Shown: positions 1-64,000 of the stretch, in pieces
How the letters are laid out: every line of letters starts with the position of its first letter
How positions within the stretch are numbered: position 1 is the stretch's first letter
Assembly: GCA_902574475.1 (NCBI GenBank)
Contig: CACGNZ010000005.1
Coordinates: 2,466 to 66,465 of the forward strand
Source of the DNA: an uncultured Alphaproteobacteria bacterium
GTDB taxonomy: Bacteria; Pseudomonadota; Alphaproteobacteria; HIMB59; GCA-002718135
Length of the DNA stretch: 64,000 nt
Reading direction: 5' to 3'
Notes under the pieces: model-generated
Told to the model about the DNA's origin: nothing
Seen by the model: only the letters and a program-made list of their open reading frames with translations
The model's database searches: none
Made by a program: the position numbers and the translations under genes

Positions 1-912
1 TTGATGGGGAATTCAGAATTTATTAAAAAAATTAACAAACATTTAAATGAGCAGAGTTCAAGTAATTCTAGACTATTAATTGAAGGAACATTTGGAACAG
101 GAAAAAAACATTTTGCAAATTTAATACATCAAAATTCACAATACCGAGATAAGCTTCCTATATCAATTGATTTTAAAAAACTAACAAATGAAGCATTGGA
201 TAATATGTTTGTAGAAAATAAAAATGCAATTAATGAAAATATTTTTTATCGATCAAATAATAATACATTAATATTGCTTAATATTGAAACACTACCAAAT
301 GTTTATCAAAAAAAACTTTTAAATTTTCTAGAAAACAAAAAATTTTTTGAAGACCTTGATATTAAATTAAATCATAAAATAATTACAATTACTGAGAAAA
401 ATTTAGAAATAGAAATTGAAAAGGGTAATTTTATTAAAAGACTATATGATAGAATTTCAACAGAGATTATAAAATTTAAATCTCTTTCTGAAAGGAGAGA
501 TGATGTTCTGCCCATACTTGATTTTTATTTAAATGAAAAGAGTGGAGGAAATTTAAATTTTAAATTTTCTTCTAAAGCCTTAACTAAGTTACAAATGTAT
601 GATTGGCCAGGAAATATATCTCAATTAATTAACTACGTAGAGAAAAGTCTAATACTTAATCAAGACCAAAATATAAAAGAGTTAGAGGTTGATGATTTAG
701 CTCTACAAATGGGAGATGAAACTGCGTCAAATTCTTCAAATAATTCACTTGATTTGTCACTTAAGGAAGCAAGATCTGACTTTGAAAAAAATTATTTGAT
801 ATCGCAAATTAAGAGATTTAATGGTAATATAACTAAAGTTTCTGAATTTACAGGAATGGAGAGAACTGCTCTTTATAGAAAATTTAAATCATTAGATATT
901 AAAGTAGAATAA
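1..912 (+). CDS. ntrX: NtrX-type response regulator, 5'-truncated by the window edge (degenerate AAA+ domain plus Fis-type HTH)
   Basis: GTFGTGK Walker-A-like motif, YDWPGN, C-terminal FNGNITKVSEFTGMERTALYRK HTH; lies upstream of trkA as in alphaproteobacteria. Confidence 0.85.
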   Translation: MMGNSEFIKKINKHLNEQSSSNSRLLIEGTFGTGKKHFANLIHQNSQYRDKLPISIDFKKLTNEALDNMFVENKNAINENIFYRSNNNTLILLNIETLPNVYQKKLLNFLENKKFFEDLDIKLNHKIITITEKNLEIEIEKGNFIKRLYDRISTEIIKFKSLSERRDDVLPILDFYLNEKSGGNLNFKFSSKALTKLQMYDWPGNISQLINYVEKSLILNQDQNIKELEVDDLALQMGDETASNSSNNSLDLSLKEARSDFEKNYLISQIKRFNGNITKVSEFTGMERTALYRKFKSLDIKVE

Positions 913-919
913 CTAACCA

Positions 920-2284
920 ATGAAAACAATTATTTGTGGTGCTGGAGATGTTGGATATAGTATAGCTGATAAACTATCACGTGAAAATTTTGAAGTTACA
1001 GTTATAGATGAAGATGAAAATAGATTAAATAAAGTATCTGAAACACTGGATGTCAAAACAATAAATGGAATTCCTAGTATGCCATCAGTTTTGGAGAGCG
1101 CCGGTGCAAATGATTGCGAAATACTAATTGCAGTTACTAAGAGTGATGAAACTAATATGGTTACTTGCCAAATTGGTCATTCTTTATTCAAAATAAAAAA
1201 GAAAATTGCAAGAATAAGACAGCAAGATTATTTAAAAAATGATTGGAAAAATTTATATAATGATGAAAATTTCCCAATAGATGCAATTATTTCTCCCGAA
1301 CAAGAGGTTGCTAAAGGTATATTTAGAAGATTAATTTCTCCAGGAACAATAGATATGGTTGAGTTATCTGATAAAAAATTAAAACTAATTGGTCTAAAAT
1401 GTGAAGATAATTTTTTACATTCAGGCCTATCTGTAAGAGAATTATCTGAAAAATTTCCTAACTATCTTGCTAACATAATGTTTATATTTAGAGGCGATCA
1501 AAAATTTACTGTGAATTCATCAACTAAAATTGAAAAAAAAGATACTATTTTTCTAGTTGTAGAAACTGATAATTTAACAGATGTGTTATCTGAGTTTGGT
1601 CATCAAGAATTACAGGCAAAAAAAGCTGTAATCATAGGTGGTGGAAACATAGGATTTTCACTTGCTCAATTAATTGAAAATTCTAAAACATATATAAAAA
1701 CTGAACTAATTGAAGCTAATAAAGAACGTGCAGAATTTCTTGCTTCAAATTTAGAAAATATCACAGTTACATGTGGAGATGGTTTAGATAATCAGATACT
1801 TGAAGAAGTAAACATATCAGATTCAGGTTACTGTATATCAATTACGGAAGATGATGAAGTTAATATACTATCGTCTTTATTAGCTAAAAGAGCAGGTGCC
1901 AACACATCAATTACTTTGATTAATAATAGTAATTATTCTTCCTTGTTATCAAATATTGGAGTTGATATGACGATAGATCCAAAAATAATAACAATTTCTA
2001 AAATTTTAGAAAAGGTAAGAGGTGTAAAAATACGAAACGATTATTCAATAGGTGAAGGTTTTGGAGAAGTAATAGAGGCAGATATTCAGTCAGAATCATT
2101 TCTTTGTAATAAAAATCTTAAGGAATTAGAATTACCTAAAGGTATACGTATTGGCTCTATTGTAAGGGATAAGAAAATTATAATCCCTAATAGTCAAACT
2201 GTTTTTAAAGAAAATGATGATGTTGTTTTTTTTGCTGAAACAAACTGCATAAAAAAACTAGAAAAACTTTTATCAAAAGTTTAA
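920..2284 (+). CDS. trkA: Trk potassium uptake protein TrkA
   Basis: Two RCK_N (GAGDVG, GGGNIG) plus RCK_C repeats, 454 aa. Confidence 0.95.
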   Translation: MKTIICGAGDVGYSIADKLSRENFEVTVIDEDENRLNKVSETLDVKTINGIPSMPSVLESAGANDCEILIAVTKSDETNMVTCQIGHSLFKIKKKIARIRQQDYLKNDWKNLYNDENFPIDAIISPEQEVAKGIFRRLISPGTIDMVELSDKKLKLIGLKCEDNFLHSGLSVRELSEKFPNYLANIMFIFRGDQKFTVNSSTKIEKKDTIFLVVETDNLTDVLSEFGHQELQAKKAVIIGGGNIGFSLAQLIENSKTYIKTELIEANKERAEFLASNLENITVTCGDGLDNQILEEVNISDSGYCISITEDDEVNILSSLLAKRAGANTSITLINNSNYSSLLSNIGVDMTIDPKIITISKILEKVRGVKIRNDYSIGEGFGEVIEADIQSESFLCNKNLKELELPKGIRIGSIVRDKKIIIPNSQTVFKENDDVVFFAETNCIKKLEKLLSKV

Positions 2285-2288
2285 TTTA

Positions 2289-3134
2289 ATGCCAAATTTT
2301 GCTTATATAAATAACAAATTTGTAAATTTTAAATCGGCAAAAATTCATATAGAGGATAGAGGATTACAATTTGCAGATAGTGTTTATGAAGTTATTGCAG
2401 TTTTAGATAAAAATTTAATTGATTTAGATTTTCATCTTAAGAGATTAAAATATTCTCTTCGCGAATTAGAAATTAAATTTACAATTAATAAATCAAACTT
2501 AAATAATATTTTTTTAGATCTAATAAAGAAAAATAAAACAAGAAATGGTATAATATATCTGCAAATTACAAGAGGTATTCAATTTAGAGAACATAAATAT
2601 CAAAAAGACTTAACCCCAACTTTAATTGTATACACAAGAAATAAAAGTTTTAATTTACCTGGAAAAAATTTTACTGGGGTAAATACAATTACATACCAAG
2701 ACCTTCGATGGAAAAGACGTGATATTAAAACAGTAAATTTACTGCCAAATATTATTGCAGCAAATATGGCTAAAAAGAAAAATGCTTATGAAGCAATTTT
2801 AATCCAAAATGGAAAGGTGACTGAGGGTACATCTTCTAATATTTGGATTATTAAAAGAAATAATTTAATTACTCATCCAGCTAATTCAGATATTTTAAAA
2901 GGAGTAACTAGAACATCTCTCTTAAAAATAATCAAAAAAACTAAACTAAAATTAATAGAAAAACAATTTACGCATAATCAATTAGTTAATGCAGATGAAG
3001 TATTTTTAACAAGCTCTGGAAGTTTTATTACTCCTATTCTAAAAATTGATAATAAAAAAATCAATAATGGTAAAATTGGCAGTTTAACATTGAAACTAGC
3101 AGAAATGTATACTGAAGAATGTATAAATGGATAA
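2289..3134 (+). CDS. dat: D-amino acid aminotransferase (PLP class IV)
   Basis: EDRGLQFADSVYE, DIKTVNLL (PLP Lys), EGTSSN, ILKGVTR. Confidence 0.85.
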   Translation: MPNFAYINNKFVNFKSAKIHIEDRGLQFADSVYEVIAVLDKNLIDLDFHLKRLKYSLRELEIKFTINKSNLNNIFLDLIKKNKTRNGIIYLQITRGIQFREHKYQKDLTPTLIVYTRNKSFNLPGKNFTGVNTITYQDLRWKRRDIKTVNLLPNIIAANMAKKKNAYEAILIQNGKVTEGTSSNIWIIKRNNLITHPANSDILKGVTRTSLLKIIKKTKLKLIEKQFTHNQLVNADEVFLTSSGSFITPILKIDNKKINNGKIGSLTLKLAEMYTEECING

Positions 3135-3933
3135 TATAAAGCAAGAAGACATTGAGGACATTTGTTTTAACGTAAGTCAAAATATTATTTTACCTAAATT
3201 CAAAAATTTATCAGACGATGATATTAATTATAAAAATGGATCTGATTTAGTAACAGCAGCAGATATAGAAGCAGAAAAAGAATTAAAAAAAAACTTGTTA
3301 AAAATTTTACCTTTCTCTAATTTTATAGGGGAAGAAGAATATTCTAGAAATGAAAATATAATAAATTTTTATAATGATGATACATATTGTTGGACTGTTG
3401 ATCCAATTGATGGAACAACAAATTTTGCTAATGGCAGAGATAAATTTGCAATAATGATCGCCTTAACATTTAAAGAAAAGATTTTACGCTCTTGGATATA
3501 TAAGCCTTTAGAAAAAATTATGTGTTCAGCTATTGTAAATGAAGGTGCTTATATCAATAATAATAAAATTGTTACAAAAGGTGTAAATATAATTGAAGAA
3601 ACTATAGGATCTATAAGTACAAAGTATTGGGAGCCAGGATTTAAAGATAAGTTAAAAATTTTTAAAAACATATTTAAAGAAGTGAACTCTTATAGATGCA
3701 TTGGTTTTGAATATATAGATATAGGTATTGGGATTAGAAATTTTGCTATTTTATCAAAACTATCTCCCTGGGATCATATTCCAGGTATTCTTTTTGTCAG
3801 AGAAGCAGGTGGTGCTGACACAGATTTTGAACACAATAAATATGACTTTACAAAAAAGAATAAGAATTTAATTGTAAGTAATTCAGAAGATTTGAACTTT
3901 AAAATTTTAGAAAAATTAGGAGAATATTCATGA
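3127..3933 (+). CDS. Inositol monophosphatase family protein
   Basis: DLVTAAD, GEE, DPIDGTTNF and PWD motifs. Confidence 0.9.
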   Translation: MDNIKQEDIEDICFNVSQNIILPKFKNLSDDDINYKNGSDLVTAADIEAEKELKKNLLKILPFSNFIGEEEYSRNENIINFYNDDTYCWTVDPIDGTTNFANGRDKFAIMIALTFKEKILRSWIYKPLEKIMCSAIVNEGAYINNNKIVTKGVNIIEETIGSISTKYWEPGFKDKLKIFKNIFKEVNSYRCIGFEYIDIGIGIRNFAILSKLSPWDHIPGILFVREAGGADTDFEHNKYDFTKKNKNLIVSNSEDLNFKILEKLGEYS

Positions 3934-4802
3934 GTATTAAAAATGTATCTTTTATTGGTTTAGGGGTAATGGGTTATCCAATGGCAGGCCATCTTCAAAA
4001 CAATGGTTATAATGTAACAGTTTATAATAGAACAACTACTAAGGCAGAAAAATGGGTAGAAGAATATAAAGGTAGCATGTCTAAAACTCCTGGTGAAGCT
4101 TCTCAAAATTCTGAAATTATTTTTATGTGCGTTGGACGCGATGAAGATATTATTGAAGTAATGGAAGGTGAAGGTGGCATTCTTTCAAATGTAGCTGAAG
4201 GATCAATTATTGTTGATCACACAACAGCTTCTGCAGAGATAGCGAGAAATTACTATCAAAAGCTTAAAGATAAAAAATTGAGTTTTCTTGATGCTCCTGT
4301 ATCTGGTGGTCAGGCTGGAGCAGAAAATGGTGTTCTTTCTATTATGATTGGTGGTGATGAAAAAGATTATAATACTGTTAAGTCAGTTCTGACATCTTAT
4401 GGTAAAGCCATTGAACTTATAGGTCCATCTGGATCAGGTCAAATAGCTAAAATGATAAATCAAATTTGTATTGCGGGATTAGTGCAAGGTTTATCTGAAG
4501 CAATGGCTTTTGGAAAAAAATCGAATGTAGATATGGAAAAGGTTCTCAGCGTTATATCAAAGGGTGCAGCTCAATCATGGCAAATGGAAAATAGATATAG
4601 AACTATGCTCGATGGCAAATTTGATTATGGTTTTGCAGTTGATTGGATGCGTAAGGATTTATCAATTTGTTTTAATGAAGCAGATAAAAATGGTGCAATT
4701 CTTCCTATTACAAAAATTGTTGATAAATATTATGAAGAAGTACAAAAAAATGGTGGCAATAGGTTTGATACATCATCCCTCATGACTCTTGTAGATAAAT
4801 AA
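3930..4802 (+). CDS. NAD(P)-dependent beta-hydroxyacid dehydrogenase (3-hydroxyisobutyrate dehydrogenase family)
   Basis: FIGLGVMG, DAPVSGG, KMINQ. Confidence 0.9.
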   Translation: MSIKNVSFIGLGVMGYPMAGHLQNNGYNVTVYNRTTTKAEKWVEEYKGSMSKTPGEASQNSEIIFMCVGRDEDIIEVMEGEGGILSNVAEGSIIVDHTTASAEIARNYYQKLKDKKLSFLDAPVSGGQAGAENGVLSIMIGGDEKDYNTVKSVLTSYGKAIELIGPSGSGQIAKMINQICIAGLVQGLSEAMAFGKKSNVDMEKVLSVISKGAAQSWQMENRYRTMLDGKFDYGFAVDWMRKDLSICFNEADKNGAILPITKIVDKYYEEVQKNGGNRFDTSSLMTLVDK

Positions 4803-5717
4803 ATGTCAAGAAACTTAATGTTAGCAATCATATTGTTAACAGCCTCTTCTTTATTTTGGTCAGGAAATTTTTTTTTTGGAAAAGTTGCTCACATAACTGA
4901 TCTTTCACCATTTAAATTAAGTTTTTTTAGATGGTCTTTAGCTTTACTTTTACTACTACCTTTCACCCTTAAAAGTATTTTGGAAAATTTAAATTATTAC
5001 AAAGAAAACTTTTTACTAATGACTACATTAAGTATTTTAAGTGTTACAATATTTAACTCATTTACATATATTTCATTACAAACTACTTTAGTTTTAAATT
5101 CTACTATAATGGCATCTACTGCACCAGTAATTATGATTGGTTTTTCTTGGCTAATGTTTCGAACTAAAATATCAAAACTTCAATTAATTGGCATAATTTT
5201 ATCTTTATTAGGTGCTTTAGCAATAATTTTAAAAGGAAACTTAAACAATTTATATACTTTAAATTTTACTATTGGAGATATATGGATGTTTGCTGCTGTA
5301 ATATCTTGGTGCTTATATTCAGTGCTGTTAAAAAAAATGGATAAATCAATTTCACAATTAGCAAGCTTAGAAGTAATGATTATTATTGGTTTATTTTTTA
5401 TTATTCCATTTTATCTTTTTGAATCTTTTAATGGCACCTTTTTACTTTCATCATCCTATGATTTTTTCATTATTATTTATGTTGCTATTTTTGCAAGTAT
5501 TGCTGCGTATTTTGCTTGGAATAAAGGTGTGTATTTGATTGGACCAAACAGAGCTGGTTTATTTTTACATTTCATACCTGTCTTTGCTGCAATTTGGGCA
5601 ATAACTTTTTTAAATGAGAGTTTTGCAATATTTCATATTGTAGGTGTTTTTTTTATAATTACAGGAATTATATTATCTAATATAAGATTTAAAAATGAAC
5701 AAAATAGTCAAAACTGA
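4803..5717 (+). CDS. DMT/EamA family transporter
   Basis: About 10 TM helices, FWSGNF, duplicated EamA pattern. Confidence 0.85.
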   Translation: MSRNLMLAIILLTASSLFWSGNFFFGKVAHITDLSPFKLSFFRWSLALLLLLPFTLKSILENLNYYKENFLLMTTLSILSVTIFNSFTYISLQTTLVLNSTIMASTAPVIMIGFSWLMFRTKISKLQLIGIILSLLGALAIILKGNLNNLYTLNFTIGDIWMFAAVISWCLYSVLLKKMDKSISQLASLEVMIIIGLFFIIPFYLFESFNGTFLLSSSYDFFIIIYVAIFASIAAYFAWNKGVYLIGPNRAGLFLHFIPVFAAIWAITFLNESFAIFHIVGVFFIITGIILSNIRFKNEQNSQN

Positions 5718-6090
5718 TCAGGAATGGAAATCTCTTCTCACGGAAGACGAGTATTATGTAACTAGGCAAAAGGGAACAGAACCTCCTTTCTCTGGTAAAA
5801 ATTTTGAAATTATTAATGGCGGTATTTTTAAATGTAAATGCTGTGGTAATGAATTATTTAATAGTTCTACAAAATATGATTCTTATTGTGGATGGCCAAG
5901 TTTTTTTGAGCAAATATCACCTGAAGCAATTAAAACAGAGACTGATAGATCGCATGGAATGGTGCGTATTGAAATTATGTGTGCCAAATGTGACGCACAT
6001 TTAGGCCATGTCTTTGATGATGGCCCGGAGCCAACTGGCAAAAGATATTGTGTAAATTCTCTTTCTATTAATTACGAAGAGTTTGAATAA
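5695..6090 (+). CDS. msrB: Peptide-methionine (R)-S-oxide reductase
   Basis: GTEPPF, GWPSF, HLGHVFDDGP, RYCVNS, two CxxC motifs. Confidence 0.97.
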   Translation: MNKIVKTDQEWKSLLTEDEYYVTRQKGTEPPFSGKNFEIINGGIFKCKCCGNELFNSSTKYDSYCGWPSFFEQISPEAIKTETDRSHGMVRIEIMCAKCDAHLGHVFDDGPEPTGKRYCVNSLSINYEEFE

Positions 6091-7264
6091 TACTTTTTAC
6101 ACACTACTATTTTCTTCAATAGGTCATGCGCTCATGCATATGTTTGCTGCATTTTATTTTGTAATTGTTCTAACAATCGAAAAAGAATGGAACATTTCTT
6201 ATGATCAATTGATTAAATTATGGTCACTTGCAGCTCTTTTAATTGGTTTGGGAGCAATTCCATTTGGCTGGCTTAGTGATAGATGGTCTCGTTCAGGTAC
6301 AATGACCATCATGTTTATTGGAATGGGATTAGCCTCCATTTTATGTGGTTTAAGCACTTCAGTTTCTTTTTTATTTTTTTCACTATCACTTCTTGGACTT
6401 TTTTGTTCGATATATCATCCTGTTGGTATTCCTTGGGTGATTCATGCAGCTAACAAACAGGGAAGAGCGCTTGGTGTAAATGGTATTTTTGGTGGAGTAG
6501 GGATAGGATCAGGAGCATTTGTAGCTGGCACTCTAACAGAATTACTAAATTGGCAACTAGCTTTTATATTGCCTGGTGTAATATCTATTATTATTGGATT
6601 TTATCTTATCTACTTAATTCTAATTGATAAAATATCTTATAAAAATTATTTTATAAAAAACGATGATCAAGATCATTCCCGTAATGAAATGATTTTGATT
6701 GCATTAATAATGCTTTTATCAATGTTTGCCCTTGGATTATCTTTTCACAATACACAAATAGCCTTACCAAAAGTTTTTGAAATACGTATTGGTAATATAA
6801 ACTCAATTCAAATTGGATTTATGATAGCAGTTATCTATTTTATCTCTGGTGCTACAACATTTGTTGGGGGATTACTTGCTGATCGTTTTAATCTAAAAAC
6901 TATTTATTTAATTGGTATTTTTCTTCAGTTTCCTTGCTACCTAGGTATAGCTTACATATTTGGTTACTCTTTAGTAGTGTTATGTATTCTTGCTGCCGTA
7001 TTTAATGCAAGTATTCTTCCTACAGAAAACCTCTTACTTGGAAGATTTACACCTCAAAAGTATCATGGTGTAGTATATGGAATTAAGTTTATTCTTGCAT
7101 TTGGATCGGGACCAATTTCGGTATTCTTAATTTCAGAAATTTACTCCATAACTTTAGAGTTTACTTATTTGTTTTTAATTAATGCAATAATGATGGCTAT
7201 AGTTTCAGTTTTTATTATTTTTTTACCCATTCAAAGTAATCAAAGAATAGCTACTCAGGATTAG
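6083..7264 (+). CDS. MFS transporter
   Basis: About 12 TM, GWLSDRW and GLLADRF motif-A loops. Confidence 0.88.
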   Translation: MNNTFYTLLFSSIGHALMHMFAAFYFVIVLTIEKEWNISYDQLIKLWSLAALLIGLGAIPFGWLSDRWSRSGTMTIMFIGMGLASILCGLSTSVSFLFFSLSLLGLFCSIYHPVGIPWVIHAANKQGRALGVNGIFGGVGIGSGAFVAGTLTELLNWQLAFILPGVISIIIGFYLIYLILIDKISYKNYFIKNDDQDHSRNEMILIALIMLLSMFALGLSFHNTQIALPKVFEIRIGNINSIQIGFMIAVIYFISGATTFVGGLLADRFNLKTIYLIGIFLQFPCYLGIAYIFGYSLVVLCILAAVFNASILPTENLLLGRFTPQKYHGVVYGIKFILAFGSGPISVFLISEIYSITLEFTYLFLINAIMMAIVSVFIIFLPIQSNQRIATQD

Positions 7265-7478
7265 ATTTTATTTCTTCAAGATAATTAATAACATCATTAA
7301 ATTTTTCATCAGGTATATTTTTATAAGTCATGCCAAAATGATTTTTTACTTCTAATGCAACATGAGCATAAGGATTTCTCCCTTTTGGATGATTTGGATG
7401 ATCTGGCAATTTCCCTTTTAAAAAATCTCCTGTTTTTTGGATTTCTTTCCATATTATTTTTGCTTTATTTACATTCAT
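7251..7478 (-). CDS. Small hypothetical protein with ORF6C-like C-terminus
   Basis: ATG start, 75 aa, HPNHPKGRNPYAH followed by FGMTYKNIPDEKFNDVINYL. Confidence 0.7.
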   Translation of the reverse strand: MNVNKAKIIWKEIQKTGDFLKGKLPDHPNHPKGRNPYAHVALEVKNHFGMTYKNIPDEKFNDVINYLEEIKSNPE

Positions 7479-7598
7479 ATTGATACAAATTCCCTAATAA
7501 ATTGATATTTTTTATTAAATATTATTCTTACTTATTTAAGTATATTTTTAATAACAAAATAATTGCAATTTTTTTTATTATTATTAAATAATTTAAAT

Positions 7599-8588
7599 AT
7601 GCACGTAGATTCTAGTATTTGGTTCAAACCTAAAATCGATCGAAAGAAATTAAAGGAATTATCTATAAGAAGTGATTTTCCAGGATTAATTCATTTTGCG
7701 ATTTATTTTTCTTCACTTATATTCTTCGGATACCTATCTTATATTTTTTGGGGTAGTTGGTTTTTTATACTGTTCTACTTTATTTATTCAACAATCTATG
7801 CTTTTAACGTTGCGAATTGGCATGAGACAGTTCATCGTACTGCTTTTAAAACTAGGTGGATAAATGAAATTTTTTATTATCTTAGTAGTTTTCAAGGTAT
7901 GGCAGAACCTCTAAGCTTAAGATGGTCACATAGTTTTCATCATTCTAATACTCTACAAACAGAAGAAGAGTATGATCACGAAATTGAGGTATCGAGACCT
8001 ACTGATCTTTTTAGATTTTTTTTGAAATTTATTCCTTTAACTGATTTAATTTATATTCATCAATCTCCATTTGTTCATATATTTAAACTTTCATTTGGTA
8101 AATTAAGTCCAGGAATAAAAATTTCTGTGCCAGTAAGTGATATTAAAAAAATAATTAGAAATGCAAGAATTTATTTACTAATTTGGTTTGCTATTATTTT
8201 GTCTTGTTTTTATTTTGATACTATTTTACCAATTTTGTTTTACTTTTTGCCATCATACGTAGGCAAACCTATACAATTTGCTGTCAATGTTACACAGCAT
8301 CTTGCTGCTAAATTTGATTCAAAGGATCACCGATTAAGCACACATACAGTAATATTAAATCCTATATTTAGCTTTTTATACTGGCATATGGAATATCATT
8401 TAGAGCATCATATGTTTCCAATGGTTCCTTCATATAATTTAAAAAAATTGAGAAAGGAAATTGAAAGTCAGCTACCTAGACCTTTCAATGGATTGTTTGA
8501 TTTTTACAAGACAATTCTACCATATTTGATTAAACTTGCTTTTAACTCAAATGATTACTATCGAGTAAAATTGCCAGAAAATACCTAA
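7599..8588 (+). CDS. Membrane di-iron desaturase/hydroxylase family protein (MocD/RtxC-like)
   Basis: His boxes HETVH, HSFHH, QH and HLEHH plus TM segments; ATG at 7599 preferred over TTG at 7563. Confidence 0.85.
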   Translation: MHVDSSIWFKPKIDRKKLKELSIRSDFPGLIHFAIYFSSLIFFGYLSYIFWGSWFFILFYFIYSTIYAFNVANWHETVHRTAFKTRWINEIFYYLSSFQGMAEPLSLRWSHSFHHSNTLQTEEEYDHEIEVSRPTDLFRFFLKFIPLTDLIYIHQSPFVHIFKLSFGKLSPGIKISVPVSDIKKIIRNARIYLLIWFAIILSCFYFDTILPILFYFLPSYVGKPIQFAVNVTQHLAAKFDSKDHRLSTHTVILNPIFSFLYWHMEYHLEHHMFPMVPSYNLKKLRKEIESQLPRPFNGLFDFYKTILPYLIKLAFNSNDYYRVKLPENT

Positions 8589-8717
8589 AAGTCTCAATTT
8601 TCTTTATATTACCAAAATTTAAAACAACATTTATAAACATTATTCAATCTATAATGTTTGACAGGAAATCTTTCTTATATTTCAATAAATTATACATTAA
8701 TTTATTTGGAGGTAAAA

Positions 8718-10127
8718 ATGTTAAAAAAAATAATCGTACTTATTAGTACAACTACTATTTTTTCTTCATTTATATTTTCAAGCTCTCATGCATTTGAATG
8801 TGATATTCCAATTTTAGAAAGTTCATCAGATGCTGTTAAAGCTTATTATATACCTGAAAAAAAATTTGAAGGAATGAGTATAAATGTACCAAAGGAAAAT
8901 GTTGAGAACGATATTGAAAAGGGTTGCAGAGAAAAATTTGAAGAATTATCTGGAGCTAAAGTAAATGTAATAGTTTTTCCAAAACAAAAAGATATGCTTG
9001 ATGCAATCAATCTAGCTTTAGCAACTAATAGCGGAGAATTTGATGTTATGACATCAGGTGCAGGTGGAGCAAAGGAGTATGGCTTAGGTGGACATCTAAA
9101 CCCTTTACAAACACCACCAGATATAGATGATTTTTATACTGGTGATATTAATCAATATAGTATTGGTGGAAAACTTATGGGTATACCTAGTATAGCTGAT
9201 ACTAATATATTGTATTGGAGAACTGATTTATTTGAACAAGCAGGTTTGGATCCAAACAAACCACCTAAAACATATTCAGAATTAACTGAATATGCAAAAC
9301 TGTTAACAATAGATAAAAATGGTAAAAATAGCACTGAAGAGGGATTTGATAAAAATAATATTGATATCTATGGTTATGGTTTTAGAGGTGAAGCAAGTTT
9401 AGCAAGCCCTTGGCAATGGTATAACTATCTCTTTGCATTTGGTGGAGATTTATTTGATAGCGAATATAATATTATTATTGATCAGCCAGAGTCCGTAGCT
9501 TCACTACAATGGGTTGTAGATAATTACAGAGTGCACAATATTATGCCAGCTGACACACCTGTTTATGACTATGGCGCATTCCATACTTTGTTTATACAGG
9601 GCAAAATGGCTATGGCTGTAAATTGGCCATATATGTATGGTATGTCTCAAGACCCTGAACAATCAAATGTTGTAGGCAAGGTAGCTGTAGGAAGAAAACC
9701 TATGGAAGTGAGACATGCTGGTAATATGGGCGGATGGTCTTGGAGTGTTTTGAAAATGTCTCAGAAACAAGAACTAGCTGAGGCTTATGCAAAATGGAAT
9801 GGTAATCCTGACATGGCAGTTTATAATGCTGTTTTAAGGGGAAATGCTCCTGCTAGAAGATCTGCTACTGAAAGAATGATAGAAGAAAATCCAGTTATTG
9901 CCGGTGCTATTGCTCAAAACTTACCTGATAATATGGGAGTTAAGTGGATAGATACAGGACCTTCATGGATGGCACTAGAAAAAGAAACTTGGAAGTTCAT
10001 CCAATTTGCTTTGACAGGAGAAAAAACACCTGAACAAGCTTTAAAGGATGCAAAAGTTGAAATGGAGAAAATTCTCAAAAGAGATAGATTCTATGAGGAA
10101 ATTGCTCCACAACTTCTAGGGAATTAA
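8718..10127 (+). CDS. Carbohydrate-type (CUT1) ABC transporter substrate-binding protein
   Basis: GGAGG RBS before ATG 8718, signal peptide (SSHA-FE), LYWRTDLF, PPKTYSEL, F..GKMAM, GGWSW. Confidence 0.9.
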   Translation: MLKKIIVLISTTTIFSSFIFSSSHAFECDIPILESSSDAVKAYYIPEKKFEGMSINVPKENVENDIEKGCREKFEELSGAKVNVIVFPKQKDMLDAINLALATNSGEFDVMTSGAGGAKEYGLGGHLNPLQTPPDIDDFYTGDINQYSIGGKLMGIPSIADTNILYWRTDLFEQAGLDPNKPPKTYSELTEYAKLLTIDKNGKNSTEEGFDKNNIDIYGYGFRGEASLASPWQWYNYLFAFGGDLFDSEYNIIIDQPESVASLQWVVDNYRVHNIMPADTPVYDYGAFHTLFIQGKMAMAVNWPYMYGMSQDPEQSNVVGKVAVGRKPMEVRHAGNMGGWSWSVLKMSQKQELAEAYAKWNGNPDMAVYNAVLRGNAPARRSATERMIEENPVIAGAIAQNLPDNMGVKWIDTGPSWMALEKETWKFIQFALTGEKTPEQALKDAKVEMEKILKRDRFYEEIAPQLLGN

Positions 10128-10144
10128 TTCAAATAAAAATTATC

Positions 10145-10167
10145 ACAGGCAGCATATTGCTGCCTGT
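10145..10167. terminator. Perfect stem-loop after the SBP gene (mRNA-stabilising hairpin or minus-strand terminator)
   Basis: ACAGGCAGCA-TAT-TGCTGCCTGT followed by an A-run on the + strand. Confidence 0.7.
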
Positions 10168-10175
10168 AAAAAAAT

Positions 10176-11063
10176 ATGAAATTTATAAATTCTTCTTCTT
10201 TTTTTGGTGGGGCAATAATACTACCAGGTGTAATAATTTTATTGTTATTTTATTTATATCCATTAGCTTATTCTCTTTTTATAAGTTTACATGATTTTAG
10301 GTTAATAAGACCAGATTTAACTCAATTTGTTGGTTTTAGAAATTATTTTGAAATTTTTTATGATGACGAGTTCCTTAACGCTTTCATTAATACTCTTATT
10401 TATGTTGGAATATCTTTACCTTTTGAATTAGTAATTGGCCTTTTTTTGGCTTTAGCTTTGGATAAAATTACAAGAGGAAAAAATATAATTAGAGCTTTTT
10501 TAATCGTTCCACAATTTTTGGCTCCTCTTGCCATGGGTTTCATATGGAAATTTATGTACAATGATGATTTAGGAATAATAAATTTTTTTCTTCGTTTTGT
10601 AGGAATGGAAAGGCCACCATTGTGGATAGCTGATCCGGCAATATCCTTGTACAGCTGTATAATTGTTGAGATTTGGGCTTGTGTTCCTATTTTTATGCTT
10701 TTGCTTTCTGCAGGGTTAACAACTTTATCAACTGAAATTATTGATGCTGCAAAAATTGATGGTGCGAATGCTTATCATCGTCTTCGCTATATAATACTTC
10801 CTCATTTAAAACCTATTATTCTTGTTACATTATTAATAAGAGGAATGGATTCATTTAGAATATTTGATTTAATTTATGGACTCACGCAAGGTGGCCCAGC
10901 CATGAGTAGTGATGTTTTATCATTGTACATGTATAGGTCAGGAATGTTGGATCGACAATTTGGTTATTCAGCAAGCGCAGGATGGATTATGGTATTTATG
11001 ATGTTAATTGCATCTTATATTCTTATTAAACTTATGTACAGAGATGGGATCAACAAACAATGA
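10176..11063 (+). CDS. Sugar ABC transporter permease 1
   Basis: FVGFRNY, EAA-like DAAKIDGA, IILPHLKP. Confidence 0.92.
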   Translation: MKFINSSSFFGGAIILPGVIILLLFYLYPLAYSLFISLHDFRLIRPDLTQFVGFRNYFEIFYDDEFLNAFINTLIYVGISLPFELVIGLFLALALDKITRGKNIIRAFLIVPQFLAPLAMGFIWKFMYNDDLGIINFFLRFVGMERPPLWIADPAISLYSCIIVEIWACVPIFMLLLSAGLTTLSTEIIDAAKIDGANAYHRLRYIILPHLKPIILVTLLIRGMDSFRIFDLIYGLTQGGPAMSSDVLSLYMYRSGMLDRQFGYSASAGWIMVFMMLIASYILIKLMYRDGINKQ

Positions 11064-11881
11064 ATAAGAGTGAAAAAAGATTAACAACAATAAGTTGGTT
11101 CTTTATTAGTTTATCTCTGTTTATATGGTTATTTCCAATTATCTGGTTTGCATTGGCTTCTTTTAAAAATCCAAAAAATTTATATGATATTTTTTCATTT
11201 GAATTTAGTTTGTATAACTACAGAGAGGTTTTTAATACATATCCAATTGCAACCTATATGAAAAATAGCTTAATTTTAGCAATATCAGCAACGTTATTTG
11301 CTGTTACAATAGGTACTTTAATTGCTTACGGCTTAAGTCATACTCGTTTTCGATTTAAGACACAAACAACTGTTTTTATCTTTTTATTAAGACTGATTCC
11401 AGGAATGGCTGTAATGGTTCCTCTATTTATAATTTTTTCATCGTTAGGATTAACAAATACCTATCATGGATTAATTTTTGCTCATACAACTATGTCAATT
11501 CCTTTGGTTGTTATAATAATGCTTGGATATTTATCAGATTTTCCAAAAGAACTTTTAGATGCAGCTTATATTGATGGATGTAATAAATTTAATGTAATTT
11601 ATTTAATAGTTTTTCCACTTATTAAACCTGGGTTAGCAGTTGTAGCAATTTTTACATTTATTGGTAGTTGGAATAATTTTGATATTGCATTGATTCTTGG
11701 TTATATGCCTGAATATAAGACTCTACCACTTGGTCTTGCTGGTATGGGAAATAGGTATGGAATATTATGGCATCATGTTGCAGCTGCAGGGGCAGTATAC
11801 ATAATTCCAACAGTAATTATGGCAATAACACTCTCCAAATATGTAATTAGTGGATTAACTGTTGGAGCAATTAAAGGGTAA
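11060..11881 (+). CDS. Sugar ABC transporter permease 2
   Basis: DAAYIDGC, FIGSWNNF, C-terminal GLTVGAIKG. Confidence 0.92.
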   Translation: MNKSEKRLTTISWFFISLSLFIWLFPIIWFALASFKNPKNLYDIFSFEFSLYNYREVFNTYPIATYMKNSLILAISATLFAVTIGTLIAYGLSHTRFRFKTQTTVFIFLLRLIPGMAVMVPLFIIFSSLGLTNTYHGLIFAHTTMSIPLVVIIMLGYLSDFPKELLDAAYIDGCNKFNVIYLIVFPLIKPGLAVVAIFTFIGSWNNFDIALILGYMPEYKTLPLGLAGMGNRYGILWHHVAAAGAVYIIPTVIMAITLSKYVISGLTVGAIKG

Positions 11882-11908
11882 AAAAAATAACATCTATATT
11901 ATATTTCT

Positions 11909-12868
11909 ATGAATTCTAATTCGAAAGTAAAATACTTTAATTTAAATGAATTTGAGCTTTCAGATGGAGATAAAAAAAAAGAATTAATAATAAATTTAGA
12001 TAATGTCTGTAAAGATACTGGTTTTTTATTAATCACTGGTCATAACATAGATAGAAAAATAATTGATAATATTTGGTCAGTGGTTGATTTTTTTTTTGAA
12101 CAATCGATTGAATTTAAGCAAAAAATTAGCCCTCCATATAAGGGGTATCCATACGGCTATCTTGCTAAAGGTTTAGAGGCTTTAGCTTATTCTAAGGGAG
12201 AAAAAACACCTCCTGATTTAAAGGAAAGTTTTAATGCTGGACCATTATTAATTCCTGATTCTATATCTGATAAAGAAGCACTTGAATTTTGCTATGCTCC
12301 TTCATTATGGCCAGAAATATTAAATTTTCAAAAATATTGGAGTGCATACTATAATTCGATGCAAACATTATCTGCACGCGTAATGAGATCTTTCGCATTG
12401 GCATTGAATCTTGATGAAACTTATTTTGACCAATACATAGACAAAAATATTTCAGCTTTAAGAGCACTTAATTATCCTCCAATTCAAAAAATTTTACCAA
12501 AACAACAGATGGCAGGTGCCCATACTGATTATGGTAGTCTTACAATATTACTACCAAAGGATAATACCAGTGGACTTCAAATTAAAAATCTTGCAGGAGA
12601 ATGGATAGATGTACCTTGTGATCCTAATATTTTTGTTTGCAATATTGGAGACCTGATGGCCCAATGGACAAATAACAGATGGGTTTCTACTTTACATAGA
12701 GTGGTACCAAATAAAAAAAATAATAATAGAAGGTCACTTGCTTTTTTTCATCAACCTAATTGGGATGCGGAAATAAAATGTTTAGAAAGTTGTAGAGGAA
12801 ATAAAGAAAATTATAAACCAGTTCAATCAGGGCCATATTTAATGTCAAAATTTAAGTCTACTTTATAA
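11909..12868 (+). CDS. 2-oxoglutarate/Fe(II) oxygenase, isopenicillin N synthase/DIOX family
   Basis: DLKESF, HTDYG, STLHRV, RRS (HxD...H...RxS). Confidence 0.92.
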   Translation: MNSNSKVKYFNLNEFELSDGDKKKELIINLDNVCKDTGFLLITGHNIDRKIIDNIWSVVDFFFEQSIEFKQKISPPYKGYPYGYLAKGLEALAYSKGEKTPPDLKESFNAGPLLIPDSISDKEALEFCYAPSLWPEILNFQKYWSAYYNSMQTLSARVMRSFALALNLDETYFDQYIDKNISALRALNYPPIQKILPKQQMAGAHTDYGSLTILLPKDNTSGLQIKNLAGEWIDVPCDPNIFVCNIGDLMAQWTNNRWVSTLHRVVPNKKNNNRRSLAFFHQPNWDAEIKCLESCRGNKENYKPVQSGPYLMSKFKSTL

Positions 12869-12885
12869 AAAATAAATTATAAAAT

Positions 12886-14208
12886 TTATCTAGCAAGTGC
12901 CCCCATAGGATCCCAAGGCGCTAGCGCAACTGGTTCCATATCTAAATATTTTAAAAGTCTCTTGTTAAGATATTTTTTATCAATGACAACTTCATAGGTA
13001 TATTCATCGAACCATTCATCAGTCATCATCATATATCCTTGATTCCCACTTTTTGTCCCCCAGCTATTTTCAATTTTCCATTTAGTTGAATTTCTTTTTT
13101 TAATATCGACACCCGTTAAAAGCATCGCGTGAGTCATTTCACTATCACCATACTCTAAACGAGTTTGTTTATTCATCTTAAATGAAGTTTGGAAGACATT
13201 TTCATAATCGTAAATACCCATATCAAGTACACCCATATCACGACTAAAACGTTTCCCAACATCACAACCAAACCATACTGCTTCATTGTTTTTTATTGAG
13301 TCCATCGCAGATTTTTTTAATTCTTTAATATCTACATTAAGATATTTAATGATTTGTCCCTCAACAACATTACCGAGATATTCAACGGTATAAATTGTAT
13401 TAAATTTTTTATTACTCATGGGAGCATGAATTAAGCAAACTTTATCTTTAATATTAATATCAGCATATTTTTTGCAAAAATCAATTGGTGTCATATCTGA
13501 AATGACAATGTGTCTATTATCTTTATTTCTAGTAGACCAATTGATAACATCTGGTGGCTGACCAAGAAACATTGCTAGTAAATTATAAATTGTTTCCATC
13601 ATATCTTTTTTTAGAGCTGCAGAATTTTTTGCTGGTTTCTTTCTTAGTATAGACGCAAACTCTCTTAATTTATGAGTCAAAATATAATTCATGGCGCCAG
13701 ATTTACTACTATGGTTTGTTTCAGGCATTACGTCTTTAGGTACTGCACCATACTTATTAATTAAGTTTACAAACATATCCCATTGTCCACCATCTTGGAC
13801 AGGTGCTTTTAAGAGATGTGTTATTAATCTGCTCTCATATGATTCATCTCTTGATTTGATAATATTCTCTAAAAAATAATTTGCTTTCTCTAACTTATCC
13901 CAAAACATGAAATAATTTTGTGAAAATTCAAATGTATTCAGTTCAAGGCTATCAACAACTTTTAAACGCATAAGATTCAATCCTGCAAATCCCCAACATC
14001 TACCTGATGCCATCTGATTTGTTGCAGGTAGTTCTTTTTTTATTAGATTAGAAAAATTATGATTGATTTGACTAAAGTTTTCCCAATTGAGTGCAACATT
14101 GGCTAAATCATTTTTAATTAATGCATTTCTTGATGCTGTATTTTTATTATTTCTAAGAAATTTATTTTTGAAAGTTTTAATTGTTGATAGAGATATATTT
14201 TTTGCCAT
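12886..14208 (-). CDS. pepC: Aminopeptidase C / bleomycin hydrolase (peptidase C1B)
   Basis: QMASGRCW, DGGQWDM, MTHAM, KIENSWG, C-terminal PWDPMGALA. Confidence 0.93.
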   Translation of the reverse strand: MAKNISLSTIKTFKNKFLRNNKNTASRNALIKNDLANVALNWENFSQINHNFSNLIKKELPATNQMASGRCWGFAGLNLMRLKVVDSLELNTFEFSQNYFMFWDKLEKANYFLENIIKSRDESYESRLITHLLKAPVQDGGQWDMFVNLINKYGAVPKDVMPETNHSSKSGAMNYILTHKLREFASILRKKPAKNSAALKKDMMETIYNLLAMFLGQPPDVINWSTRNKDNRHIVISDMTPIDFCKKYADINIKDKVCLIHAPMSNKKFNTIYTVEYLGNVVEGQIIKYLNVDIKELKKSAMDSIKNNEAVWFGCDVGKRFSRDMGVLDMGIYDYENVFQTSFKMNKQTRLEYGDSEMTHAMLLTGVDIKKRNSTKWKIENSWGTKSGNQGYMMMTDEWFDEYTYEVVIDKKYLNKRLLKYLDMEPVALAPWDPMGALAR

Positions 14209-14238
14209 GTTCTCTATTTAAAACTATTTCAGCTTAAT

Positions 14239-16765
14239 TCAATTCTTAACTGTTTTTTTCTTTTTTTTGAGACCCATTTTAGCTTTTCTTTCATCAATTA
14301 ACCTAATGGCATCTTCTAGTTTTAAGCTATCTATTGATTGATCACCAAGAATTGAAGCATTTATTTTTCCACATTTTACATATGGTCCAAATTTTCCATC
14401 ATGAGCAGTAATGTTTTTCTTTTCTGTTGGATGCTCACCAAATGTTTTTAGCGTAGCATTACCTCTCTGTGTAGGTTTAGCAATTAATTCAATGGCTCTT
14501 TCAAGTTCAATATCAAGAATATTATCTGTTTTTTCTAGAGCTTTATATTTTTTATCATGCAGAATATATGGTCCATACATTCCTATACCTGCGCTAACCG
14601 TTTTATTTGTTTCTGGATGAAAACCTAATTTACGTGGTAAGCCAAGTAGTTGAATAGCTGTGTTTAATCCTATTTCATCTGGTTCAAAATTTTTAGGAAT
14701 AGAAACTCTTTTTGGTTTCTTTTCTTTTGTCCCTTCACCAACTTGCATATAAAATCCATAAGGACCTTTTCGAAGAGTAATCATTTCACCTGTTTCTGGA
14801 TAAATACCAATTTCTTTTGGTCCGCTAAGAGCAGCGCCATCTTTATCGTTTAATTGATTAAACTGAACCGTATATTTACAATCAGGATAATTAGAGCAGC
14901 CAATAAATCCTCCAAACTTTCCAACTTTAATTCCTAGTCTTCCATTATCACAGGTTGGACATTTCCTTTTTTCATCTGCTCCGTTTGGTGGAAAGAAATG
15001 CGGACCTAGCGCTTCATCTAACACATCAATCACTTCTCTATTTGATTTGCCTACTGTTTCATCACAAAGTTGTTTAAATGTTTCCCAAAATTTTCTTAGA
15101 ACCTCTTTCCAATCAAGCTTACCATCAGAAATTTCATCAAGTTGATTTTCAAGATCAGCGGTAAAATCATATTCTACATATTGATTGAAATATTTCTCTA
15201 AAAATATCGATACTATTCGTCCTCTATCATGAGGATTAAAACGTTTTTTATCTAAAATTACATAATCTCTATCTTGTAGAACTTTAATAATAGAAGCATA
15301 AGTAGATGGTCTGCCAATGCCAAGTTCTTCAAGTTTTTTAACTAAGCTTGCTTCGGTGTAACGAGGAGGAGGGGAGGTAAAATGTTGTGTCTTTTCAACT
15401 TCTTTTAAATTTAAACTCTCTCCTTCACTCATTGCAGGAAGAATTGTTTCTTTTTCTTCATCTTTATCATCATCTTTAGCTTCTTGATAAACTTTGTACA
15501 TTCCAGGAAACTTGATTGTTGATCCATTTGCTCTTAAAACAATTTTTTTATCTTCGTTTGTAATATCAACAGCTACCTGATCTAATACAGCACTCGCCAT
15601 TTGTGAACTTACCGCTCTTTGCCATATAATTTCATATAATTTATATTCTTCTAAAGTAATGTATTGCTTAATATCTTTTGGTGTTAGGTAAATATTTGTT
15701 GGTCTAATACATTCATGTGCTTCTTGGGCATTTTTAGCTTTTGATTTATAAACTCTTGGCGCTTCAGGTAAATAGTTTGCACCATAATTTTCAGTTACAA
15801 AACCTCGAACTTGGTTAATAGCTTCTTTTGACATGATGACACTGTCTGTTCGCATATAAGTTATTAAGCCAGTTGTTTCTCCTTTAATGTCTGTTCCTTC
15901 ATAAAGGCGTTGAGCTGTGCGCATTGTTTGGCTCGCACTAAGACCAAGTTTACGACTAGACTCAATTTGCATCGTAGATGTAGTAAAGGCAGGGTAGGGA
16001 TTTCTTCTAGCTTCTTTTTTTGTTATATTTCCAACAGTGAAAGTAGAATTTTTAATATCATTAAAAATTTTTGTCGCCTCACTCTCATTTTTAATATCAA
16101 GTTTATCTACTTTATTCCCATCATAAACTGTAAGTCTTGAATTAATGATTTTATCTTCTTTATTTCTAAACTCGCCTTGTAAAGACCAATATTCCTGTGG
16201 AATAAATTTTTCTATTTCAAGTTCTCTCTCACTAATTATTCTTAAGGCAACAGATTGAACTCTACCCGCTGATTTTGAACCTGGTAACTTTCTCCATAGT
16301 ACTGGAGAAAGTGTAAAACCGACAAGAAAATCTAACGCTCTTCTTGCAAGGTAAGCATTTACTAAATTTTCATCTATTTCTCTTGGCTCTTTAAGACTAT
16401 CAAGAACTGCATTTTTTGTAATTTCATTAAATGTAACTCGGTGAATATTTAATTTTGAAAGTGATGAATTATCTCTAAGTAATTTTTCTACATGCCAAGC
16501 TATGGCTTCACCTTCACGGTCGGGATCAGTGGCTAGATATAAATTTTCAGATTTTTTTGCTGCATCTGTAATTTCTTTTATAACTTTTTTTTCCACGATC
16601 ACTAGTTTCCCATTTCATTTGGAAATCATTTTCAGTATCTATCGCATCATTTTTTGCTGATAAATCTCGGACATGTCCAACACTTGCGAGAACTTTAAAG
16701 TCAGAGCCTAAATATTTATTAATAGACTTTGCCTTCGATGGTGATTCAACAATTAATACATTCAT
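14239..16765 (-). CDS. topA: DNA topoisomerase I, interrupted by a one-base frameshift in an A8 run (16585-16592)
   Basis: IVESPSKAK and GHVRDL in one frame; [16 protein letters not shown] and ITYMRTD in the next; removing one A gives a continuous ORF. Confidence 0.93.
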
Positions 16766-16777
16766 AAATTTTGGCCC

Positions 16778-16806
16778 CAAATTTCAGTTTAAAGATAATT
16801 CGTCAA
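16778..16806 (-). promoter_or_regulatory. Putative sigma70 promoter of topA
   Basis: TTGACG-N17-AATTTG followed by GGGCC, 12 nt before the ATG. Confidence 0.5.
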
Positions 16807-16830
16807 GAAATTTTAAAAAAAAGTATATTT

Positions 16831-17436
16831 TTACTTGGATAATTTAATTTTACTTTCAGTTTTTTTTATGAGTCTTTTAATGTTTTCTGTGTGTTTAAGA
16901 TAAATAATTAAAGTTAAATAAATAAAGAAAATTAGAATATAAAAATTAAAATTAATAAAAATATAATAAGCTGGAGCTATTAAAATTCCAATTAAAGATC
17001 CAAGAGAAGAGTATTTACTTACAAAAGCAGTAACAAGCCATACCAATAAAAATAAAATTGCAATGTAAGGATTAAAACCAAATAAGAAGCCAATATACGT
17101 AGCCACTCCCTTTCCACCCTTGAATTTTAACCAAACTGGATAGATATGACCTAAAATCGCAAAGTGACAGAGAAGTATTTTATTCAATAAAGAGATATCT
17201 TGAAAATACATTTGTAAAATGAGGAATGGAAGAAAGCCTTTAAAAATATCAAAACAAAGAACAATGAATGCTACAAATTTATTTCCTGTTCTTAAAACAT
17301 TTGTTGCGCCTACATTTCCAGAACCAACCTTTCTAATATCTCCCAAGCCAAATAATTTTGTAAAAATCAATGCAAAGGGTAATGATCCTATTACATAAAA
17401 AAATATGATTAATGATAAACTACTTACTAAAGTCAT
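16831..17436 (-). CDS. plsY: Glycerol-3-phosphate acyltransferase PlsY
   Basis: GSGNVGATNVLR, GHIYP, FKGGKGVAT, HTENIKRL. Confidence 0.96.
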   Translation of the reverse strand: MTLVSSLSLIIFFYVIGSLPFALIFTKLFGLGDIRKVGSGNVGATNVLRTGNKFVAFIVLCFDIFKGFLPFLILQMYFQDISLLNKILLCHFAILGHIYPVWLKFKGGKGVATYIGFLFGFNPYIAILFLLVWLVTAFVSKYSSLGSLIGILIAPAYYIFINFNFYILIFFIYLTLIIYLKHTENIKRLIKKTESKIKLSK

Positions 17437-18565
17437 CTCTGTTTTTAATAATTAAGTCTAAGCATGCCATTCTTACTGCAACGCCCATAGCGACCTGTTC
17501 TTGTATTAAGCTCCTCGTGACGTCATCGGCAAGTTTTGAGTCTATTTCTACACCACGGTTCATTGGACCTGGATGCATAACGAAAGCATTTTTTTTAGCA
17601 TATTTAAGTTTATTGTAATCTAATCCATACTTTTTAAAATAAGTCTTTTGATTAGGCATAATTTTTCCAACTATTCTCTCTTTTTGAATACGTAGCATCA
17701 TAACAATATCACAATTTTGTAATCCCTTTTTCATTTCAGTATAAACATTCACAGGAAGTTTTTTTAAACTTTTTGGTAACCATTCCTTTGGACCAATAAC
17801 ATTTATTTTTGCACCTAACTTTGAGAGAATGATTATGTTTGATCGTGCAACGCGGCTATGTAAAATATCGCCGCATATAGCTATTTTTAATTTTGAAAAA
17901 TTTTCAAATTTATTTTTTATAGTAAGTGCATCTAATAACGCTTGTGTAGGGTGTTCATGACTTCCATCACCAGCGTTAATTACAGAGGCATCAACTGATT
18001 CAGAAATTTTTTTACTAATTCCTTCCTCCGGATGTCTCACAATTAAGACGTCTGGATTCATTGAATTAATAGTAGTCATAGTATCGAGTAAGGTTTCACC
18101 TTTATTTATAGAACTATCTTTTACCACTACATTAATGAGATCTGCTCCTAACCTTTTAGCAGCAACTTCAAAACTTGTTCTTGTTCTTGTTGAATCTTCA
18201 AAGAAAAGATTAAATATTGTTCTCCCCTCTAGAACATTTATTTTTTTAATTTTCCTTTTATTAAAAGATATATATTTTTTAGATTCATCTAAGATGTGCT
18301 TAATTTCTTTCTTGGTTAAGTCAGCTGTTTCTACTAAATGAGTTTTTTTAAAAATATTTTTTGTTCGTTTTAATTTTATATTTGTTTTTGAAGAAATTGA
18401 TGAATAATATTTTAAAGCTATATTTTCTGCATCTTTAAGAATTTTTGAACCTGTAGATGATCTGATCGCTTTTAATTTAGGCAATTTGACTTTCATTTGC
18501 CAATATTTCGAATTTTCTCTTTTATATAATTTTATATGTCCTGATTTTAGTAGTTTTGAATTCAT
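17420..18565 (-). CDS. pyrB: Aspartate carbamoyltransferase catalytic subunit with an ~70-aa N-terminal integrase-arm-like extension
   Basis: FFEDSTRTRTSFE, HPTQALLD, HPGPMNRG; the ATCase core begins near FKKTHL. Confidence 0.95.
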   Translation of the reverse strand: MNSKLLKSGHIKLYKRENSKYWQMKVKLPKLKAIRSSTGSKILKDAENIALKYYSSISSKTNIKLKRTKNIFKKTHLVETADLTKKEIKHILDESKKYISFNKRKIKKINVLEGRTIFNLFFEDSTRTRTSFEVAAKRLGADLINVVVKDSSINKGETLLDTMTTINSMNPDVLIVRHPEEGISKKISESVDASVINAGDGSHEHPTQALLDALTIKNKFENFSKLKIAICGDILHSRVARSNIIILSKLGAKINVIGPKEWLPKSLKKLPVNVYTEMKKGLQNCDIVMMLRIQKERIVGKIMPNQKTYFKKYGLDYNKLKYAKKNAFVMHPGPMNRGVEIDSKLADDVTRSLIQEQVAMGVAVRMACLDLIIKNRDDFSK

Positions 18566-18595
18566 ATGTGTCAATAATGTGTAAGTATGTGTAAA
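18566..18595. repeat. Three phased direct repeats ATGTGT(C/A)A abutting the pyrB start codon
   Basis: ATGTGTCAA at 18566, ATGTGTAAG at 18577 and ATGTGTAAA at 18587 (periods of 11 and 10 bp). Confidence 0.85.
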
Positions 18596-18603
18596 CTAAT
18601 TTA

Positions 18604-19062
18604 TTAATTATTTCTATATCTATCTAAATATCCTTGTAAGATATAAGCAGCCGATTGCTGATCAAGTTTACCTTTTATCTTTGTTTTACTTAAATCAGCT
18701 TTTCTCATTTCTTTAAAAATTACATCAGATGAAAATCTTTCATCCCAAAGAGCCGTAGGTTTTTTAAAAAAGGTTTGGAGATTATTATTAAAATCTCGTA
18801 CTAATTGACTTTGTTTATTTTCACTATTATCCATGCTAATTGGCAGACCAAGAATAAATCCACCAATTTCATACTCTTTCAAAATATCTTTCAAGATGAT
18901 CAAATCTTTATTAGTGCCTTTTCTTTGAATAATTGAAAGCGGTGTAGCGATTATTTTCGATCTATCACTTACTGCAACTCCAATCGTTTTAGTGCCTAGG
19001 TCTAGACCTACAAGTATTTGTGATGTATTAAGACCATCGATTAAATTATTTTGATCATTCAT
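18604..19062 (-). CDS. ruvX: Holliday junction resolvase-like / pre-16S rRNA nuclease RuvX (YqgF)
   Basis: GLDLGTKTIGVAVSD, GLP, WDERFSS, D..SAAYILQ; ATG at 19062. Confidence 0.92.
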   Translation of the reverse strand: MNDQNNLIDGLNTSQILVGLDLGTKTIGVAVSDRSKIIATPLSIIQRKGTNKDLIILKDILKEYEIGGFILGLPISMDNSENKQSQLVRDFNNNLQTFFKKPTALWDERFSSDVIFKEMRKADLSKTKIKGKLDQQSAAYILQGYLDRYRNN

Positions 19063-19079
19063 ATAATGGAGCTCATAAA

Positions 19080-19367
19080 TTGAAGATTGATAAAAATACA
19101 ATAAATAAAATTGCTCGTCTATCTAGAATAAAGTTAGATGATAAAGAATCTGAAGATTATATTAAGGATCTTAATTCCATTTTAGACTGGGTTGAGCAAT
19201 TAAATGAAGTAAATACTGAGAATGTAGAACCGTTAAGTAATATATCATCATCGATATTACCTAAAAGAGAAGATGTATCTAAAGATACGAATTCAAGTGA
19301 GGAAATTCTTGAAAATGCCCCTGATAAACTTGAAGGATTTTTTGCTGTACCAAAGGTGGTAGAATAA
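19080..19367 (+). CDS. gatC: Asp/Glu-tRNA amidotransferase subunit C
   Basis: IARLSRI, ILENAP, FFAVPKVVE; TTG start with upstream GGAG. Confidence 0.95.
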   Translation: MKIDKNTINKIARLSRIKLDDKESEDYIKDLNSILDWVEQLNEVNTENVEPLSNISSSILPKREDVSKDTNSSEEILENAPDKLEGFFAVPKVVE

Positions 19368-20791
19368 TGTCTAAATCATCTTTGAAACAAACATTACAAG
19401 ATCTCGAGTCAAAAAAAATATCAATACGAGAATTAAATCAGGATTATTTAAAAAGAATTAAGGAAAAAGAAAATTTAAATGTCTTTATTCATTTTAGTGA
19501 AGATAATATTTTAAAGCAGATTGATAATTTAGAGAAAGATAATTCAACAAAAAAATTAAAAGGCATTCCTATTGCAATAAAGGATCTATTTTGTACTAAA
19601 AGTATGCCTACAACCGCAGCTTCAAAGATTTTACAAAATTTTAACCCAACTTATGAATCATTTGTTACGCAAAAATTATTAGATGAAGGATCTATTTTTA
19701 TTGGTAAGACAAATCTAGACGAGTTTGCTATGGGATCCGCTACTAATACAAGTTTTTTTGGAAATACAATAAATCCTTTATCAAAAGAGAATGAGCCCTT
19801 AGCTCCTGGAGGATCTTCTGGAGGTTCTGCGGCGGCAGTCGCTGCAGATTTATGTTTAGGTGCCACAGGAACAGATACAGGTGGATCAATAAGGCAGCCA
19901 GCTAGCTTTTGTGGTGTTGTAGGTATTAAGCCAACATATGGCTTATGTTCACGTTGGGGTATAGCTGCATTCGCATCGAGTTTAGATCAAGCAGGAATTT
20001 TTTCTCATAATGTTGAAGATGCATCAATATTATTACAATCAATTGCTGGATTTGATCAAAGAGATAGTACAAGCGCTAAAGTAGATATCCCAAATTATTT
20101 TGAAAATTTAGACGATGACCTAAATGGAAAAACTGTTGGTATACCAAAAGAGTATTCTATTGATGGTACACCAATGGAAATTAGTCAGATATGGGAAGAT
20201 GCTATCAAAGTTTTAGAAAAAAAAGGTGTTGAAGTTAAAAATATTTCACTGCCTCATACTAAATATGCACTTCCTACTTATTACATAATCGCTCCTGCTG
20301 AAGCTTCCTCAAACTTAGCTCGATATGATGGAGTAAAATATGGTTTTAGATCTGATGAAATTGATTCTCTGGATGCAATGTATGAAAATACAAGAGCTCA
20401 AGGTTTTGGAAGAGAAGTAAAAAGAAGAATTTTAATAGGAACATATGTTTTATCTGCTGGATATTATGATGCATATTATCTTAAAGCACAAAAAGTCAGA
20501 AAATTAATTGCAGATGATTTTAATAAAGCTTTTAAAGAATGTGATTTTATAGTTACTCCTACTGCACCAAGTGCTGCATTTCCCTTAAATGAAAAACAGA
20601 GTGATCCTATCAAAATGTATTTAAATGATGTGTTTACGGTACCTGCTTCTTTAGCGGGCCTACCAGGTATTTCAATTCCTTTTGGAAAAGATAAAAATAA
20701 TTTACCACTAGGTATTCAAATTTTAGGAAAACACTTTGACGAACAACAAGTTTTTAATGTTGCCCTATCTCTAGAAAGATCATATGAATAA
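19367..20791 (+). CDS. gatA: Asp/Glu-tRNA amidotransferase subunit A
   Basis: GGSSGGS, GTDTGGSIRQP, SSNLARYDG. Confidence 0.97.
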   Translation: MSKSSLKQTLQDLESKKISIRELNQDYLKRIKEKENLNVFIHFSEDNILKQIDNLEKDNSTKKLKGIPIAIKDLFCTKSMPTTAASKILQNFNPTYESFVTQKLLDEGSIFIGKTNLDEFAMGSATNTSFFGNTINPLSKENEPLAPGGSSGGSAAAVAADLCLGATGTDTGGSIRQPASFCGVVGIKPTYGLCSRWGIAAFASSLDQAGIFSHNVEDASILLQSIAGFDQRDSTSAKVDIPNYFENLDDDLNGKTVGIPKEYSIDGTPMEISQIWEDAIKVLEKKGVEVKNISLPHTKYALPTYYIIAPAEASSNLARYDGVKYGFRSDEIDSLDAMYENTRAQGFGREVKRRILIGTYVLSAGYYDAYYLKAQKVRKLIADDFNKAFKECDFIVTPTAPSAAFPLNEKQSDPIKMYLNDVFTVPASLAGLPGISIPFGKDKNNLPLGIQILGKHFDEQQVFNVALSLERSYE

Positions 20792-22259
20792 TTTAATAAA
20801 AGGTGAAAAGCATGATTGGGAAATGGTCATAGGTCTTGAAATACATGCTCAGGTAAAATCAAACTCTAAATTATTTTCTTCATCGTCTACAAAATTCGGC
20901 TCATCACCAAATAGCCAAGTATCTTTAGTTGATGCTGCTATGCCAGGAATGTTGCCAGTAATTAATAAGTATTGTGTAGAACAGGCAGTAAGAACTGGAG
21001 TTGGTTTAAATGCTAAAATAAATAATTATTCAGTATTCGATAGAAAAAATTACTTTTATGCTGATCTCCCACAAGGATATCAAATTAGCCAGTATAAATA
21101 TCCAGTCGTTGGTGAAGGAAAGGTTACAATTGATTTTAAAGATGGAACATCAAAGGATATTAGAATTGTAAGATTACATTTAGAACAAGATGCAGGTAAA
21201 AGTTTACATGATCAAAATCCATCAAAAACATATGTAGATCTAAATAGATCTGGTGTTGCTTTAATGGAAATTGTTAGTGAGCCTGACATTAGAACACCTG
21301 ACGAAGCTGGAATGTATATATCCAAAATCAGATCAATTTTAATGTATTTAGATACATGTGATGGCAATATGCAAGAGGGCTCTTTAAGAGCTGATGTAAA
21401 TATTTCAGTAAGAAAACCTGGTGATGAATATGGTACTCGTTGTGAAATTAAAAACTTAAACTCTATAAAGTTTATTAAACAGGCTATTAATTATGAAGCA
21501 AAACGACAAATAGAAATATTGGAGTCTGGTGGTTCTATAGAGCAAAATACCATGCTTTTTAATACATCTACAGGTAAAACTAGACCAATGAGAAATAAAG
21601 AAGAAGCACATGATTATAGATATTTTCCTGATCCAGATTTGCTACCACTAGAAATTTCTCAAGAAGAAATAGAAGAAATTAAATCATCAATTCCAGAACT
21701 ACCAGATGAGTTAAAAAATAAATTTATTAAGATTTATAAATTATCTAACTATGATGCCTCAGTTTTAACTGCAGACAAACAAACTTCTGATTATTTTAAT
21801 AAATCGATTAATTCAGATCCAGAATTAAAAAATCATGCAAAAATCATTGTGAATTGGATTACATCTGAATTATTTTCTTTATTAAATAAAAATAATTTTG
21901 AACTTATAAACTCTCCAGTACCACCAGAAAATTTAGGACAACTTGTTAAGTTGATTTGTACAAATGAAATTTCCGGTAAAATTGCTAAAGAAGTATTGGA
22001 AGATATGTTTTCTACAAAAAAATCTGCTAGAGAAATTGTTGATAAGAAAGGATTAAAACAAGTAACAGATCAGGGAGAAATAGAAAAAGTAATAGATGAG
22101 GTCATTGCAGATAACCAAAAAATGGTCGAACAATATCTTGATGGCAAAGATAAGTTACTTGGATTTTTTGTTGGTCAAGCAATGAAATTAACTAAAGGTA
22201 AGGCTAATCCAAAAATATTAAATGATATTTTAAAAGAAAAATTAAATAAAAAAGATTAA
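20784..22259 (+). CDS. gatB: Asp/Glu-tRNA amidotransferase subunit B
   Basis: IGLEIHAQ, RKNYFYADLP, DYRYFPDPDL. Confidence 0.97.
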   Translation: MNNLIKGEKHDWEMVIGLEIHAQVKSNSKLFSSSSTKFGSSPNSQVSLVDAAMPGMLPVINKYCVEQAVRTGVGLNAKINNYSVFDRKNYFYADLPQGYQISQYKYPVVGEGKVTIDFKDGTSKDIRIVRLHLEQDAGKSLHDQNPSKTYVDLNRSGVALMEIVSEPDIRTPDEAGMYISKIRSILMYLDTCDGNMQEGSLRADVNISVRKPGDEYGTRCEIKNLNSIKFIKQAINYEAKRQIEILESGGSIEQNTMLFNTSTGKTRPMRNKEEAHDYRYFPDPDLLPLEISQEEIEEIKSSIPELPDELKNKFIKIYKLSNYDASVLTADKQTSDYFNKSINSDPELKNHAKIIVNWITSELFSLLNKNNFELINSPVPPENLGQLVKLICTNEISGKIAKEVLEDMFSTKKSAREIVDKKGLKQVTDQGEIEKVIDEVIADNQKMVEQYLDGKDKLLGFFVGQAMKLTKGKANPKILNDILKEKLNKKD

Positions 22260-22571
22260 GCGTAAAGAATAGCATCGATAAGCAACAATTATAAAAGTTA
22301 AAACTATCCAAATAATATTTCCATTATAATTTTCTGCCGATCTCCAAATTCCTATTGAAATAAAAATTGTCCATAAAAAAATAATAATTTTAGAAAATAA
22401 GGTCAGATTATTAAAGTTAAGAAAGGGTATTTGAGTTAATAAGTTACTTGAATTGAAAAAATATATTTCTAAATTGAAAAGTATGAGTAATACAATTCCA
22501 TTAAGCAACTCACCAATTAGCCAGTATGATTTCCAAAGCTTAATATTTCCATTAAAAAAATCTTTTATCAT
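22242..22571 (-). CDS. Small membrane protein, hypothetical
   Basis: ATG start, hydrophobic segments, LWKSYW and GIWRSA motifs. Confidence 0.7.
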   Translation of the reverse strand: MIKDFFNGNIKLWKSYWLIGELLNGIVLLILFNLEIYFFNSSNLLTQIPFLNFNNLTLFSKIIIFLWTIFISIGIWRSAENYNGNIIWIVLTFIIVAYRCYSLRLIFFI

Positions 22572-22624
22572 TTAACAATCATCTATTTTTTTATTTGCAA
22601 CTAAAGTCAACACCATTAAATTAA

Positions 22625-23224
22625 TTATCTTATATTTAATGTTTTATAGCCACGACAATACTTAGATAAACGTGTTCTTTGAAATGGAAAATTATTAAGT
22701 AATTCATCTATTGATTTAAAAATACTCGTTTTTATTTCGACTGATATTATATCATCTTTATGATAAATATTTGATGAACTAGCATAATTTAAATATTCAA
22801 TATTATAATCTATTGTTATTCTTTCTTCTAAAACTTTATAATATTCTCTATTATAACGCACTGTTAATTTTGGAAAACATTTCCCATACTGTAAGTCTGT
22901 ATAGCCTACAGATTTGATTTCATTAAAAACTTGCGGTTCTATTCTTGTAAAATTTTTGTATCTTCCTTCAATTGAAGATATTTTGATCTCTAAATTAAAT
23001 TTTTGTTTATCTATTATTGGATAACTTCTTACTCTTATTTTTTTTCTAGGTGAGCAACCCTCCTCAGAATCTGCGTACATTTGTGACTTATAGTTATCAA
23101 AATATAAACTCTCAATCTTTCTTTGTGGAAAGATAGATATCGCACCTTGCATTTTCATCCATGCCTTAAAATCATCAATTTGATTTCTATTAATTAGTAA
23201 TTTTTCTTCAATTCTAAATGTCAT
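22625..23224 (-). CDS. VTC (polyphosphate polymerase-like, CYTH fold) domain protein
   Basis: RIEEK, SLYFD, RKKIRVRSY, YNREY, RITID, EIK, SKY. Confidence 0.85.
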   Translation of the reverse strand: MTFRIEEKLLINRNQIDDFKAWMKMQGAISIFPQRKIESLYFDNYKSQMYADSEEGCSPRKKIRVRSYPIIDKQKFNLEIKISSIEGRYKNFTRIEPQVFNEIKSVGYTDLQYGKCFPKLTVRYNREYYKVLEERITIDYNIEYLNYASSSNIYHKDDIISVEIKTSIFKSIDELLNNFPFQRTRLSKYCRGYKTLNIR

Positions 23225-25634
23225 TTAAATTTTTAATATGTATTTTTGAACCATCATCAGAAGAATAAATTTTAGAAGTAGAATTTAATTTCTTACACTC
23301 TAAGTTTTGAATTTCAATAAATCCTCCAGAAAATTCTTGTTTTTTTGAAAAAGCTTCTGCACATATATCTGAATTAATGATCTTAGCCTTATTAACATTT
23401 ACAGAACTAAAATCTTTAGATGCTATTCCCATATTAGATTTATTTATTAATATATTGTCAATATAGACATTAGAATTTTCCCCAACTGAAACACCTTTAT
23501 CTCCACATTCAAATATATCTACTTTTTCAATTCTATATTTGCCATATGAAAAATCTATGCAATCATTTTTAGAATTTTTAATATTAATATCATTAATATT
23601 TATATTTGAAAAATCAGCATCTAATGCATCACCTAAAGTATTAATTATTTCTATTGAATTTAAACTTCCATTACTTCTAACAAAGTTAAGTGAATCCTCA
23701 CATGCAGCATTTTCTACAGAGATATTTAAGTTTTTAAATTTAATATCAAAGAAGTTTAAACATCCTGTTAAACCATTTGAGTCTCTTGGGAAAATATTCT
23801 CTTTAGAATTATTTATTGAAAAATCATGAAATTTAATATTCCAATTATTCAAATTACCGCCCTGAAACATAAGTTTATCATAAAGATTATATTTATTGAT
23901 TATTATATTTTTATTTAACAAATCAATTTCTAAATCCATATTTCCAAAAGAAATCAATTTGGTTTTTTGGTTTATTTTGGTAATTTTTTTATCGTCATTA
24001 GTAAAAATTATATTTTTAAAAGATTTATCAATATATTTTTTTTCTTTCATCTGATTAAGATTACCCATAAAGATTAAATCATTACCATAACTATCTTTTA
24101 ACTCCTGCTCTATAGATTTAGTTTTATCTTTTAAACCTAACTTTATAAATTTACATTTATTCATATTTAAATCACAAATTTGATATTTGTTTTTTTTATA
24201 ATCACCAAAAAGATATTTAATCTTTAAATCTTGAATTGAATCTTTTAATTGAATTATCTTATTACCGGCAAATGGTTCTGATTTATTAAATCTATCTATT
24301 GGAATTTTTTGAAGTGTTAATAAATTTGATTTAATATTATCAATAACTTTTCTAAGGACTTCTTTACTTATATATAATCCTCTTTCATCTAATTTATTAT
24401 ATACTTTATTAAAATCTAAGTTATCTATTAATTGTAAAGCCTCTTTTGAACCTTTTCTTGCAGATAAGGGAATAATATAATCTTTATGATTTTCATGACC
24501 CCAACTAAAGTAAATATATTCTTTTATATTTATTAAATTGGATCTTTTAATAAGTTTATTTTTTTCATCTATGAGTACTTTTTCAGTTGGTGTAAAGCCA
24601 TCATAATAAATTGGATAGAAAATATTTGAGACGGGATCATAATAAAATCTTCTATTCCCAATAGATAAACTATGAGGAAAACCAATCCCCCAGACTAAAG
24701 CATCATATACTGGAAATAATTTAAAAGAGTTTGATAAAAAAGAATTATTTAAACTTGTATGGTAATCTATTACGTTTGTATTCTTATCACTGTAAAAATG
24801 ATTAGCAAAATTTAAAATTTCCAAACCTCTAGACGCTACGTGAAAATTATAATTATTTAATTCAGCCCATTTTCCATTTGTCATTCTATGCTTGATTAAT
24901 CCAGCAGTTATTATATCTGGATATTTAAAAATAAATCTTTCATCTCCCTCATATATAGGACCTTCTATAAGAGCATTATTTTCTAAAAATTCCTTAACAA
25001 TTTTTTCTTGAAATATTAATCTTGTTAATTCATTATTATATAAAACATTTACATAAGTTGATCTTGGGGCAAGAATTTTCATTTCTTCTAAAATTGTAGT
25101 TGTCAATATTTCATTTCCGTTATTTCTAGTTTCTGGTCTTAATAAAAGAAACTTTGTTATTCCAAAAATATGACCTTCTTTCAAACGAACATTTAAACTT
25201 GGCAAATCATATATAAATCTATTTCCTTTTCTAAAACTAACATGATGATCCGTTAAGTCTCCATGAGGCCTAACTATGGCTTTAAGCTTACATTCAATAT
25301 TAGTATTAGTTTTTAGAATTAAGATTGCATCTATGCTGTTTTCGTTGAGATAAGATCCATTTTTTTCTCTTGAGATTTGATTTTCTAATAATAATTTTTT
25401 CCATTTTCTTTGGTCAGGAATATCTAATTTTAAATCAAAATTTTTAAAATTATTAGGATTAAGTTCTTTGCCTACGCTATATGGAAGGGTATTACAATTC
25501 TTAATATTTAAATCTGATTTTATATAATTAGGACTTTGTTGGCTTATATTAAATAAAATAATTATACATAAGAATAAAAATAAAGAGGCAATTATCTTAG
25601 ATATATTTTTATAATATAGTAGTTTTTTTATCAT
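23214..25634 (-). CDS. Membrane-anchored CotH-kinase-like protein with C-terminal parallel beta-helix
   Basis: N-terminal TM; HSLSIGNRRFYYDP..FYPIYYDG; repeats DALDADFS / DCIDFSYG / DKGVSVGE. Confidence 0.65.
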   Translation of the reverse strand: MIKKLLYYKNISKIIASLFLFLCIIILFNISQQSPNYIKSDLNIKNCNTLPYSVGKELNPNNFKNFDLKLDIPDQRKWKKLLLENQISREKNGSYLNENSIDAILILKTNTNIECKLKAIVRPHGDLTDHHVSFRKGNRFIYDLPSLNVRLKEGHIFGITKFLLLRPETRNNGNEILTTTILEEMKILAPRSTYVNVLYNNELTRLIFQEKIVKEFLENNALIEGPIYEGDERFIFKYPDIITAGLIKHRMTNGKWAELNNYNFHVASRGLEILNFANHFYSDKNTNVIDYHTSLNNSFLSNSFKLFPVYDALVWGIGFPHSLSIGNRRFYYDPVSNIFYPIYYDGFTPTEKVLIDEKNKLIKRSNLINIKEYIYFSWGHENHKDYIIPLSARKGSKEALQLIDNLDFNKVYNKLDERGLYISKEVLRKVIDNIKSNLLTLQKIPIDRFNKSEPFAGNKIIQLKDSIQDLKIKYLFGDYKKNKYQICDLNMNKCKFIKLGLKDKTKSIEQELKDSYGNDLIFMGNLNQMKEKKYIDKSFKNIIFTNDDKKITKINQKTKLISFGNMDLEIDLLNKNIIINKYNLYDKLMFQGGNLNNWNIKFHDFSINNSKENIFPRDSNGLTGCLNFFDIKFKNLNISVENAACEDSLNFVRSNGSLNSIEIINTLGDALDADFSNININDINIKNSKNDCIDFSYGKYRIEKVDIFECGDKGVSVGENSNVYIDNILINKSNMGIASKDFSSVNVNKAKIINSDICAEAFSKKQEFSGGFIEIQNLECKKLNSTSKIYSSDDGSKIHIKNLNDI

Positions 25635-26290
25635 CAATCTTCAAAAGAACTCCTATAAGAAATAAGTGAACCGGAATCTCTAAAATGCTCAATAAAATTT
25701 TGGGCTTCGTATCTATCTTCAAATAAAAGATCGTATTCACTAATGTCTGTTTCTTTTGAGTAAAAAGAATTTGAAAGATTATTATTTTTTTCTATTTCAG
25801 TATTAATCCCTTTAGTCTTTATGTTTAACATATTTTTGGAAGATCCTTCTGTAAAAGAAGGTTGATAAAGAGATAATCCTAAATTTTTGAATAATTTTTG
25901 AAAAATAAATATACCAACAACAACAATAAAAGCTAAAATTATAAGTAATAAAGAATATTTAATATTTACACTCGCAGATATTCCCAAAGTTATAAGAGCA
26001 AAAAAAATTGTTAGCTCAAATGGACTCCTCACAGGGTGACGAAATCTTACTATTGATAAAGCCCCGATCATACCAAGAGATAAGGCAATATTGTTGGCAA
26101 TTACTGTAGTTATTACAAAGGCTATACATGGTAAAAGCATATATGTTGCTAGATGATGATATGTGTTTGCCCAATATTGACCGCAGTAAACCAAGCTAAA
26201 TCTTAGGAATAAACCGCAAACAGCTAAAAATAAGAGTATCGTAATTTGAGATGGAATTAACTCTATAAATTGCATAAGACTATATAACAT
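25634..26290 (-). CDS. DUF4956 family membrane protein
   Basis: NIALSLGMIGALSIVRFRHPV signature. Confidence 0.85.
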   Translation of the reverse strand: MLYSLMQFIELIPSQITILLFLAVCGLFLRFSLVYCGQYWANTYHHLATYMLLPCIAFVITTVIANNIALSLGMIGALSIVRFRHPVRSPFELTIFFALITLGISASVNIKYSLLLIILAFIVVVGIFIFQKLFKNLGLSLYQPSFTEGSSKNMLNIKTKGINTEIEKNNNLSNSFYSKETDISEYDLLFEDRYEAQNFIEHFRDSGSLISYRSSFED

Positions 26291-26393
26291 TTATAGCATT
26301 TTTATATAGAATTAAAATTGACCTTTGATATTTGATAGAATAACTATGTAAAAGAAACTATGTTTATGAGAAAAGAATGACGAAACTTGAACA

Positions 26394-26485
26394 GGAGAGA
26401 TGGGTGAGTGGCTTAAACCACAGGTTTGCTAAACCTGCGAAGGAAGTAATTCCTTCCGAGGGTTCGAATCCCTCTCTCTCCGCCA
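26394..26485 (+). tRNA. tRNA-Ser(GCT)
   Basis: GGAGAGA/TCTCTCC acceptor stem, CAGGT-TTGCTAA-ACCTG anticodon arm, long variable arm, GGTTCGAATCC, encoded CCA. Confidence 0.97.
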
Positions 26486-26492
26486 CATAAAA

Positions 26493-27365
26493 ATGTTTAA
26501 AGGTAGCATACCAGCAGTTATAACACCATTTTTAGGTGATAAAGTTGACTATGATTCTCTTACTAAAGTATTAACTCACTTAATAGATAATGGATCTCAC
26601 GGACTTGTTCCATGCGGAACTACTGGTGAATCACCAACCTTATCGCATGATGAACATAAAAAAATAATTGAAGAAACAATAAAAATATCTGATAAGAGAG
26701 TTCCTGTTATAGCTGGAACTGGTTCAAATAATACCCTAGAAGCAATAGAGTATACTAATCATGCCGAAAATTCAGGTGCAGATGCTGCTTTAATTGTAAC
26801 ACCGTATTATAATAAACCAACTCAATCTGGCTTATATGAACATTTTAAAATAATTGCAGAAAAAACGAATATTCCAATTATTATTTATAACATACCAGGT
26901 AGATCAATTGTTGATATGACCATTGAAACTATGATCGAATTGTCAAAAATTAAAAATATAATTGGAGTTAAAGATGCTACCAATGACTTATTTAGACCAT
27001 TACTTACTAGAAAAAAAATGCAAAATAAATTTTGTTATCTCTCTGGAGAAGACGGAACAGCATTAGCATATTTAGCACAAGGTGGACATGGCTGTATCTC
27101 AGTTACTGCAAATGTTGCTCCAAAATTATGTTCTGAAATGCATTCCGCATGGCAAGCATCAGATATTTCTAAGGCTCAAGAAATTAATCTTAAGTTATCA
27201 TCATTACATAATGCTTTATTTGCAGAATCTAGTCCCGGTCCAGTTAAATATGCAGCTTCATTATTAGGTTTATGTAATAAAGATACCAGACTACCATTAT
27301 CAGAAATTAAAGATAATACAAAAAAACTTGTAAAGAATTGTCTTCAAGAATTACAACTTTTGTAA
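26493..27365 (+). CDS. dapA: 4-hydroxy-tetrahydrodipicolinate synthase
   Basis: GTTGESPTL, TPYYNKP, YNIPGR, GVKDA. Confidence 0.97.
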   Translation: MFKGSIPAVITPFLGDKVDYDSLTKVLTHLIDNGSHGLVPCGTTGESPTLSHDEHKKIIEETIKISDKRVPVIAGTGSNNTLEAIEYTNHAENSGADAALIVTPYYNKPTQSGLYEHFKIIAEKTNIPIIIYNIPGRSIVDMTIETMIELSKIKNIIGVKDATNDLFRPLLTRKKMQNKFCYLSGEDGTALAYLAQGGHGCISVTANVAPKLCSEMHSAWQASDISKAQEINLKLSSLHNALFAESSPGPVKYAASLLGLCNKDTRLPLSEIKDNTKKLVKNCLQELQLL

Positions 27366-27812
27366 ATGAAAATTATTGCTGCCAACAATAGAGCTAATTA
27401 TAATTTTACAATATCAAATAAAATAGAAGCTGGTATTGTTTTAACTGGATCTGAAGTCAAATCTTTACGAATAAATACTGGTTCTATTAGGGGCTCGTAT
27501 ATTACAGAGCAAAATGGCGAACTATGGCTCTCTAATTCTTTTATAAAAAAATATCAAAATTCATCTGACAATAATTATGATCCAAATAGAGATAGAAAAT
27601 TACTAATTAAAAAAAGAGAATTTGACAAAATATCGGGATCTATTAAACAAGGAGGATTTACAATAATACCAATATCTTTATATTTCTCAGATAAAGGTCT
27701 AGCAAAACTATCTTGTGGAATTGCTAAAGGTAAGAAAAAAATTGATAAAAGAGAGTCAATAAAACAAAGGGATTGGAATATTAAAAAGCTAAGATTACTT
27801 AAAAATAATTAA
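27366..27812 (+). CDS. smpB: SsrA-binding protein
   Basis: [31 protein letters not shown]. Confidence 0.96.
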
Positions 27813-27815
27813 CTA

Positions 27816-27843
27816 TTTACTTTTAAAAATTGATCACTATAAG
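27816..27843 (+). promoter_or_regulatory. Putative leaderless promoter of rpoZ
   Basis: TTTACT-N16-TATAAG, 6 nt before the ATG, no SD sequence. Confidence 0.45.
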
Positions 27844-27849
27844 CCTCAT

Positions 27850-28269
27850 ATGGCAAGAATTACAGTTGAAGATTGTATTGATAAATTTCCAAGTAGGTTT
27901 GAATTGGTTTTAGTTGCTTCAAATAGAGCAAGAAAATTACATTCAGGTGAAAACCCAACTGTTGAAATTGATAATGACAAAAACACTGTTATCGCTCTAA
28001 GAGAGATAGCAGATGAAACTTTAACTATTGACCAATTAAAAAATGATTTAATTGAGGAATATCAAACTAATACCTTTAATGAGGATGATGATATAAATGA
28101 AATAGAGGATAATAGTGGCGAGAGTCAATCAGAAGAAGAGAAGTTAGGGGTTGATGAAATACTACAAGATGAAGAAAATATTAATCAAACTGCTGAAGAA
28201 AAACATATCGATACTTCAAAAGATAATTTAGAAAATTTATCAGATGAAGATAAAATTCAGGATTTATAA
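27850..28269 (+). CDS. rpoZ: RNA polymerase omega subunit with acidic tail
   Basis: [27 protein letters not shown]. Confidence 0.97.
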
Positions 28270-28312
28270 TAAAGTTAAATTATAATTTAAGTAAATAATT
28301 TAAAAATTATTT

Positions 28313-30436
28313 ATGGCTAAAGAAATTCAAAAAGAAATAGAGTTAATTACTTCTTATCTTTCTTCTAAAGAGAAAGATATGGTAAGACACGCACTTAAAT
28401 TAAGTGAACAAGCTCATAGTAATCAACTTAGAAAATCAGGTGATCCATTTATAACCCATCCATTGGAAGTTGCAAAAATTTTGACTTCCATCAAATTAGA
28501 TGCCGACTCTATAGTTGCCGGTCTACTTCATGACACTTTGGAAGATACAAATTTAAATATACAAGAAATTGATAAATATTTTGGAAATCAAATAGTCGAG
28601 CTTGTTGATGGTTTAACAAAAATAAATAAATATTCATTAAAGGTTAATAATCAAAAATTTGGAGAAAATTATAAAAAATTAATTTTAGCTACAACAAAAG
28701 ATTTGAGAGTAATTTTAGTTAAATTAGCTGACAGATTACATAATATGAGAACTATTAAATTCATTAAAGAAGAAAATAAAAAAACTAAAATAGCTTTAGA
28801 AACATTAGAAGTTTTTGCACCTTTAGCTCAACGATTAGGAATGAAGGAATGGCAAGATGAGTTAGAAGATATTTCATTTGAAGTAATAAATCCTGATGCA
28901 AAAAAAACAATTATAGAAAGACTGGAATATTTAAAATCAAAGGATGATAATATAGTTGATGAAATTAGATATGAATTAAAAAAAATATTTTTCCAAGAGG
29001 ACTTATTCTGTAAAGTGGAAGGGAGAATAAAATCTCCATATTCAATATGGAATAAAATTAAAAATAAAAATATTTCTTTTGAGCAACTTTCAGATATTAT
29101 GGCTTTTAGAGTTATTACTAATTCAACAAGAGAATGTTATAGATGCTTAGGCATAATTCATAGACAATTTCCATATATTCAAGGAAGGTTTAAGGATTTT
29201 ATTTCAGCACCTAAATCAAATGGATATAGAGCTTTACATACATCAGTAATGGGACCTAAAAATAAAAAAATTGAAATACAATTTCGTTCAAACATAATGG
29301 ATCAAATTGCTGACTTTGGTGTTGCATCTCATTGGAAATATAAAGATCCCAAAAAAATAAAAGAAAAAGATGCAAAAGAATATAAGTGGGTCTATGATTT
29401 AGTAGATTCAATGAATTCTTCAGTCTCTCAAGACGAATTAATACAAAATTCTAAATTAAAAGTTTTTCAGAATGATATTTTTGTTTTTACTCCAAAAGGA
29501 GATCTTATAGAGTTACCCAAAAATGCTACTCCTGTAGACTTCGCTTATGCTATTCATAGTCAAATTGGAGATAAATGTGTAGCTGCAAAAATTAATGACA
29601 AATTACAACCATTAAAAACGGTTTTAAAAAATGGTGATCAAATAGAGATCATTACCTCAGAAACTTCACAGCCATCTCCTTTATGGCAAAGATTTGCGGT
29701 AACAACAAAAGTTAAAACTCAGCTAAGAAGATTTTTTAGATTTAAGAAAAAAGAAGAGCATATTATATTTGGCAGAGAAATTTTAATAAATTATTTTCAA
29801 AAAGAAAATTATGAATTTAATAAAAAAATTGAACAAAAAATACTTGATGTTTTTAATTATAAATCAATTAATGATTTATATGCTTCAATTGGATCAGGAG
29901 AAATTACAGCACTTTCTGTTATAAAAAAAATTTATCCTGAGTATAATTATATTCCAGTTTCTAAATTCAATGAAAATACTCAAAATCCAATAAAGTTAAA
30001 AGGTTTAACTGCTGGAATGTCTTATCATTTAGCCGGCTGTTGCTCTCCTTTAAAAGGAGACAGTATAGTAGGGATAGTAACTGCGGGAATAGGTGTTGCA
30101 GTTCATACACTTGATTGTGACACCCTTACTTCTTACCAAGATGCACCTGATAGATGGTTAAATATTTCATGGGATAATCAAAATAATTTAGACACGGTAT
30201 CTAATGCAAGAATTGTTGTGGTATTATTTAACAAACCTGGAAGCCTTGGGAAGGTCACAACAGTTATTGCAAAAAATAACGGAAATATTTCAAATATTCT
30301 TTTTTCAGTTAGGAAATCCGATTTTTTTGAAATTATTATAGATATTGAGGTTAGAGATGCTAATCATTTACAAAATATTATTGCAGCATTAAGAATGGAA
30401 AAAGAGGTATCTTCATTAGAAAGATTAAAAGGTTAA
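28313..30436 (+). CDS. spoT: Bifunctional (p)ppGpp synthetase/hydrolase (Rel/SpoT)
   Basis: LLHDTLED, KLADRLHNMRT, RFKD, TGS domain (VDFAYAIH), ACT domain. Confidence 0.95.
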   Translation: MAKEIQKEIELITSYLSSKEKDMVRHALKLSEQAHSNQLRKSGDPFITHPLEVAKILTSIKLDADSIVAGLLHDTLEDTNLNIQEIDKYFGNQIVELVDGLTKINKYSLKVNNQKFGENYKKLILATTKDLRVILVKLADRLHNMRTIKFIKEENKKTKIALETLEVFAPLAQRLGMKEWQDELEDISFEVINPDAKKTIIERLEYLKSKDDNIVDEIRYELKKIFFQEDLFCKVEGRIKSPYSIWNKIKNKNISFEQLSDIMAFRVITNSTRECYRCLGIIHRQFPYIQGRFKDFISAPKSNGYRALHTSVMGPKNKKIEIQFRSNIMDQIADFGVASHWKYKDPKKIKEKDAKEYKWVYDLVDSMNSSVSQDELIQNSKLKVFQNDIFVFTPKGDLIELPKNATPVDFAYAIHSQIGDKCVAAKINDKLQPLKTVLKNGDQIEIITSETSQPSPLWQRFAVTTKVKTQLRRFFRFKKKEEHIIFGREILINYFQKENYEFNKKIEQKILDVFNYKSINDLYASIGSGEITALSVIKKIYPEYNYIPVSKFNENTQNPIKLKGLTAGMSYHLAGCCSPLKGDSIVGIVTAGIGVAVHTLDCDTLTSYQDAPDRWLNISWDNQNNLDTVSNARIVVVLFNKPGSLGKVTTVIAKNNGNISNILFSVRKSDFFEIIIDIEVRDANHLQNIIAALRMEKEVSSLERLKG

Positions 30437-30438
30437 AT

Positions 30439-30825
30439 ATGATTTATGGTAATGGGATTGATATTATTGATATTAGCAGAATAAAAAGAGTAATAGATAA
30501 ATATGGCAATCAATTTAAAAAAAGATGTTTTAGTATTTCTGAGATAGAAAGATCAGAGAAAAGATTAAATTCTGTAGAATCTTACGCAAAAAGATATGCT
30601 GCTAAAGAAGCTTGCGCTAAAGCTTTAGGAACAGGTTTAGCTAGAGGTGTATTTTGGAAAGACATTGAAGTTGAAAATAATCAATATGGTAAACCATTTA
30701 TAAAACTTCATGGTAAAGCAAATGAAATTTATAAAAATATTAATAAAATTTCAAATACAAAAATCGAAGTATCACTTTCTGATGAAAAAAAATATGCAAT
30801 AGCAAATGTGATAATTTATGACTAA
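30439..30825 (+). CDS. acpS: Holo-ACP synthase
   Basis: GIDII, YAAKEACAKALGTG, VSLSD. Confidence 0.96.
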   Translation: MIYGNGIDIIDISRIKRVIDKYGNQFKKRCFSISEIERSEKRLNSVESYAKRYAAKEACAKALGTGLARGVFWKDIEVENNQYGKPFIKLHGKANEIYKNINKISNTKIEVSLSDEKKYAIANVIIYD

Positions 30826-31552
30826 AGCAAAAAAAAATAGTTTTTTTGGTAATTTGAAATCAATACTAATTGCAATTTTTATAGCATTATTAATTAGGTC
30901 GTTTATATTTGAGCCATTTAATATTCCTTCTGGATCAATGAAACCCAATCTTCTTGTTGGAGATTTTATTTTTGTTTCTAAATATTCTTATGGTTTTTCA
31001 AGACACTCTCTTCCATTTTCAATACCTTTGATACCTGGAAAAATATTTTCAAATAAGCCTGAAAGAGGCGACGTAGTAGTTTTTAAAACTCCTGAAAATA
31101 ATAGAACTGATTATATTAAAAGAGTAATTGGTATACCTGGTGATAAAATTGAAATTAAAAATGGAATTATTTTTATTAATGGATCAGAGATCTTAAGAAA
31201 AAAATTAAGTGATTTTTTAGATACAGATAATAAAACGAGTAAAAAGAGAGTCAGGATGTATAGTGAATATTTCTACAATAAAGAAATCAATATACTAGAT
31301 ATAACAGACAATGGTATAGCGGATAATACTCAGCTTTTTAATGTTCCAGAAAATCATTTCTTTGTAATGGGTGATAATAGAGACAATTCACAGGATAGTA
31401 GATTTATAAATACCGTTGGATTTATTCCTTATGAAAATTTAGTTGGTAAAGCACAATTTATTTTCTTTTCTTTAGAAAATGCAAGATTTCTGCAGATATG
31501 GAAATGGCCAAATTCAATTAGATACAAAAGAATTTTTCAAAAAATTCAATGA
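30818..31552 (+). CDS. lepB: Signal peptidase I
   Basis: IPSGSM, DYIKRVIG, GDNRDNSQDSR. Confidence 0.97.
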   Translation: MTKAKKNSFFGNLKSILIAIFIALLIRSFIFEPFNIPSGSMKPNLLVGDFIFVSKYSYGFSRHSLPFSIPLIPGKIFSNKPERGDVVVFKTPENNRTDYIKRVIGIPGDKIEIKNGIIFINGSEILRKKLSDFLDTDNKTSKKRVRMYSEYFYNKEINILDITDNGIADNTQLFNVPENHFFVMGDNRDNSQDSRFINTVGFIPYENLVGKAQFIFFSLENARFLQIWKWPNSIRYKRIFQKIQ

Positions 31553-32256
31553 TAGACAGTAAAAAACTCAAAATATTTGAAAAAAAAATAAATTACAAAT
31601 TTAAAAATAGTAAATTATTAATTCAATCCTTAACTCATCCAAGTTTTTATTTAGAAAATGAAAAAAATATTAAAATAAATGAATTTGAAAGATTTGAATT
31701 TTTAGGTGATCGAGTATTGGGATTAATAATAGCAAATTTATTATTTTCGAAATATAAAAAGTTTAATGAGGGTGATTTATCTAAAAAATACTCTTACTTA
31801 GTTCAAAAAAAATTTTTATTTAAGATTTCACAAGAATTAAAAATAGAAGATGTGCTCCAATACAATTTTAAGAAAAAAAATAGTAAAATGTTAAATTCAA
31901 TTTTTTCAGATTCAGTTGAATCATTAATTGGAGCAATATTTATAGATGGTGGATATAATCCTTCATTTGATTTTATAAATAAATTTTGGTCAAAATCTTT
32001 AGATATTGAAGTTTCTAAAACCTTAGACCCAAAAACATTATTACAAGAAAAATCACAACAACTTTATAAAAAACTTCCTGAATATAAATTAATCAAAAAA
32101 GAAGGACCGCCTCATTCACCCACATTCACTGTTTCAGTTAAAGTGGTAAATTTAAATAAGATTAATGCAAAAGGTTCTTCAATAAGAGAGGCAGAGAGAA
32201 ATGCAGCAGAAATTGCATTAAAAAAAATTAATGAAAAGAAAAATATTAAAAATTAG
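31549..32256 (+). CDS. rnc: Ribonuclease III
   Basis: ERFEFLGDRVLG, ESLIGAIFIDGG, C-terminal dsRBD. Confidence 0.96.
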   Translation: MIDSKKLKIFEKKINYKFKNSKLLIQSLTHPSFYLENEKNIKINEFERFEFLGDRVLGLIIANLLFSKYKKFNEGDLSKKYSYLVQKKFLFKISQELKIEDVLQYNFKKKNSKMLNSIFSDSVESLIGAIFIDGGYNPSFDFINKFWSKSLDIEVSKTLDPKTLLQEKSQQLYKKLPEYKLIKKEGPPHSPTFTVSVKVVNLNKINAKGSSIREAERNAAEIALKKINEKKNIKN

Positions 32257-33088
32257 TCTTGTCGGTAAGACTAATGCAGGTAAATCAACTCTATTAAACA
32301 ACCTTGTTGGTGAGAAAATTTCAATAACAAATAAAAAAATTAATACTACTGAAGATTTTGTTATTGGTATTGTTAATATTAAAAATACTCAATTAGTTCT
32401 ATATGATACACCTGGTATCAGCTTTCTTAGAGACAATAAATCACAAAAAAATAAACTGAAGAGAAATTTATGGGAAGGCTTAAATCAATCAGATATTATT
32501 TTGTATTTAATTGACTCAAAAAGAATTGAATTAAATGATTTAAAAAATGATTTTCCTAAACTTTATGAATTAAAAAAAAATATTTCAATTATTTTTAATA
32601 AAACCGATTTGATAAAAGCAGAAAATTTACTTAAGCATATAAAATTAATTACAGAAAAATATAAAATTGAAAAGTTTTTTAATATATCAGCTAAAAAAAA
32701 ATTAGGTTTTGAAAATTTAATTGATTATCTTTTACAAAAATCAAAATATGGAAAGTGGCAATATAAGGATGATGAAATCACAGACAAAGATGATATTTTT
32801 ATTACTAATGAATGTACAAGAAATGAGATACTATCACTCATTCATAAAGAAATTCCATATAATATAGAAGTAACTAATAAAACTTTTAAATATCTGAAAA
32901 ATGGACAGTTAAAAATAAAGCAAGATATTATTATTAAGAATGACAGATACAAAAAAATCTTATTAGGTAGAAAAGGATCTAAAATAAAAGATATTAGAAT
33001 AAAAAGTCAAAAAGAAATTTCTAAAATTTTAGATGTAAAAACTCATCTTTATATCAATATTATTTCATCAGATGCAAAAAAAATTTAA
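32231..33088 (+). CDS. era: GTPase Era
   Basis: GKTNAGKST, DTPG, NKTD, EIPY, KH domain. Confidence 0.93.
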   Translation: MKRKILKISLVGKTNAGKSTLLNNLVGEKISITNKKINTTEDFVIGIVNIKNTQLVLYDTPGISFLRDNKSQKNKLKRNLWEGLNQSDIILYLIDSKRIELNDLKNDFPKLYELKKNISIIFNKTDLIKAENLLKHIKLITEKYKIEKFFNISAKKKLGFENLIDYLLQKSKYGKWQYKDDEITDKDDIFITNECTRNEILSLIHKEIPYNIEVTNKTFKYLKNGQLKIKQDIIIKNDRYKKILLGRKGSKIKDIRIKSQKEISKILDVKTHLYINIISSDAKKI

Positions 33089-33788
33089 CGGTATACTTAT
33101 ACATTCAAAAGTTTTTAAAGATAATGATCTATTAATTAAATTTTTATCAGATACCGATGAGGTATTCTCAGGAATTGTATATGGGGGACTTTCAAAGAAT
33201 AAGAAAAACATAATGCAACTTGGTTTTTTTTTAAATTTAGATGTGACATACATTGGGAGTCGCCCACCATCAATAAAAGCTGAATTATCAAAACCTTATT
33301 TATCAAGTGTTATTAATGATAAATATAAACTAAGCTGCCTACTTTCTGTTGTGTCTTTAATCAATGCCTCAGTAATCGAAGGGCAGAAAATAAACCAAAT
33401 ATATAAAATTTCTAAAGAGTTTTTAGAAATTATGATTAATAAAAAAAAATGGTTAAATTTTTATTGTATCTACTTATTTGATTTACTTAAATATATTGGA
33501 TACGAATTGGATTATTTTAACAATAACAGATTCAAATATTTTGATACAGATACTTTAGAATTTAAAGAAAATTACTCAAACTATACTATTGATTTTCCTC
33601 ATCATCTTTTTGTAAAAAATTCAAATATTGCATTCGATTATAACTCTTTAAATAATTTTTTTAAAATTTTTGAGATTATCTTTATCAAAAATCATTTATC
33701 AAATTTAAATCATAAATTGCCAAATCAGTATATTTTATTTAAGAAAAATATAATCAGTTTTTTAGAAAAAAATGAACAAGATAATTGA
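33072..33788 (+). CDS. recO: DNA repair protein RecO (divergent)
   Basis: N-terminal OB-like region (GIVYGG); position after era. Confidence 0.75.
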   Translation: MQKKFNGILIHSKVFKDNDLLIKFLSDTDEVFSGIVYGGLSKNKKNIMQLGFFLNLDVTYIGSRPPSIKAELSKPYLSSVINDKYKLSCLLSVVSLINASVIEGQKINQIYKISKEFLEIMINKKKWLNFYCIYLFDLLKYIGYELDYFNNNRFKYFDTDTLEFKENYSNYTIDFPHHLFVKNSNIAFDYNSLNNFFKIFEIIFIKNHLSNLNHKLPNQYILFKKNIISFLEKNEQDN

Positions 33789-35968
33789 ATCTAATTTAGA
33801 TACCATTCTTAGTGAAAAATATCTTTCTTATGCAATATCAACTATCGTTTCAAGGTCGTTACCTGATGTAAGAGATGGTTTAAAACCTGTTCACCGCAGA
33901 ATAATTTATTCAATGTATCAACTAAAACTTTTCAAAAGTTCAAGTTATAAAAAATGTGCAAGAATTGTTGGTGATGTGATGGGTAAATTCCATCCTCATG
34001 GCGATCAAGCTATTTATGATAGCTTAGTAAGAATGGCGCAGGATTTTTCTACAAGAATTACATTAGTGGATGGCCAGGGTAATTTTGGAAATATTGATGG
34101 TGATAATCCTGCAGCAATGCGATACACTGAGGCAAGACTGCAAGATTATACAAATTATTTTTTTGATGGTATCGAAGAAAACTCTGTAGATTTTAAAGAT
34201 AATTATGATGGTCAAAATTTAGAACCAGTGGTTCTACCATCTCAACTTCCTAATATTTTAATTAATGGAGCCATGGGAATAGCTGTGGGAATGGCTACAA
34301 ATATTCCTCCTCATAATATTGTTGAATTAATTGATGCATTAAAATTAATAATAAAAAAAGATAGAGCTTCCCTAACTGAAATTTTAAAAATTATAAATGG
34401 ACCAGATCTACCCACAGGTGGTGAAATAATTTTAGATAGTAATGAAAAAAAGCAAATTTATAAGAATGGCAAGGGCTCATTTAATATTAATGCTAAATAT
34501 CAAATAGAAGAATTAAAAAATGGTTTGTATCAAATCATTATTACTGAAATTCCATATCAAGTTAATAAAGTTAAGATAATCGAACAACTGGCTAATAACA
34601 TCAATAACAAAAAATTACCATTGGATGATGTAGTTGATGAGTCAGATGAAAATATTAGAATTGTCTTAAAACCAAAGACCAGAAATATTGATGCTGAAAA
34701 ATTAATAAGCCTATGTTTTAAATTAACTGACCTATCAATTAAGTACTCTTGTAATTTTAATGTTTTAATTGATGGTATAGAGCCTAAACAAATTGGAATT
34801 ATTGAAATACTTTCTAATTTTTTAGAACATCGAAAAGTTACAATTAAAAGAAAATCAAAATTTAATATAGAAAAAATTAAAAAGAGACTAGAAATTCTTA
34901 AAGGTTATCAAATCGTCTTTAAAAATTTAAATTCTATAATAAAAATAATAAGAACAAAAGATAATCCCAAAAAAAGAATTAATTAAAAAATATAAATTAT
35001 CTGATTTACAATGTGATTCAATTTTAAGTATGCGTTTAGGATCTCTTAGAAAGATTGATGAAAAAAATATTAAAGATGAAATCCAAAAATTAAATGAAGA
35101 ATTAAAATACCTTAACAAATTAATAAAAGATAAAAAAACATTAGATAAATTTATAGTAAGTGAATTAGATCTTATAAAAAATGATTTAGATAGTGATATA
35201 AAGGATAGAAAATCTGTAATTTCATCAGAACAAAATAATAATACTGATATTAGCATTGATGAATTTAAAGAAATTGAAAAATTTACCATTATTATTAATA
35301 AAGATTTTCAGCTCAAGAGGATTAAAGTGATAACTGATGAAAAGGAAATTGAAAAAATAAAAAAAGAAAATCTATTTTTAGTTAATTTAAATTCAAATCA
35401 AAAAATACTTTTGTTTGTTTCTTCTGGTAAAGTTTACACGATAGATCCAAATATTTTACCAGGTGGAAATAGTAATCCTAAATCATTTATTTATTTTGTC
35501 GATAGTATGCCAAATGATAAGGTTACTGGATTACTTTCATCAATCGATGAAGAGCTCTTAATTGTATCCAAAAACGCTAAAGGATTTATTAGTAATACTG
35601 AATCTCTTGTAACTAATCAAAAGAAAGGCAAGCAATTATTTAATTTAAAAAATAATGATATCGTAATTAAAGTATTAAATCTTACAAAAAAACATATTGC
35701 TTGTGTTACAAAGTTGCAAAAAATGCTAATTTTTGAAATAGATGCTTTGCCAAAATTACAAAAGGGTGGGGGAGTTCAATTAATTAAAATCAAGAAAGAT
35801 GATTTTTTATCGGATGTCACTCAATTAACCATTGAAGATGGTTTAGAATGGAGCACTGGTTCTAAAAATAGAAAATTGGATGATGTTGAGTTTTGGATTG
35901 GAAAGAGAGCTCAGGCTGGAAAAAAAGTTCCTAAGTTTTTCAATAAAAATCAGAAATTTGATGGTTAA
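33772..35968 (+). CDS. parC: DNA topoisomerase IV subunit A, interrupted by a one-base frameshift in an A7 run (34969-34975)
   Basis: DGLKPVHRR, HPHGD, AAMRYTE; removing one A joins ...DNPKK to ELIKKYKLSDLQCDSILSMRL and the C-terminal domain. Confidence 0.92.
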
Positions 35969-36019
35969 TTTTATTTATTTAAATATATTTAAGTTTACTA
36001 ATACAATTTAATCATAAAT

Positions 36020-36523
36020 ATGAAAAATCTTTCTGCCTTTTTAAATATTGTAAATAGATACGCAGGATACTTGTGTGCTTTTCTAGTTGTTCTAATGGTT
36101 GTTAATGTTTTTTTAGTAGTAATACTGAGATACTTATTTGGAATTAGTTTTATATGGATGCAAGAAACATATGTATGGATGCATGCTTATATTTTTATGG
36201 TTGGCGCCGGTTTTACTTATCTAAATGATGATCATGTCAGAATTGATATAATTTATAGAAACTCATCTAAATTATATAAAGCAATAGTAGACTTAGTTGG
36301 CAACATTTTTTTATTATTACCTTTTTTATATATTATTTGGTCTTACAGCTTTCCCTTTGTATTAAAATCTTGGCAAATGAATGAGGTATCTAGAGAAGCT
36401 GGAGGTTTAACAATGATCTATTTGCTCAAGTTAGCAATTTTGATTTTTGCTTTTCTATTATTTATTCAAGTTGTTTCAAAAATTATAAATAATTTTTTAA
36501 ATCTTAATTCCAATGAGTCCTGA
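36020..36523 (+). CDS. dctQ: TRAP transporter small permease
   Basis: 4 TM, HVRIDI. Confidence 0.9.
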   Translation: MKNLSAFLNIVNRYAGYLCAFLVVLMVVNVFLVVILRYLFGISFIWMQETYVWMHAYIFMVGAGFTYLNDDHVRIDIIYRNSSKLYKAIVDLVGNIFLLLPFLYIIWSYSFPFVLKSWQMNEVSREAGGLTMIYLLKLAILIFAFLLFIQVVSKIINNFLNLNSNES

Positions 36524-37886
36524 AATTTTAGCAATAGTAATGTTTTTAACAACATTGTTGTTTTTGTTATTTGGTTTTCCAGTTGCTTTTACTTTAGCAG
36601 GTTCATCTTTAATTTTTGCCTTTTTAGGAGATTTACTTGGAGTTTTTAATTTTAAAATGCTGCTTTTCTTTCCTCAAAGAATCTATGGAGTAATGATTAA
36701 TGAGGCTCTAGTTGCGGTACCTTTGTTTATCTTTATGGGAGTCATGCTAGAAAAAACTAAAATTGCTGCTAAACTTTTAGAATCAATTGGAGATTTGTTT
36801 GGTTCAGTTAGAGGTGGATTAGGAATTGGAGTAGTATTAGTCGGAATGTTATTAGCTGCCTCAACAGGTATAGTAGGGGCAACAGTAGTAACAATGGGTA
36901 TGCTAGCATTACCAACGATGCTCAAAGCAGGTTATGATGAAAAGATAGCTACTGGAACAATTTGTGCTTCTGGAACACTTGGACAAATTATTCCACCATC
37001 AATTGTTTTGATACTACTTGCTGAAATGTTGCAAGGTGCTAACGAAGAGGCCGGTCTTTTGAGAGGTGATTTGGCACCTTTACCTGTTACAGCAATTGAT
37101 TTATTTGCAGGCGCACTATTGCCTGGGTTAATGCTTGTTGGTTTTTTTATTATCTACATTTTGTTTATTGCAAGAATAAGACCTCAAGATTTGCCTCTTA
37201 AGAAAATTGACAAACCAAGATTGGAAATTTGGAAAACTGCTTTTTTTGAAGTTCTTCCTCCTATATTTCTAATTTTAGCAGTGCTTGGTTCAATTTTTTT
37301 AGGTATTGCCACACCTACTGAATCAGCTTCAGTTGGAGCAGTTGGAGCTGCAATACTTGCCTTATTAAGAAGAGATTTAAATTTAAAGAATATATCTGAC
37401 GCAGCAATTACAACCGTAAAAATGAGTTCGTTTGTATTTATTATTTTAATTGGCGCTTCAATGTTCTCTCTTGTCTTTAGGGGTTTCCAAGGTGATGAAA
37501 TGATAAGTAATTTTTTAACCAATATACCTGGCGGTGAATATGGAGCTCTTATTATTGTCATGCTAACAATTTTTATCTTAGGTTTTTTTTTAGATTATAT
37601 TGAAATAATATTTGTAATAATTCCTCTTGTTGGACCAGGTCTAATTGCAAATGGCGCAGATCCCTTATGGCTTGGAATTTTAATATCTCTTAACTTGCAA
37701 ACTAGTTTTTTAACTCCACCATTTGGATTTTCATTATTTTTTCTGAGAGGAGTGGCTCCAGAAAATGTAAAAACTTCAAATATTTATAGTGGTGTAATTC
37801 CTTTTATTTTTATACAAATTTTTGCAATTATTTTAGTTTTTGCTTTTCCTGAAATTGCAACATGGTTACCTAGACTTATAAATTAA
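36513..37886 (+). CDS. dctM: TRAP transporter large permease
   Basis: GTLGQIIPPS, ATPTE, TSFLTPPFG. Confidence 0.93.
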   Translation: MSPEILAIVMFLTTLLFLLFGFPVAFTLAGSSLIFAFLGDLLGVFNFKMLLFFPQRIYGVMINEALVAVPLFIFMGVMLEKTKIAAKLLESIGDLFGSVRGGLGIGVVLVGMLLAASTGIVGATVVTMGMLALPTMLKAGYDEKIATGTICASGTLGQIIPPSIVLILLAEMLQGANEEAGLLRGDLAPLPVTAIDLFAGALLPGLMLVGFFIIYILFIARIRPQDLPLKKIDKPRLEIWKTAFFEVLPPIFLILAVLGSIFLGIATPTESASVGAVGAAILALLRRDLNLKNISDAAITTVKMSSFVFIILIGASMFSLVFRGFQGDEMISNFLTNIPGGEYGALIIVMLTIFILGFFLDYIEIIFVIIPLVGPGLIANGADPLWLGILISLNLQTSFLTPPFGFSLFFLRGVAPENVKTSNIYSGVIPFIFIQIFAIILVFAFPEIATWLPRLIN

Positions 37887-37888
37887 AA

Positions 37889-37914
37889 AAAGAGGTCTTA
37901 AGGAAGACCTCTTT
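37889..37914. terminator. Bidirectional intrinsic terminator between dctM and dctP
   Basis: AAAGAGGTCTT-AAGG-AAGACCTCTTT between convergent genes. Confidence 0.8.
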
Positions 37915-37931
37915 ATAATATAATTTACGAT

Positions 37932-39044
37932 TTATACTGAATCAGGAAATTTGAATGGTAAATCTCTGATACGTGAGAATTCTTGCTCACCTTTTGTAAA
38001 CCATTCTTTGATTACCTTTCTAAAAGATAACAAATGATTTGATAGAGATTTAGTTTCAGCATTAATCGAACCTCTTTCAAAAACAACTTCACCTGCTGCA
38101 TTACCAAGAGCTACTAATACTTCATCAGGAAAAGTTTTAATTTGTACATTATGTTCATTTACAAGTCTTTGTAATGCAGGACCATTAATTGCTTGGAAAC
38201 GACTAAAGACAGTCATATTAAAAGATTTAGCAAGATCATCAATCAAGCTTTGAGTATCAGCATCTAATGACTCCCAAGCTTTAAGGTCGATTGATAAATC
38301 TAAAAGTGTAGATGGTTCATGCCAACCAGGTCCATAATAGTATTTTGCTGCTTGATATAAACCTGCTCCTAAGTCTGCAGCAGGACAAATCCACTCTGCA
38401 GCATCTACAGCGCCCGAAGTTAATGCAGGTAGTATGTCTCCTCCTGCAAGCAATACTGGAGTAGCTCCTAATTTTTCAATTGTTCTACCACCCAATCCAG
38501 GCATTCTCATTTTAAGACCTTTGTAATCATCAGGCGTATTGATTTCTCTATTAAACCAACCACCCATTTGGTTACCAGTATTTCCCATTGGTAAAAACTT
38601 TACTCCTAGAGCATTGTAGATTTTATCAGCTTCTTCAATACCGCCACCATAATAACACCATGCATTTTGTTCCATTGCATTCATTCCAAATGGACAAGTT
38701 GCTACGAACTCAATCGCATCAGAAAGGTTTGGCCAATAATAAGGTGCTCCATATGCTGCTTGAGCTGCACCAGATCTTACTGCATCTAATGCTTCTAAAC
38801 CTGGAACAAGTTCACCAGCATGATAAACCTTAACTTTAAGTTTTTCAGAGTAACTATTGATGTTGTCTCCAAAAGCCTGAATTGCTTGCCCAAGAACTCC
38901 AGCTTTACCAAAAGCACTACAAATGATCCACTCTTGATGACCGCCAGCTATTGCTGGAGCTGCTAAAGTAGAAGCACCAACTGCAGCCGCACCTGCTACA
39001 CCGGCTTTCTTTAGAAACTCACGTCTTTTTAAATTTTTTTTCAT
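37932..39044 (-). CDS. dctP: TRAP substrate-binding protein (TakP/alpha-keto-acid type) with Tat signal
   Basis: GGGAGGA RBS before ATG 39044, RREFLK twin-arginine, GNTGNQMGGWF, GLKMRMPG, PGWHEP. Confidence 0.9.
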   Translation of the reverse strand: MKKNLKRREFLKKAGVAGAAAVGASTLAAPAIAGGHQEWIICSAFGKAGVLGQAIQAFGDNINSYSEKLKVKVYHAGELVPGLEALDAVRSGAAQAAYGAPYYWPNLSDAIEFVATCPFGMNAMEQNAWCYYGGGIEEADKIYNALGVKFLPMGNTGNQMGGWFNREINTPDDYKGLKMRMPGLGGRTIEKLGATPVLLAGGDILPALTSGAVDAAEWICPAADLGAGLYQAAKYYYGPGWHEPSTLLDLSIDLKAWESLDADTQSLIDDLAKSFNMTVFSRFQAINGPALQRLVNEHNVQIKTFPDEVLVALGNAAGEVVFERGSINAETKSLSNHLLSFRKVIKEWFTKGEQEFSRIRDLPFKFPDSV

Positions 39045-39171
39045 ATGTCCTCCCAAGATAATATGAATTAATGTCTGAGATTTATACAAAAATCGTATTT
39101 GTATCAATTTCTAATGGTATTAAATATTAACAAAATTTACTAAATCAAACCTCTAAAACTAGAAATTACTT

Positions 39172-40347
39172 TTAAAAACTGGATATTCCAGTCTGATTTT
39201 TTCCTAAAATTAATGAATGAATATCTTCTGCACCTTCGTAAGTTTTAACAGTTTCTAAATTAACCAAATGTCTCATGATATGATATTCTTCTAATAAGCC
39301 ATTTGCCCCAAGCATATCACGAGCATTTCTAATTATGTCTAAAGATTTTTTACAGTTATTTTTTTTTAAAATACTAATTGCATTAATGATATTTTTTCCT
39401 TCATCTAAAGCTTTAGAGCTTAAAAGACATGATGCCAGTCCTAGATTTATCTCTATTTGCATTTCAGATAATTTTTTTTGAATTAATTGATTTGATGCTA
39501 AAGGTTTTTTAAACATAATTCTATTTTCTACATAGTCTTTTGCAATTAACCAGCATTCAGATGCTGAACCCAATACACCCCAGCTAATTCCAAATCTTGC
39601 TTTATTTAGACAACTAAAAACTGATTTCCATCCTTCGGTATTTTCTAAACACAAATTATTTGGAACAAAAACATTATTTAAAATTATTTGCCCAGTTGGA
39701 CTGATTTTTAAGCTCGTTTTATTTTCTATTGTTGAAGTATTTAATCCTTCAGTATTTTTTTCAATTATAAAACCTTTGATACTTTTGTGATCTTTATTTT
39801 CTTCAATTGCCCAAATAATAAATATATCAGCAATTGGTGCATTCGTAATCCAGTTTTTAGATCCATTTAAAATATATCCATCTTTAGTTTTTTTAAATGA
39901 AGTTTTCATTGAAGCAGGATCAGAACCAGCTTCGCTTTCTGTTAAACCAAAGCAACCAATTTTTTCTCCTTTAATTAATTGCGGAAGGTATTTATCTTTT
40001 TGTTCCTGAGATCCAAATTCATTAATTGGATGTATCACCAGTGAAGATTGAACAGAAATTGAAGATCTGTAGCTGCTATCTATTTTTTCAAATTCATATG
40101 CTACAAGTCCATATGCTAAATTAGATGTACCAGAACCACCGTGTGTTTTAACTGTTTGCCCTAAAACTCCAAGTGATCCAAATTTTGGATAGAGGTCTAG
40201 ATCAAATTCATTTTTTCTATTCCTTTCAACTACTATAGGTTTGAGTTCATTATTACAAAAATCCCTAACATTTTTCTGAATATTACTTTCTTCTTCACTT
40301 AAATGACTTTGAATATAAAATGGATCAAACCAATTATTTTCTTTCAT
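39172..40347 (-). CDS. gcdH: Acyl-CoA dehydrogenase, glutaryl-CoA dehydrogenase-like
   Basis: DSSYRS, SVQSSLV, CFGLTE, RDMLGANG, TYEG. Confidence 0.85.
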   Translation of the reverse strand: MKENNWFDPFYIQSHLSEEESNIQKNVRDFCNNELKPIVVERNRKNEFDLDLYPKFGSLGVLGQTVKTHGGSGTSNLAYGLVAYEFEKIDSSYRSSISVQSSLVIHPINEFGSQEQKDKYLPQLIKGEKIGCFGLTESEAGSDPASMKTSFKKTKDGYILNGSKNWITNAPIADIFIIWAIEENKDHKSIKGFIIEKNTEGLNTSTIENKTSLKISPTGQIILNNVFVPNNLCLENTEGWKSVFSCLNKARFGISWGVLGSASECWLIAKDYVENRIMFKKPLASNQLIQKKLSEMQIEINLGLASCLLSSKALDEGKNIINAISILKKNNCKKSLDIIRNARDMLGANGLLEEYHIMRHLVNLETVKTYEGAEDIHSLILGKNQTGISSF

Positions 40348-40398
40348 ACAATATTAGCCAATATCATCATTTTAATGTAAATAACCACAAAAATTATT

Positions 40399-40818
40399 AT
40401 GCAAAATAAGAATATATACATTGCCTCGGACCATGCTGGATTTGATCTCAAAACCAAATTGTTAAAGAATTTTCCAAAAATTAATGATTTAGGGACAAAG
40501 ACAGATGAGAGTGTTGACTATCCTGATTTTGCACACAAATTAACTAAAGAGGTTCTTAAGAATAAGAAAAACGTAGGTATTCTAATCTGTGGAACTGGTG
40601 TTGGTATGAGTATTGCAGCTAATAGAAAAAAAGGAATTAGGGCAGGCCTTGCTAATAATTCAAAAATAGCAAGATTGATAAGAAAGCACAATGATGCTAA
40701 TGTACTCGTTTTACCAGGAAGGTTTATAAATACTAGCGAGGCAAAAAAAAGTGTTCAGGCTTTTCTTTCTACAAAGTTTGAGTCAGGACGACATAAAAGA
40801 AGGATTAAAAAACTATGA
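40399..40818 (+). CDS. rpiB: Ribose-5-phosphate isomerase B
   Basis: SDHAG, DYPD, CGTGVG, HNDANVL, GRH. Confidence 0.96.
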
Positions 40819-42104
40819 TTTCAGATTTGTTTACTAAAGGAATTAAAGAAGCAGACCCAGAGGTTTATGGGACTTTAAGCCGTGAACTAGAAAGACAGCA
40901 AAACCAAATAGAGTTGATAGCATCTGAAAATATTGCTTCAAGATCAATTTTAAATGCTCAAGGCTCTGTCATGACAAATAAATATGCAGAGGGTTATCCT
41001 GGTAAACGATATTATGGTGGGTGTGAATTTGTTGATCAAGCTGAAGAGATTGCTTTAGAAAGAGTTAAAAAACTTTTTAATTGTAAATTTGCAAATCTAC
41101 AACCGCATAGTGGAGCTCAGGCAAACCAAGCAGTCTTTCTAGCGTTACTTCAACCACATGATACTATTTTAGGTATGTCTCTTGCATCAGGCGGTCACTT
41201 AACTCATGGAGCAAAACCTAATCTATCTGGTAAATGGTTTAATGCTGTTCAATACGGTGTAAAAAAAGATGGCAATGATAAAGATTTAATTGATTATGAT
41301 GAAGTTGAAGCTTTAGCTTTGGAGCATAAACCAAAAATGATAATAGCGGGAGCATCCGCTTATCCTAGAACAATAGATTGGAAAAAATTTAGAGAAATAG
41401 CTGATAAAGTAGGAGCATATTTTTTAGTTGATATGGCTCATTATTCTGGTTTGGTTGCTGGTAAACAATATCCAAATCCGATTGAGCATGCCCATGTAGT
41501 AACTTCAACAACTCACAAAACTTTAAGAGGCGCAAGAAGCGCAATGATTTTAACTAATCATGAAGATTTATATAAAAAAATTAATTCTGCTGTTTTCCCC
41601 GGATTACAAGGTGGTCCACTAATGCATGTTATTGCAGCTAGAGCTGTTTGCTTTGGTGAAGCACTTAAACCTGAATTCGAAGAATATATTAAAAATGTAA
41701 TTGCTAGTGCTAAAGTTATGGCAAAAACTTTAGTTGATAGAGGATTTAGAATTGTTACAGGAGGCACAGATTCACATATAGTTTGGTTAGATTTGACACC
41801 AAAAGGTTTAACTGGTGATAAAGCTGAAAAAATTTTAGAAGAAGTTGGATTGGCATGTAACAAAAATGCAATTCCATATGATCCTAATCCACCAAAAATA
41901 ACTAGCGGACTTAGATTTGGTACAGCAGCTGCTACGACCAGAGGTTTTAATCAGAAAGATTTTGAACAAGTCGGAAATATGATTGCTGATATTTTGGATA
42001 GTCTTTTACTTGAAGAAAATGAGAGAAATGTAGTTTTTAATAAAACAAGAAAAGACGTAATTGAGCTTTGTAAAAAATATCCAATTTATAGTGAGGCATT
42101 TTAA
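40815..42104 (+). CDS. glyA: Serine hydroxymethyltransferase
   Basis: [22 protein letters not shown]. Confidence 0.98.
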
Positions 42105-42557
42105 ATGAGATGCCCTTTCTGTAGTAATGAGGATACACAAGTAAAAGACTCAAGACCTACAGAAGATAATACAGCAATAAGAAGAAGAAGAGTTTGTGAT
42201 GCTTGCGGCTCTAGATTTACAACTTTTGAGAGAATTCAACTAAGAGATTTGGTTGTAATGAAAAGTAACGGTCAAAAAGAAAATTTTGATAGAGATAAAA
42301 TGTATAGATCTCTTTCTTTGGCTTTAAGAAAAAGAAATGTTGATAATGAAAAAATTGAAAAAATTGTAAATGCTATTGTAAGAAAATTAGAAAACTCAGG
42401 TGAAACTGATATAAAATCTAATATTATTGGTCAGTACATTATGGAAGCTTTAATGCATTTAGATCAGGTAGCATACGTCAGATTTGCATCTGTTTACAAA
42501 AATTTTAGAGAAGCAAAAGATTTTGAAGATTTCTTAGGTAATTTAGAAGATAAATAA
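42105..42557 (+). CDS. nrdR: Transcriptional repressor NrdR
   Basis: [26 protein letters not shown]. Confidence 0.97.
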
Positions 42558-42563
42558 TTTTTA

Positions 42564-43646
42564 GTGTCTCAACAAAATGTAAAGATGATTAATTTAGCGC
42601 ATAATATTGCTAAAAAAAAATTTGGAAAAACTTTCCCTAATCCCACAGTGGGCTGTGTAATTGCAAAAAATTCAAAAATAATTTCTAAAGCTGTAACCAA
42701 TAAATCTGGAAGGCCTCATGCTGAAGAAATAGCTCTAGCTAAAGCTGGACATAAAGCTAATGGAGCTTCAATGTATGTTACTTTAGAACCATGTTTTCAT
42801 AGTTCAAAAGATGGATCATGCACAGATCAAATATTAAGATCAGGAATTAAAGAAATATTTATATCTGCGGCTGATCCAGATGTTAGAACTAATTATAAAA
42901 GTATTAAAAAGTTAAAAAAAAATAATGTAATTGTAAATGTGGGTTTAGAAAAAAATAGAACATATAATTTAAATAAATTTTTTTTTAAAAGTGTTTTTAA
43001 GAAAAAACCATTTACAAAAGTCAAAATTGCAACTTCTGTAGATGAAAAAATTGCATGGCATGATTATAAAAGTAAATGGATATCTAATAAATCAAGTAGA
43101 GAATATGCACATAAGTTAAGGTCAATGAGTCAAGCTATTTTAACTACTTCAAAAACTGTATTAAAAGATGATCCAAGATTAACTATAAGATTAAAAAAAA
43201 CTTTAGAGCAACATATTCCAATTATAATAATTGATAATAATCTAAAAATACCAATGAAATCAAAAATATTAAAAGATATATCTAAAAAAAGAATTATTAT
43301 CTTTACTTCTAAAAAAAATAAAAAATCTGAAAATTTAATTAAATTAGGATGTGAAATTATTTTTTGTAAATTAAATAAAAACAAAAAACTAAATTTAAAA
43401 AATATTTTTAGTAAAATATACTCATTAAAAATATCAGATTTATTAGTTGAAGCAGGGGGTATTTTTTTTACAGAATTGTTAAATAAAAATTTAGTAGATG
43501 AAATTCATTTATTTAAATCCAAAATTATTATAGGAAAACATGGTAAGCCAGCAATTGTTGGAAAAAAACTTAGTCAATTAAATTTATCTTTAAATGAAAG
43601 AAAAAAATTTAAAGACGACATATATACAAACTATCAGGTGAATTAA
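42564..43646 (+). CDS. ribD: Riboflavin biosynthesis deaminase/reductase
   Basis: PNPTVG, HAE, TLEPC, VEAGG. Confidence 0.93.
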   Translation: MSQQNVKMINLAHNIAKKKFGKTFPNPTVGCVIAKNSKIISKAVTNKSGRPHAEEIALAKAGHKANGASMYVTLEPCFHSSKDGSCTDQILRSGIKEIFISAADPDVRTNYKSIKKLKKNNVIVNVGLEKNRTYNLNKFFFKSVFKKKPFTKVKIATSVDEKIAWHDYKSKWISNKSSREYAHKLRSMSQAILTTSKTVLKDDPRLTIRLKKTLEQHIPIIIIDNNLKIPMKSKILKDISKKRIIIFTSKKNKKSENLIKLGCEIIFCKLNKNKKLNLKNIFSKIYSLKISDLLVEAGGIFFTELLNKNLVDEIHLFKSKIIIGKHGKPAIVGKKLSQLNLSLNERKKFKDDIYTNYQVN

Positions 43647-44236
43647 TGTTTACAGGTATTATTCAAGATTTAGGAAAAATTAAAACTAAAGAAGAAGGGC
43701 TTTACCAAATATCTACGAATCTTGATTTGAGTAATTGTAAGGAAGGTTCTTCAATTTCTTGTAATGGAGTGTGTCTTACAGCAAAGAATATAACCCCATC
43801 AAACAACAATTCATTTAGCTTTGATGTGAACATTGGAGAAGAAACTTTGAAAAGAACAAATCTTGCTAACTCTATTTTAAAAAATGAAAATATTAATTTG
43901 GAAAAATCTCTTCAGATAGGTGACGAAATCAGTGGCCATTTTGTGTATGGTCATGTTGATACTACAACTAATGTAAGTGATATTTTAGAACTTGAAAATA
44001 GTTGGGAATATCATTTTGAAAAAAAATTTAATAAAAACAATAGATTTATAGTTGAAAAAGGATCTATTTCAATAAATGGTATTTCTTTAACAGTAGCAAA
44101 AGTACAAAATAATACTTTTATGATTTCTATCATTGATCATACATTTCATCATACTAATTTAAAATTTTTACAAAAAAGTGATCAAGTAAATATTGAATTT
44201 GATTATCTTGCCCGTTTCATCTTAAATAATGAATAA
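43646..44236 (+). CDS. ribE: Riboflavin synthase
   Basis: MFTGII, NGVCLT, GHFVYGHVD, VNIEFD. Confidence 0.95.
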   Translation: MFTGIIQDLGKIKTKEEGLYQISTNLDLSNCKEGSSISCNGVCLTAKNITPSNNNSFSFDVNIGEETLKRTNLANSILKNENINLEKSLQIGDEISGHFVYGHVDTTTNVSDILELENSWEYHFEKKFNKNNRFIVEKGSISINGISLTVAKVQNNTFMISIIDHTFHHTNLKFLQKSDQVNIEFDYLARFILNNE

Positions 44237-45332
44237 AGATAACATTGAAGAAAGTTTATCTTCTATTGAAGAAATCATAGAAGATGCAAGAAATGGTAAA
44301 ATGTATATTCTTGTTGATGATCCTGACAGAGAGAATGAGGGCGATCTAATCATTCCCGCTCAATATGCTAACCCTCAAGCTATTAATTTTATGGCAAAAC
44401 ATGGAAGAGGATTAATTTGTTTAGCTTTAACTAAGGAAAGAATAGAGGAATTGGAACTTCCCTTAATGAATCCAAGTAACATAAAAAATGATTTAACTGC
44501 ATTTACTGTTTCTATTGAGGCAAAAGAAGGGGTGACAACCGGAATATCTGCAGCTGATAGAGCGCATACCATATCAGTAGCTGTAAATAATAATAAAAAC
44601 AAAAACGATCTAGTTTATCCTGGTCACGTTTTTCCTCTTATGGCTTGGGATGGGGGAGTATTAGTTCGTGCTGGTCATACAGAGGCAGCAGTTGATATTT
44701 CAAAACTTGCCAATTTAAACCCTTCTGGAGTTATTTGTGAAATTATGAGCGAAGATGGATCTATGGCGAGATTACCAGAAATTATAAAATTTGCAAAATT
44801 GCATAATTTAAAAGTAGGAACTGTTAGTGACTTGATTAAATTTAGACTTAAAAAAACTAAAATTGTTGAACAGATCTCCGAAAGACCATTTGAAAGTGAG
44901 ATGGGGTCACAATTTACTTTAAAAGTTTTTCAAAATACCATTTCAGGTGAAAAGCATTACGCTCTAGTAAAAAATCTCAATAATGAAAAGCAACCTGTGT
45001 TTGTTAGAATGCACAGACTGAATGTTACAAAGGATATATTTGAAGAAAAAAATATTTTTGGAAGTGAAATTAAGTCTGCTTTTCAGCTTATAGAGAAGAA
45101 TGGATCTGGTGCCATAGTTTTAATAAATAGTGATATGTCACCAAGTATACTAAAAACTTTCAATAAAAGAAAAAGATCAAAAAATAAATTAGAACTAAGA
45201 GAATATGGTGTAGGCGCTCAGATTTTATCATTACTTCAAATAAATAAAATTATATTATTAACAAACAGTAAGAAAAGAATTATTGCCTTGGATGGATTTA
45301 ATATTGAAATAGTTGATCAGAAAAAAATATGA
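44229..45332 (+). CDS. ribB: DHBP synthase fused to a degenerate GTP cyclohydrolase II domain (RibBX-like)
   Basis: DRENEGD, RAGHTE; C-terminal domain keeps REYGVGAQIL but lacks the Zn-binding cysteines. Confidence 0.9.
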   Translation: MNKDNIEESLSSIEEIIEDARNGKMYILVDDPDRENEGDLIIPAQYANPQAINFMAKHGRGLICLALTKERIEELELPLMNPSNIKNDLTAFTVSIEAKEGVTTGISAADRAHTISVAVNNNKNKNDLVYPGHVFPLMAWDGGVLVRAGHTEAAVDISKLANLNPSGVICEIMSEDGSMARLPEIIKFAKLHNLKVGTVSDLIKFRLKKTKIVEQISERPFESEMGSQFTLKVFQNTISGEKHYALVKNLNNEKQPVFVRMHRLNVTKDIFEEKNIFGSEIKSAFQLIEKNGSGAIVLINSDMSPSILKTFNKRKRSKNKLELREYGVGAQILSLLQINKIILLTNSKKRIIALDGFNIEIVDQKKI

Positions 45333-45730
45333 ATAATAAAATTCTAATAGTATCAGCAAATTATTACAAAGAAATATCGAGAAATCTTGAGTTGGGTGCA
45401 ATCAATACCCTTAAAGAAAATGGTTATGAATATGAAGTTATTAATGCACCGGGTTGTTTTGAAATTCCCTATTTAATTAAAAAGAATATTAATAATTTTA
45501 AAGGATTTATTTCTTTAGGATGTATTATTAAAGGTGATACGTATCATTTTGAAGTTATTGCTAATGAAACTTCTAGAAAAATTATGGATCTATCTGTTGA
45601 ATATAATGTTCCTATTGGATTTGGTATCTTAACGTGTTACGATTTAGAGCAAGCAATAATAAGAAGTGATATTAATCAAAAAAATAAAGGTCAAGAAACC
45701 GCATTAGCTTGCATAGAGTTATTAAAATAA
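45329..45730 (+). CDS. ribH: 6,7-dimethyl-8-ribityllumazine synthase
   Basis: PGCFEIP, LGCIIKGDTYHF, FGILT. Confidence 0.94.
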   Translation: MNNKILIVSANYYKEISRNLELGAINTLKENGYEYEVINAPGCFEIPYLIKKNINNFKGFISLGCIIKGDTYHFEVIANETSRKIMDLSVEYNVPIGFGILTCYDLEQAIIRSDINQKNKGQETALACIELLK

Positions 45731-45733
45731 AAA

Positions 45734-46204
45734 ATGCAAAATTATATCAAGTCACAAACAAGACTTGCTTTTGTTCAATATATTTTTCAGAATGAATTCT
45801 TAAATACAGATTGTACAGAAGGTATTAATGATTTTCAAAAACATTTTTACGATACTAATATTGCCATTATTGATGAAAAGAAAGAATTTAAACTGAAATT
45901 TAATAAAAATTTTTTAAATAGACTTTTTTCTAGCTTTCAAAATAATATTGATAAAAAAGTTATTATTGAAGATTTGAATAAGTTTATTGATATAAATCGA
46001 AAATTTGAAAAATGGGATAATATTTTGAAATCAATAATATTTGCAATAATTGCAGAATTATTAATTACTGAAAAAAATAAATTTAAAATTGTTTTTAATG
46101 ATTACTTAAATATCAGTAAAAGTCTTGTTTCTAGTAAAGAAACTAAATTAATTAATGCTATAATTCAAAAATATATAGACAAATATGAAATTGATAAAAA
46201 ATAA
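45734..46204 (+). CDS. nusB: Transcription antitermination factor NusB (divergent)
   Basis: RLAFVQ, all-helical, ends LINAI; ribH-nusB-thiL synteny. Confidence 0.75.
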   Translation: MQNYIKSQTRLAFVQYIFQNEFLNTDCTEGINDFQKHFYDTNIAIIDEKKEFKLKFNKNFLNRLFSSFQNNIDKKVIIEDLNKFIDINRKFEKWDNILKSIIFAIIAELLITEKNKFKIVFNDYLNISKSLVSSKETKLINAIIQKYIDKYEIDKK

Positions 46205-47165
46205 TTTATCTGAAAAATTAATAATAAATAAATATTTTAAAAAATTAAATTTAAAAAAAAGGGGAACATTTAATTTTGAAAATGATGGAGCATATTTAGA
46301 TTTAAACAATAAAAATTATAAACTTACTGTTACGACTGATAGCATTTCTGAGGATATAGATTTTCTCTCTAATGACGACCCCACATCGATAGCTCAAAAA
46401 ATTACAACAGTAAATTTATCTGATATTTTTGCAATGGGAGCCTTACCTCACTCTTATCTTTTAAATTTACATTTACCAAATCATATTAATGAAAATTGGT
46501 TAAATTCATTTTCACATCGATTAAAAAAAATACAAAGTAAATATGGATTTTATCTTTTGGGTGGTGATTTATCAAAATCAAATAAACTTATTGTTTCTTC
46601 AACTTTCTTTGGATTTATAAAAAAAAAATTAGAGATATATCAAAATAAATTTAATTTAAATGATGATATTTTAATAACTGGCAATATTGGTGAGTCAAAA
46701 ATTGGTTTAGAGATTTTAAAAAAAAAACTTTTATCAAATACAAATTTGAAACAATATTTTATTAAAAAATATCTATATCCCAGACCTTGTAAACTTGGAC
46801 CATTAATTGCACATCATGTTAATTCAATGAAAGATATTTCTGATGGTCTGATTGGAGATTTAACTGATATGTTAAATGATAAATATGGTGCATTAATTAA
46901 TGTAAATAAAATTCCATTAAGTGTTAAAACAAAAAAAATTCTCAATATTAAAAAAAATTATAGAATTGAAAATCTAATAAATGCTGGTGATGATTATGGA
47001 TTGATAATCATATCTAATCAAAAAAATAGAAATAAAATTTTAAGTATTGCCAATAAAAATAATATTAGAATTTCGTGCATTGGAAAAATTATTAATGAAA
47101 AAGGAATTCATTTCGATTCATATTTAGACATAAAGAACATTAAGAAATTTGATCATTTCTGCTAA
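46185..47165 (+). CDS. thiL: Thiamine-monophosphate kinase
   Basis: VNLSDIFAMG, GGD, DISDGL, GDDY. Confidence 0.92.
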   Translation: MKLIKNNLSEKLIINKYFKKLNLKKRGTFNFENDGAYLDLNNKNYKLTVTTDSISEDIDFLSNDDPTSIAQKITTVNLSDIFAMGALPHSYLLNLHLPNHINENWLNSFSHRLKKIQSKYGFYLLGGDLSKSNKLIVSSTFFGFIKKKLEIYQNKFNLNDDILITGNIGESKIGLEILKKKLLSNTNLKQYFIKKYLYPRPCKLGPLIAHHVNSMKDISDGLIGDLTDMLNDKYGALINVNKIPLSVKTKKILNIKKNYRIENLINAGDDYGLIIISNQKNRNKILSIANKNNIRISCIGKIINEKGIHFDSYLDIKNIKKFDHFC

Positions 47166-47222
47166 AAACTTGATTTTTTCTTTAGTTTCTGACATATCAC
47201 CCAAAATTTTAAGGAGTTTTCA

Positions 47223-49328
47223 ATGACAACACTGCAGGTATTAATTGTTTTATGCGGTCTAGCAGCCGTTCTTTATGGTTTAGTAACATCTAGACAAATT
47301 TTATCACTAGGTTCTGGAAATGATAAAATGCAAGAAATTGCTGGCGCAATTCAAGAGGGAGCTAGGGCTTATTTAAATAGACAGTATATGACCATCGCAA
47401 TTGTAGGTGTTGTTATTTTTGCTCTTATATGGATAGTTTTTGATTTAGCATCAGGTATTGGTTTTTTAATTGGTGCATTTTTTTCTGGTGCTGCTGGTTA
47501 TGTTGGTATGAACATTTCTGTGCGTTCAAATGTACGTACAACACATGCAGCAAGTAAAAGTTTAGCTGAGGGTTTATCTGTATCTTTTAAAGCAGGAGCA
47601 GTAACCGGTATGTTAGTCGCAGGATTTGCACTACTATCAATTGCTATTTTTTACTTTGTTTTACATAACTCTGGATCATTTCCAGGAAGAGAAATTGTTG
47701 CTCCTTTAGTTTCACTTGGTTTTGGTGCATCATTAATTTCAATTTTTGCAAGATTAGGTGGAGGTATTTTTACTAAGGGTGCTGATGTAGGAGCAGATTT
47801 AGTTGGTAAAGTAGAAGCTGGTATACCAGAAGATGATCCAAGAAATCCTGCTGTTATTGCTGATAATGTTGGTGATAATGTTGGTGACTGTGCAGGAATG
47901 GCCGCAGATCTTTTCGAAACTTATGTTGTAACTGTTGTAGCAACAATGGTTTTGGCCTCTATATTTTTTGTAGAGAATTCCTATACAATGATGATATTTC
48001 CTCTAGCTATTGCAGGTGTTTGTGCATTAACAAGTATAATTGGAACATACTTTGTGAGGCTTGGAAAAAATAACAATATTATGGCTGCCCTTTATAGAGG
48101 ATTTGCAGTGTCGGCTATTTTATCTGCTATTTTATTATATTTTGTTACTGATTATATAGTTGGGTTAAATAATGTTTTAGTTGTTGAAGGAACATCGACT
48201 CAGTTTACTGGGATGTCACTTTTCATTTGTGGTTTACTTGGCTTAATTATTACAGGTTTAATAATATGGGTAACTGAATATTACACAGGAACTAATTACA
48301 GACCTGTCCAAAGTATTGCACAATCTTCAACAACTGGTCATGGAACTAATGTTATTCAGGGCTTGGCAATAAGTTTAGAAGCAACAGCCCTGCCCGCATT
48401 GATTATTGTTGCAGGTATTATTTCAACTTATTCATTAGCAGGTTTGTTTGGTATAGCAATTGCTGTTACAACTATGTTAGCTTTAGCTGGTATGGTAGTT
48501 GCTTTGGATGCCTATGGACCTGTAACTGATAATGCTGGTGGAATTGCAGAGATGTCAAATTTAGATGAAAATGTTAGAAAGACAACAGATGCACTTGATG
48601 CAGTTGGTAATACAACTAAAGCTGTAACAAAAGGTTATGCTATTGGATCAGCAGGATTGGGTGCGCTTGTTCTATTTGCGGCTTATACTGAGGATCTTGA
48701 TCATTTTGCTAAAGATCAAAGCAGTCCTTTATATGGAATAGAAGTTTCATTTGATTTATCTAACCCTTATGTTGTTGTTGGGTTGTTATTAGGAGGATTA
48801 CTACCTTTCTTATTTGGTGCATTAAGTATGACTGCAGTTGGTAGGGCAGCTGGTTCAGTTGTTCTAGAAGTGAGAAGGCAATTTAAAGAAATTCCTGGTA
48901 TTATGGAAGGTAAGGGTAAACCAGAATATGGTACCTGTGTAGATATACTTACTAAATCAGCAATTAAAGAAATGATAATCCCATCAATGTTACCTGTATT
49001 ATCACCTATTATTGTATACTTTGTAATTTTATTTATAGCTGGCCAATCTGCTGCATTATCCTGCTTAGGTGCTTTGTTACTTGGAGTTATTATAACTGGA
49101 TTATTTGTAGCTATAAGCATGACCGCTGGAGGCGGAGCATGGGATAATGCTAAGAAATATATTGAGGATGGTAATCATGGAGGTAAGGGAAGTGAAGCAC
49201 ATAAAGCTGCTGTAACAGGTGATACAGTTGGAGATCCCTACAAAGATACTGCAGGGCCTGCAGTTAATCCTATGATTAAGATTACAAACATTGTTGCCCT
49301 ACTTCTTTTAGCTGCAATATCTTTATAA
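47223..49328 (+). CDS. hppA: Membrane H+-translocating pyrophosphatase, K+-independent type
   Basis: [32 protein letters not shown] (Lys determinant). Confidence 0.95.
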
Positions 49329-49330
49329 AT

Positions 49331-49759
49331 TTAAGGAGATGTTGGTAACTCGCGTTGAGTACCAACACCTCCAAAAATTCTCTCTATTAAACCTCTTTTG
49401 ACTAAATTATTATCCGTTTTAAATTTTATATTTTCTATATTTTGTAAATCTTTAATGTCATATACTTTTGAGTAAATTATTTTATCATTTTCATCAAAGT
49501 TAAATACAAAAATATAGCTATACTCTTGCCTTTCCTTAAATATTGATTTTCTAAAATTTTTTTCAGTAAAATAGAAATATTTATTTTCAATTGGATCAAT
49601 ATAGCTAGGTGAACCAAGCTTGGTTAACAAGTATTCTTTGTTTTTAAAATTAATATTATCTAAATTTTCTTGATTTATTATTTTTCCAGAATAGTTAATT
49701 TCATTAGAGCAACTAAATGAAAATAATAGTATAGTTATAATTATAAAAATTTTAGTCAT
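49331..49759 (-). CDS. bamE: Outer membrane assembly lipoprotein BamE
   Basis: Lipobox FSC, LGSPS, YFY; divergent from a Cbp3-like gene as in alphaproteobacteria. Confidence 0.8.
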   Translation of the reverse strand: MTKIFIIITILLFSFSCSNEINYSGKIINQENLDNINFKNKEYLLTKLGSPSYIDPIENKYFYFTEKNFRKSIFKERQEYSYIFVFNFDENDKIIYSKVYDIKDLQNIENIKFKTDNNLVKRGLIERIFGGVGTQRELPTSP

Positions 49760-49762
49760 ATT

Positions 49763-50254
49763 ATGGTACTACAGTATTTAAATAAAAAAGAAAATAAAGA
49801 GAAAAATATTGCTCTTAAACAATACAAAAAAATCCTTGAGGATAGTATAATTTTTCTAAATGAATATGATTTATTTAAATATAAAAATTATAACAGCTCA
49901 TTTGAAATAGTTTCGATATTATTAATCATTTATTTTAAAATAAATACATTTGGAAAAAAATTAGATTATAATAAAATTAATGATCATTTAATTTCTTTAT
50001 TCATTAATGATTTAGATGAATCTCTTAGGCAAAAAGGCATAGGTGATATGTCTATTGGAAAATATGTTAAATCTTATGTAAAAAAATTTTATTTTAGATT
50101 AAAAAAATTTCCAAAAAATTACGACTTTAAAAATATAGAAGATTTAAATGATTATATGAATATTGTATATTCTTTAAAAGAAAACAAGTTTATTGATTTC
50201 TCAATTAGAATAAATGATAAGTACAACGAGATCAAAAAATCTTATTTGATGTAA
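49763..50254 (+). CDS. Ubiquinol-cytochrome c chaperone (Cbp3) family protein
   Basis: DLDESLRQKGIGDMSIGKYVK. Confidence 0.82.
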   Translation: MVLQYLNKKENKEKNIALKQYKKILEDSIIFLNEYDLFKYKNYNSSFEIVSILLIIYFKINTFGKKLDYNKINDHLISLFINDLDESLRQKGIGDMSIGKYVKSYVKKFYFRLKKFPKNYDFKNIEDLNDYMNIVYSLKENKFIDFSIRINDKYNEIKKSYLM

Positions 50255-50261
50255 ATATTCC

Positions 50262-50289
50262 TTGCAATAATTTAAAAATCTAATATTTG
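50262..50289 (+). promoter_or_regulatory. Putative leaderless promoter of rpmF
   Basis: TTGCAA-N16-TATTTG, 7 nt before the ATG. Confidence 0.45.
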
Positions 50290-50296
50290 GGTAAAA

Positions 50297-50488
50297 ATGG
50301 CTGTTCCTAAAAGAAAAACTAGCGTTTCAAAAAGAAACATGAGAAGATCTCACAGTGCTTTAAAAAAGTTAAACATTATAATTGATAAAGACTCAGGAGA
50401 AGCAAGATTATCTCACCAGATTGATAAATCTACTGGTTTTTACAAAGGGCGTGAAATATTTAAGAAAAAATCTCAAGATAAAAATTAA
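50297..50488 (+). CDS. rpmF: 50S ribosomal protein L32
   Basis: [19 protein letters not shown]. Confidence 0.97.
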
Positions 50489-50490
50489 AA

Positions 50491-51501
50491 ATGTCAGTTA
50501 GGCAAATTACCATTGCTATAGATGCAATGGGTGGTGAAAATAGTCCACATAAAGTTCTTAAAGGTGTAGAAATATTCTTAAAAAAAGAAAGTAATATAAA
50601 AATTATTCTATTTGGAAATAAAAACGTAATCAATAATTATATAATAAAAAACAATTTATCATTACCAAATATTGAAATAATTAATACTGATCAAATTATA
50701 AGTGATGAAGATAATGTACATACAATATTGAGATCAAAAAAAAATAGCAGTATGTTTAAGGCAATAGAATATGCCAAAAAATATAATACTGGCTTTGTAT
50801 CAGCGGGTAGTACTGCTGCTATAATGGTTTTATCAAGATTACACTTTGGGATGATAGATGGTATAGATAGACCTGCAATATGTTCATTAATACCCAATAG
50901 AAAAAATTATTCTTTAATGTTAGATCTTGGGGCTAATGTTAGTGTTAGTGGATCTAATTTATTGCAGTTTGCAATAATGGGATATTGTTATTTTTTATTA
51001 ATTAATAAAGAAAAAAAACCCAGTATTGGAATATTAAATATTGGAACTGAAAACAACAAAGGTCTTGAGTTTCTCCAAGAAGGTTCTGAACTTATTGCAT
51101 CAAGTTTTTTAAAAGACTATTTTGTAGGTTTTATTGAGCCAAATAAAATTACATCTGGAGATTGTGATATAATTGTATCTGATGGATACACTGGAAACAT
51201 AATGTTAAAATCTGCTGAGGGAATATCAAATTTCATTACTTTAAAATTAAAAGAGATATTTGAAAAATCAATAATGAATAAAATTTCTTATAAAATTATT
51301 GAAAAAGATTTAGTTCTTTTAAAAAATCAAGTTAATCCAGATATATACAATGGAGCTACATTGATCGGCTTAAATGGTATTGCGATTAAAAGTCATGGTA
51401 ACGCAAATCCAATTGCTTTTAGTCATGCTATAAATCAATGCTATAATTTCATGTTAAATAATTTGAACAGACAAATAATAAACTCTATAAAAAATTTATG
51501 A
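50491..51501 (+). CDS. plsX: Phosphate acyltransferase PlsX
   Basis: IDAMGGE, IDRPA, LDLGAN, DGYTGN, KSHG. Confidence 0.95.
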   Translation: MSVRQITIAIDAMGGENSPHKVLKGVEIFLKKESNIKIILFGNKNVINNYIIKNNLSLPNIEIINTDQIISDEDNVHTILRSKKNSSMFKAIEYAKKYNTGFVSAGSTAAIMVLSRLHFGMIDGIDRPAICSLIPNRKNYSLMLDLGANVSVSGSNLLQFAIMGYCYFLLINKEKKPSIGILNIGTENNKGLEFLQEGSELIASSFLKDYFVGFIEPNKITSGDCDIIVSDGYTGNIMLKSAEGISNFITLKLKEIFEKSIMNKISYKIIEKDLVLLKNQVNPDIYNGATLIGLNGIAIKSHGNANPIAFSHAINQCYNFMLNNLNRQIINSIKNL

Positions 51502-51803
51502 TCAATAACAAAAATATTTCAAGAGATGATATTGCAAATGCAATAAATCAAGATTTTGGTTTTAATAAAAAACAATGTCTCGAAATTGTTAATGATATTA
51601 TTGAAATAATTATTGAAGGCTTGATCTTAAACCAAATTGTAAAAATTCACAATTTTGGCACATTTAGATTAATAAAAAAAAATAGTAGACTTGGAAGGAA
51701 TCCAAAAACTAAAGAAGAATATACTATCTCAAGTAGATTTGTTGTAACATTTAAAGCTAGCAGAATATTATTATCTAGTATTAATAATCAAAATAATGAT
51801 TAA
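51498..51803 (+). CDS. ihfA: Integration host factor alpha
   Basis: FGTF, RLGRNPKT, VVTFKAS; synteny. Confidence 0.85.
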   Translation: MINNKNISRDDIANAINQDFGFNKKQCLEIVNDIIEIIIEGLILNQIVKIHNFGTFRLIKKNSRLGRNPKTKEEYTISSRFVVTFKASRILLSSINNQNND

Positions 51804-52167
51804 AAAAAAATATTTAAATATCTCTGAAGTATCCAAAATGCTTAATTTACAAGAACATAAAATTAGATATTGGGATTCAATTGATCCAAAAACAAAAAAA
51901 TACAGAATAGAGGGTATCTCAACAAAAAGTAAAGGTGGTACTAGGTATTTTAATAATGATAATATTAGTAAACTAGAGAAGTTAAAGCAAATTTTGTATG
52001 ATGATAATTCTCAAAATTATTCAATAAAATTAGCAAATAAAATAATATCGTCAAATAAAGTTAATAATTTTAATCGAAAAAAACCTAGTTTCATTAATAA
52101 TGAAAATCTAAAAAAAATTGATCAGATTCTTAATAAAATGAGATTATTGTTGAAAAACAATGATTAA
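51796..52167 (+). CDS. MerR family HTH protein
   Basis: ISEVSKML...IRYWD, GGTRYF; follows ihfA. Confidence 0.8.
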   Translation: MIKKKYLNISEVSKMLNLQEHKIRYWDSIDPKTKKYRIEGISTKSKGGTRYFNNDNISKLEKLKQILYDDNSQNYSIKLANKIISSNKVNNFNRKKPSFINNENLKKIDQILNKMRLLLKNND

Positions 52168-52329
52168 AAAAAAATATTTAAAAAAAAATTCATATATTTC
52201 ATATAGTTAAATAAGATATTTATACAAAAAATAAGAAAAAAAAAGTTATTTTTAAGGTTTTATTTGTGCGTCAATTAAAATATATGAACTTCATCTTATT
52301 AGTAAGGAAACAAACTATAAGGAGTTTTT

Positions 52330-53094
52330 ATGTTAAATAAGACTAGTCTACTAGGTATCATTGCTGCGACTATAGCATTTATTGCTGTTCCAGCATTTGC
52401 TGCCGATACTTTCTTAGGTGAAGGTGATTTCGTAGGTATTACATTCTGGATTGTTTCAATCGGAATGTGGGCATCTACTATTTTCTTCTTTTATGAAGGA
52501 ATGAGAGTTTCTGCAAAATGGAGAACTTCAATGGTAGTAGCAGGGCTAATTACTTTTATTGCCGCTGTTCACTACATGTATATGAGAGATTTTTGGGTTG
52601 CTACAGGTGAATCTCCAACAGTATATAGATATATTGATTGGATTTTAACTGTTCCACTTCAAATGGTCGAGTTCTTCTTAATTCTAGTTGCTGCTGGTGC
52701 AGCTGTTTCTAGTGGTGCTTTCTGGAGACTTCTAGTTGGTACACTTGTTATGGTTGTAGGTGGATATCTTGGAGAAGCAGGTCATATTTCGGTATTACTT
52801 GGTTTCATCATTGGTATGATCGGTTGGGCTGTAATCATTTGGGAAATATTCCGAGGTGAAGCAAGTCAAGCTGCAACAACTAAAGAATCAGTAACGTCAG
52901 CATTTAATGCAATGAGATTAATTGTATTAGTTGGTTGGGCGATTTATCCTCTTGGATATGTATTTGGTTTAATGATGGGTTCAGTTGATGCTGATACTCT
53001 AAACTGGATTTACAACCTTGCTGATTTTATTAACAAAATCTTATTCGGTTTAATTATCTGGAACGCTGCTGCTAAAGACTCAGCAACTGCATAA
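52330..53094 (+). CDS. Proteorhodopsin (DTE proton pump, Q105 blue-tuned)
   Basis: Signal peptide, HYMYMR, RYIDWILTVPLQMVE, NLADFINK (retinal Lys); AAGGAG RBS. Confidence 0.96.
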   Translation: MLNKTSLLGIIAATIAFIAVPAFAADTFLGEGDFVGITFWIVSIGMWASTIFFFYEGMRVSAKWRTSMVVAGLITFIAAVHYMYMRDFWVATGESPTVYRYIDWILTVPLQMVEFFLILVAAGAAVSSGAFWRLLVGTLVMVVGGYLGEAGHISVLLGFIIGMIGWAVIIWEIFRGEASQAATTKESVTSAFNAMRLIVLVGWAIYPLGYVFGLMMGSVDADTLNWIYNLADFINKILFGLIIWNAAAKDSATA

Positions 53095-53113
53095 TTAGAC
53101 TTCTAAACACTAT

Positions 53114-53143
53114 AAAAAACCCTCTGTATAGAGGGTTTTTTTT
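53114..53143 (+). terminator. Intrinsic terminator after proteorhodopsin
   Basis: AAAAAACCCTCT-GTAT-AGAGGGTTTTTTTT. Confidence 0.88.
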
Positions 53144-53152
53144 ATTAATTTA

Positions 53153-53181
53153 TTGACTTAATTTTTCAAAATATGTATTTG
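53153..53181 (+). promoter_or_regulatory. Putative promoter of rplM-rpsI (near-leaderless)
   Basis: TTGACT-N17-TATTTG, then GC-rich GGCACGCG, then ATG. Confidence 0.55.
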
Positions 53182-53189
53182 GGCACGCG

Positions 53190-53648
53190 ATGAAAACATT
53201 TTCTTTAAAAAAAAATGATATTAACAAAAAATGGGTTCTAATTGATGCAAAAGATGCAGTTTTAGGAAGACTTGCTGTTATTTCTGCAAACATACTTAGA
53301 GGTAAAAATAAGCCTGAATATACACCCAACCAAGACTGCGGCGATAATCTAATTATAATTAATTCTGATAAAATTCATCTAAAAGGAAAAAAAGCTGACA
53401 ATAAAATTTATTACAGACATACTGGTTATCCAGGAGGAATTAAAGAAACAACTCCTAACAAAATGAAGGAAAAAAATAAATCTGATGAAATGATAATGCT
53501 TGCTATAAAAAGAATGATTCCAAGAGGACCATTGGGAAGGCAGCAATTATCAAATTGCAAAATTTATAGAGATGAAAATCACAAGCATGAAGCTCAAAAC
53601 CCTAAGGTCATTGATATTGTATCTATGAATTCTAAAAATAAAATTTAA
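53190..53648 (+). CDS. rplM: 50S ribosomal protein L13
   Basis: [22 protein letters not shown]. Confidence 0.98.
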
Positions 53649-53650
53649 GT

Positions 53651-54079
53651 ATGGAAAATCAAGATAATCAAACTGAAAATTTATTAGATAATAAGGAGAG
53701 AGCTTACGCTACTGGAAAAAGAAAAAACTCTATTGCTAGGGTTTGGTTAAAAAGAGGGAGTGGTGAAATAAAAATTAATGGTAAACCTTTAGATAAATAC
53801 TTTTCAAGACCGGTCTTACAAATGATAGTTAACCAACCTTTGGATATCGTTAAAGCCGACAATTCATATGAGATTATGGCTTCAGTTAAGGGTGGAGGTC
53901 TTTCAGGTCAAGCTGGTGCTATAAGACATGGTATTAGCAAAGCACTGAGCTTATATGATCAATCAAATAGACCATCTCTTAAAAAAGTTGGTTTTCTTAC
54001 TAGAGACCCTAGGGTTGTTGAAAGAAAAAAAGCTGGTTTAGCAAAAGCCAGACGAAGTTACCAGTTCTCTAAGAGATAA
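53651..54079 (+). CDS. rpsI: 30S ribosomal protein S9
   Basis: [25 protein letters not shown]. Confidence 0.98.
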
Positions 54080-54085
54080 ATTTTC

Positions 54086-55114
54086 ATGAAAAATAAGATT
54101 AGAGTAGCCGTTTTAGGCTCAACGGGCTATGTTGGAATGGAGTTAGTAAAAATTCTATCAAATCATCCTTACGTTGACATAAATTTTTTAGGATCAGAAA
54201 CTATTCATGGAAGTTATCTAAATAATATTGATAATACAATAGAATTTAATCAACTTCCTCTATTAAAGCCAAATGATAGTTTTAATTCTAAAGATAGTGA
54301 TTATGTATTCTTAGCTTTACCTCATTCAGTATCTAATAAATATGTAAAAAAATATTTTGATGAAATTAATATTATAGATTTATCAGCTGACTTTAGATTA
54401 GATAGTTTTGATGTTTATAAAAAAAATTATGGCAATGAACATGAGTGCAAAGAGTATTTAAACAGTTTTATTTATGGTCTTGCTGAAATAAATAGAGAAA
54501 AAATATTAGAATCAAAAAATATCGCAGTTCCTGGTTGCTACCCAACTTCTATTTTATTACCATTAATACCTTTAATAAAAAATAAATTAATCAATACCGA
54601 GAATATAATTATAGATTCGAAATCGGGCTATAGTGGAGCAGGAAAGAAATTTGATTTCAATAAAATGAAATCAAAAAATGATTATAATTTTTATAATTAT
54701 AATACAAATAATCACAGACATATTGCAGAAATTAAACAAGAACTTAATAAGCATAATTCAGAAAATGAAGTAAAGTTTTCTTTTAATCCTCACATTCTTC
54801 CTAATTTTAGAGGTATGATTTCTACTATTTATTGTGATCTCAATAAAAGTATAAAAAAAACTGATATTATCAATCTTTTTCACGACTTACTAAAAATAAA
54901 TCCTTTTTTAAAATATATCGATTATGATGAAACTCTTGATTTTTTTTCTGTCCAAAACACTAATTATTGTAAAATTAAAATTTTTAATCATCATAGTGAC
55001 GATAAAATTATTATAGTAAGTGCTATAGATAATTTAATAAAAGGCGCTGCCGGTCAAGCAGTACAATGCTTTAATATATCAGAAAATATTGAAGAAACAG
55101 TATCTTTAGTATGA
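54086..55114 (+). CDS. argC: N-acetyl-gamma-glutamyl-phosphate reductase
   Basis: GSTGYVG, DLSADFR, PGCYPT, DNLIKGAAGQAVQ. Confidence 0.96.
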   Translation: MKNKIRVAVLGSTGYVGMELVKILSNHPYVDINFLGSETIHGSYLNNIDNTIEFNQLPLLKPNDSFNSKDSDYVFLALPHSVSNKYVKKYFDEINIIDLSADFRLDSFDVYKKNYGNEHECKEYLNSFIYGLAEINREKILESKNIAVPGCYPTSILLPLIPLIKNKLINTENIIIDSKSGYSGAGKKFDFNKMKSKNDYNFYNYNTNNHRHIAEIKQELNKHNSENEVKFSFNPHILPNFRGMISTIYCDLNKSIKKTDIINLFHDLLKINPFLKYIDYDETLDFFSVQNTNYCKIKIFNHHSDDKIIIVSAIDNLIKGAAGQAVQCFNISENIEETVSLV

Positions 55115-55296
55115 GTAAATATTTTATAATTTTCTTTCTATTTTTTTCTATTATTTCTTGTGGATATCCAGATATTGATAATGTTCCAGATTTTAGTGAC
55201 ACTAAATTAACTGATGAAGAATTATTAGAATATTGTAGTATTTCTAATACTGATAAAAAAGATATAGATAAATGTATTAATGATTATAAAAGCTAA
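55111..55296 (+). CDS. Small putative lipoprotein
   Basis: Hydrophobic stretch plus IISC lipobox, GYPDID; overlaps the argC stop. Confidence 0.7.
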   Translation: MSKYFIIFFLFFSIISCGYPDIDNVPDFSDTKLTDEELLEYCSISNTDKKDIDKCINDYKS

Positions 55297-55304
55297 ATAT
55301 TGTT

Positions 55305-56603
55305 ATGAATAAGCTTAATATTGGCATAGCAGGATTAGGAAATGTTGGGTCCGCACTAGTTGAAACAATAGAAATAAATAAAAATTATTTCTTTGATAAA
55401 ACAGATGTAGAATTGAACATAGTTGGAATATCTGCAAGAAAAAAAAATAAAGAAAGAAATTTTAATATATCAAATTATACTTGGTATGACGACCCAATAG
55501 AAATGTCTAAAGATGATAATTTTAACGTAATTGTTGAATTAATTGGTGAAGAAAAAGGAATTAGCTATGAAATAATTGAAACAGCATTAAAAAATAAAAA
55601 AAATGTTGTAACAGGGAATAAAGCTTTAATAGCTAATCATGGAAAAGAATTATTTGAATTAGCTAATATAAACTCACTAGCTTTATCATATGAAGCTGCT
55701 GTTGCAGGCGGTATTCCAATTATAAAAACAATAAAAAATTCTATTAGCTTAGATAGAATTAACAAAATTTCTGGAATTTTAAATGGAACTACAAATTACA
55801 TTCTAACTAAAATGCAACAAGATAATTTATCCTTTGATGAAGTTCTTAAAATTGCTAAAGATAAAGGGTTTACTTCTGATCAGGAATCAAAATTAGATAT
55901 TGGTGGATATGATGCAGCGCACAAGTTAACAATATTATCAACTCTATGTTTTAAATCAAATTTAAACTTTAATAATAATTATATTGAAGGTATATCAAAT
56001 ATTAAAATTGAAGATATAAATTTTGCTGAAAAATTAGGATATAAAATAAAGTTAATATCTGAAGCCTGTATAATTGAAGGAAAAATTTCAAACTTTACTT
56101 CACCAAAATTAGTTTCAATGGATAATCCTCTAGCAAGTGTTGATAATGCTCTGAATGCGATTAATATTGAAACTATACATCTAGAAAATTTATTTTTAGA
56201 GGGTGAAGGAGCAGGGGGCAAGCCAACTGCCAGCTCTGTCTTGTCTGATTTATATGATATATCTCAGAATGTAAAATTTGATAATTTGGGTTTTAAAATT
56301 GATAAATTACAAAGCTTCGAAAAATATTCAGCAGAAAATATAATTAATAGCTATTACCTAAGAATAATGACAGAAGACAAACCTGGCGTTCTTTCATCAA
56401 TTACTAATTATTTTAGTGATTTTGATATATCTGTTAAAAAAATACTTCAACTTCCCGAGAGTTCTGAAGCAGATAAACCTATACCTATTATAATAACTAC
56501 TCATAATATTCAGAAAGAAAAATTAAGTAATGTAATTAATAAAATTGAAGGTTTAGAATTTGTAAAAGAAAAAATTACTGTTCTTGCTATTCATGATAAT
56601 TAA
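55305..56603 (+). CDS. hom: Homoserine dehydrogenase
   Basis: GLGNVG, EAAVAGGIP, GILNGTTNYIL, DAAHKL, C-terminal ACT. Confidence 0.96.
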   Translation: MNKLNIGIAGLGNVGSALVETIEINKNYFFDKTDVELNIVGISARKKNKERNFNISNYTWYDDPIEMSKDDNFNVIVELIGEEKGISYEIIETALKNKKNVVTGNKALIANHGKELFELANINSLALSYEAAVAGGIPIIKTIKNSISLDRINKISGILNGTTNYILTKMQQDNLSFDEVLKIAKDKGFTSDQESKLDIGGYDAAHKLTILSTLCFKSNLNFNNNYIEGISNIKIEDINFAEKLGYKIKLISEACIIEGKISNFTSPKLVSMDNPLASVDNALNAINIETIHLENLFLEGEGAGGKPTASSVLSDLYDISQNVKFDNLGFKIDKLQSFEKYSAENIINSYYLRIMTEDKPGVLSSITNYFSDFDISVKKILQLPESSEADKPIPIIITTHNIQKEKLSNVINKIEGLEFVKEKITVLAIHDN

Positions 56604-56608
56604 TTAAT

Positions 56609-58357
56609 GTGAATATTGAAAAATCACTATCCGATAAATTTTGGGAAGAAAAGCAAATAGACTTTAAGCACATTCAAGCTCTTTCACAAAAAAAATCAAT
56701 TTCTGAAATTTTTTCAAAACTTCTAATTTCAAGAGGTGTCTTCGAAGATAATTATGATAACTATATAAATCCCAATCTTTTAAATAATCTTCCGGACCCT
56801 TTTGAACTTAAAGATATGAAAAAAGGAATTGAAAGATGCATTGAGGCTTTAAAAAATAATGAAAAGATTGGAATAATTGCTGATTATGATGTTGATGGAT
56901 CCACTTCTGCATCAATTTTATATAAGTTTTTAAATAATTATACCAATAATCTTGTTTGCAAAATACCTAATAGATTGTCAGAGGGTTATGGTCCAAATGT
57001 CAGGCTTATGAATGAAATGCTTAATGAAAATACTACACTATTGTTTACACTGGATTGCGGAACATCAGCATTTAACTCAATTGATTTGCCTGATTTCAAA
57101 AGTATTGAGGTTATAGTAATAGATCATCATTTAAGTGAATTTAAACTTCCAAAAGTCCATTCGGTAATTAATCCAAATCGTTTTGATGAAAACAATGATT
57201 ATAAAGATTTTGCTGCAGTAGCAGTAACATTTCTATTTTTAATGGGATTAAGGAAGCAAATTAGAGAATTAAATTTATTTCCAAATATAAAAGAACCGAA
57301 TTTAATGTCATATTTAGACTTAGTTGCTGTTGGAACAATATGCGATATTGTCAATATTAACAATTACAATAGATCAATTATTAGTAAGGGTTTGGAACTC
57401 ATTAGAAGTCGAAAAAATAAATCAATAACAAAAATATTAGATAACTCTAATATTAATCATGAGCCTTTATCAAAAGATATCGGTTTTGTCTTGGGACCAC
57501 AAATTAATGCTGCTAGTAGAATTGATGATTCTTCTTTATCCTCTAGACTTCTGATATCAAATGATGAATCTGAAATAGAAACTATTTCTAGAAAACTATT
57601 TTTAATTAATGAAAAAAGAAAATTAATTGAACAAAATATATTCAATGAAGCAATTGAGCAAATAAAAGATCAAGAAAATAAAAAATTTATTATTGTTTAT
57701 AAAGAGAATTGGCATCAAGGTGTTCTAGGTATTGTTGCCAGTAAAATAGTAGCTCTTTATAACAAGCCAACATTTGTATTTTCTTTTATTAATAACAGTG
57801 GATCTGGCTCAGGCAGATCTATAGATCAAATTGATATTGGTAGTATTGTTCTTGAACTTAAGGCTAATGATTTAATAGAAGATGGTGGTGGTCATAAAAT
57901 GGCAGTAGGTTTAAAAATAAATAAAAAAAAATTAGATAAAATAGATGAATTTTTAGTTAAAAAATTTGATTCATATCATGATAATTTTTTTGAAAAAAAA
58001 ATATTTTATGACAGTGAAATTTCTGTAAATCAAATAAACAAAGATTTTTTAGATAATTTAGAATTATTAGAACCTCACGGCAAAGGTAATGAAGAACCTC
58101 AATTTTTAATCAAAGATATAGTAATCGATCAGGTAAAAAATTTAAAAAATAAACATATTTTAATTTTTTTTAAAAATGATTTAGGTGAAAATATAAAAGG
58201 GATTTCATTCAACAGCACTAATACCCCGGTTGGTGATTATCTTATGAAGTTTAATAAATTTAAATTTCATATATTGTGTTCTATTAAAAAAGATAACTTT
58301 TCAAATAGTCAGATTCCCCAAATACTTATCCATGACTTGAAAGCATCAATTAAATAA
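56609..58357 (+). CDS. recJ: ssDNA exonuclease RecJ
   Basis: DYDVDG, LDCG, IDHH, GSGRS, GGGH. Confidence 0.95.
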   Translation: MNIEKSLSDKFWEEKQIDFKHIQALSQKKSISEIFSKLLISRGVFEDNYDNYINPNLLNNLPDPFELKDMKKGIERCIEALKNNEKIGIIADYDVDGSTSASILYKFLNNYTNNLVCKIPNRLSEGYGPNVRLMNEMLNENTTLLFTLDCGTSAFNSIDLPDFKSIEVIVIDHHLSEFKLPKVHSVINPNRFDENNDYKDFAAVAVTFLFLMGLRKQIRELNLFPNIKEPNLMSYLDLVAVGTICDIVNINNYNRSIISKGLELIRSRKNKSITKILDNSNINHEPLSKDIGFVLGPQINAASRIDDSSLSSRLLISNDESEIETISRKLFLINEKRKLIEQNIFNEAIEQIKDQENKKFIIVYKENWHQGVLGIVASKIVALYNKPTFVFSFINNSGSGSGRSIDQIDIGSIVLELKANDLIEDGGGHKMAVGLKINKKKLDKIDEFLVKKFDSYHDNFFEKKIFYDSEISVNQINKDFLDNLELLEPHGKGNEEPQFLIKDIVIDQVKNLKNKHILIFFKNDLGENIKGISFNSTNTPVGDYLMKFNKFKFHILCSIKKDNFSNSQIPQILIHDLKASIK

Positions 58358-58397
58358 TTTGAAAAAAATCAAAATATCTACTATATACCAATCACGT

Positions 58398-58472
58398 GTC
58401 CCCTTCGTCTATCGGTTAGGACATCAGGTTTTCATCCTGAAAAGAGGAGTTCGACTCTCCTAGGGGATGCCA
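58398..58472 (+). tRNA. tRNA-Glu(TTC)
   Basis: GTCCCCT/AGGGGAT acceptor stem, TCAGG-TTTTCAT-CCTGA anticodon arm, GTTCGAC, encoded CCA. Confidence 0.96.
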
Positions 58473-58477
58473 CTAAT

Positions 58478-59464
58478 TTAGGGGCATAGAATTATTGACC
58501 CTACCGAATTCCTTGATTGTATTAACTCATGAGCCTCACTAGCTTCGGATAATTTAAATTTTTTGAATATATTAGGCTTAATTTCTTTATTTTTAATTTT
58601 TGAAAACAATTTATTACTACATTCTGTTAGCTCTTCTGAATTACGAATATAATGCATTAATGTTGGTCTAGTATAATATAAACTTTTAGGATTAAATGTA
58701 CTATGAAGATTTACATCATTTACCATTCCGGAAGATTGTCCGAAAGATACCATTAGCCCTCTAAATTTTAAGCATTTTAAAGATGTATCAAACGTATCTT
58801 TGCCTACTCCATCATAAACAACATTAACTCCCTCATTGTTTGTTAATTTTAAAACATTACTATGAACATCCTCTTGTTTATAATTAATAGCGAATTCACA
58901 TCCGTTTTCTTTTGCTAATGATGCTTTTTCATCAGTACTAACAGTACCTATCATTTTAGCTCCTATGGATTTTGCCCATTGACTAGCAATTAATCCTACA
59001 CCTCCAGCAGCTGCATGAAATAAAAAAACTTCATCTTTTTGTAATTTATATAACCTTTCAAAAAGGTATTCGACTGTCATTCCCTGCAATAATATTGAAG
59101 CAGCTTCATCATTTGAAATATATTCTGGTAATTTTACAACTCTTTGAGCATCAAAATCTCTAACTTCGCAATAAGCACCAATTGGAGGACTGAAGGAGTA
59201 CGCTACTCTATCACCAACTTTTAAGTTTGATACATTATCTCCAATTTCTATTACATCTCCTGCTGCTTCTACTCCTAAACAAAAAGGGATTTCTACAGGT
59301 AATGGGTATATTCCTGTTCTATGATACGTATCTATGTAGTTAATGCCAATTGAAGTTTGGTTAATTCTGACCATATTTTTTTCAACATTTTTAGGTAAGT
59401 CATAGTTTTCATATTTTAAAACTTCTGGACCACCTAGTTTACTGACTATAACTCTATTTGGCAT
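58478..59464 (-). CDS. qor: Quinone oxidoreductase (zeta-crystallin/MDR family)
   Basis: GINYID, HAAAGGVG, VVYDGVG, FGQSSG. Confidence 0.9.
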   Translation of the reverse strand: MPNRVIVSKLGGPEVLKYENYDLPKNVEKNMVRINQTSIGINYIDTYHRTGIYPLPVEIPFCLGVEAAGDVIEIGDNVSNLKVGDRVAYSFSPPIGAYCEVRDFDAQRVVKLPEYISNDEAASILLQGMTVEYLFERLYKLQKDEVFLFHAAAGGVGLIASQWAKSIGAKMIGTVSTDEKASLAKENGCEFAINYKQEDVHSNVLKLTNNEGVNVVYDGVGKDTFDTSLKCLKFRGLMVSFGQSSGMVNDVNLHSTFNPKSLYYTRPTLMHYIRNSEELTECSNKLFSKIKNKEIKPNIFKKFKLSEASEAHELIQSRNSVGSIILCP

Positions 59465-61403
59465 AATTATTCTTTAAGTTTTTATATACTAATTCGAATT
59501 CTTTTAAACATTCTGGATTTGCCAATGATTCTTCATTTTCAATACTTTCACCATTAATTAATTTTTTAATTAAAATTTCAACTATTTTACCACTTCTAGT
59601 TCTTGGTATTTCACTTATAGCATATATTTGTGAGGGAATATGTTTGTAAGAAAGATTATTTTTTATTTCATCAATTATTTTAGACCTTAAATTTTCATTA
59701 AACTCAAAATTATTATTCAAGACAATAAATAATATAATTTGCGTATCATTTTTTAATTTATATTCCACTGCAACTGCTTCCTGAACTTCTGTAATATTTT
59801 CAATTACTCTATAAATTTCTGCAGTGCCTATTCTTACTCCTCCAGAATTTAGAGTTGCATCTGACCGTCCATAAATAACATAACCCTCATTTATAGTTTT
59901 TTCAATATAATCCCCATGATACCAAATGTTTTTATATTTACTAAAATAAGAATTAAAATATTTTTTATTATCATGATCGTTCCAAAAATATAATGGCATT
60001 GATGGAAAAGATGATTTACATACTAGTTCTCCCTTTTGATTTTCAATTGAATTGCCTTTTTCATCAAATACATCAACATCCATTCCAAGTGCTTTACACT
60101 GAATTTCACCACTATAGACATCCATTAATGGATTACCGGTAACAAAACACGAAACTAAATCAGTGCCACCACTTATAGATTCAAGATGTATATTTGATTT
60201 TATGTTTTGATAAACGTATTCAAATGTTTCATTAACCAAAGGAGATCCTGTTGATGCTAATGTATTTAAATTATGTAATTTAAAACTTTCCTTAATTGTG
60301 ATTTTATTGTTTTTTAAAGTATCTAAAAATTTTGCACCAGTTCCAAAAAAATTAATACCTTCTTCTTCTGCTATCTCAAAAAGATGTTTATTATTGGGAG
60401 TAAAAGGCGATCCATCATATAAAATTATTGTTGCTTTTGACGCTAAGGCAGAAACTAACCAATTCCACATCATCCATCCACAAGTAGTAAAATAAAAAAC
60501 TCTATCCATTTCATTAATATCACAATGAAGTACATGTTCTTTTTTGTGTTGTATTAGCGCTCCACCAGAACTGTGAACAATACATTTTGGTACTCCAGTG
60601 GTTCCACTTGAATAAAGAATATACAGTGGGTGATTAAAATTAAATTTTTCAAATTTACTGTATTCAATTTCTTGTTTTAAAATATTGTATAAATTTTCAT
60701 ATTCAAAATCTAGTTGATAATCTACGTCATTAAATTCATATGGTATTAAAACGATCTTTTCTATACTTGGAATATTCTTAATTACTTCTTTTATAATTTT
60801 TGTCGTATCAATTTTTTTATTATTGTAAAAATAATAATCTGAAAATAATAATATTTTTGGTTCAATTTGTCTAAATCTATCTATTATTGCTTTTTTTCCA
60901 AAATCTGATGAACATGATGACCAAATAGCACCTAATTGTGCTGTAGATAAAAATGAAATTACAGTTTCAGGTATATTAGGAAGTATAGCAGCTATCCTGT
61001 CATTTTTTTTAATGTTATTATTTTTTAAATAATTTGCAAATTTAAAAACTGCACTTCTAAGCTCACTCCAAGAATATTTTCTTTTAATTTTTTTTTCAGA
61101 ATGAAATATTATTGACTCACCATCATCTTTTTTTGTTAAACAATTTTCAGCATAATTTATGCTACATTCATCAAAGAATTTATTTTTAGTAAATTCAGGT
61201 GCTGATTTAAAAATTTTACCTTTTTTTTCACCCACAAAATTTGTGAAATCCCATACATTACTCCAAAATTCATTTTTATGTTTTACACTCCAGTTATGCA
61301 AGTCAGCATAATTTTTTATTTTTAAATCAGTATCAAGTTGATTGATAAACTTCTGGAGGTTTGTATTTTTGTTATTTGGAGACCACAACTTTATGTTGTG
61401 CAT
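59454..61403 (-). CDS. Acetoacetate-CoA ligase
   Basis: YSSGTTGVPKCIVH, TTCGWMMWNWL, SGGTD, GRSDATLN. Confidence 0.9.
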   Translation of the reverse strand: MHNIKLWSPNNKNTNLQKFINQLDTDLKIKNYADLHNWSVKHKNEFWSNVWDFTNFVGEKKGKIFKSAPEFTKNKFFDECSINYAENCLTKKDDGESIIFHSEKKIKRKYSWSELRSAVFKFANYLKNNNIKKNDRIAAILPNIPETVISFLSTAQLGAIWSSCSSDFGKKAIIDRFRQIEPKILLFSDYYFYNNKKIDTTKIIKEVIKNIPSIEKIVLIPYEFNDVDYQLDFEYENLYNILKQEIEYSKFEKFNFNHPLYILYSSGTTGVPKCIVHSSGGALIQHKKEHVLHCDINEMDRVFYFTTCGWMMWNWLVSALASKATIILYDGSPFTPNNKHLFEIAEEEGINFFGTGAKFLDTLKNNKITIKESFKLHNLNTLASTGSPLVNETFEYVYQNIKSNIHLESISGGTDLVSCFVTGNPLMDVYSGEIQCKALGMDVDVFDEKGNSIENQKGELVCKSSFPSMPLYFWNDHDNKKYFNSYFSKYKNIWYHGDYIEKTINEGYVIYGRSDATLNSGGVRIGTAEIYRVIENITEVQEAVAVEYKLKNDTQIILFIVLNNNFEFNENLRSKIIDEIKNNLSYKHIPSQIYAISEIPRTRSGKIVEILIKKLINGESIENEESLANPECLKEFELVYKNLKNNYAK

Positions 61404-61409
61404 AATAAA

Positions 61410-61865
61410 TTAATTCTTTTCTTGGTCTTCTTTAAGAGATCTTACTCTTACAATAACATCAATGTTATGTAATGATAGGCAAGCAGGTATAGAAGGTATA
61501 TCTAGATTAATATTTTTTGTAGGTATATCGTGTATCTTGCCTTCATCTTCAATATATAAATGATAGTGAGATTTATTATTATTACAATAAAGTGATTTGT
61601 TTTGATCAACTACTATTTCTCTAATTAATCCTAAAGATGTAAATTGTTTTAAAGTATTGTAGATTGTAGCCATAGAAATTTTTCTATCTTCTTTTTTTAC
61701 TTCATCAAAAAGATTTTCAGCTGATACATGTCTATCACCTTTTTCAAAAATTAACTTAGCTAAAATTCTCCTCTGTTTAGTTGGTCTGATACCGCTATCC
61801 TCTATTTTTTTCAGCGCACGGCTGTAAGGACTCATTGGATCAATTACTTTGTTTTCTGCTCTCAT
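61410..61865 (-). CDS. irr: Fur-family regulator, Irr type
   Basis: GIRPTKQR, DRHVSAE, SMATIYNTL, HYH in place of HHH, IDVIVRV. Confidence 0.8.
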   Translation of the reverse strand: MRAENKVIDPMSPYSRALKKIEDSGIRPTKQRRILAKLIFEKGDRHVSAENLFDEVKKEDRKISMATIYNTLKQFTSLGLIREIVVDQNKSLYCNNNKSHYHLYIEDEGKIHDIPTKNINLDIPSIPACLSLHNIDVIVRVRSLKEDQEKN

Positions 61866-61881
61866 AATATTATAATAAATA

Positions 61882-62679
61882 ATGAATTACATTTTTTCAG
61901 CAATTTTTCTATATTTTTTTTTAGGTCTCCTTCTGTATATCTTCCAAAGACGTATCATTTTTAATAAATCAGGACATCCAGGCGCACCAAATGATTATAA
62001 CTTAACTAAAACTGAAGAAATTTATATTAAAACTGAAGACAGCTTAGACCTCTTATCATGGTACCATAAAGGAGATAATTCACTCCCTTTACTTGTTTAT
62101 TTCCATGGAAATTCTTTTCATATTGGTGATAGAGCTTACAGAATTGAGAGATATATTGAAAGGAATTGGAGTGTACTTTTAGTTTCTTGGAGGGGTTTTG
62201 GAGGTAATAAAGGAAATCCAACTGAAGAAAATTTATATAAAGATGCAGAAGCGGTACTAAAATGGATTAAAAATAATACTGAATTTAAATTCAAAGATTT
62301 AGTGATTTACGGAGAATCCCTCGGATCTGGTGCTGCAGTAGAAATGGGTACAAAGTATAAATTTTTATCCATTGTTTTAGAGGCACCATTCACATCAATT
62401 AATGATATTGCAAAAAAACGATATAAAATATTTCCTACAAAGTATTTAGTTAAAGATAAATTTGACAATTTAAGTAAAATTGAAAAATTAACCTCACCTT
62501 TACTTATAATTAGTGGAAAAAAAGATGAAATTGTACCACATGAACACAGTATTAAGCTCTTTGATAAAGCAAAAGTAATAAAAGAGAGTGTTTTTATTGA
62601 CGAAGCAATACACAATAATCTATACGATTTTGGAATTGAAAAAGACGTAATTAGCTTTAATTTAAAATTATGGAAATAG
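61882..62679 (+). CDS. Alpha/beta hydrolase (ABHD13/Bem46-like)
   Basis: FHGN, GESLG, DEIVP, HNN; N-terminal TM. Confidence 0.88.
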   Translation: MNYIFSAIFLYFFLGLLLYIFQRRIIFNKSGHPGAPNDYNLTKTEEIYIKTEDSLDLLSWYHKGDNSLPLLVYFHGNSFHIGDRAYRIERYIERNWSVLLVSWRGFGGNKGNPTEENLYKDAEAVLKWIKNNTEFKFKDLVIYGESLGSGAAVEMGTKYKFLSIVLEAPFTSINDIAKKRYKIFPTKYLVKDKFDNLSKIEKLTSPLLIISGKKDEIVPHEHSIKLFDKAKVIKESVFIDEAIHNNLYDFGIEKDVISFNLKLWK

Positions 62680-63971
62680 ATCTAACAACATCATATGTAG
62701 GCATTTTAAGCCTTATTGTTTTTGTTCTAGCATATGCTGTCGTAATGGCTGAAGAATTTAGTCATCTAAGAAAATCCAAACCAGTTATTATTTCAGCTGC
62801 TGTAATATGGGGGATTATAGCCTTCCACTTTTCTTCTGATAAGCAATATGCCAAAGAAATTGAGTATGCGTTAGAACATAATATCTTAGAGTTTGCAGAA
62901 CTGTTCCTATTTCTTCTTGTAGCTATGACTTACATCAATGCACTTGAAGAAAGAAAAGTTTTTGATGTAGTCAGGTACCAATTAACCTCAAGGGGTTTTA
63001 GCTTTAGACAATTATTTATATTCACAGGTATAATTACTTTTTTCTTATCTCCTATTGCTGATAATTTAACAACGGCTCTAGTAATGTGTTCTGTAGTCAT
63101 GGCTTGTGGTAAAGGTAATACAAAATTTATATCAATCGGTTGTATTAACATAGTAGTCGCAGCAAATGCAGGTGGAGCATTTAGTCCCTTTGGCGATATT
63201 ACAACTTTAATGGTATGGCAAGCTGGTATAGTTGAATTTTTTACTTTCTTTAAAATATTTTTCCCATCTGTAGTTAATTATTTAATACCCGCAGCGGTTA
63301 TGTATTTTTTTATACCAAAAGATAAACCGCAAATTAGTTCTGAAAGAGAATACATGAAAAGGGGTGGAAGAGTTATAATTTTCTTAGGGCTGTTTACAAT
63401 ATTTAGTGCTGTAAACTTCCATAATATTCTTCATCTACCTCCAATGCTTGGTATGATGTTTGGATTAGGTGTGCTCGGATTATATTCATTTTATTTACAA
63501 ATTACACATGACCCATCTGTGGAAGATCAAAAATTTGATTTCTTTAGAAAAGTTTCAAGAGCAGAATGGGATACTTTGTTATTCTTCTTTGGAGTTATTC
63601 TAAGTGTAGGTGGTCTAGGATTTATTGGATATCTAACAGTTGTTTCTGAATTCTTATACATTGGTCTTGGTCCAACAATGGCTAATGCGATTGTAGGTGT
63701 TCTTTCTGCAATCGTAGACAATATACCTGTGATGTTTGCAGTTATTACGATGAGACCAGAAATGTCTATTGATCAATGGTTACTTGTAACCTTAACCACT
63801 GGGGTAGGCGGTAGTTTATTATCTATTGGATCAGCAGCTGGAGTAGCGCTTATGGGACAAGCGAGAGGATACTATACTTTTTTTGGACATTTAAAATGGA
63901 CTCCAGTTATATTTGTTGGTTACGTTGCCAGTATTTATCTTCATGTGTTAATGGCAGACTTACCTTGGTAA
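62670..63971 (+). CDS. nhaD: Na+/H+ antiporter NhaD
   Basis: ADNLTTAL, ANAGGAFSPFGDITT, SAIVDNIP, GGSLLSIGSAAGV. Confidence 0.9.
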   Translation: MEIDLTTSYVGILSLIVFVLAYAVVMAEEFSHLRKSKPVIISAAVIWGIIAFHFSSDKQYAKEIEYALEHNILEFAELFLFLLVAMTYINALEERKVFDVVRYQLTSRGFSFRQLFIFTGIITFFLSPIADNLTTALVMCSVVMACGKGNTKFISIGCINIVVAANAGGAFSPFGDITTLMVWQAGIVEFFTFFKIFFPSVVNYLIPAAVMYFFIPKDKPQISSEREYMKRGGRVIIFLGLFTIFSAVNFHNILHLPPMLGMMFGLGVLGLYSFYLQITHDPSVEDQKFDFFRKVSRAEWDTLLFFFGVILSVGGLGFIGYLTVVSEFLYIGLGPTMANAIVGVLSAIVDNIPVMFAVITMRPEMSIDQWLLVTLTTGVGGSLLSIGSAAGVALMGQARGYYTFFGHLKWTPVIFVGYVASIYLHVLMADLPW

Positions 63972-64000
63972 TTTAAATTATCAATAAATAAAAAAATAAT

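What the first reader, a model, noticed from the sequence alone, without database searches (positions are those of the whole stretch)
18340..18565. PyrB is fused to an integrase arm-DNA-binding-like domain: candidate domesticated 'trigger enzyme'
Seen: the ATCase core (from about FKKTHLVETADL) is preceded in frame by about 70 aa, MNSKLLKSGHIKLYKRENSKYWQMKVKLPKLKAIRSSTGSKILKDAENIALKYY plus a basic linker. There is no in-frame ATG/GTG/TTG between about 18480 and the core, so the extension appears to be translated with the enzyme. The catalytic motifs are intact. Knowledge: the pattern G-x-(I/V)-x-LYKRxNSxxWQ...R-x-ST...A...A..Y matches, from recall, the three-stranded-sheet-plus-helix arm-binding domain at the N-terminus of alphaproteobacterial tyrosine integrases. 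Inference: a mobile-element DNA-binding module has been grafted onto a core pyrimidine enzyme. In a regulator-poor streamlined genome this could let ATCase bind DNA in response to metabolic state. I know of no described PyrB with such a domain.
Basis: partly seen in the sequence, partly recalled or inferred. Interest (0 to 1): 0.9.

Follow-up and report, generated by a model that had tools for sequence, protein, structure and literature searches.

The report
PyrB fused to integrase DNA-binding module
In one family of streamlined marine bacteria, the pyrimidine enzyme PyrB carries a conserved DNA-binding head taken from a mobile-element integrase, together with the short DNA repeats such heads sit next to, so the enzyme probably switches off its own gene.

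Summary
pyrB (minus strand, 17423-18565, 381 aa) has intact ATCase domains (residues 76-371) behind a 57-aa domain and an 18-aa basic linker, with no later canonical start codon. The fusion occurs in 87 of 116 genomes of the family and 0 of 71 in the sister family. One genus lost it secondarily. The domain is under purifying selection (dN/dS about 0.03-0.17) and the linker is relaxed. A profile of the domain, searched against 1.84 billion proteins, finds the N-termini of tyrosine integrases (E down to 6e-9). The reciprocal integrase-only profile hits only pyrB in this genome (E 8e-19).

New here: three CACA boxes (TTACACAT-like, 10-11 bp period) fill the 30 bp before the start codon. They are present in 78 of 80 species and unique in this genome. 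The same CTTACACA repeats at an 11-bp period lie just upstream of 7-10 of 14 homologous integrase genes, and almost never elsewhere in those loci.

Best reading: an integrase self-control module (arm-type sites plus arm-binding domain) was captured, making ATCase an autoregulator. DNA binding is inferred, not shown. Foldseek against PDB and Pfam gave no support for the fold.

The parts
18566..18595 (-). Array of three direct repeats that abuts the start codon: TTTACACAT (18587-18595), CTTACACAT (18577-18585) and TTGACACAT (18566-18574). The ACACAT cores lie at 18587-18592, 18577-18582 and 18566-18571, with periods of 10 and 11 bp. This is the candidate operator, made of former integrase arm-type sites.
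   Evidence: The sequence is. These are the only ACACAT-N4-5-ACACAT pairs in the 1.30-Mb assembly (2 of 2 at this locus; 423 single ACACAT on both strands). Of 1,081 ORF starts, this is the only one with ACACAT directly before ATG or with two or more ACACAT in -40..-1. Three boxes in a fixed register occur in 78 of 80 species loci, and the CACA cores are invariant in 46 distinct upstream sequences. The same motif and period lie upstream of the homologous integrase genes.
18395..18565 (-). N-terminal domain, residues 1-57: integrase-derived, predicted beta-sheet plus helix, strongly basic.
   Evidence: The AlphaFold2 model has strands 2-6, 11-15, 23-26 and 34-37, a helix at 43-61, and mean pLDDT 92.9. 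Y14, K15, R16, S19, W22, Q23, K27, P29, R35, A46 and Y54 are invariant across 13 sequences from 7 genera. dN/dS is 0.03-0.17 in pairs within g1 and the closest g7 rows. Profile hits to integrase N-termini come, and the reciprocal HMM gives E 7.6e-19.
18341..18394 (-). Linker, residues 58-75: basic, variable in sequence and length, predicted to be disordered.
   Evidence: The alignment shows indels and low conservation. dN/dS is 0.21-0.65 in g1 and g7 pairs and reaches 1 or more in some g3/g5/g9 pairs, on few sites. pLDDT is 58-66 in the full-length model.
17423..18340 (-). Aspartate carbamoyltransferase catalytic core, residues 76-381. The stop codon is at 17420-17422 and overlaps the plsY start.
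   Evidence: Pfam OTCace_N and OTCace are both far above cut-off. The motifs STRTR, HPTQ, HSRV, LRIQ and HPGP are present in the translation (their catalytic roles are recalled from E. coli ATCase). dN/dS is 0.02-0.06.
18604..19101 (-). ruvX, the upstream neighbour on the same strand. Its stop codon is at 18604-18606, which leaves a 38-nt intergenic space that the boxes fill.
   Evidence: Pfam RuvX, E 3.9e-39. In the sister family, ruvX runs straight into a 302-309-aa pyrB without the domain or the boxes.

Best explanation
This is a catalytically intact PyrB (ATCase catalytic chain). Its first 57 residues are the N-terminal, arm-site-type DNA-binding domain of a tyrosine integrase, joined to the enzyme by a flexible basic linker of about 18 residues. 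The fusion arose once, in the ancestor of this family of streamlined marine alphaproteobacteria. It brought the integrase gene's own 5' control region with it: three direct CACA repeats (consensus TTACACAT, one helical turn apart) that now end at the pyrB start codon. I propose that the N-domains bind these three boxes and so repress pyrB expression, by blocking the promoter or 5' end. If the enzyme is a trimer like other ATCases, it would carry three such domains. This would work as tRNA-linked integrases repress their own genes through arm-type sites that overlap their promoters. Shown here: the fusion, its translation under purifying selection, its homology to integrase N-domains, and the co-occurrence of the same repeat motif with that domain in both integrase genes and pyrB. 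Inferred: DNA binding by the PyrB domain, the boxes as its target, the sign of regulation, and the match of trimer to three boxes. Speculative: any dependence of binding on substrates or nucleotides.
For: Fusion and selection. The fused frame is present once in each of 87 of 187 genomes of the order, all in family f1 (86 of 115 plus the window's own), and in 0 of 71 genomes of family f2. In f2, 16 of 16 PyrB matches start at query residues 71-79 in 302-309-aa frames. dN/dS is 0.03-0.17 for the domain, 0.02-0.06 for the core and 0.21-0.65 for the linker.

Homology. A profile search of 1.84 billion proteins gave 117 hits at E <= 1e-3. After 32 top hits (the 4 I read are PyrB N-terminal fragments or chimeras), the hits match at the N-termini of integrases, for example E 6.1e-9, 1.8e-8 and 3e-7. 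All 10 of 10 tested carry integrase or SAM-like Pfam domains. All 6 of 6 match PHROG integrase at E 1e-25 to 1e-37. The reciprocal HMM built from 14 integrase N-domains hits 1 of 8,024 frames of this genome, the pyrB frame (E 7.6e-19).

Fold. The model is confident and shows a sheet plus helix. The nearest named ESM-Atlas clusters are Integrase_DNA (PF02920), Integrase_N_phage and Arm-DNA-bind_2, at 0.93 (leads only).

Boxes. They are unique in the genome. Three boxes occur in 78 of 80 species and at least two in 80 of 80. The CACA cores are invariant while the spacers vary. Boxes are recognisable in six other genera.

Prediction tested. Among 14 homologous integrase genes from other alphaproteobacterial families, 7 have TACACA-N4-6-TACACA and 10 have the looser pair within 150 nt upstream of the start, on the coding strand. 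Elsewhere in those loci (83,480 nt) there are 0 strict and 1 loose pairs. One more locus shows a variant pair once its start is corrected. Ten of the 14 loci hold a tRNA gene, often immediately upstream of the integrase gene, so the boxes occupy the attL arm position. No other copy of the domain exists in any of the 87 genomes (one match each), so the PyrB domain is the only candidate binder left.

Co-loss. Genus g8 (G130) lacks both the domain and the boxes and nests among fused PyrBs in the tree.

Precedent. IntS of KplE1 represses its own promoter, which overlaps the attL region holding its arm-type and core-type sites, and 61.5% of tRNA-linked integrase genes were predicted to be built that way (PMC2951348, passages read).
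Against: There is no direct evidence of DNA binding. Foldseek found no PDB structure at E <= 0.001; the best hit was E 1.1, to MurC. BFVD gave none at E <= 0.001; integrases appear only at ranks 3, 4 and 36, with E 0.065-0.85. No Pfam, NCBIfam or PHROG family matches the PyrB domain alone. No Pfam arm-binding family matches the homologous integrase N-termini, apart from weak DUF6538 hits. The PDB sequence-profile search gave 0 hits at E <= 10. That this integrase subfamily's N-domain binds the CACA repeats is itself an inference from co-occurrence. Three or four of the 14 integrase loci show no such pair. The boxes could instead be conserved as promoter or translation-start elements. No CACA pair was found near any other gene, so there is no regulon to corroborate a regulator role. 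One genus does without the domain. The 14 integrases behind the reciprocal HMM were chosen from hits of the PyrB profile, so that test is not fully independent. dS is saturated in the more distant pairs, and the domain has only about 34 synonymous sites.
Confidence: 0.55

Rival explanations
1. The domain is retained for a role that does not involve the upstream boxes, such as protein-protein contact, higher-order assembly or allosteric control of ATCase, taking the part PyrI or PyrC' plays elsewhere. Under this reading the boxes are conserved only because they form the promoter or translation-start context inherited from the integrase gene.
For: The order lacks the usual ATCase partners. PyrI is over cut-off in 0 of 80 genomes. 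No pyrC_multi-type hit is over cut-off in the window's genome or in 5 other genomes. Box 1 (TTTACA) and box 3 (TTGACA) resemble -35 hexamers (sequence). CA-rich leaders are known translational enhancers in E. coli (recalled, not checked here).
Against: The sister family also lacks PyrI and PyrC' yet has no extension, so there is no gap for the domain to fill. Residues invariant in PyrB and nearly invariant in the integrases (R16, W22, Q23) point to a retained ancestral activity. The same repeats occur upstream of GC-rich integrase genes in unrelated families, which a host-specific promoter or translation signal would not explain. The promoter scan found no consensus promoter over the boxes. 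ACACAT before ATG is not a general start context (1 of 1,081 ORFs).
Confidence: 0.2
2. The domain binds nucleic acid, but the target is the mRNA: ACACAU repeats in a ruvX-pyrB co-transcript. This would give translational rather than transcriptional autoregulation.
For: The boxes end at the start codon and fill a 38-nt space after ruvX on the same strand. Contigs from two RNA libraries run from ruvX or its 3' end across the boxes into pyrB: X1 record 4 (18452-18605) and X2 record 14 (18540-18897). RNA libraries can contain DNA, and these contigs are 90-99% alike, so they come from relatives.
Against: In the integrase genes the same boxes lie between a tRNA gene and int, the position of double-stranded arm-type DNA sites (PMC2951348). 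The boxes have no G-C pairing potential and so no evident RNA structure (sequence). Arm-type domains are known as double-stranded DNA binders (recalled).
Confidence: 0.1
3. The fused domain acts on mobile elements rather than on pyrB. As a decoy or competitor for arm sites, it would interfere with integration or excision of elements that use this integrase family.
For: None of the 187 genomes of the order holds an integrase with this domain (one match per genome, always pyrB). Integrases of this family are common in other Alphaproteobacteria (20 of 399 other genomes).
Against: It does not explain why the domain is fused to PyrB, or why the boxes are kept at pyrB itself in 78 of 80 species. No such element was seen in these genomes.
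Confidence: 0.05
4. The extension is a non-functional relic or a mis-called start, and the real protein begins near the ATCase core.
For: One genus has a 310-aa PyrB without it, so ATCase does not need the domain.
Against: There is no canonical in-frame start between codon 28 and the core. Purifying selection on residues 1-57 is close to that on the core. The frame is kept open in all 87 genomes, with no stops inside. The fold prediction is confident.
Confidence: 0.02

Closest known systems
N-terminal arm-type DNA-binding domain of heterobivalent tyrosine integrases (lambda Int, Tn916 Int, KplE1 IntS)
   Same: It is a small domain at the extreme N-terminus, followed in the homologous integrases by the SAM-like core-binding and catalytic domains. 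The predicted fold is a beta-sheet packed on one helix. It is associated with short direct repeats that lie between a tRNA or att site and the int start. The N-domain's role in binding arm-type sites is as described in PMC2951348 (introduction passage).
   Different: Here the domain is followed by an ATCase, not a recombinase. No Pfam arm-binding family, PDB sequence or PDB fold match was obtained. This integrase subfamily's N-domain appears not to be covered by Pfam. The model has four strands, whereas I recall three for lambda Int and Tn916 Int.
Negatively autoregulated integrase genes whose promoter overlaps attL (KplE1 intS; Panis et al. 2010, PMC2951348)
   Same: The layout is tRNA, then arm-type repeats, then the start codon of the gene that encodes the arm-binding domain. 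The proposed logic of self-repression is the same.
   Different: The regulated product is a biosynthetic enzyme, and no recombination partner, core site or directionality factor remains. Repression is predicted here, not measured. The box sequence (TTACACA) differs from the TAAA-containing P' sites of KplE1.
Trigger enzymes with a fused DNA-binding domain (PutA with its ribbon-helix-helix domain, BirA, NadR), and the pyrimidine-pathway regulators PyrR and PyrH/PepA at carAB
   Same: One polypeptide combines a metabolic enzyme with a DNA-binding module and probably controls its own pathway gene. PyrH and PepA are called trigger enzymes at carP1 in the abstract of PMC2952853 (search listing). 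PutA, BirA, NadR and PyrR are recalled.
   Different: The DNA-binding module is of mobile-element origin and seems to have arrived together with its operator. The enzyme is ATCase, for which I found no such fusion in print. Only one target site is detectable.
Stand-alone ATCase catalytic chains (Bacillus-type 'class C' PyrB), and the PyrI- or PyrC'-associated classes
   Same: The core has both OTCace domains and the conserved motifs. As in class C, no PyrI or PyrC' partner is found. The classes themselves are recalled.
   Different: It carries a 75-residue N-terminal addition that the sister family's 302-309-aa PyrB lacks.
AP2/ERF and ApiAP2 transcription factors, thought to derive from integrase or homing-endonuclease DNA-binding domains (recalled)
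   Same: A mobile-element sheet-plus-helix DNA-binding domain is taken over for host gene control.
   Different: Those are eukaryotic, stand-alone transcription factors. I ran no test of a relationship to AP2 here.

Membership tests
Aspartate carbamoyltransferase catalytic chain (PyrB) | Carbamoyl-phosphate-binding domain (Pfam OTCace_N) and aspartate-binding domain (Pfam OTCace), both over the curated cut-offs | tested here: met
   146.3 bits against a cut-off of 29.9, and 79 bits against 29.4.
Aspartate carbamoyltransferase catalytic chain (PyrB) | Conserved active-site motifs (STRTR, R-H, HPTQ, HSRV, LRIQ, HPGP) | tested here: met
   All are present in the translation and invariant in 13 family sequences. 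Their catalytic roles are recalled from E. coli ATCase.
Aspartate carbamoyltransferase catalytic chain (PyrB) | Distinct from the ornithine carbamoyltransferase paralogue | tested here: met
   A separate paralogue of about 30% identity lies elsewhere in the same genomes, for example G000:C1:131602-132531.
Integrase arm-type DNA-binding N-domain | Sequence homology to the N-terminal domain of tyrosine recombinases that carry core-binding and catalytic domains | tested here: met
   E is 6e-9 to 1e-3 library-wide, and the reciprocal HMM gives E 7.6e-19.
Integrase arm-type DNA-binding N-domain | Antiparallel beta-sheet packed against a C-terminal helix | tested here: inconclusive
   The AlphaFold2 model has four strands plus one helix at pLDDT 92.9. 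Foldseek gave no PDB match at E <= 0.001 and only weak BFVD integrase matches (TMq 0.70, rmsd 1.7 A over 53 columns, E 0.065).
Integrase arm-type DNA-binding N-domain | Match to a curated arm-binding family (Pfam Arm-DNA-bind_1 to _5, Integrase_DNA) | tested here: not met
   There is no Pfam hit at E <= 10 on the PyrB domain or on the N-termini of 10 homologous integrases. ESM-Atlas neighbours with such families score only 0.93.
Integrase arm-type DNA-binding N-domain | Binds direct-repeat arm-type sites that are distinct from the core site | not testable with these tools
   The evidence is indirect. CTTACACA repeats at an 11-bp period lie upstream of 7-10 of 14 homologous int genes, and three such boxes lie upstream of pyrB in 78 of 80 species.
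Trigger enzyme (enzyme that is also a gene regulator) | Enzyme and nucleic-acid-binding module in one protein | tested here: met
   Met by homology and prediction only.
Trigger enzyme (enzyme that is also a gene regulator) | Binds an operator of its own pathway, and binding changes with metabolic state | not testable with these tools
   A candidate operator was identified. There are no binding or expression data.

The most novel reading that the evidence does not exclude
A complete self-repressing control cassette of a tRNA-targeting integrative element (promoter-proximal arm-site array plus arm-binding domain) was captured in one step by a housekeeping gene. Because ATCase is a trimer, the protein would carry three DNA-binding heads that match the three boxes spaced one helical turn apart. 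The large domain closure of ATCase on binding carbamoyl phosphate and aspartate could then couple occupancy of the operator to substrate supply. That would give a regulator-poor, streamlined cell a one-protein feedback loop for the committed step of pyrimidine synthesis.
Probability: 0.3. Interest if true: 0.85.

Novelty: new variant of a known kind. Interest (0 to 1): 0.78.

Why it matters
Streamlined oceanic bacteria have very few transcription factors, and how they control core metabolism is an open question. Here a committed-step enzyme appears to have acquired its own DNA-binding head and operator from a mobile element. The arrangement has been kept across a whole family that record titles place in the HIMB59 / SAR11-like group.

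If binding is confirmed, it would be the first ATCase known to regulate a gene. It would also be a bacterial case of an integrase arm-binding module taken over for host gene control, and a clean example of a regulatory protein and its cis-element being co-opted together.

The work also defines a previously unmodelled integrase N-domain family and a candidate recognition motif for it (TTACACA at an 11-bp period). That could help in finding att arms of genomic islands in Alphaproteobacteria.

The hypothesis is directly testable with a 60-bp DNA and a recombinant protein. The genus that lost both parts offers a natural control.

Tried and rejected
Chance similarity in the own genome. The only other hit of the extension (E 0.115) lies in TrpB and was rejected as chance. 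Weak family-wide hits at E 0.007-0.14 lie in TrpB, a dehydrogenase, a threonine-dehydratase-like protein and short frames.

Sequence and family searches. The PDB sequence-profile search gave 0 hits. A full integrase (P0072) hit only the catalytic domain of XerH. Pfam, NCBIfam and PHROGs gave nothing on the domain alone.

Complex prediction (N-domain against ATCase core) returned no verdict, with scores 0.00 and 0.00. This is neither for nor against binding.

The idea that the domain replaces PyrC' or PyrI was rejected, because the sister family lacks both as well.

A CtrA-like TTAA-N7-TTAA reading of boxes 2-3 in some species was rejected, because the TTAA positions vary while the CACA cores are invariant.

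The promoter and terminator scan showed nothing over the boxes; 3 promoter-like sites were found against 7.3 expected.

Regulon search. No other (T/A/G)ACACA pair exists in the genome. Four looser pairs appear, from their sequence and setting, to lie in or beside coding sequence and to be chance.

RNA evidence. Only contigs from metatranscriptome runs were available. They cover parts of the stretch and cannot show transcript ends or strand. The linker region (about 18260-18450) had little or no cover in the four runs laid, which proves nothing.

Metagenome proteins with the domain joined to IspH, RpoN or other sequence (P0123, P0191, P0011) are single-member clusters. P0123 and P0191 sit on short contigs of 948 and 2,716 nt. 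I take them for assembly chimeras.

Of the 29 family genomes without the domain, I checked 5. In four no pyrB was found at all, and one (G130) has pyrB without the domain. From, three more lack pyrB and two hold 5'-truncated fragments at contig ends. The remaining 19 were not checked.

Literature. Searches found no paper on an ATCase with a DNA-binding or integrase domain, none linking TTACACA repeats to integrases (the 15 of 61 listed are irrelevant), and none on bacterial take-over of arm-binding domains. In PMC10308909 the words pyrB, carbamoyltransferase and integrase do not occur in the main text. Supplements were closed and not seen.
Full report
WHAT IS THERE. The finding lies on the minus strand. 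The open frame 17420-18574 holds an ATG at 18563-18565 and gives a 381-aa protein. Pfam places the two ATCase domains at residues 76-217 (OTCace_N, E 9.5e-43) and 225-371 (OTCace, E 5.4e-22). It finds nothing over cut-off in residues 1-75. Reading the codons, the only in-frame ATG/GTG/TTG after M1 are at codons 24 and 28. None lies between codon 28 (18482-18484) and the core. The neighbours are ruvX upstream on the same strand (stop at 18604-18606) and plsY downstream, overlapping the pyrB stop. Further along come topA on one side and gatCAB on the other.

IT IS REAL, OLD AND SELECTED. In 25 genomes of the genus (the window's own included), 17 have the full 1-381 match. Four have contig-end fragments and four have no pyrB in the assembly. 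All 16 genomes of the sister family f2 match only from residues 71-79 onward, in 302-309-aa frames. A profile of the first 58 residues (alignment A3) finds exactly one match in each of 87 of 187 genomes of the order: 86 of 115 in family f1 plus the window's own, and 0 of 71 in f2. Every match lies in a pyrB-sized frame with no stops, apart from contig-end truncations. Seven of the eight genera of the family have it. Eighty species-representative records hold it. Their titles read 'uncultured Alphaproteobacteria bacterium' single-cell genomes and MAGs, 'Pelagibacteraceae bacterium', 'HIMB59-LRMED' and 'SAR11-SAG-MED31'. In the 5.8-billion-protein collection, 628 clusters match residues 1-75 at E <= 0.001. 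Of the 120 listed, 115 carry both ATCase Pfam domains, and two are named 'aspartate carbamoyltransferase catalytic subunit' by NCBI.

Nei-Gojobori dN/dS in pairs within g1 and the closest g7 rows is 0.03-0.17 for residues 1-57, 0.02-0.06 for the core and 0.21-0.65 for residues 58-75. Between genera, ratios for the domain rise to 0.11-0.40 and for the core to 0.05-0.12. The linker approaches or exceeds 1 in some pairs among the other genera. dS is saturated in the distant pairs and the domain has only about 34 synonymous sites. The alignment shows a block with invariant Y14, K15, R16, S19, W22, Q23, K27, P29, R35, A46 and Y54, followed by a linker with indels. This is the pattern of a translated, folded domain on a flexible tether.

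ONE SECONDARY LOSS. Genus g8 (G130, 93% complete) has a 310-aa PyrB that starts 6 nt after the ruvX stop, with no domain. In a maximum-likelihood tree of the core, rooted by five f2 rows, G130 sits inside a 7-row clade with 100/99 support. The other six rows of that clade are all fused, and the clade itself lies inside the fused f1 clade. The most economical reading is one gain at the base of the family and one loss. This is a single-gene tree, and G130's immediate sister grouping is weakly supported (82/66).

WHAT THE DOMAIN IS. AlphaFold2 folds residues 1-64 with mean pLDDT 92.9 into strands 2-6, 11-15, 23-26 and 34-37 and a helix at 43-61. In the full-length model the domain is confident (block means 77-95) and the linker is not (58-66). 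The A3 profile was searched by HMMER against 1.84 billion representative proteins and gave 117 hits at E <= 1e-3. The top 32 begin with the PyrB domain; the four I read are PyrB fragments or chimeras. The remaining 85 match at or near their N-termini. Fifty-one of them are shorter than 150 aa. All 10 of the longest I tested carry Phage_integrase and/or integrase SAM-like domains after the match. Of the 17 hits of 300 aa or more, 12 show the R-H-(T/Y) motif of tyrosine recombinases and one is a spurious FG-GAP repeat protein. Six of six match the PHROG integrase family phrog_1 at E 1e-25 to 1e-37. An HMM built only from the N-domains of 14 of these integrases hits one of 8,024 six-frame open frames of the window's genome, the pyrB frame, at E 7.6e-19. 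These 14 were selected through the PyrB profile, so this test is not fully independent. ESM-Atlas neighbours with names are Integrase_DNA (PF02920, 100% of members), Integrase_N_phage (98%) and Arm-DNA-bind_2 (11%), each at 0.93. These are leads only.

Against this, several searches found nothing. Foldseek found nothing in PDB at E <= 0.001. In BFVD the best hit is E 5.7e-3, and integrases appear at ranks 3, 4 and 36; rank 3 has TMq 0.70 and rmsd 1.7 A over 53 columns at E 0.065. No PDB sequence matches the profile. No Pfam arm-binding family matches either the PyrB domain or the integrase N-termini. Homology to the N-terminal domain of a tyrosine-integrase subfamily is therefore firmly supported. 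Calling it 'arm-type DNA-binding' rests on position in the protein, predicted topology and the repeats described next.

THE REPEATS. The 38-nt space between ruvX and pyrB is filled by three direct repeats on the coding strand: TTTACACAT, CTTACACAT and TTGACACAT. The ACACAT cores lie at 18587-18592, 18577-18582 and 18566-18571, which gives periods of 10 and 11 bp, and the last box abuts the ATG. In the 1.30-Mb assembly there are 423 ACACAT words on both strands but only two ACACAT-N4-5-ACACAT pairs, and both are here. Among 1,081 ORFs of 150 aa or more, this is the only one with ACACAT directly before ATG, or with two or more ACACAT in the 40 nt upstream. Three boxes in the same register (-28, -18, -7) occur in 78 of 80 species loci, and at least two occur in all 80. 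Across 46 distinct upstream sequences the CACA cores are invariant, while positions -22, -20, -18, -17, -12, -10, -7 and -6 vary. Recognisable boxes persist in the six other genera, where the rest of the intergenic sequence no longer aligns. Box 2 is degenerate in g4 and g6. The sister family has none (0 of 7 loci within 300 nt), and G130 has none.

THE TEST. If the boxes are the cognate sites of the captured domain, integrase genes with the same domain should have them too. A3 was searched in 401 genomes of the class. It found the pyrB fusion only in the two f1 genomes, and integrase-sized frames in 20 others. For the 14 loci with an identifiable integrase frame, 7 have a strict TACACA-N4-6-TACACA pair and 10 have a looser (N)(A/G)CACA pair within 150 nt upstream of the start, on the coding strand. 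The usual form is CTTACACA-N3-CTTACACA, an 11-bp period. One locus (L063) has three boxes. The rest of those loci (83,480 nt, both strands) holds 0 strict and 1 loose pair. L080 shows a variant pair once its start codon is corrected. L069, L071 and L077 show none. Ten of the 14 loci hold a tRNA gene (Met, Arg, Leu, Asn or Ile). In several it lies just upstream and in the same orientation, so the boxes sit between the tRNA 3' end and int. That is the attL arm position. The boxes recur next to different tRNAs, so they belong to the element and not to the core site. Relatives of one such integrase in plasmids are annotated 'site-specific integrase' or 'tyrosine-type recombinase/integrase'.

HOW IT MOST LIKELY WORKS. 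In KplE1 and many tRNA-linked elements, the attL region with its arm-type and core-type sites overlaps the int promoter, and the integrase represses its own gene. [quoted passage not shown] I propose that the ancestor of this family suffered an integration between ruvX and pyrB. A deletion then fused the 5' end of int, with its arm-site array, in frame to pyrB. The outcome is a PyrB whose N-domains bind the three boxes at its own start and lower its own expression. ATCase catalytic chains are trimers (established knowledge). Three heads on tethers of about 18 residues could reach three boxes on one face of the helix; this is inference. No other copy of the domain exists in any of the 87 genomes, so PyrB is the only element-derived candidate binder. 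Whether binding responds to substrates or nucleotides is open. The order lacks PyrI (0 of 80 over cut-off) and has no PyrC'-type partner over cut-off, so a transcriptional feedback loop would not be redundant.

RIVALS. (a) The domain serves the enzyme itself (assembly or allostery), and the boxes are merely promoter or translation elements. (b) The target is the mRNA. (c) The domain is an anti-mobile-element decoy. (d) It is a relic or a mis-called start. I reject (d) on the basis. Rival (a) is weakened by the sister family's equal lack of partners and by the boxes' presence at GC-rich integrase genes. Rival (b) is possible, because RNA-library contigs run from ruvX across the boxes into pyrB. 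However, the integrase context argues for duplex DNA.

COMPARISON AND NOVELTY. The core is an ordinary PyrB. The domain belongs to a tyrosine-integrase N-domain family that Pfam does not model. The proposed mechanism resembles integrase self-repression and PutA- or BirA-type trigger enzymes (recalled). I found no paper describing an ATCase with a DNA-binding or integrase-derived domain, none on the TTACACA repeats of these integrases, and no mention of pyrB or integrase in the main text of the clade's genomic description (PMC10308909). I rate it a new variant of a known kind, namely an enzyme-regulator fusion. It has the unusual feature that the protein module and its cis-element seem to have been co-opted together.

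LIMITS. Nothing here shows binding. The fold comparison failed against solved structures. The pairing of domain and motif is by co-occurrence only. Supplements were not available.

Noticed in passing
window 14239-16780 (minus strand), break near 16585-16592: topA is split into two overlapping frames (16547-16780 holds the first half of Toprim; 14239-16602 holds the rest). The break is at a run of eight A. It is probably a homopolymer error in the assembly, but a real frameshift is not excluded.
   Followed up: partly
loci L063-L080 (integrase genes in other alphaproteobacterial families): A tyrosine-integrase subfamily has an N-terminal motif of the form (H/K)(V/L)YKRxNSx(Y/F)WQC...STK...AKxFAEDWY that Pfam does not model. 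It carries CTTACACA direct repeats at an 11-bp period just upstream of int, often beside tRNA-Met, -Arg or -Leu genes. This is a candidate arm-site motif for finding island ends.
   Followed up: partly
proteins P0123, P0191, P0011 (metagenome clusters): The PyrB N-domain and linker are joined to an IspH C-terminal half, an RpoN C-terminal domain or unrelated sequence. P0123 and P0191 sit on short contigs (948 and 2,716 nt), and both are single-member clusters. They are probably assembly chimeras, but I did not check this.
   Followed up: no
window 17420-17436: The pyrB stop overlaps the plsY start by 17 nt. No dihydroorotase-like gene lies between pyrB and plsY. The only pyrC-like hits in the genome are weak matches (E 5.2e-8 and 2.6e-5), in a 356-aa frame on contig C22 and a 395-aa frame on C16.
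   Followed up: partly
G124:C5:6358-7620: One genus (g6) has an extra 270.6-bit match to pyrC_multi, just under the 279-bit cut-off. The other four genomes searched lack it. Its identity (dihydroorotase, allantoinase or hydantoinase) was not examined.
   Followed up: no
window 18566-18597, read in the pyrB frame: The boxes translate in frame as FTHTYTLLTH with no stop, so ORF finders start the gene at the TTG at 18572-18574, inside box 3. The ATG at 18563-18565 is the start conserved in all genera.
   Followed up: yes
G000:C4:26869-26982 (TrpB): TrpB contains RSVSTGSKSLKDAMNEALRDW, which resembles residues 35-55 of the PyrB domain (about 40% identity over 40 residues, E about 0.1). It recurs across the family because TrpB is conserved. 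I judged it chance.
   Followed up: yes

What the first reader, a model, noticed from the sequence alone, without database searches (positions are those of the whole stretch)
18566..18603. Three helically phased direct repeats (arm-type-site-like) fill the pyrB leader
Seen: on the coding strand the 38-bp ruvX-pyrB gap ends TTTACACAT-A-CTTACACAT-TA-TTGACACAT-ATG. That is three near-identical 9-mers spaced 10 and 11 bp apart, ending exactly at the start codon, with no SD sequence. Knowledge: tyrosine-integrase arm-type sites are short tandem direct repeats about one helical turn apart, and ATCase catalytic subunits are trimers. Inference: these could be the cognate sites for the fused arm domain (three domains per trimer, three sites on one DNA face), giving autorepression or a transcription roadblock for pyrB-plsY. 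Alternatively, they are the retained end of an ancient integrative element.
Basis: partly seen in the sequence, partly recalled or inferred. Interest (0 to 1): 0.85.

Follow-up and report, generated by a model that had tools for sequence, protein, structure and literature searches.

The report
Integrase-derived DNA sites before pyrB
Three evenly spaced short DNA repeats just before a pyrimidine-synthesis gene, together with an extra protein domain fused to that enzyme, appear to be borrowed from a mobile-element integrase and probably let the enzyme bind and control its own gene.

Summary
The 38-bp ruvX-pyrB gap (18566-18603, minus strand) holds TTTACACAT / CTTACACAT / TTGACACAT. Their starts are 10 and 11 bp apart, and the third repeat abuts the ATG. 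The array is unique in the 1.30-Mb genome.

It is conserved in all 54 related genomes where the extended pyrB and its upstream DNA are assembled. In 39 unique sequences, 27 of 38 gap positions are invariant, against 12.5% of pyrB third codon positions.

No ACAC occurs in the 60 bp upstream in any of 6 loci whose PyrB lacks the 75-aa extension.

The extension is homologous to the N-terminal domain of a tyrosine-recombinase family (hhalign 98.8%, E 4.7e-17). In those proteins it sits where arm-binding domains sit. The flanks of those integrase genes carry same-strand ACAC repeats spaced 9-11 bp in 8 of 39 loci, against 1.2 expected.

Best reading, confidence 0.6: an integrase's arm sites and arm-binding domain were captured together and kept, and PyrB autoregulates through them. 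Binding, its sign and the trimer geometry are inferred, not shown.

This is a new variant of a known kind (an enzyme fused to a DNA-binding domain). Interest is 0.75.

The parts
18587..18595 (-). repeat 1, TTTACACAT
   Evidence: core conserved in relatives
18577..18585 (-). repeat 2, CTTACACAT (the most variable copy in relatives: TTACACAT, TGACACAT, TAGCACAT, TTTCACAT)
18566..18574 (-). repeat 3, TTGACACAT, directly abutting the pyrB ATG
   Evidence: the last 6 nt before the ATG are ACACAT in 51 of 54 genomes
18566..18603 (-). whole ruvX-pyrB intergenic gap (38 nt)
   Evidence: 27 of 38 positions invariant in 39 unique sequences; no sigma-70 match or terminator, no Rfam family, no stable RNA fold, z +1.35
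18395..18565 (-). PyrB residues 1-57: N-terminal domain homologous to integrase N-terminal (arm-type position) domains
   Evidence: no Pfam or NCBIfam model hits it
18341..18394 (-). PyrB residues 58-75: variable Lys-rich linker
   Evidence: variable in the alignments; pLDDT 63-66
17420..18340 (-). aspartate carbamoyltransferase catalytic core (residues 76-381 plus stop)
   Evidence: Pfam OTCace_N and OTCace; NCBIfam NF002032 406 bits against a cut-off of 263
18604..19101 (-). ruvX (ORF as listed; the true start is probably a later ATG), upstream gene on the same strand
   Evidence: Pfam RuvX 3.9e-39
16831..17436 (-). plsY, overlapping the pyrB 3' end by 17 nt; likely the same transcription unit

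Best explanation
The three phased ACACAT repeats are probably the cognate DNA sites of the 57-residue N-terminal domain fused to PyrB.

Origin: the sites and the domain most likely came in together as the 5' end of a tyrosine-integrase gene. That piece would have carried the integrase's arm-type sites just upstream of its start codon and the arm-binding domain at its N-terminus. It became fused in frame, through a Lys-rich linker, to pyrB in the ancestor of this bacterial family.

In integrases of this layout, arm sites over the int promoter give negative autoregulation. The same circuit is proposed to have been retained here. The PyrB oligomer (a catalytic trimer by established ATCase knowledge) would place its DNA-binding domains on sites one helical turn apart, covering the last 30 bp before the ATG. 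This would lower pyrB-plsY expression, either by occluding a promoter or by blocking polymerases arriving from ruvX.

Shown: the repeats, their uniqueness in the genome, their conservation, the homology of the domain, and similar phased motifs next to related integrase genes.

Inferred: binding, the sign of regulation, three-domains-on-three-sites geometry, and any dependence on substrates.
For: 1. The array is unique in the genome.

2. It is under purifying selection. In 39 unique same-architecture sequences, 27 of 38 gap positions are invariant, against 12.5% of pyrB codon position 3 and 60% of position 2. The CACA(T) cores are kept while the bases between them vary.

3. It is conserved across 8 of the 9 genera of the family that were sampled, down to 58-61% PyrB identity. 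Copy 3 always abuts the ATG.

4. The domain is conserved, with 32 invariant columns of 60 within the genus. R16, S19 and Q23 are also invariant across integrase homologues.

5. Homology to integrases. A profile of the domain against 1.84 billion proteins gave 45 hits at E<=1e-3, including the full-length recombinase-like proteins P0036, P0041 and P0045. In these, Phage_int_SAM core-binding domains directly follow the matched stretch. A profile of these proteins matches the CB and catalytic domains of a solved Int protein, 6en0, at E 8.9e-5. hhalign of PyrB-N against 23 integrase N-termini gives 98.8%, E 4.7e-17. The integrase profile hits only the pyrB 5' end in this genome.

6. Fold. The AF2 model has pLDDT 88.2, with four strands and a helix. 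The rank-2 structural match of 48,161 chains is the HPI integrase arm-type binding domain (Z 5.5); AP2 and GCC-box domains are also listed.

7. Motif match. CACAC, ACACT and ACACA are among the most enriched 5-mers upstream of 49 integrase genes of this family. ACAC pairs spaced 9-11 nt number 15 on the gene strand, against 1 on the other strand and 1.2 expected. They lie in 8 of 39 non-redundant loci, against a mean of 1.19 and a maximum of 5 in 1000 resamples.

8. Precedent. IntS represses its own promoter through an arm-type site, and this layout is reported as common for tRNA-linked integrases (PMC2951348, passages read).
Against: - No binding data exist, and the tools offer no protein-DNA model.
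- The fold match is modest (Z 5.5, below the tool's own caution line of 8). Rank 1 was an unrelated protein, and Foldseek found nothing significant.
- No Pfam arm-domain model hits the domain or the integrase N-termini.
- Only 8 of 39 integrase loci show phased ACAC pairs within the 300 nt examined. Their consensus (ACACAC/ACACT) is like ACACAT but not identical to it. Those sites are themselves only candidate arm sites.
- The sites and the domain are adjacent on the DNA. Their joint presence and their joint loss in G080 would therefore follow from single events under any hypothesis.
- No promoter was found in or near the gap, so how binding would change expression is open.
- Negative autoregulation of ATCase has no known physiological precedent.
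Confidence: 0.6

Rival explanations
1. RNA-level element. The C/A-rich, unstructured leader UUACACAU x3 serves translation initiation in an organism that rarely uses Shine-Dalgarno pairing, for example as a single-stranded ribosome landing pad, independently of the fused domain.
For: - The genome is SD-poor (16% against a 13% background).
- The leader is predicted to be less structured than shuffles (z +1.35).
- Copy 3 always abuts the ATG.
- CA-rich translational enhancers are known in E. coli (recalled, not checked here).
Against: - Only 2 of 947 crude starts have CACAT before the ATG, and C is rare (7-12%) upstream of starts in this genome. It is therefore not a general initiation signal.
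- This reading does not explain the fixed 10/11-nt phasing, the restriction to genomes with the domain, or the same phased motif next to homologous integrase genes, often far from their start codons.
Confidence: 0.15
2. The sites are bound by something other than PyrB: a trans-acting integrase of a mobile element (a live attachment site), a host regulator, or RNA polymerase (promoter elements).
For: - TTTACA and TTGACA resemble -35 hexamers (sequence).
- Arm sites are normally used by integrases in trans.
Against: - No integrase of the family was found in this genome, which is 84% complete.
- The locus is fixed between ruvX and pyrB in 54 genomes, with no element boundaries.
- TTGACA is not conserved (TTAACA, TTTACA and TAGCAC in relatives).
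- No promoter with legal spacing was found.
Confidence: 0.1
3. The domain does bind the sites, but for a non-regulatory purpose, such as tethering ATCase to the nucleoid or to its own locus, or assisting assembly.
For: The same evidence that supports binding of the domain to the sites; no promoter was identified.
Against: - There is a single array per genome, placed exactly at the start codon of the protein's own gene. That is the layout expected of an operator.
- The ancestral integrase circuit is autoregulatory.
Confidence: 0.08
4. Inert relic. The repeats are leftover arm sites of an old insertion that persist by linkage, without function.
For: The origin from an integrase 5' end is likely. 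The sites and the domain are contiguous, so they are co-inherited.
Against: - The gap is more conserved than pyrB second codon positions (71% against 60% invariant) and far more than third positions (12.5%).
- The cores persist across genera whose PyrB is only 58-61% identical, while the flanking gap sequence and gap length change.
- These genomes are small, with very short intergenic regions.
Confidence: 0.07

Closest known systems
Arm-type sites and arm-binding (AB) domains of heterobivalent tyrosine integrases (lambda Int P'1-P'3, Tn916 Int, HPI/SXT-type Int)
   Same: - Short direct repeats about one helical turn apart.
- A small N-terminal beta-sheet-plus-helix domain, found in the homologues upstream of the core-binding and catalytic domains.
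- AB domains are described as three strands and a helix, with an extra strand in the IntSXT type (PMC8138268, passages read).
- The three adjacent lambda P' sites are recalled, not checked here.
   Different: - Here the domain is attached to a metabolic enzyme, with no core-binding or catalytic domain.
- There is no core site and no mobile element.
- No Pfam AB model hits the domain.
Negative autoregulation of integrase genes through arm-type sites overlapping Pint (IntS of prophage KplE1)
   Same: Arm-type sites lie just upstream of the gene whose product's N-terminal domain binds them. This arrangement is reported as the majority case for tRNA-linked integrases (PMC2951348, abstract and passages).
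   Different: The regulated gene here is pyrB(-plsY), not a recombinase. The promoter has not been located. No RDF partner is present.
Bifunctional enzyme/regulators ('trigger enzymes'): PutA, BirA, NadR (recalled); RbkR riboflavin kinase/regulator of Archaea (PMC5397151, search listing and start of abstract only)
   Same: An enzyme and a DNA-binding domain in one polypeptide, with operators at its own pathway genes.
   Different: - The DNA-binding module is integrase-derived and came with its sites.
- The only target array is at the protein's own gene.
- A trimeric enzyme with three direct repeats takes the place of a dimer on a palindrome.
Known pyrB control: pyrBI leader-peptide attenuation and reiterative transcription in E. 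coli, and PyrR-binding RNA in Gram-positives (recalled)
   Same: Control is exerted in the short leader before pyrB.
   Different: There is no terminator hairpin, no leader ORF, no RNA structure and no Rfam match. No PyrI was found in this genome, which is 84% complete.
AP2/ERF and ApiAP2 transcription factors, thought to derive from integrase/HNH-associated AP2-like domains (recalled)
   Same: Exaptation of a mobile-element beta-sheet DNA-binding domain for host gene control. AP2 and GCC-box domains appear among the structural matches (Z 5.0 and 4.0).
   Different: That case is eukaryotic, involves stand-alone transcription factors, and did not capture the cognate sites along with the domain.

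Membership tests
Arm-binding (AB) domain of tyrosine recombinases | Homologues sit at the N-terminus of tyrosine recombinases, before the core-binding and catalytic domains | tested here: met
   P0036, P0041 and P0045 have Phage_int_SAM_3/5 directly after the matched stretch. A3 matches the CB and CAT domains of Int 6en0 at E 8.9e-5. hhalign gives 98.8%.
Arm-binding (AB) domain of tyrosine recombinases | Three(-four)-stranded beta sheet packed on a C-terminal helix | tested here: met
   AF2 pLDDT 88.2; E3-6, E11-15, E22-26, E34-37, H43-70. The alignment behind this model included integrase N-termini.
Arm-binding (AB) domain of tyrosine recombinases | Structural likeness to a solved AB domain | tested here: inconclusive
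   3jtz_A is rank 2 of 48,161 chains, but Z is 5.5, rmsd 3.0 over 59 residues. Foldseek E is above 0.5.
Arm-binding (AB) domain of tyrosine recombinases | Match to a curated AB-domain sequence model (Pfam clan CL0081) | tested here: not met
   No such hit for PyrB-N or for 23 integrase N-termini. AB domains are described as highly variable and sometimes missed by Pfam.
Arm-binding (AB) domain of tyrosine recombinases | Sequence-specific binding to arm-site DNA | not testable with these tools
   Needs EMSA or footprinting.
Arm-type sites | Short direct repeats in one orientation, about 10-11 bp apart | tested here: met
Arm-type sites | The same motif and phasing occur beside genes of integrases that carry the homologous domain | tested here: met
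   8 of 39 loci against 1.19 expected, specific to the gene strand. The other 31 loci showed none in the 300 nt examined.
Arm-type sites | Part of an att region with a core site, on a mobile element | tested here: not met
   The position is fixed between ruvX and pyrB in 54 genomes. No family integrase is present in this genome.
Bifunctional enzyme/autoregulator (trigger enzyme) | Enzyme and DNA-binding domain in one open reading frame | tested here: met
   The frame is open across the junction in all full-length loci, with synonymous changes from codon 2 onward. The exception is G029, which has a frameshift.
Bifunctional enzyme/autoregulator (trigger enzyme) | The protein binds an operator and changes expression, ideally depending on a ligand | not testable with these tools
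   Needs reporter and binding assays.
pyrBI-type attenuator / PyrR RNA site | Terminator hairpin with a U-run, a leader peptide, or a PyrR-binding stem-loop | tested here: not met

The most novel reading that the evidence does not exclude
An integrase's whole autoregulatory cassette, meaning the phased arm sites together with the arm-binding domain, was domesticated as a unit onto a core metabolic enzyme. The ATCase trimer would then be a three-headed, possibly substrate-responsive repressor of its own gene. This would give a streamlined marine bacterium with few regulators a transcription-factor-free feedback on pyrimidine synthesis. It would be a bacterial parallel to the origin of AP2 factors, and the first case in which the sites and the domain were captured together.
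Probability: 0.45. Interest if true: 0.85.

Novelty: new variant of a known kind. Interest (0 to 1): 0.75.

Why it matters
If the domain binds these sites, three things would follow.

1. A ready-made cis/trans regulatory pair from a mobile element can be grafted onto a housekeeping gene in one step, and then kept for a whole bacterial family.
2. It would add a new architecture to enzyme-regulators: a trimeric enzyme with three direct repeats instead of a dimer on a palindrome.
3. It would define the DNA motif (ACAC core, 10-11 bp phasing) for a large environmental integrase family whose N-terminal domain matched no Pfam or NCBIfam model here. That would help delimit the mobile elements these integrases belong to.

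It is also directly testable, with a 38-bp duplex and a 75-residue peptide.

Tried and rejected
- Pfam and NCBIfam scans of the first 80 residues found nothing credible (Phage_TAC_9 at E 0.08 was disregarded).
- A PDB sequence search with the domain profile found nothing.
- The first AF2 model, built from genus-only sequences, was poor (pLDDT 66.6). Its Foldseek search was uninformative.
- Foldseek on the good model had no match at E<=0.001.
- The regulon idea was rejected: no second array exists in the genome, even with relaxed cores.
- A promoter or terminator in the gap: none by consensus scan. My hand-read candidates were rejected for illegal spacing, poor -10 hexamers or lack of conservation (TTTACA-N17-GACACA; TTGACA-N18-TAAAAT inside the gene; TTGATT-N17-TACACA in two other genera).
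- An RNA family or structure: none.
- Translation from the TTG at 18574 was rejected, because that codon is TTA or TTT in many relatives.
- P0030 and P0035 (FG-GAP repeat proteins) among the profile hits were judged false positives.
- Relatives of the integrase in viral contigs and in phage records: none.
- RNA evidence. All runs offered are kept as contigs, so starts and ends cannot be read. One contig of an RNA library (X2, record 2, 18510-18966, 27 differences) spans the ruvX 3' part, the gap and 56 nt of pyrB. Two others cover the gap but do not bridge it with 31 nt on both sides. This is compatible with read-through from ruvX. It does not show a single transcript and could be DNA carry-over.
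- Complex prediction was not used. It takes proteins only, and three full chains exceed its size limit.
- Supplementary files of papers were not requested (closed). The data sets of PMC8138268 may classify this integrase subgroup.

Full report
**1. What is in the sequence**

On the minus strand the window carries ruvX (ORF 19101-18604, Pfam RuvX 3.9e-39). A 38-nt gap follows. Then comes pyrB (18565-17420, 381 aa), then plsY (17436-16831, overlapping pyrB by 17 nt), then topA.

The gap reads TAAATTAG-TTTACACAT-A-CTTACACAT-TA-TTGACACAT-ATG. The 9-mers lie at 18595-18587, 18585-18577 and 18574-18566.

The ATCase models begin only at PyrB residue 76: Pfam OTCace_N covers 76-217, and NCBIfam NF002032 scores 406 bits against a cut-off of 263. 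Residues 1-75 match no Pfam or NCBIfam model.

**2. Is it more than chance?**

The window lies in a 1,303,962-bp, 29% G+C assembly of 59 contigs, 84% complete.

- ACACAT occurs 423 times on both strands. Two copies 3-6 nt apart occur only in this gap, and three only here.
- With relaxed cores (ACAC, [AG]CACA) and 9-12 nt spacing, this is still the only chain of three or more. The expected numbers are 0.20 and 0.03.
- There is therefore no regulon. The only array in the genome sits at the start codon of the gene that encodes the extra domain.
- The absence of an SD is not informative. Only 154 of 947 crude long-ORF starts (16%) have a 4-mer SD-like word, against a 13% background.

**3. Conservation and co-occurrence**

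- The N-terminal 80 aa were found in 26 of 36 same-genus genomes, all of them incomplete. They were found in 0 of 24 genomes of the other family of the order.
- A search of the family with the whole protein examined 116 genomes. PyrB was found in 91.
- Wherever the 5' end is assembled, the frame runs from residue 1-6 of the extension into the enzyme. Three kinds of exception were seen:
  - contig-end truncations: G137 (checked); G007 and G014 (N-terminal part only); G031, G130, G011 and G012 (partial matches, not checked separately);
  - G029, where a frameshift or stop follows residue 71;
  - G080 (see below).
- Six of the seven other genera sampled in the family have the extension and the repeats, with PyrB identity falling to 58-61%. 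The seventh is G080's genus.
- In those genera the gap is longer, 31-69 nt in the four measured. One or two copies are degenerate (TTACATAA, GTACAAAT, GGTACATAT, ATCACATAA). The last copy still abuts the ATG.
- One member, G139, has three perfect TTTACACAT-type copies 11 and 11 nt apart.

Counting one locus per genome gives 54 genomes with the extension and at least 45 nt upstream:

| Measure | Result |
|---|---|
| 3 or more [AG]CACA cores | 49 of 54 |
| 2 cores plus a degenerate third | 5 of 54 |
| 10+11 spacing | 47 (5 of these have an extra overlapping core) |
| Last six bases before the ATG | ACACAT in 51, GCACAT in 2, TACACA in 1 |

Purifying selection is visible in 39 unique sequences of the same architecture:

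| Positions | Invariant |
|---|---|
| Gap (38 nt) | 27 of 38 (71%) |
| pyrB codon position 2 | 60% |
| pyrB codon position 3 | 12.5% |

Loci without the extension have no ACAC in the 60 nt before the start. This holds for L050 (G080, same family), L054, and L055-L058 (the other family, where ruvX directly abuts pyrB): 0 of 6.

G080 keeps the tail of the linker (KNKFCYKNKHLIE, compared with KNIFKKTHLVE) but lacks both the domain and the repeats. More divergent genera have both, so this looks like a secondary deletion.

Caveat: the sites and the domain are contiguous on the DNA. Joint gain and joint loss are therefore expected under any hypothesis. The informative evidence is the selection on the cores.

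**4. What the extension is**

Residues 7-55 are highly conserved, while residues 56-75 form a variable Lys-rich linker.

A profile of the first 60 residues, searched against 1.84 billion representative proteins, gave only 45 hits at E<=1e-3.

- Most hits are short fragments of the same fusion.
- Three are full-length proteins of 387-413 aa: P0036 at 2.6e-5, P0041 at 3.0e-4 and P0045 at 9.6e-4.
- In these three the match lies at the extreme N-terminus. It is followed directly by Phage_int_SAM core-binding domains.
- They end in an LRHTYAT...HY-type motif (the reading as recombinase boxes is recalled).
- A profile of them matches the CB and catalytic part of a solved Int protein (6en0, E 8.9e-5). 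It also gives sub-threshold matches to XerC, XerA and XerS models.

R16, S19 and Q23 are invariant across PyrB-N and these proteins. W22, R35, S37, A46 and A50 are nearly invariant.

The homology holds in independent tests. The integrase profile, searched back against this genome, hits only the pyrB 5' end (E 3.4e-13, model positions 1-104). hhalign between the PyrB-N alignment and 23 integrase N-termini taken from metagenome loci gives 98.8% probability, E 4.7e-17, over 50 columns.

With the broader alignment AlphaFold2 gives a confident model: pLDDT 88.2, pTM 0.70, strands 3-6, 11-15, 22-26 and 34-37, helix 43-70.

- Foldseek found nothing significant.
- An exhaustive structural comparison placed the arm-type binding domain of HPI integrase (3jtz_A) second of 48,161 chains (Z 5.5, rmsd 3.0, 59 residues). 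AP2 scored Z 5.0 and the GCC-box domain Z 4.0.
- These scores are below the tool's caution line, and rank 1 was unrelated. The fold evidence is supportive only.
- No curated arm-domain model hits either the PyrB domain or the integrase N-termini.
- The literature describes AB domains as three strands plus a helix (four strands in the IntSXT/HPI type), very variable, and sometimes missed by Pfam (PMC8138268, passages read).

**5. Do related integrases have similar sites?**

One metagenome scan returned 80 loci encoding relatives of P0045 (42-62% identity). One genome contig, L059, was also found. There the integrase lies directly after a tRNA-Arg gene, with a partial tRNA copy and an AT-rich stretch upstream.

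- An unbiased 5-mer count in the 250 nt upstream of 49 loci (loosely de-duplicated) placed CACAC (45 against 13.5 expected), ACACT (38 against 10.8) and ACACA (41 against 16.2) among the most enriched words. The others were generic AT-rich, SD and tRNA words.
- In 39 more strictly de-duplicated upstream regions, ACAC density was 7.2 per kb on the gene strand, 3.4 per kb on the opposite strand and 4.1 per kb in the rest of the loci.
- ACAC-ACAC distances peaked at 9-11 nt: 15 pairs against 1.2 expected, and 1 on the opposite strand.
- Overlapping ACACAC inflates that pair count. The fairer figure is 8 of 39 loci with a phased pair, against a mean of 1.19 and a maximum of 5 in 1000 first-order resamples.
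- Examples are TTAACACACTTTTAACACAC (L118), ATTACACACCCGTTGCACAC and GCGCACACTGCGTTACACAT (L077), and ATACACACTCATTACACAT (L062).
- In some loci an ACAC lies right at the integrase start, for example ACACTATG in L060.
- The other 31 loci showed no phased pair in the window examined.

So the motif, the strand and the phasing of the pyrB repeats recur beside genes of integrases that carry the homologous domain. The signal comes from a minority of loci, and those sites are themselves unverified.

**6. Mechanism**

Published work on prophage KplE1 shows that IntS represses its own promoter by binding an arm-type site next to the -10 box. It also reports that attL overlaps the integrase promoter in the majority of tRNA-linked integrase genes (PMC2951348, abstract and passages).

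The simplest account of the present locus has three steps:

1. The 5' end of such an integrase gene was joined in frame to pyrB. That end carried the arm sites, the start codon and the AB domain.
2. This happened between ruvX and pyrB, which are adjacent in the sister family.
3. The inherited circuit was kept.

PyrB would then bind its own leader through domains held on roughly 18-residue linkers.

Established knowledge says ATCase catalytic chains form trimers, and no PyrI was found here (the genome is 84% complete). Three heads on three sites on one DNA face is therefore attractive, but it is inference.

How binding acts is open. There is no consensus promoter or terminator in or near the gap. 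One RNA-library contig runs from ruvX across the gap into pyrB (weak, see Tried and rejected). A roadblock to read-through from ruvX is thus as likely as promoter occlusion.

An RNA-level role is not excluded. The leader is unstructured and matches no Rfam family. That role would not explain the phasing or the integrase parallel.

**7. Novelty**

Four full-text searches found no paper that links ATCase with an arm-type or other DNA-binding extension.

Enzyme-regulator fusions and arm sites are each well known. New here would be their combination: an integrase AB domain and its sites, captured together and maintained on a core metabolic gene across a bacterial family.

I rate this a new variant of a known kind, with interest 0.75 and confidence 0.6 in the binding and autoregulation reading. 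The observation itself, its conservation and the integrase ancestry of the domain are well supported.

Noticed in passing
window 16547-16602 (minus strand): topA appears split. A 77-aa ORF with the TOPRIM-like N-terminus (16780-16547) overlaps the 787-aa ORF (16602-14239) in another frame. The switch lies at a run of eight A (GGAAAAAAAAG), which suggests a homopolymer frameshift or an assembly error.
   Followed up: partly
window 19080-19101: The listed ruvX ORF (TTG start at 19101) overlaps the divergent gatC start (19080) by 22 nt. The real ruvX start is probably the later ATG (MNDQNN...). That leaves a very short divergent region with no obvious promoter. The one sigma-70-like hit in that direction, at 19165-19138, lies inside gatC.
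   Followed up: no
L020 / L044 (genome G029): In one same-genus genome the N-domain ORF ends after residue 71 and the ATCase continues in another frame, while the three repeats are intact. This is either a MAG sequencing error or a natural split into a stand-alone domain plus enzyme.
   Followed up: partly
L050 (genome G080): One genus of the family has lost the repeats and the domain but keeps the last linker residues (KNKFCYKNKHLIE) behind a new ATG 6 nt after the ruvX stop. It is a natural deletion mutant, useful for comparison.
   Followed up: partly
L075, L076, L079, L081, L083, L087-L089, L095: In one integrase subgroup the upstream sequences diverge completely just 5' of a conserved AAACACACACTT(T/C)(C/G)GTAGACTTGTTGGTG block about 55 nt before the start. 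The ACACACAC seems to mark the element boundary.
   Followed up: no
L059 4748-4984: The integrase lies directly after tRNA-Arg(CCT). A partial copy of the tRNA 5' half lies about 160 nt upstream, with an AT-rich insert between them that holds TTACACTAT / TTGCATAC / TTGCACACTAT. This looks like an att junction with candidate arm sites.
   Followed up: partly
L060-L139 and P0036/P0041/P0045: A large environmental tyrosine-recombinase family (557 of 599 pattern matches confirmed in one metagenome scan) has an N-terminal domain (DGxVxLYKRxxSxxWQ...STK...A) that no Pfam model covers. The only hit was one weak DUF6538 match, E 0.0085, in 1 of 23 members.
   Followed up: partly
whole genome G000: Shine-Dalgarno-like words upstream of long ORFs are barely above background (16% against 13% for 4-mers; 8.3% against 3.5% for 5-mers). 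This suggests largely SD-independent initiation. The start calls were crude.
   Followed up: partly
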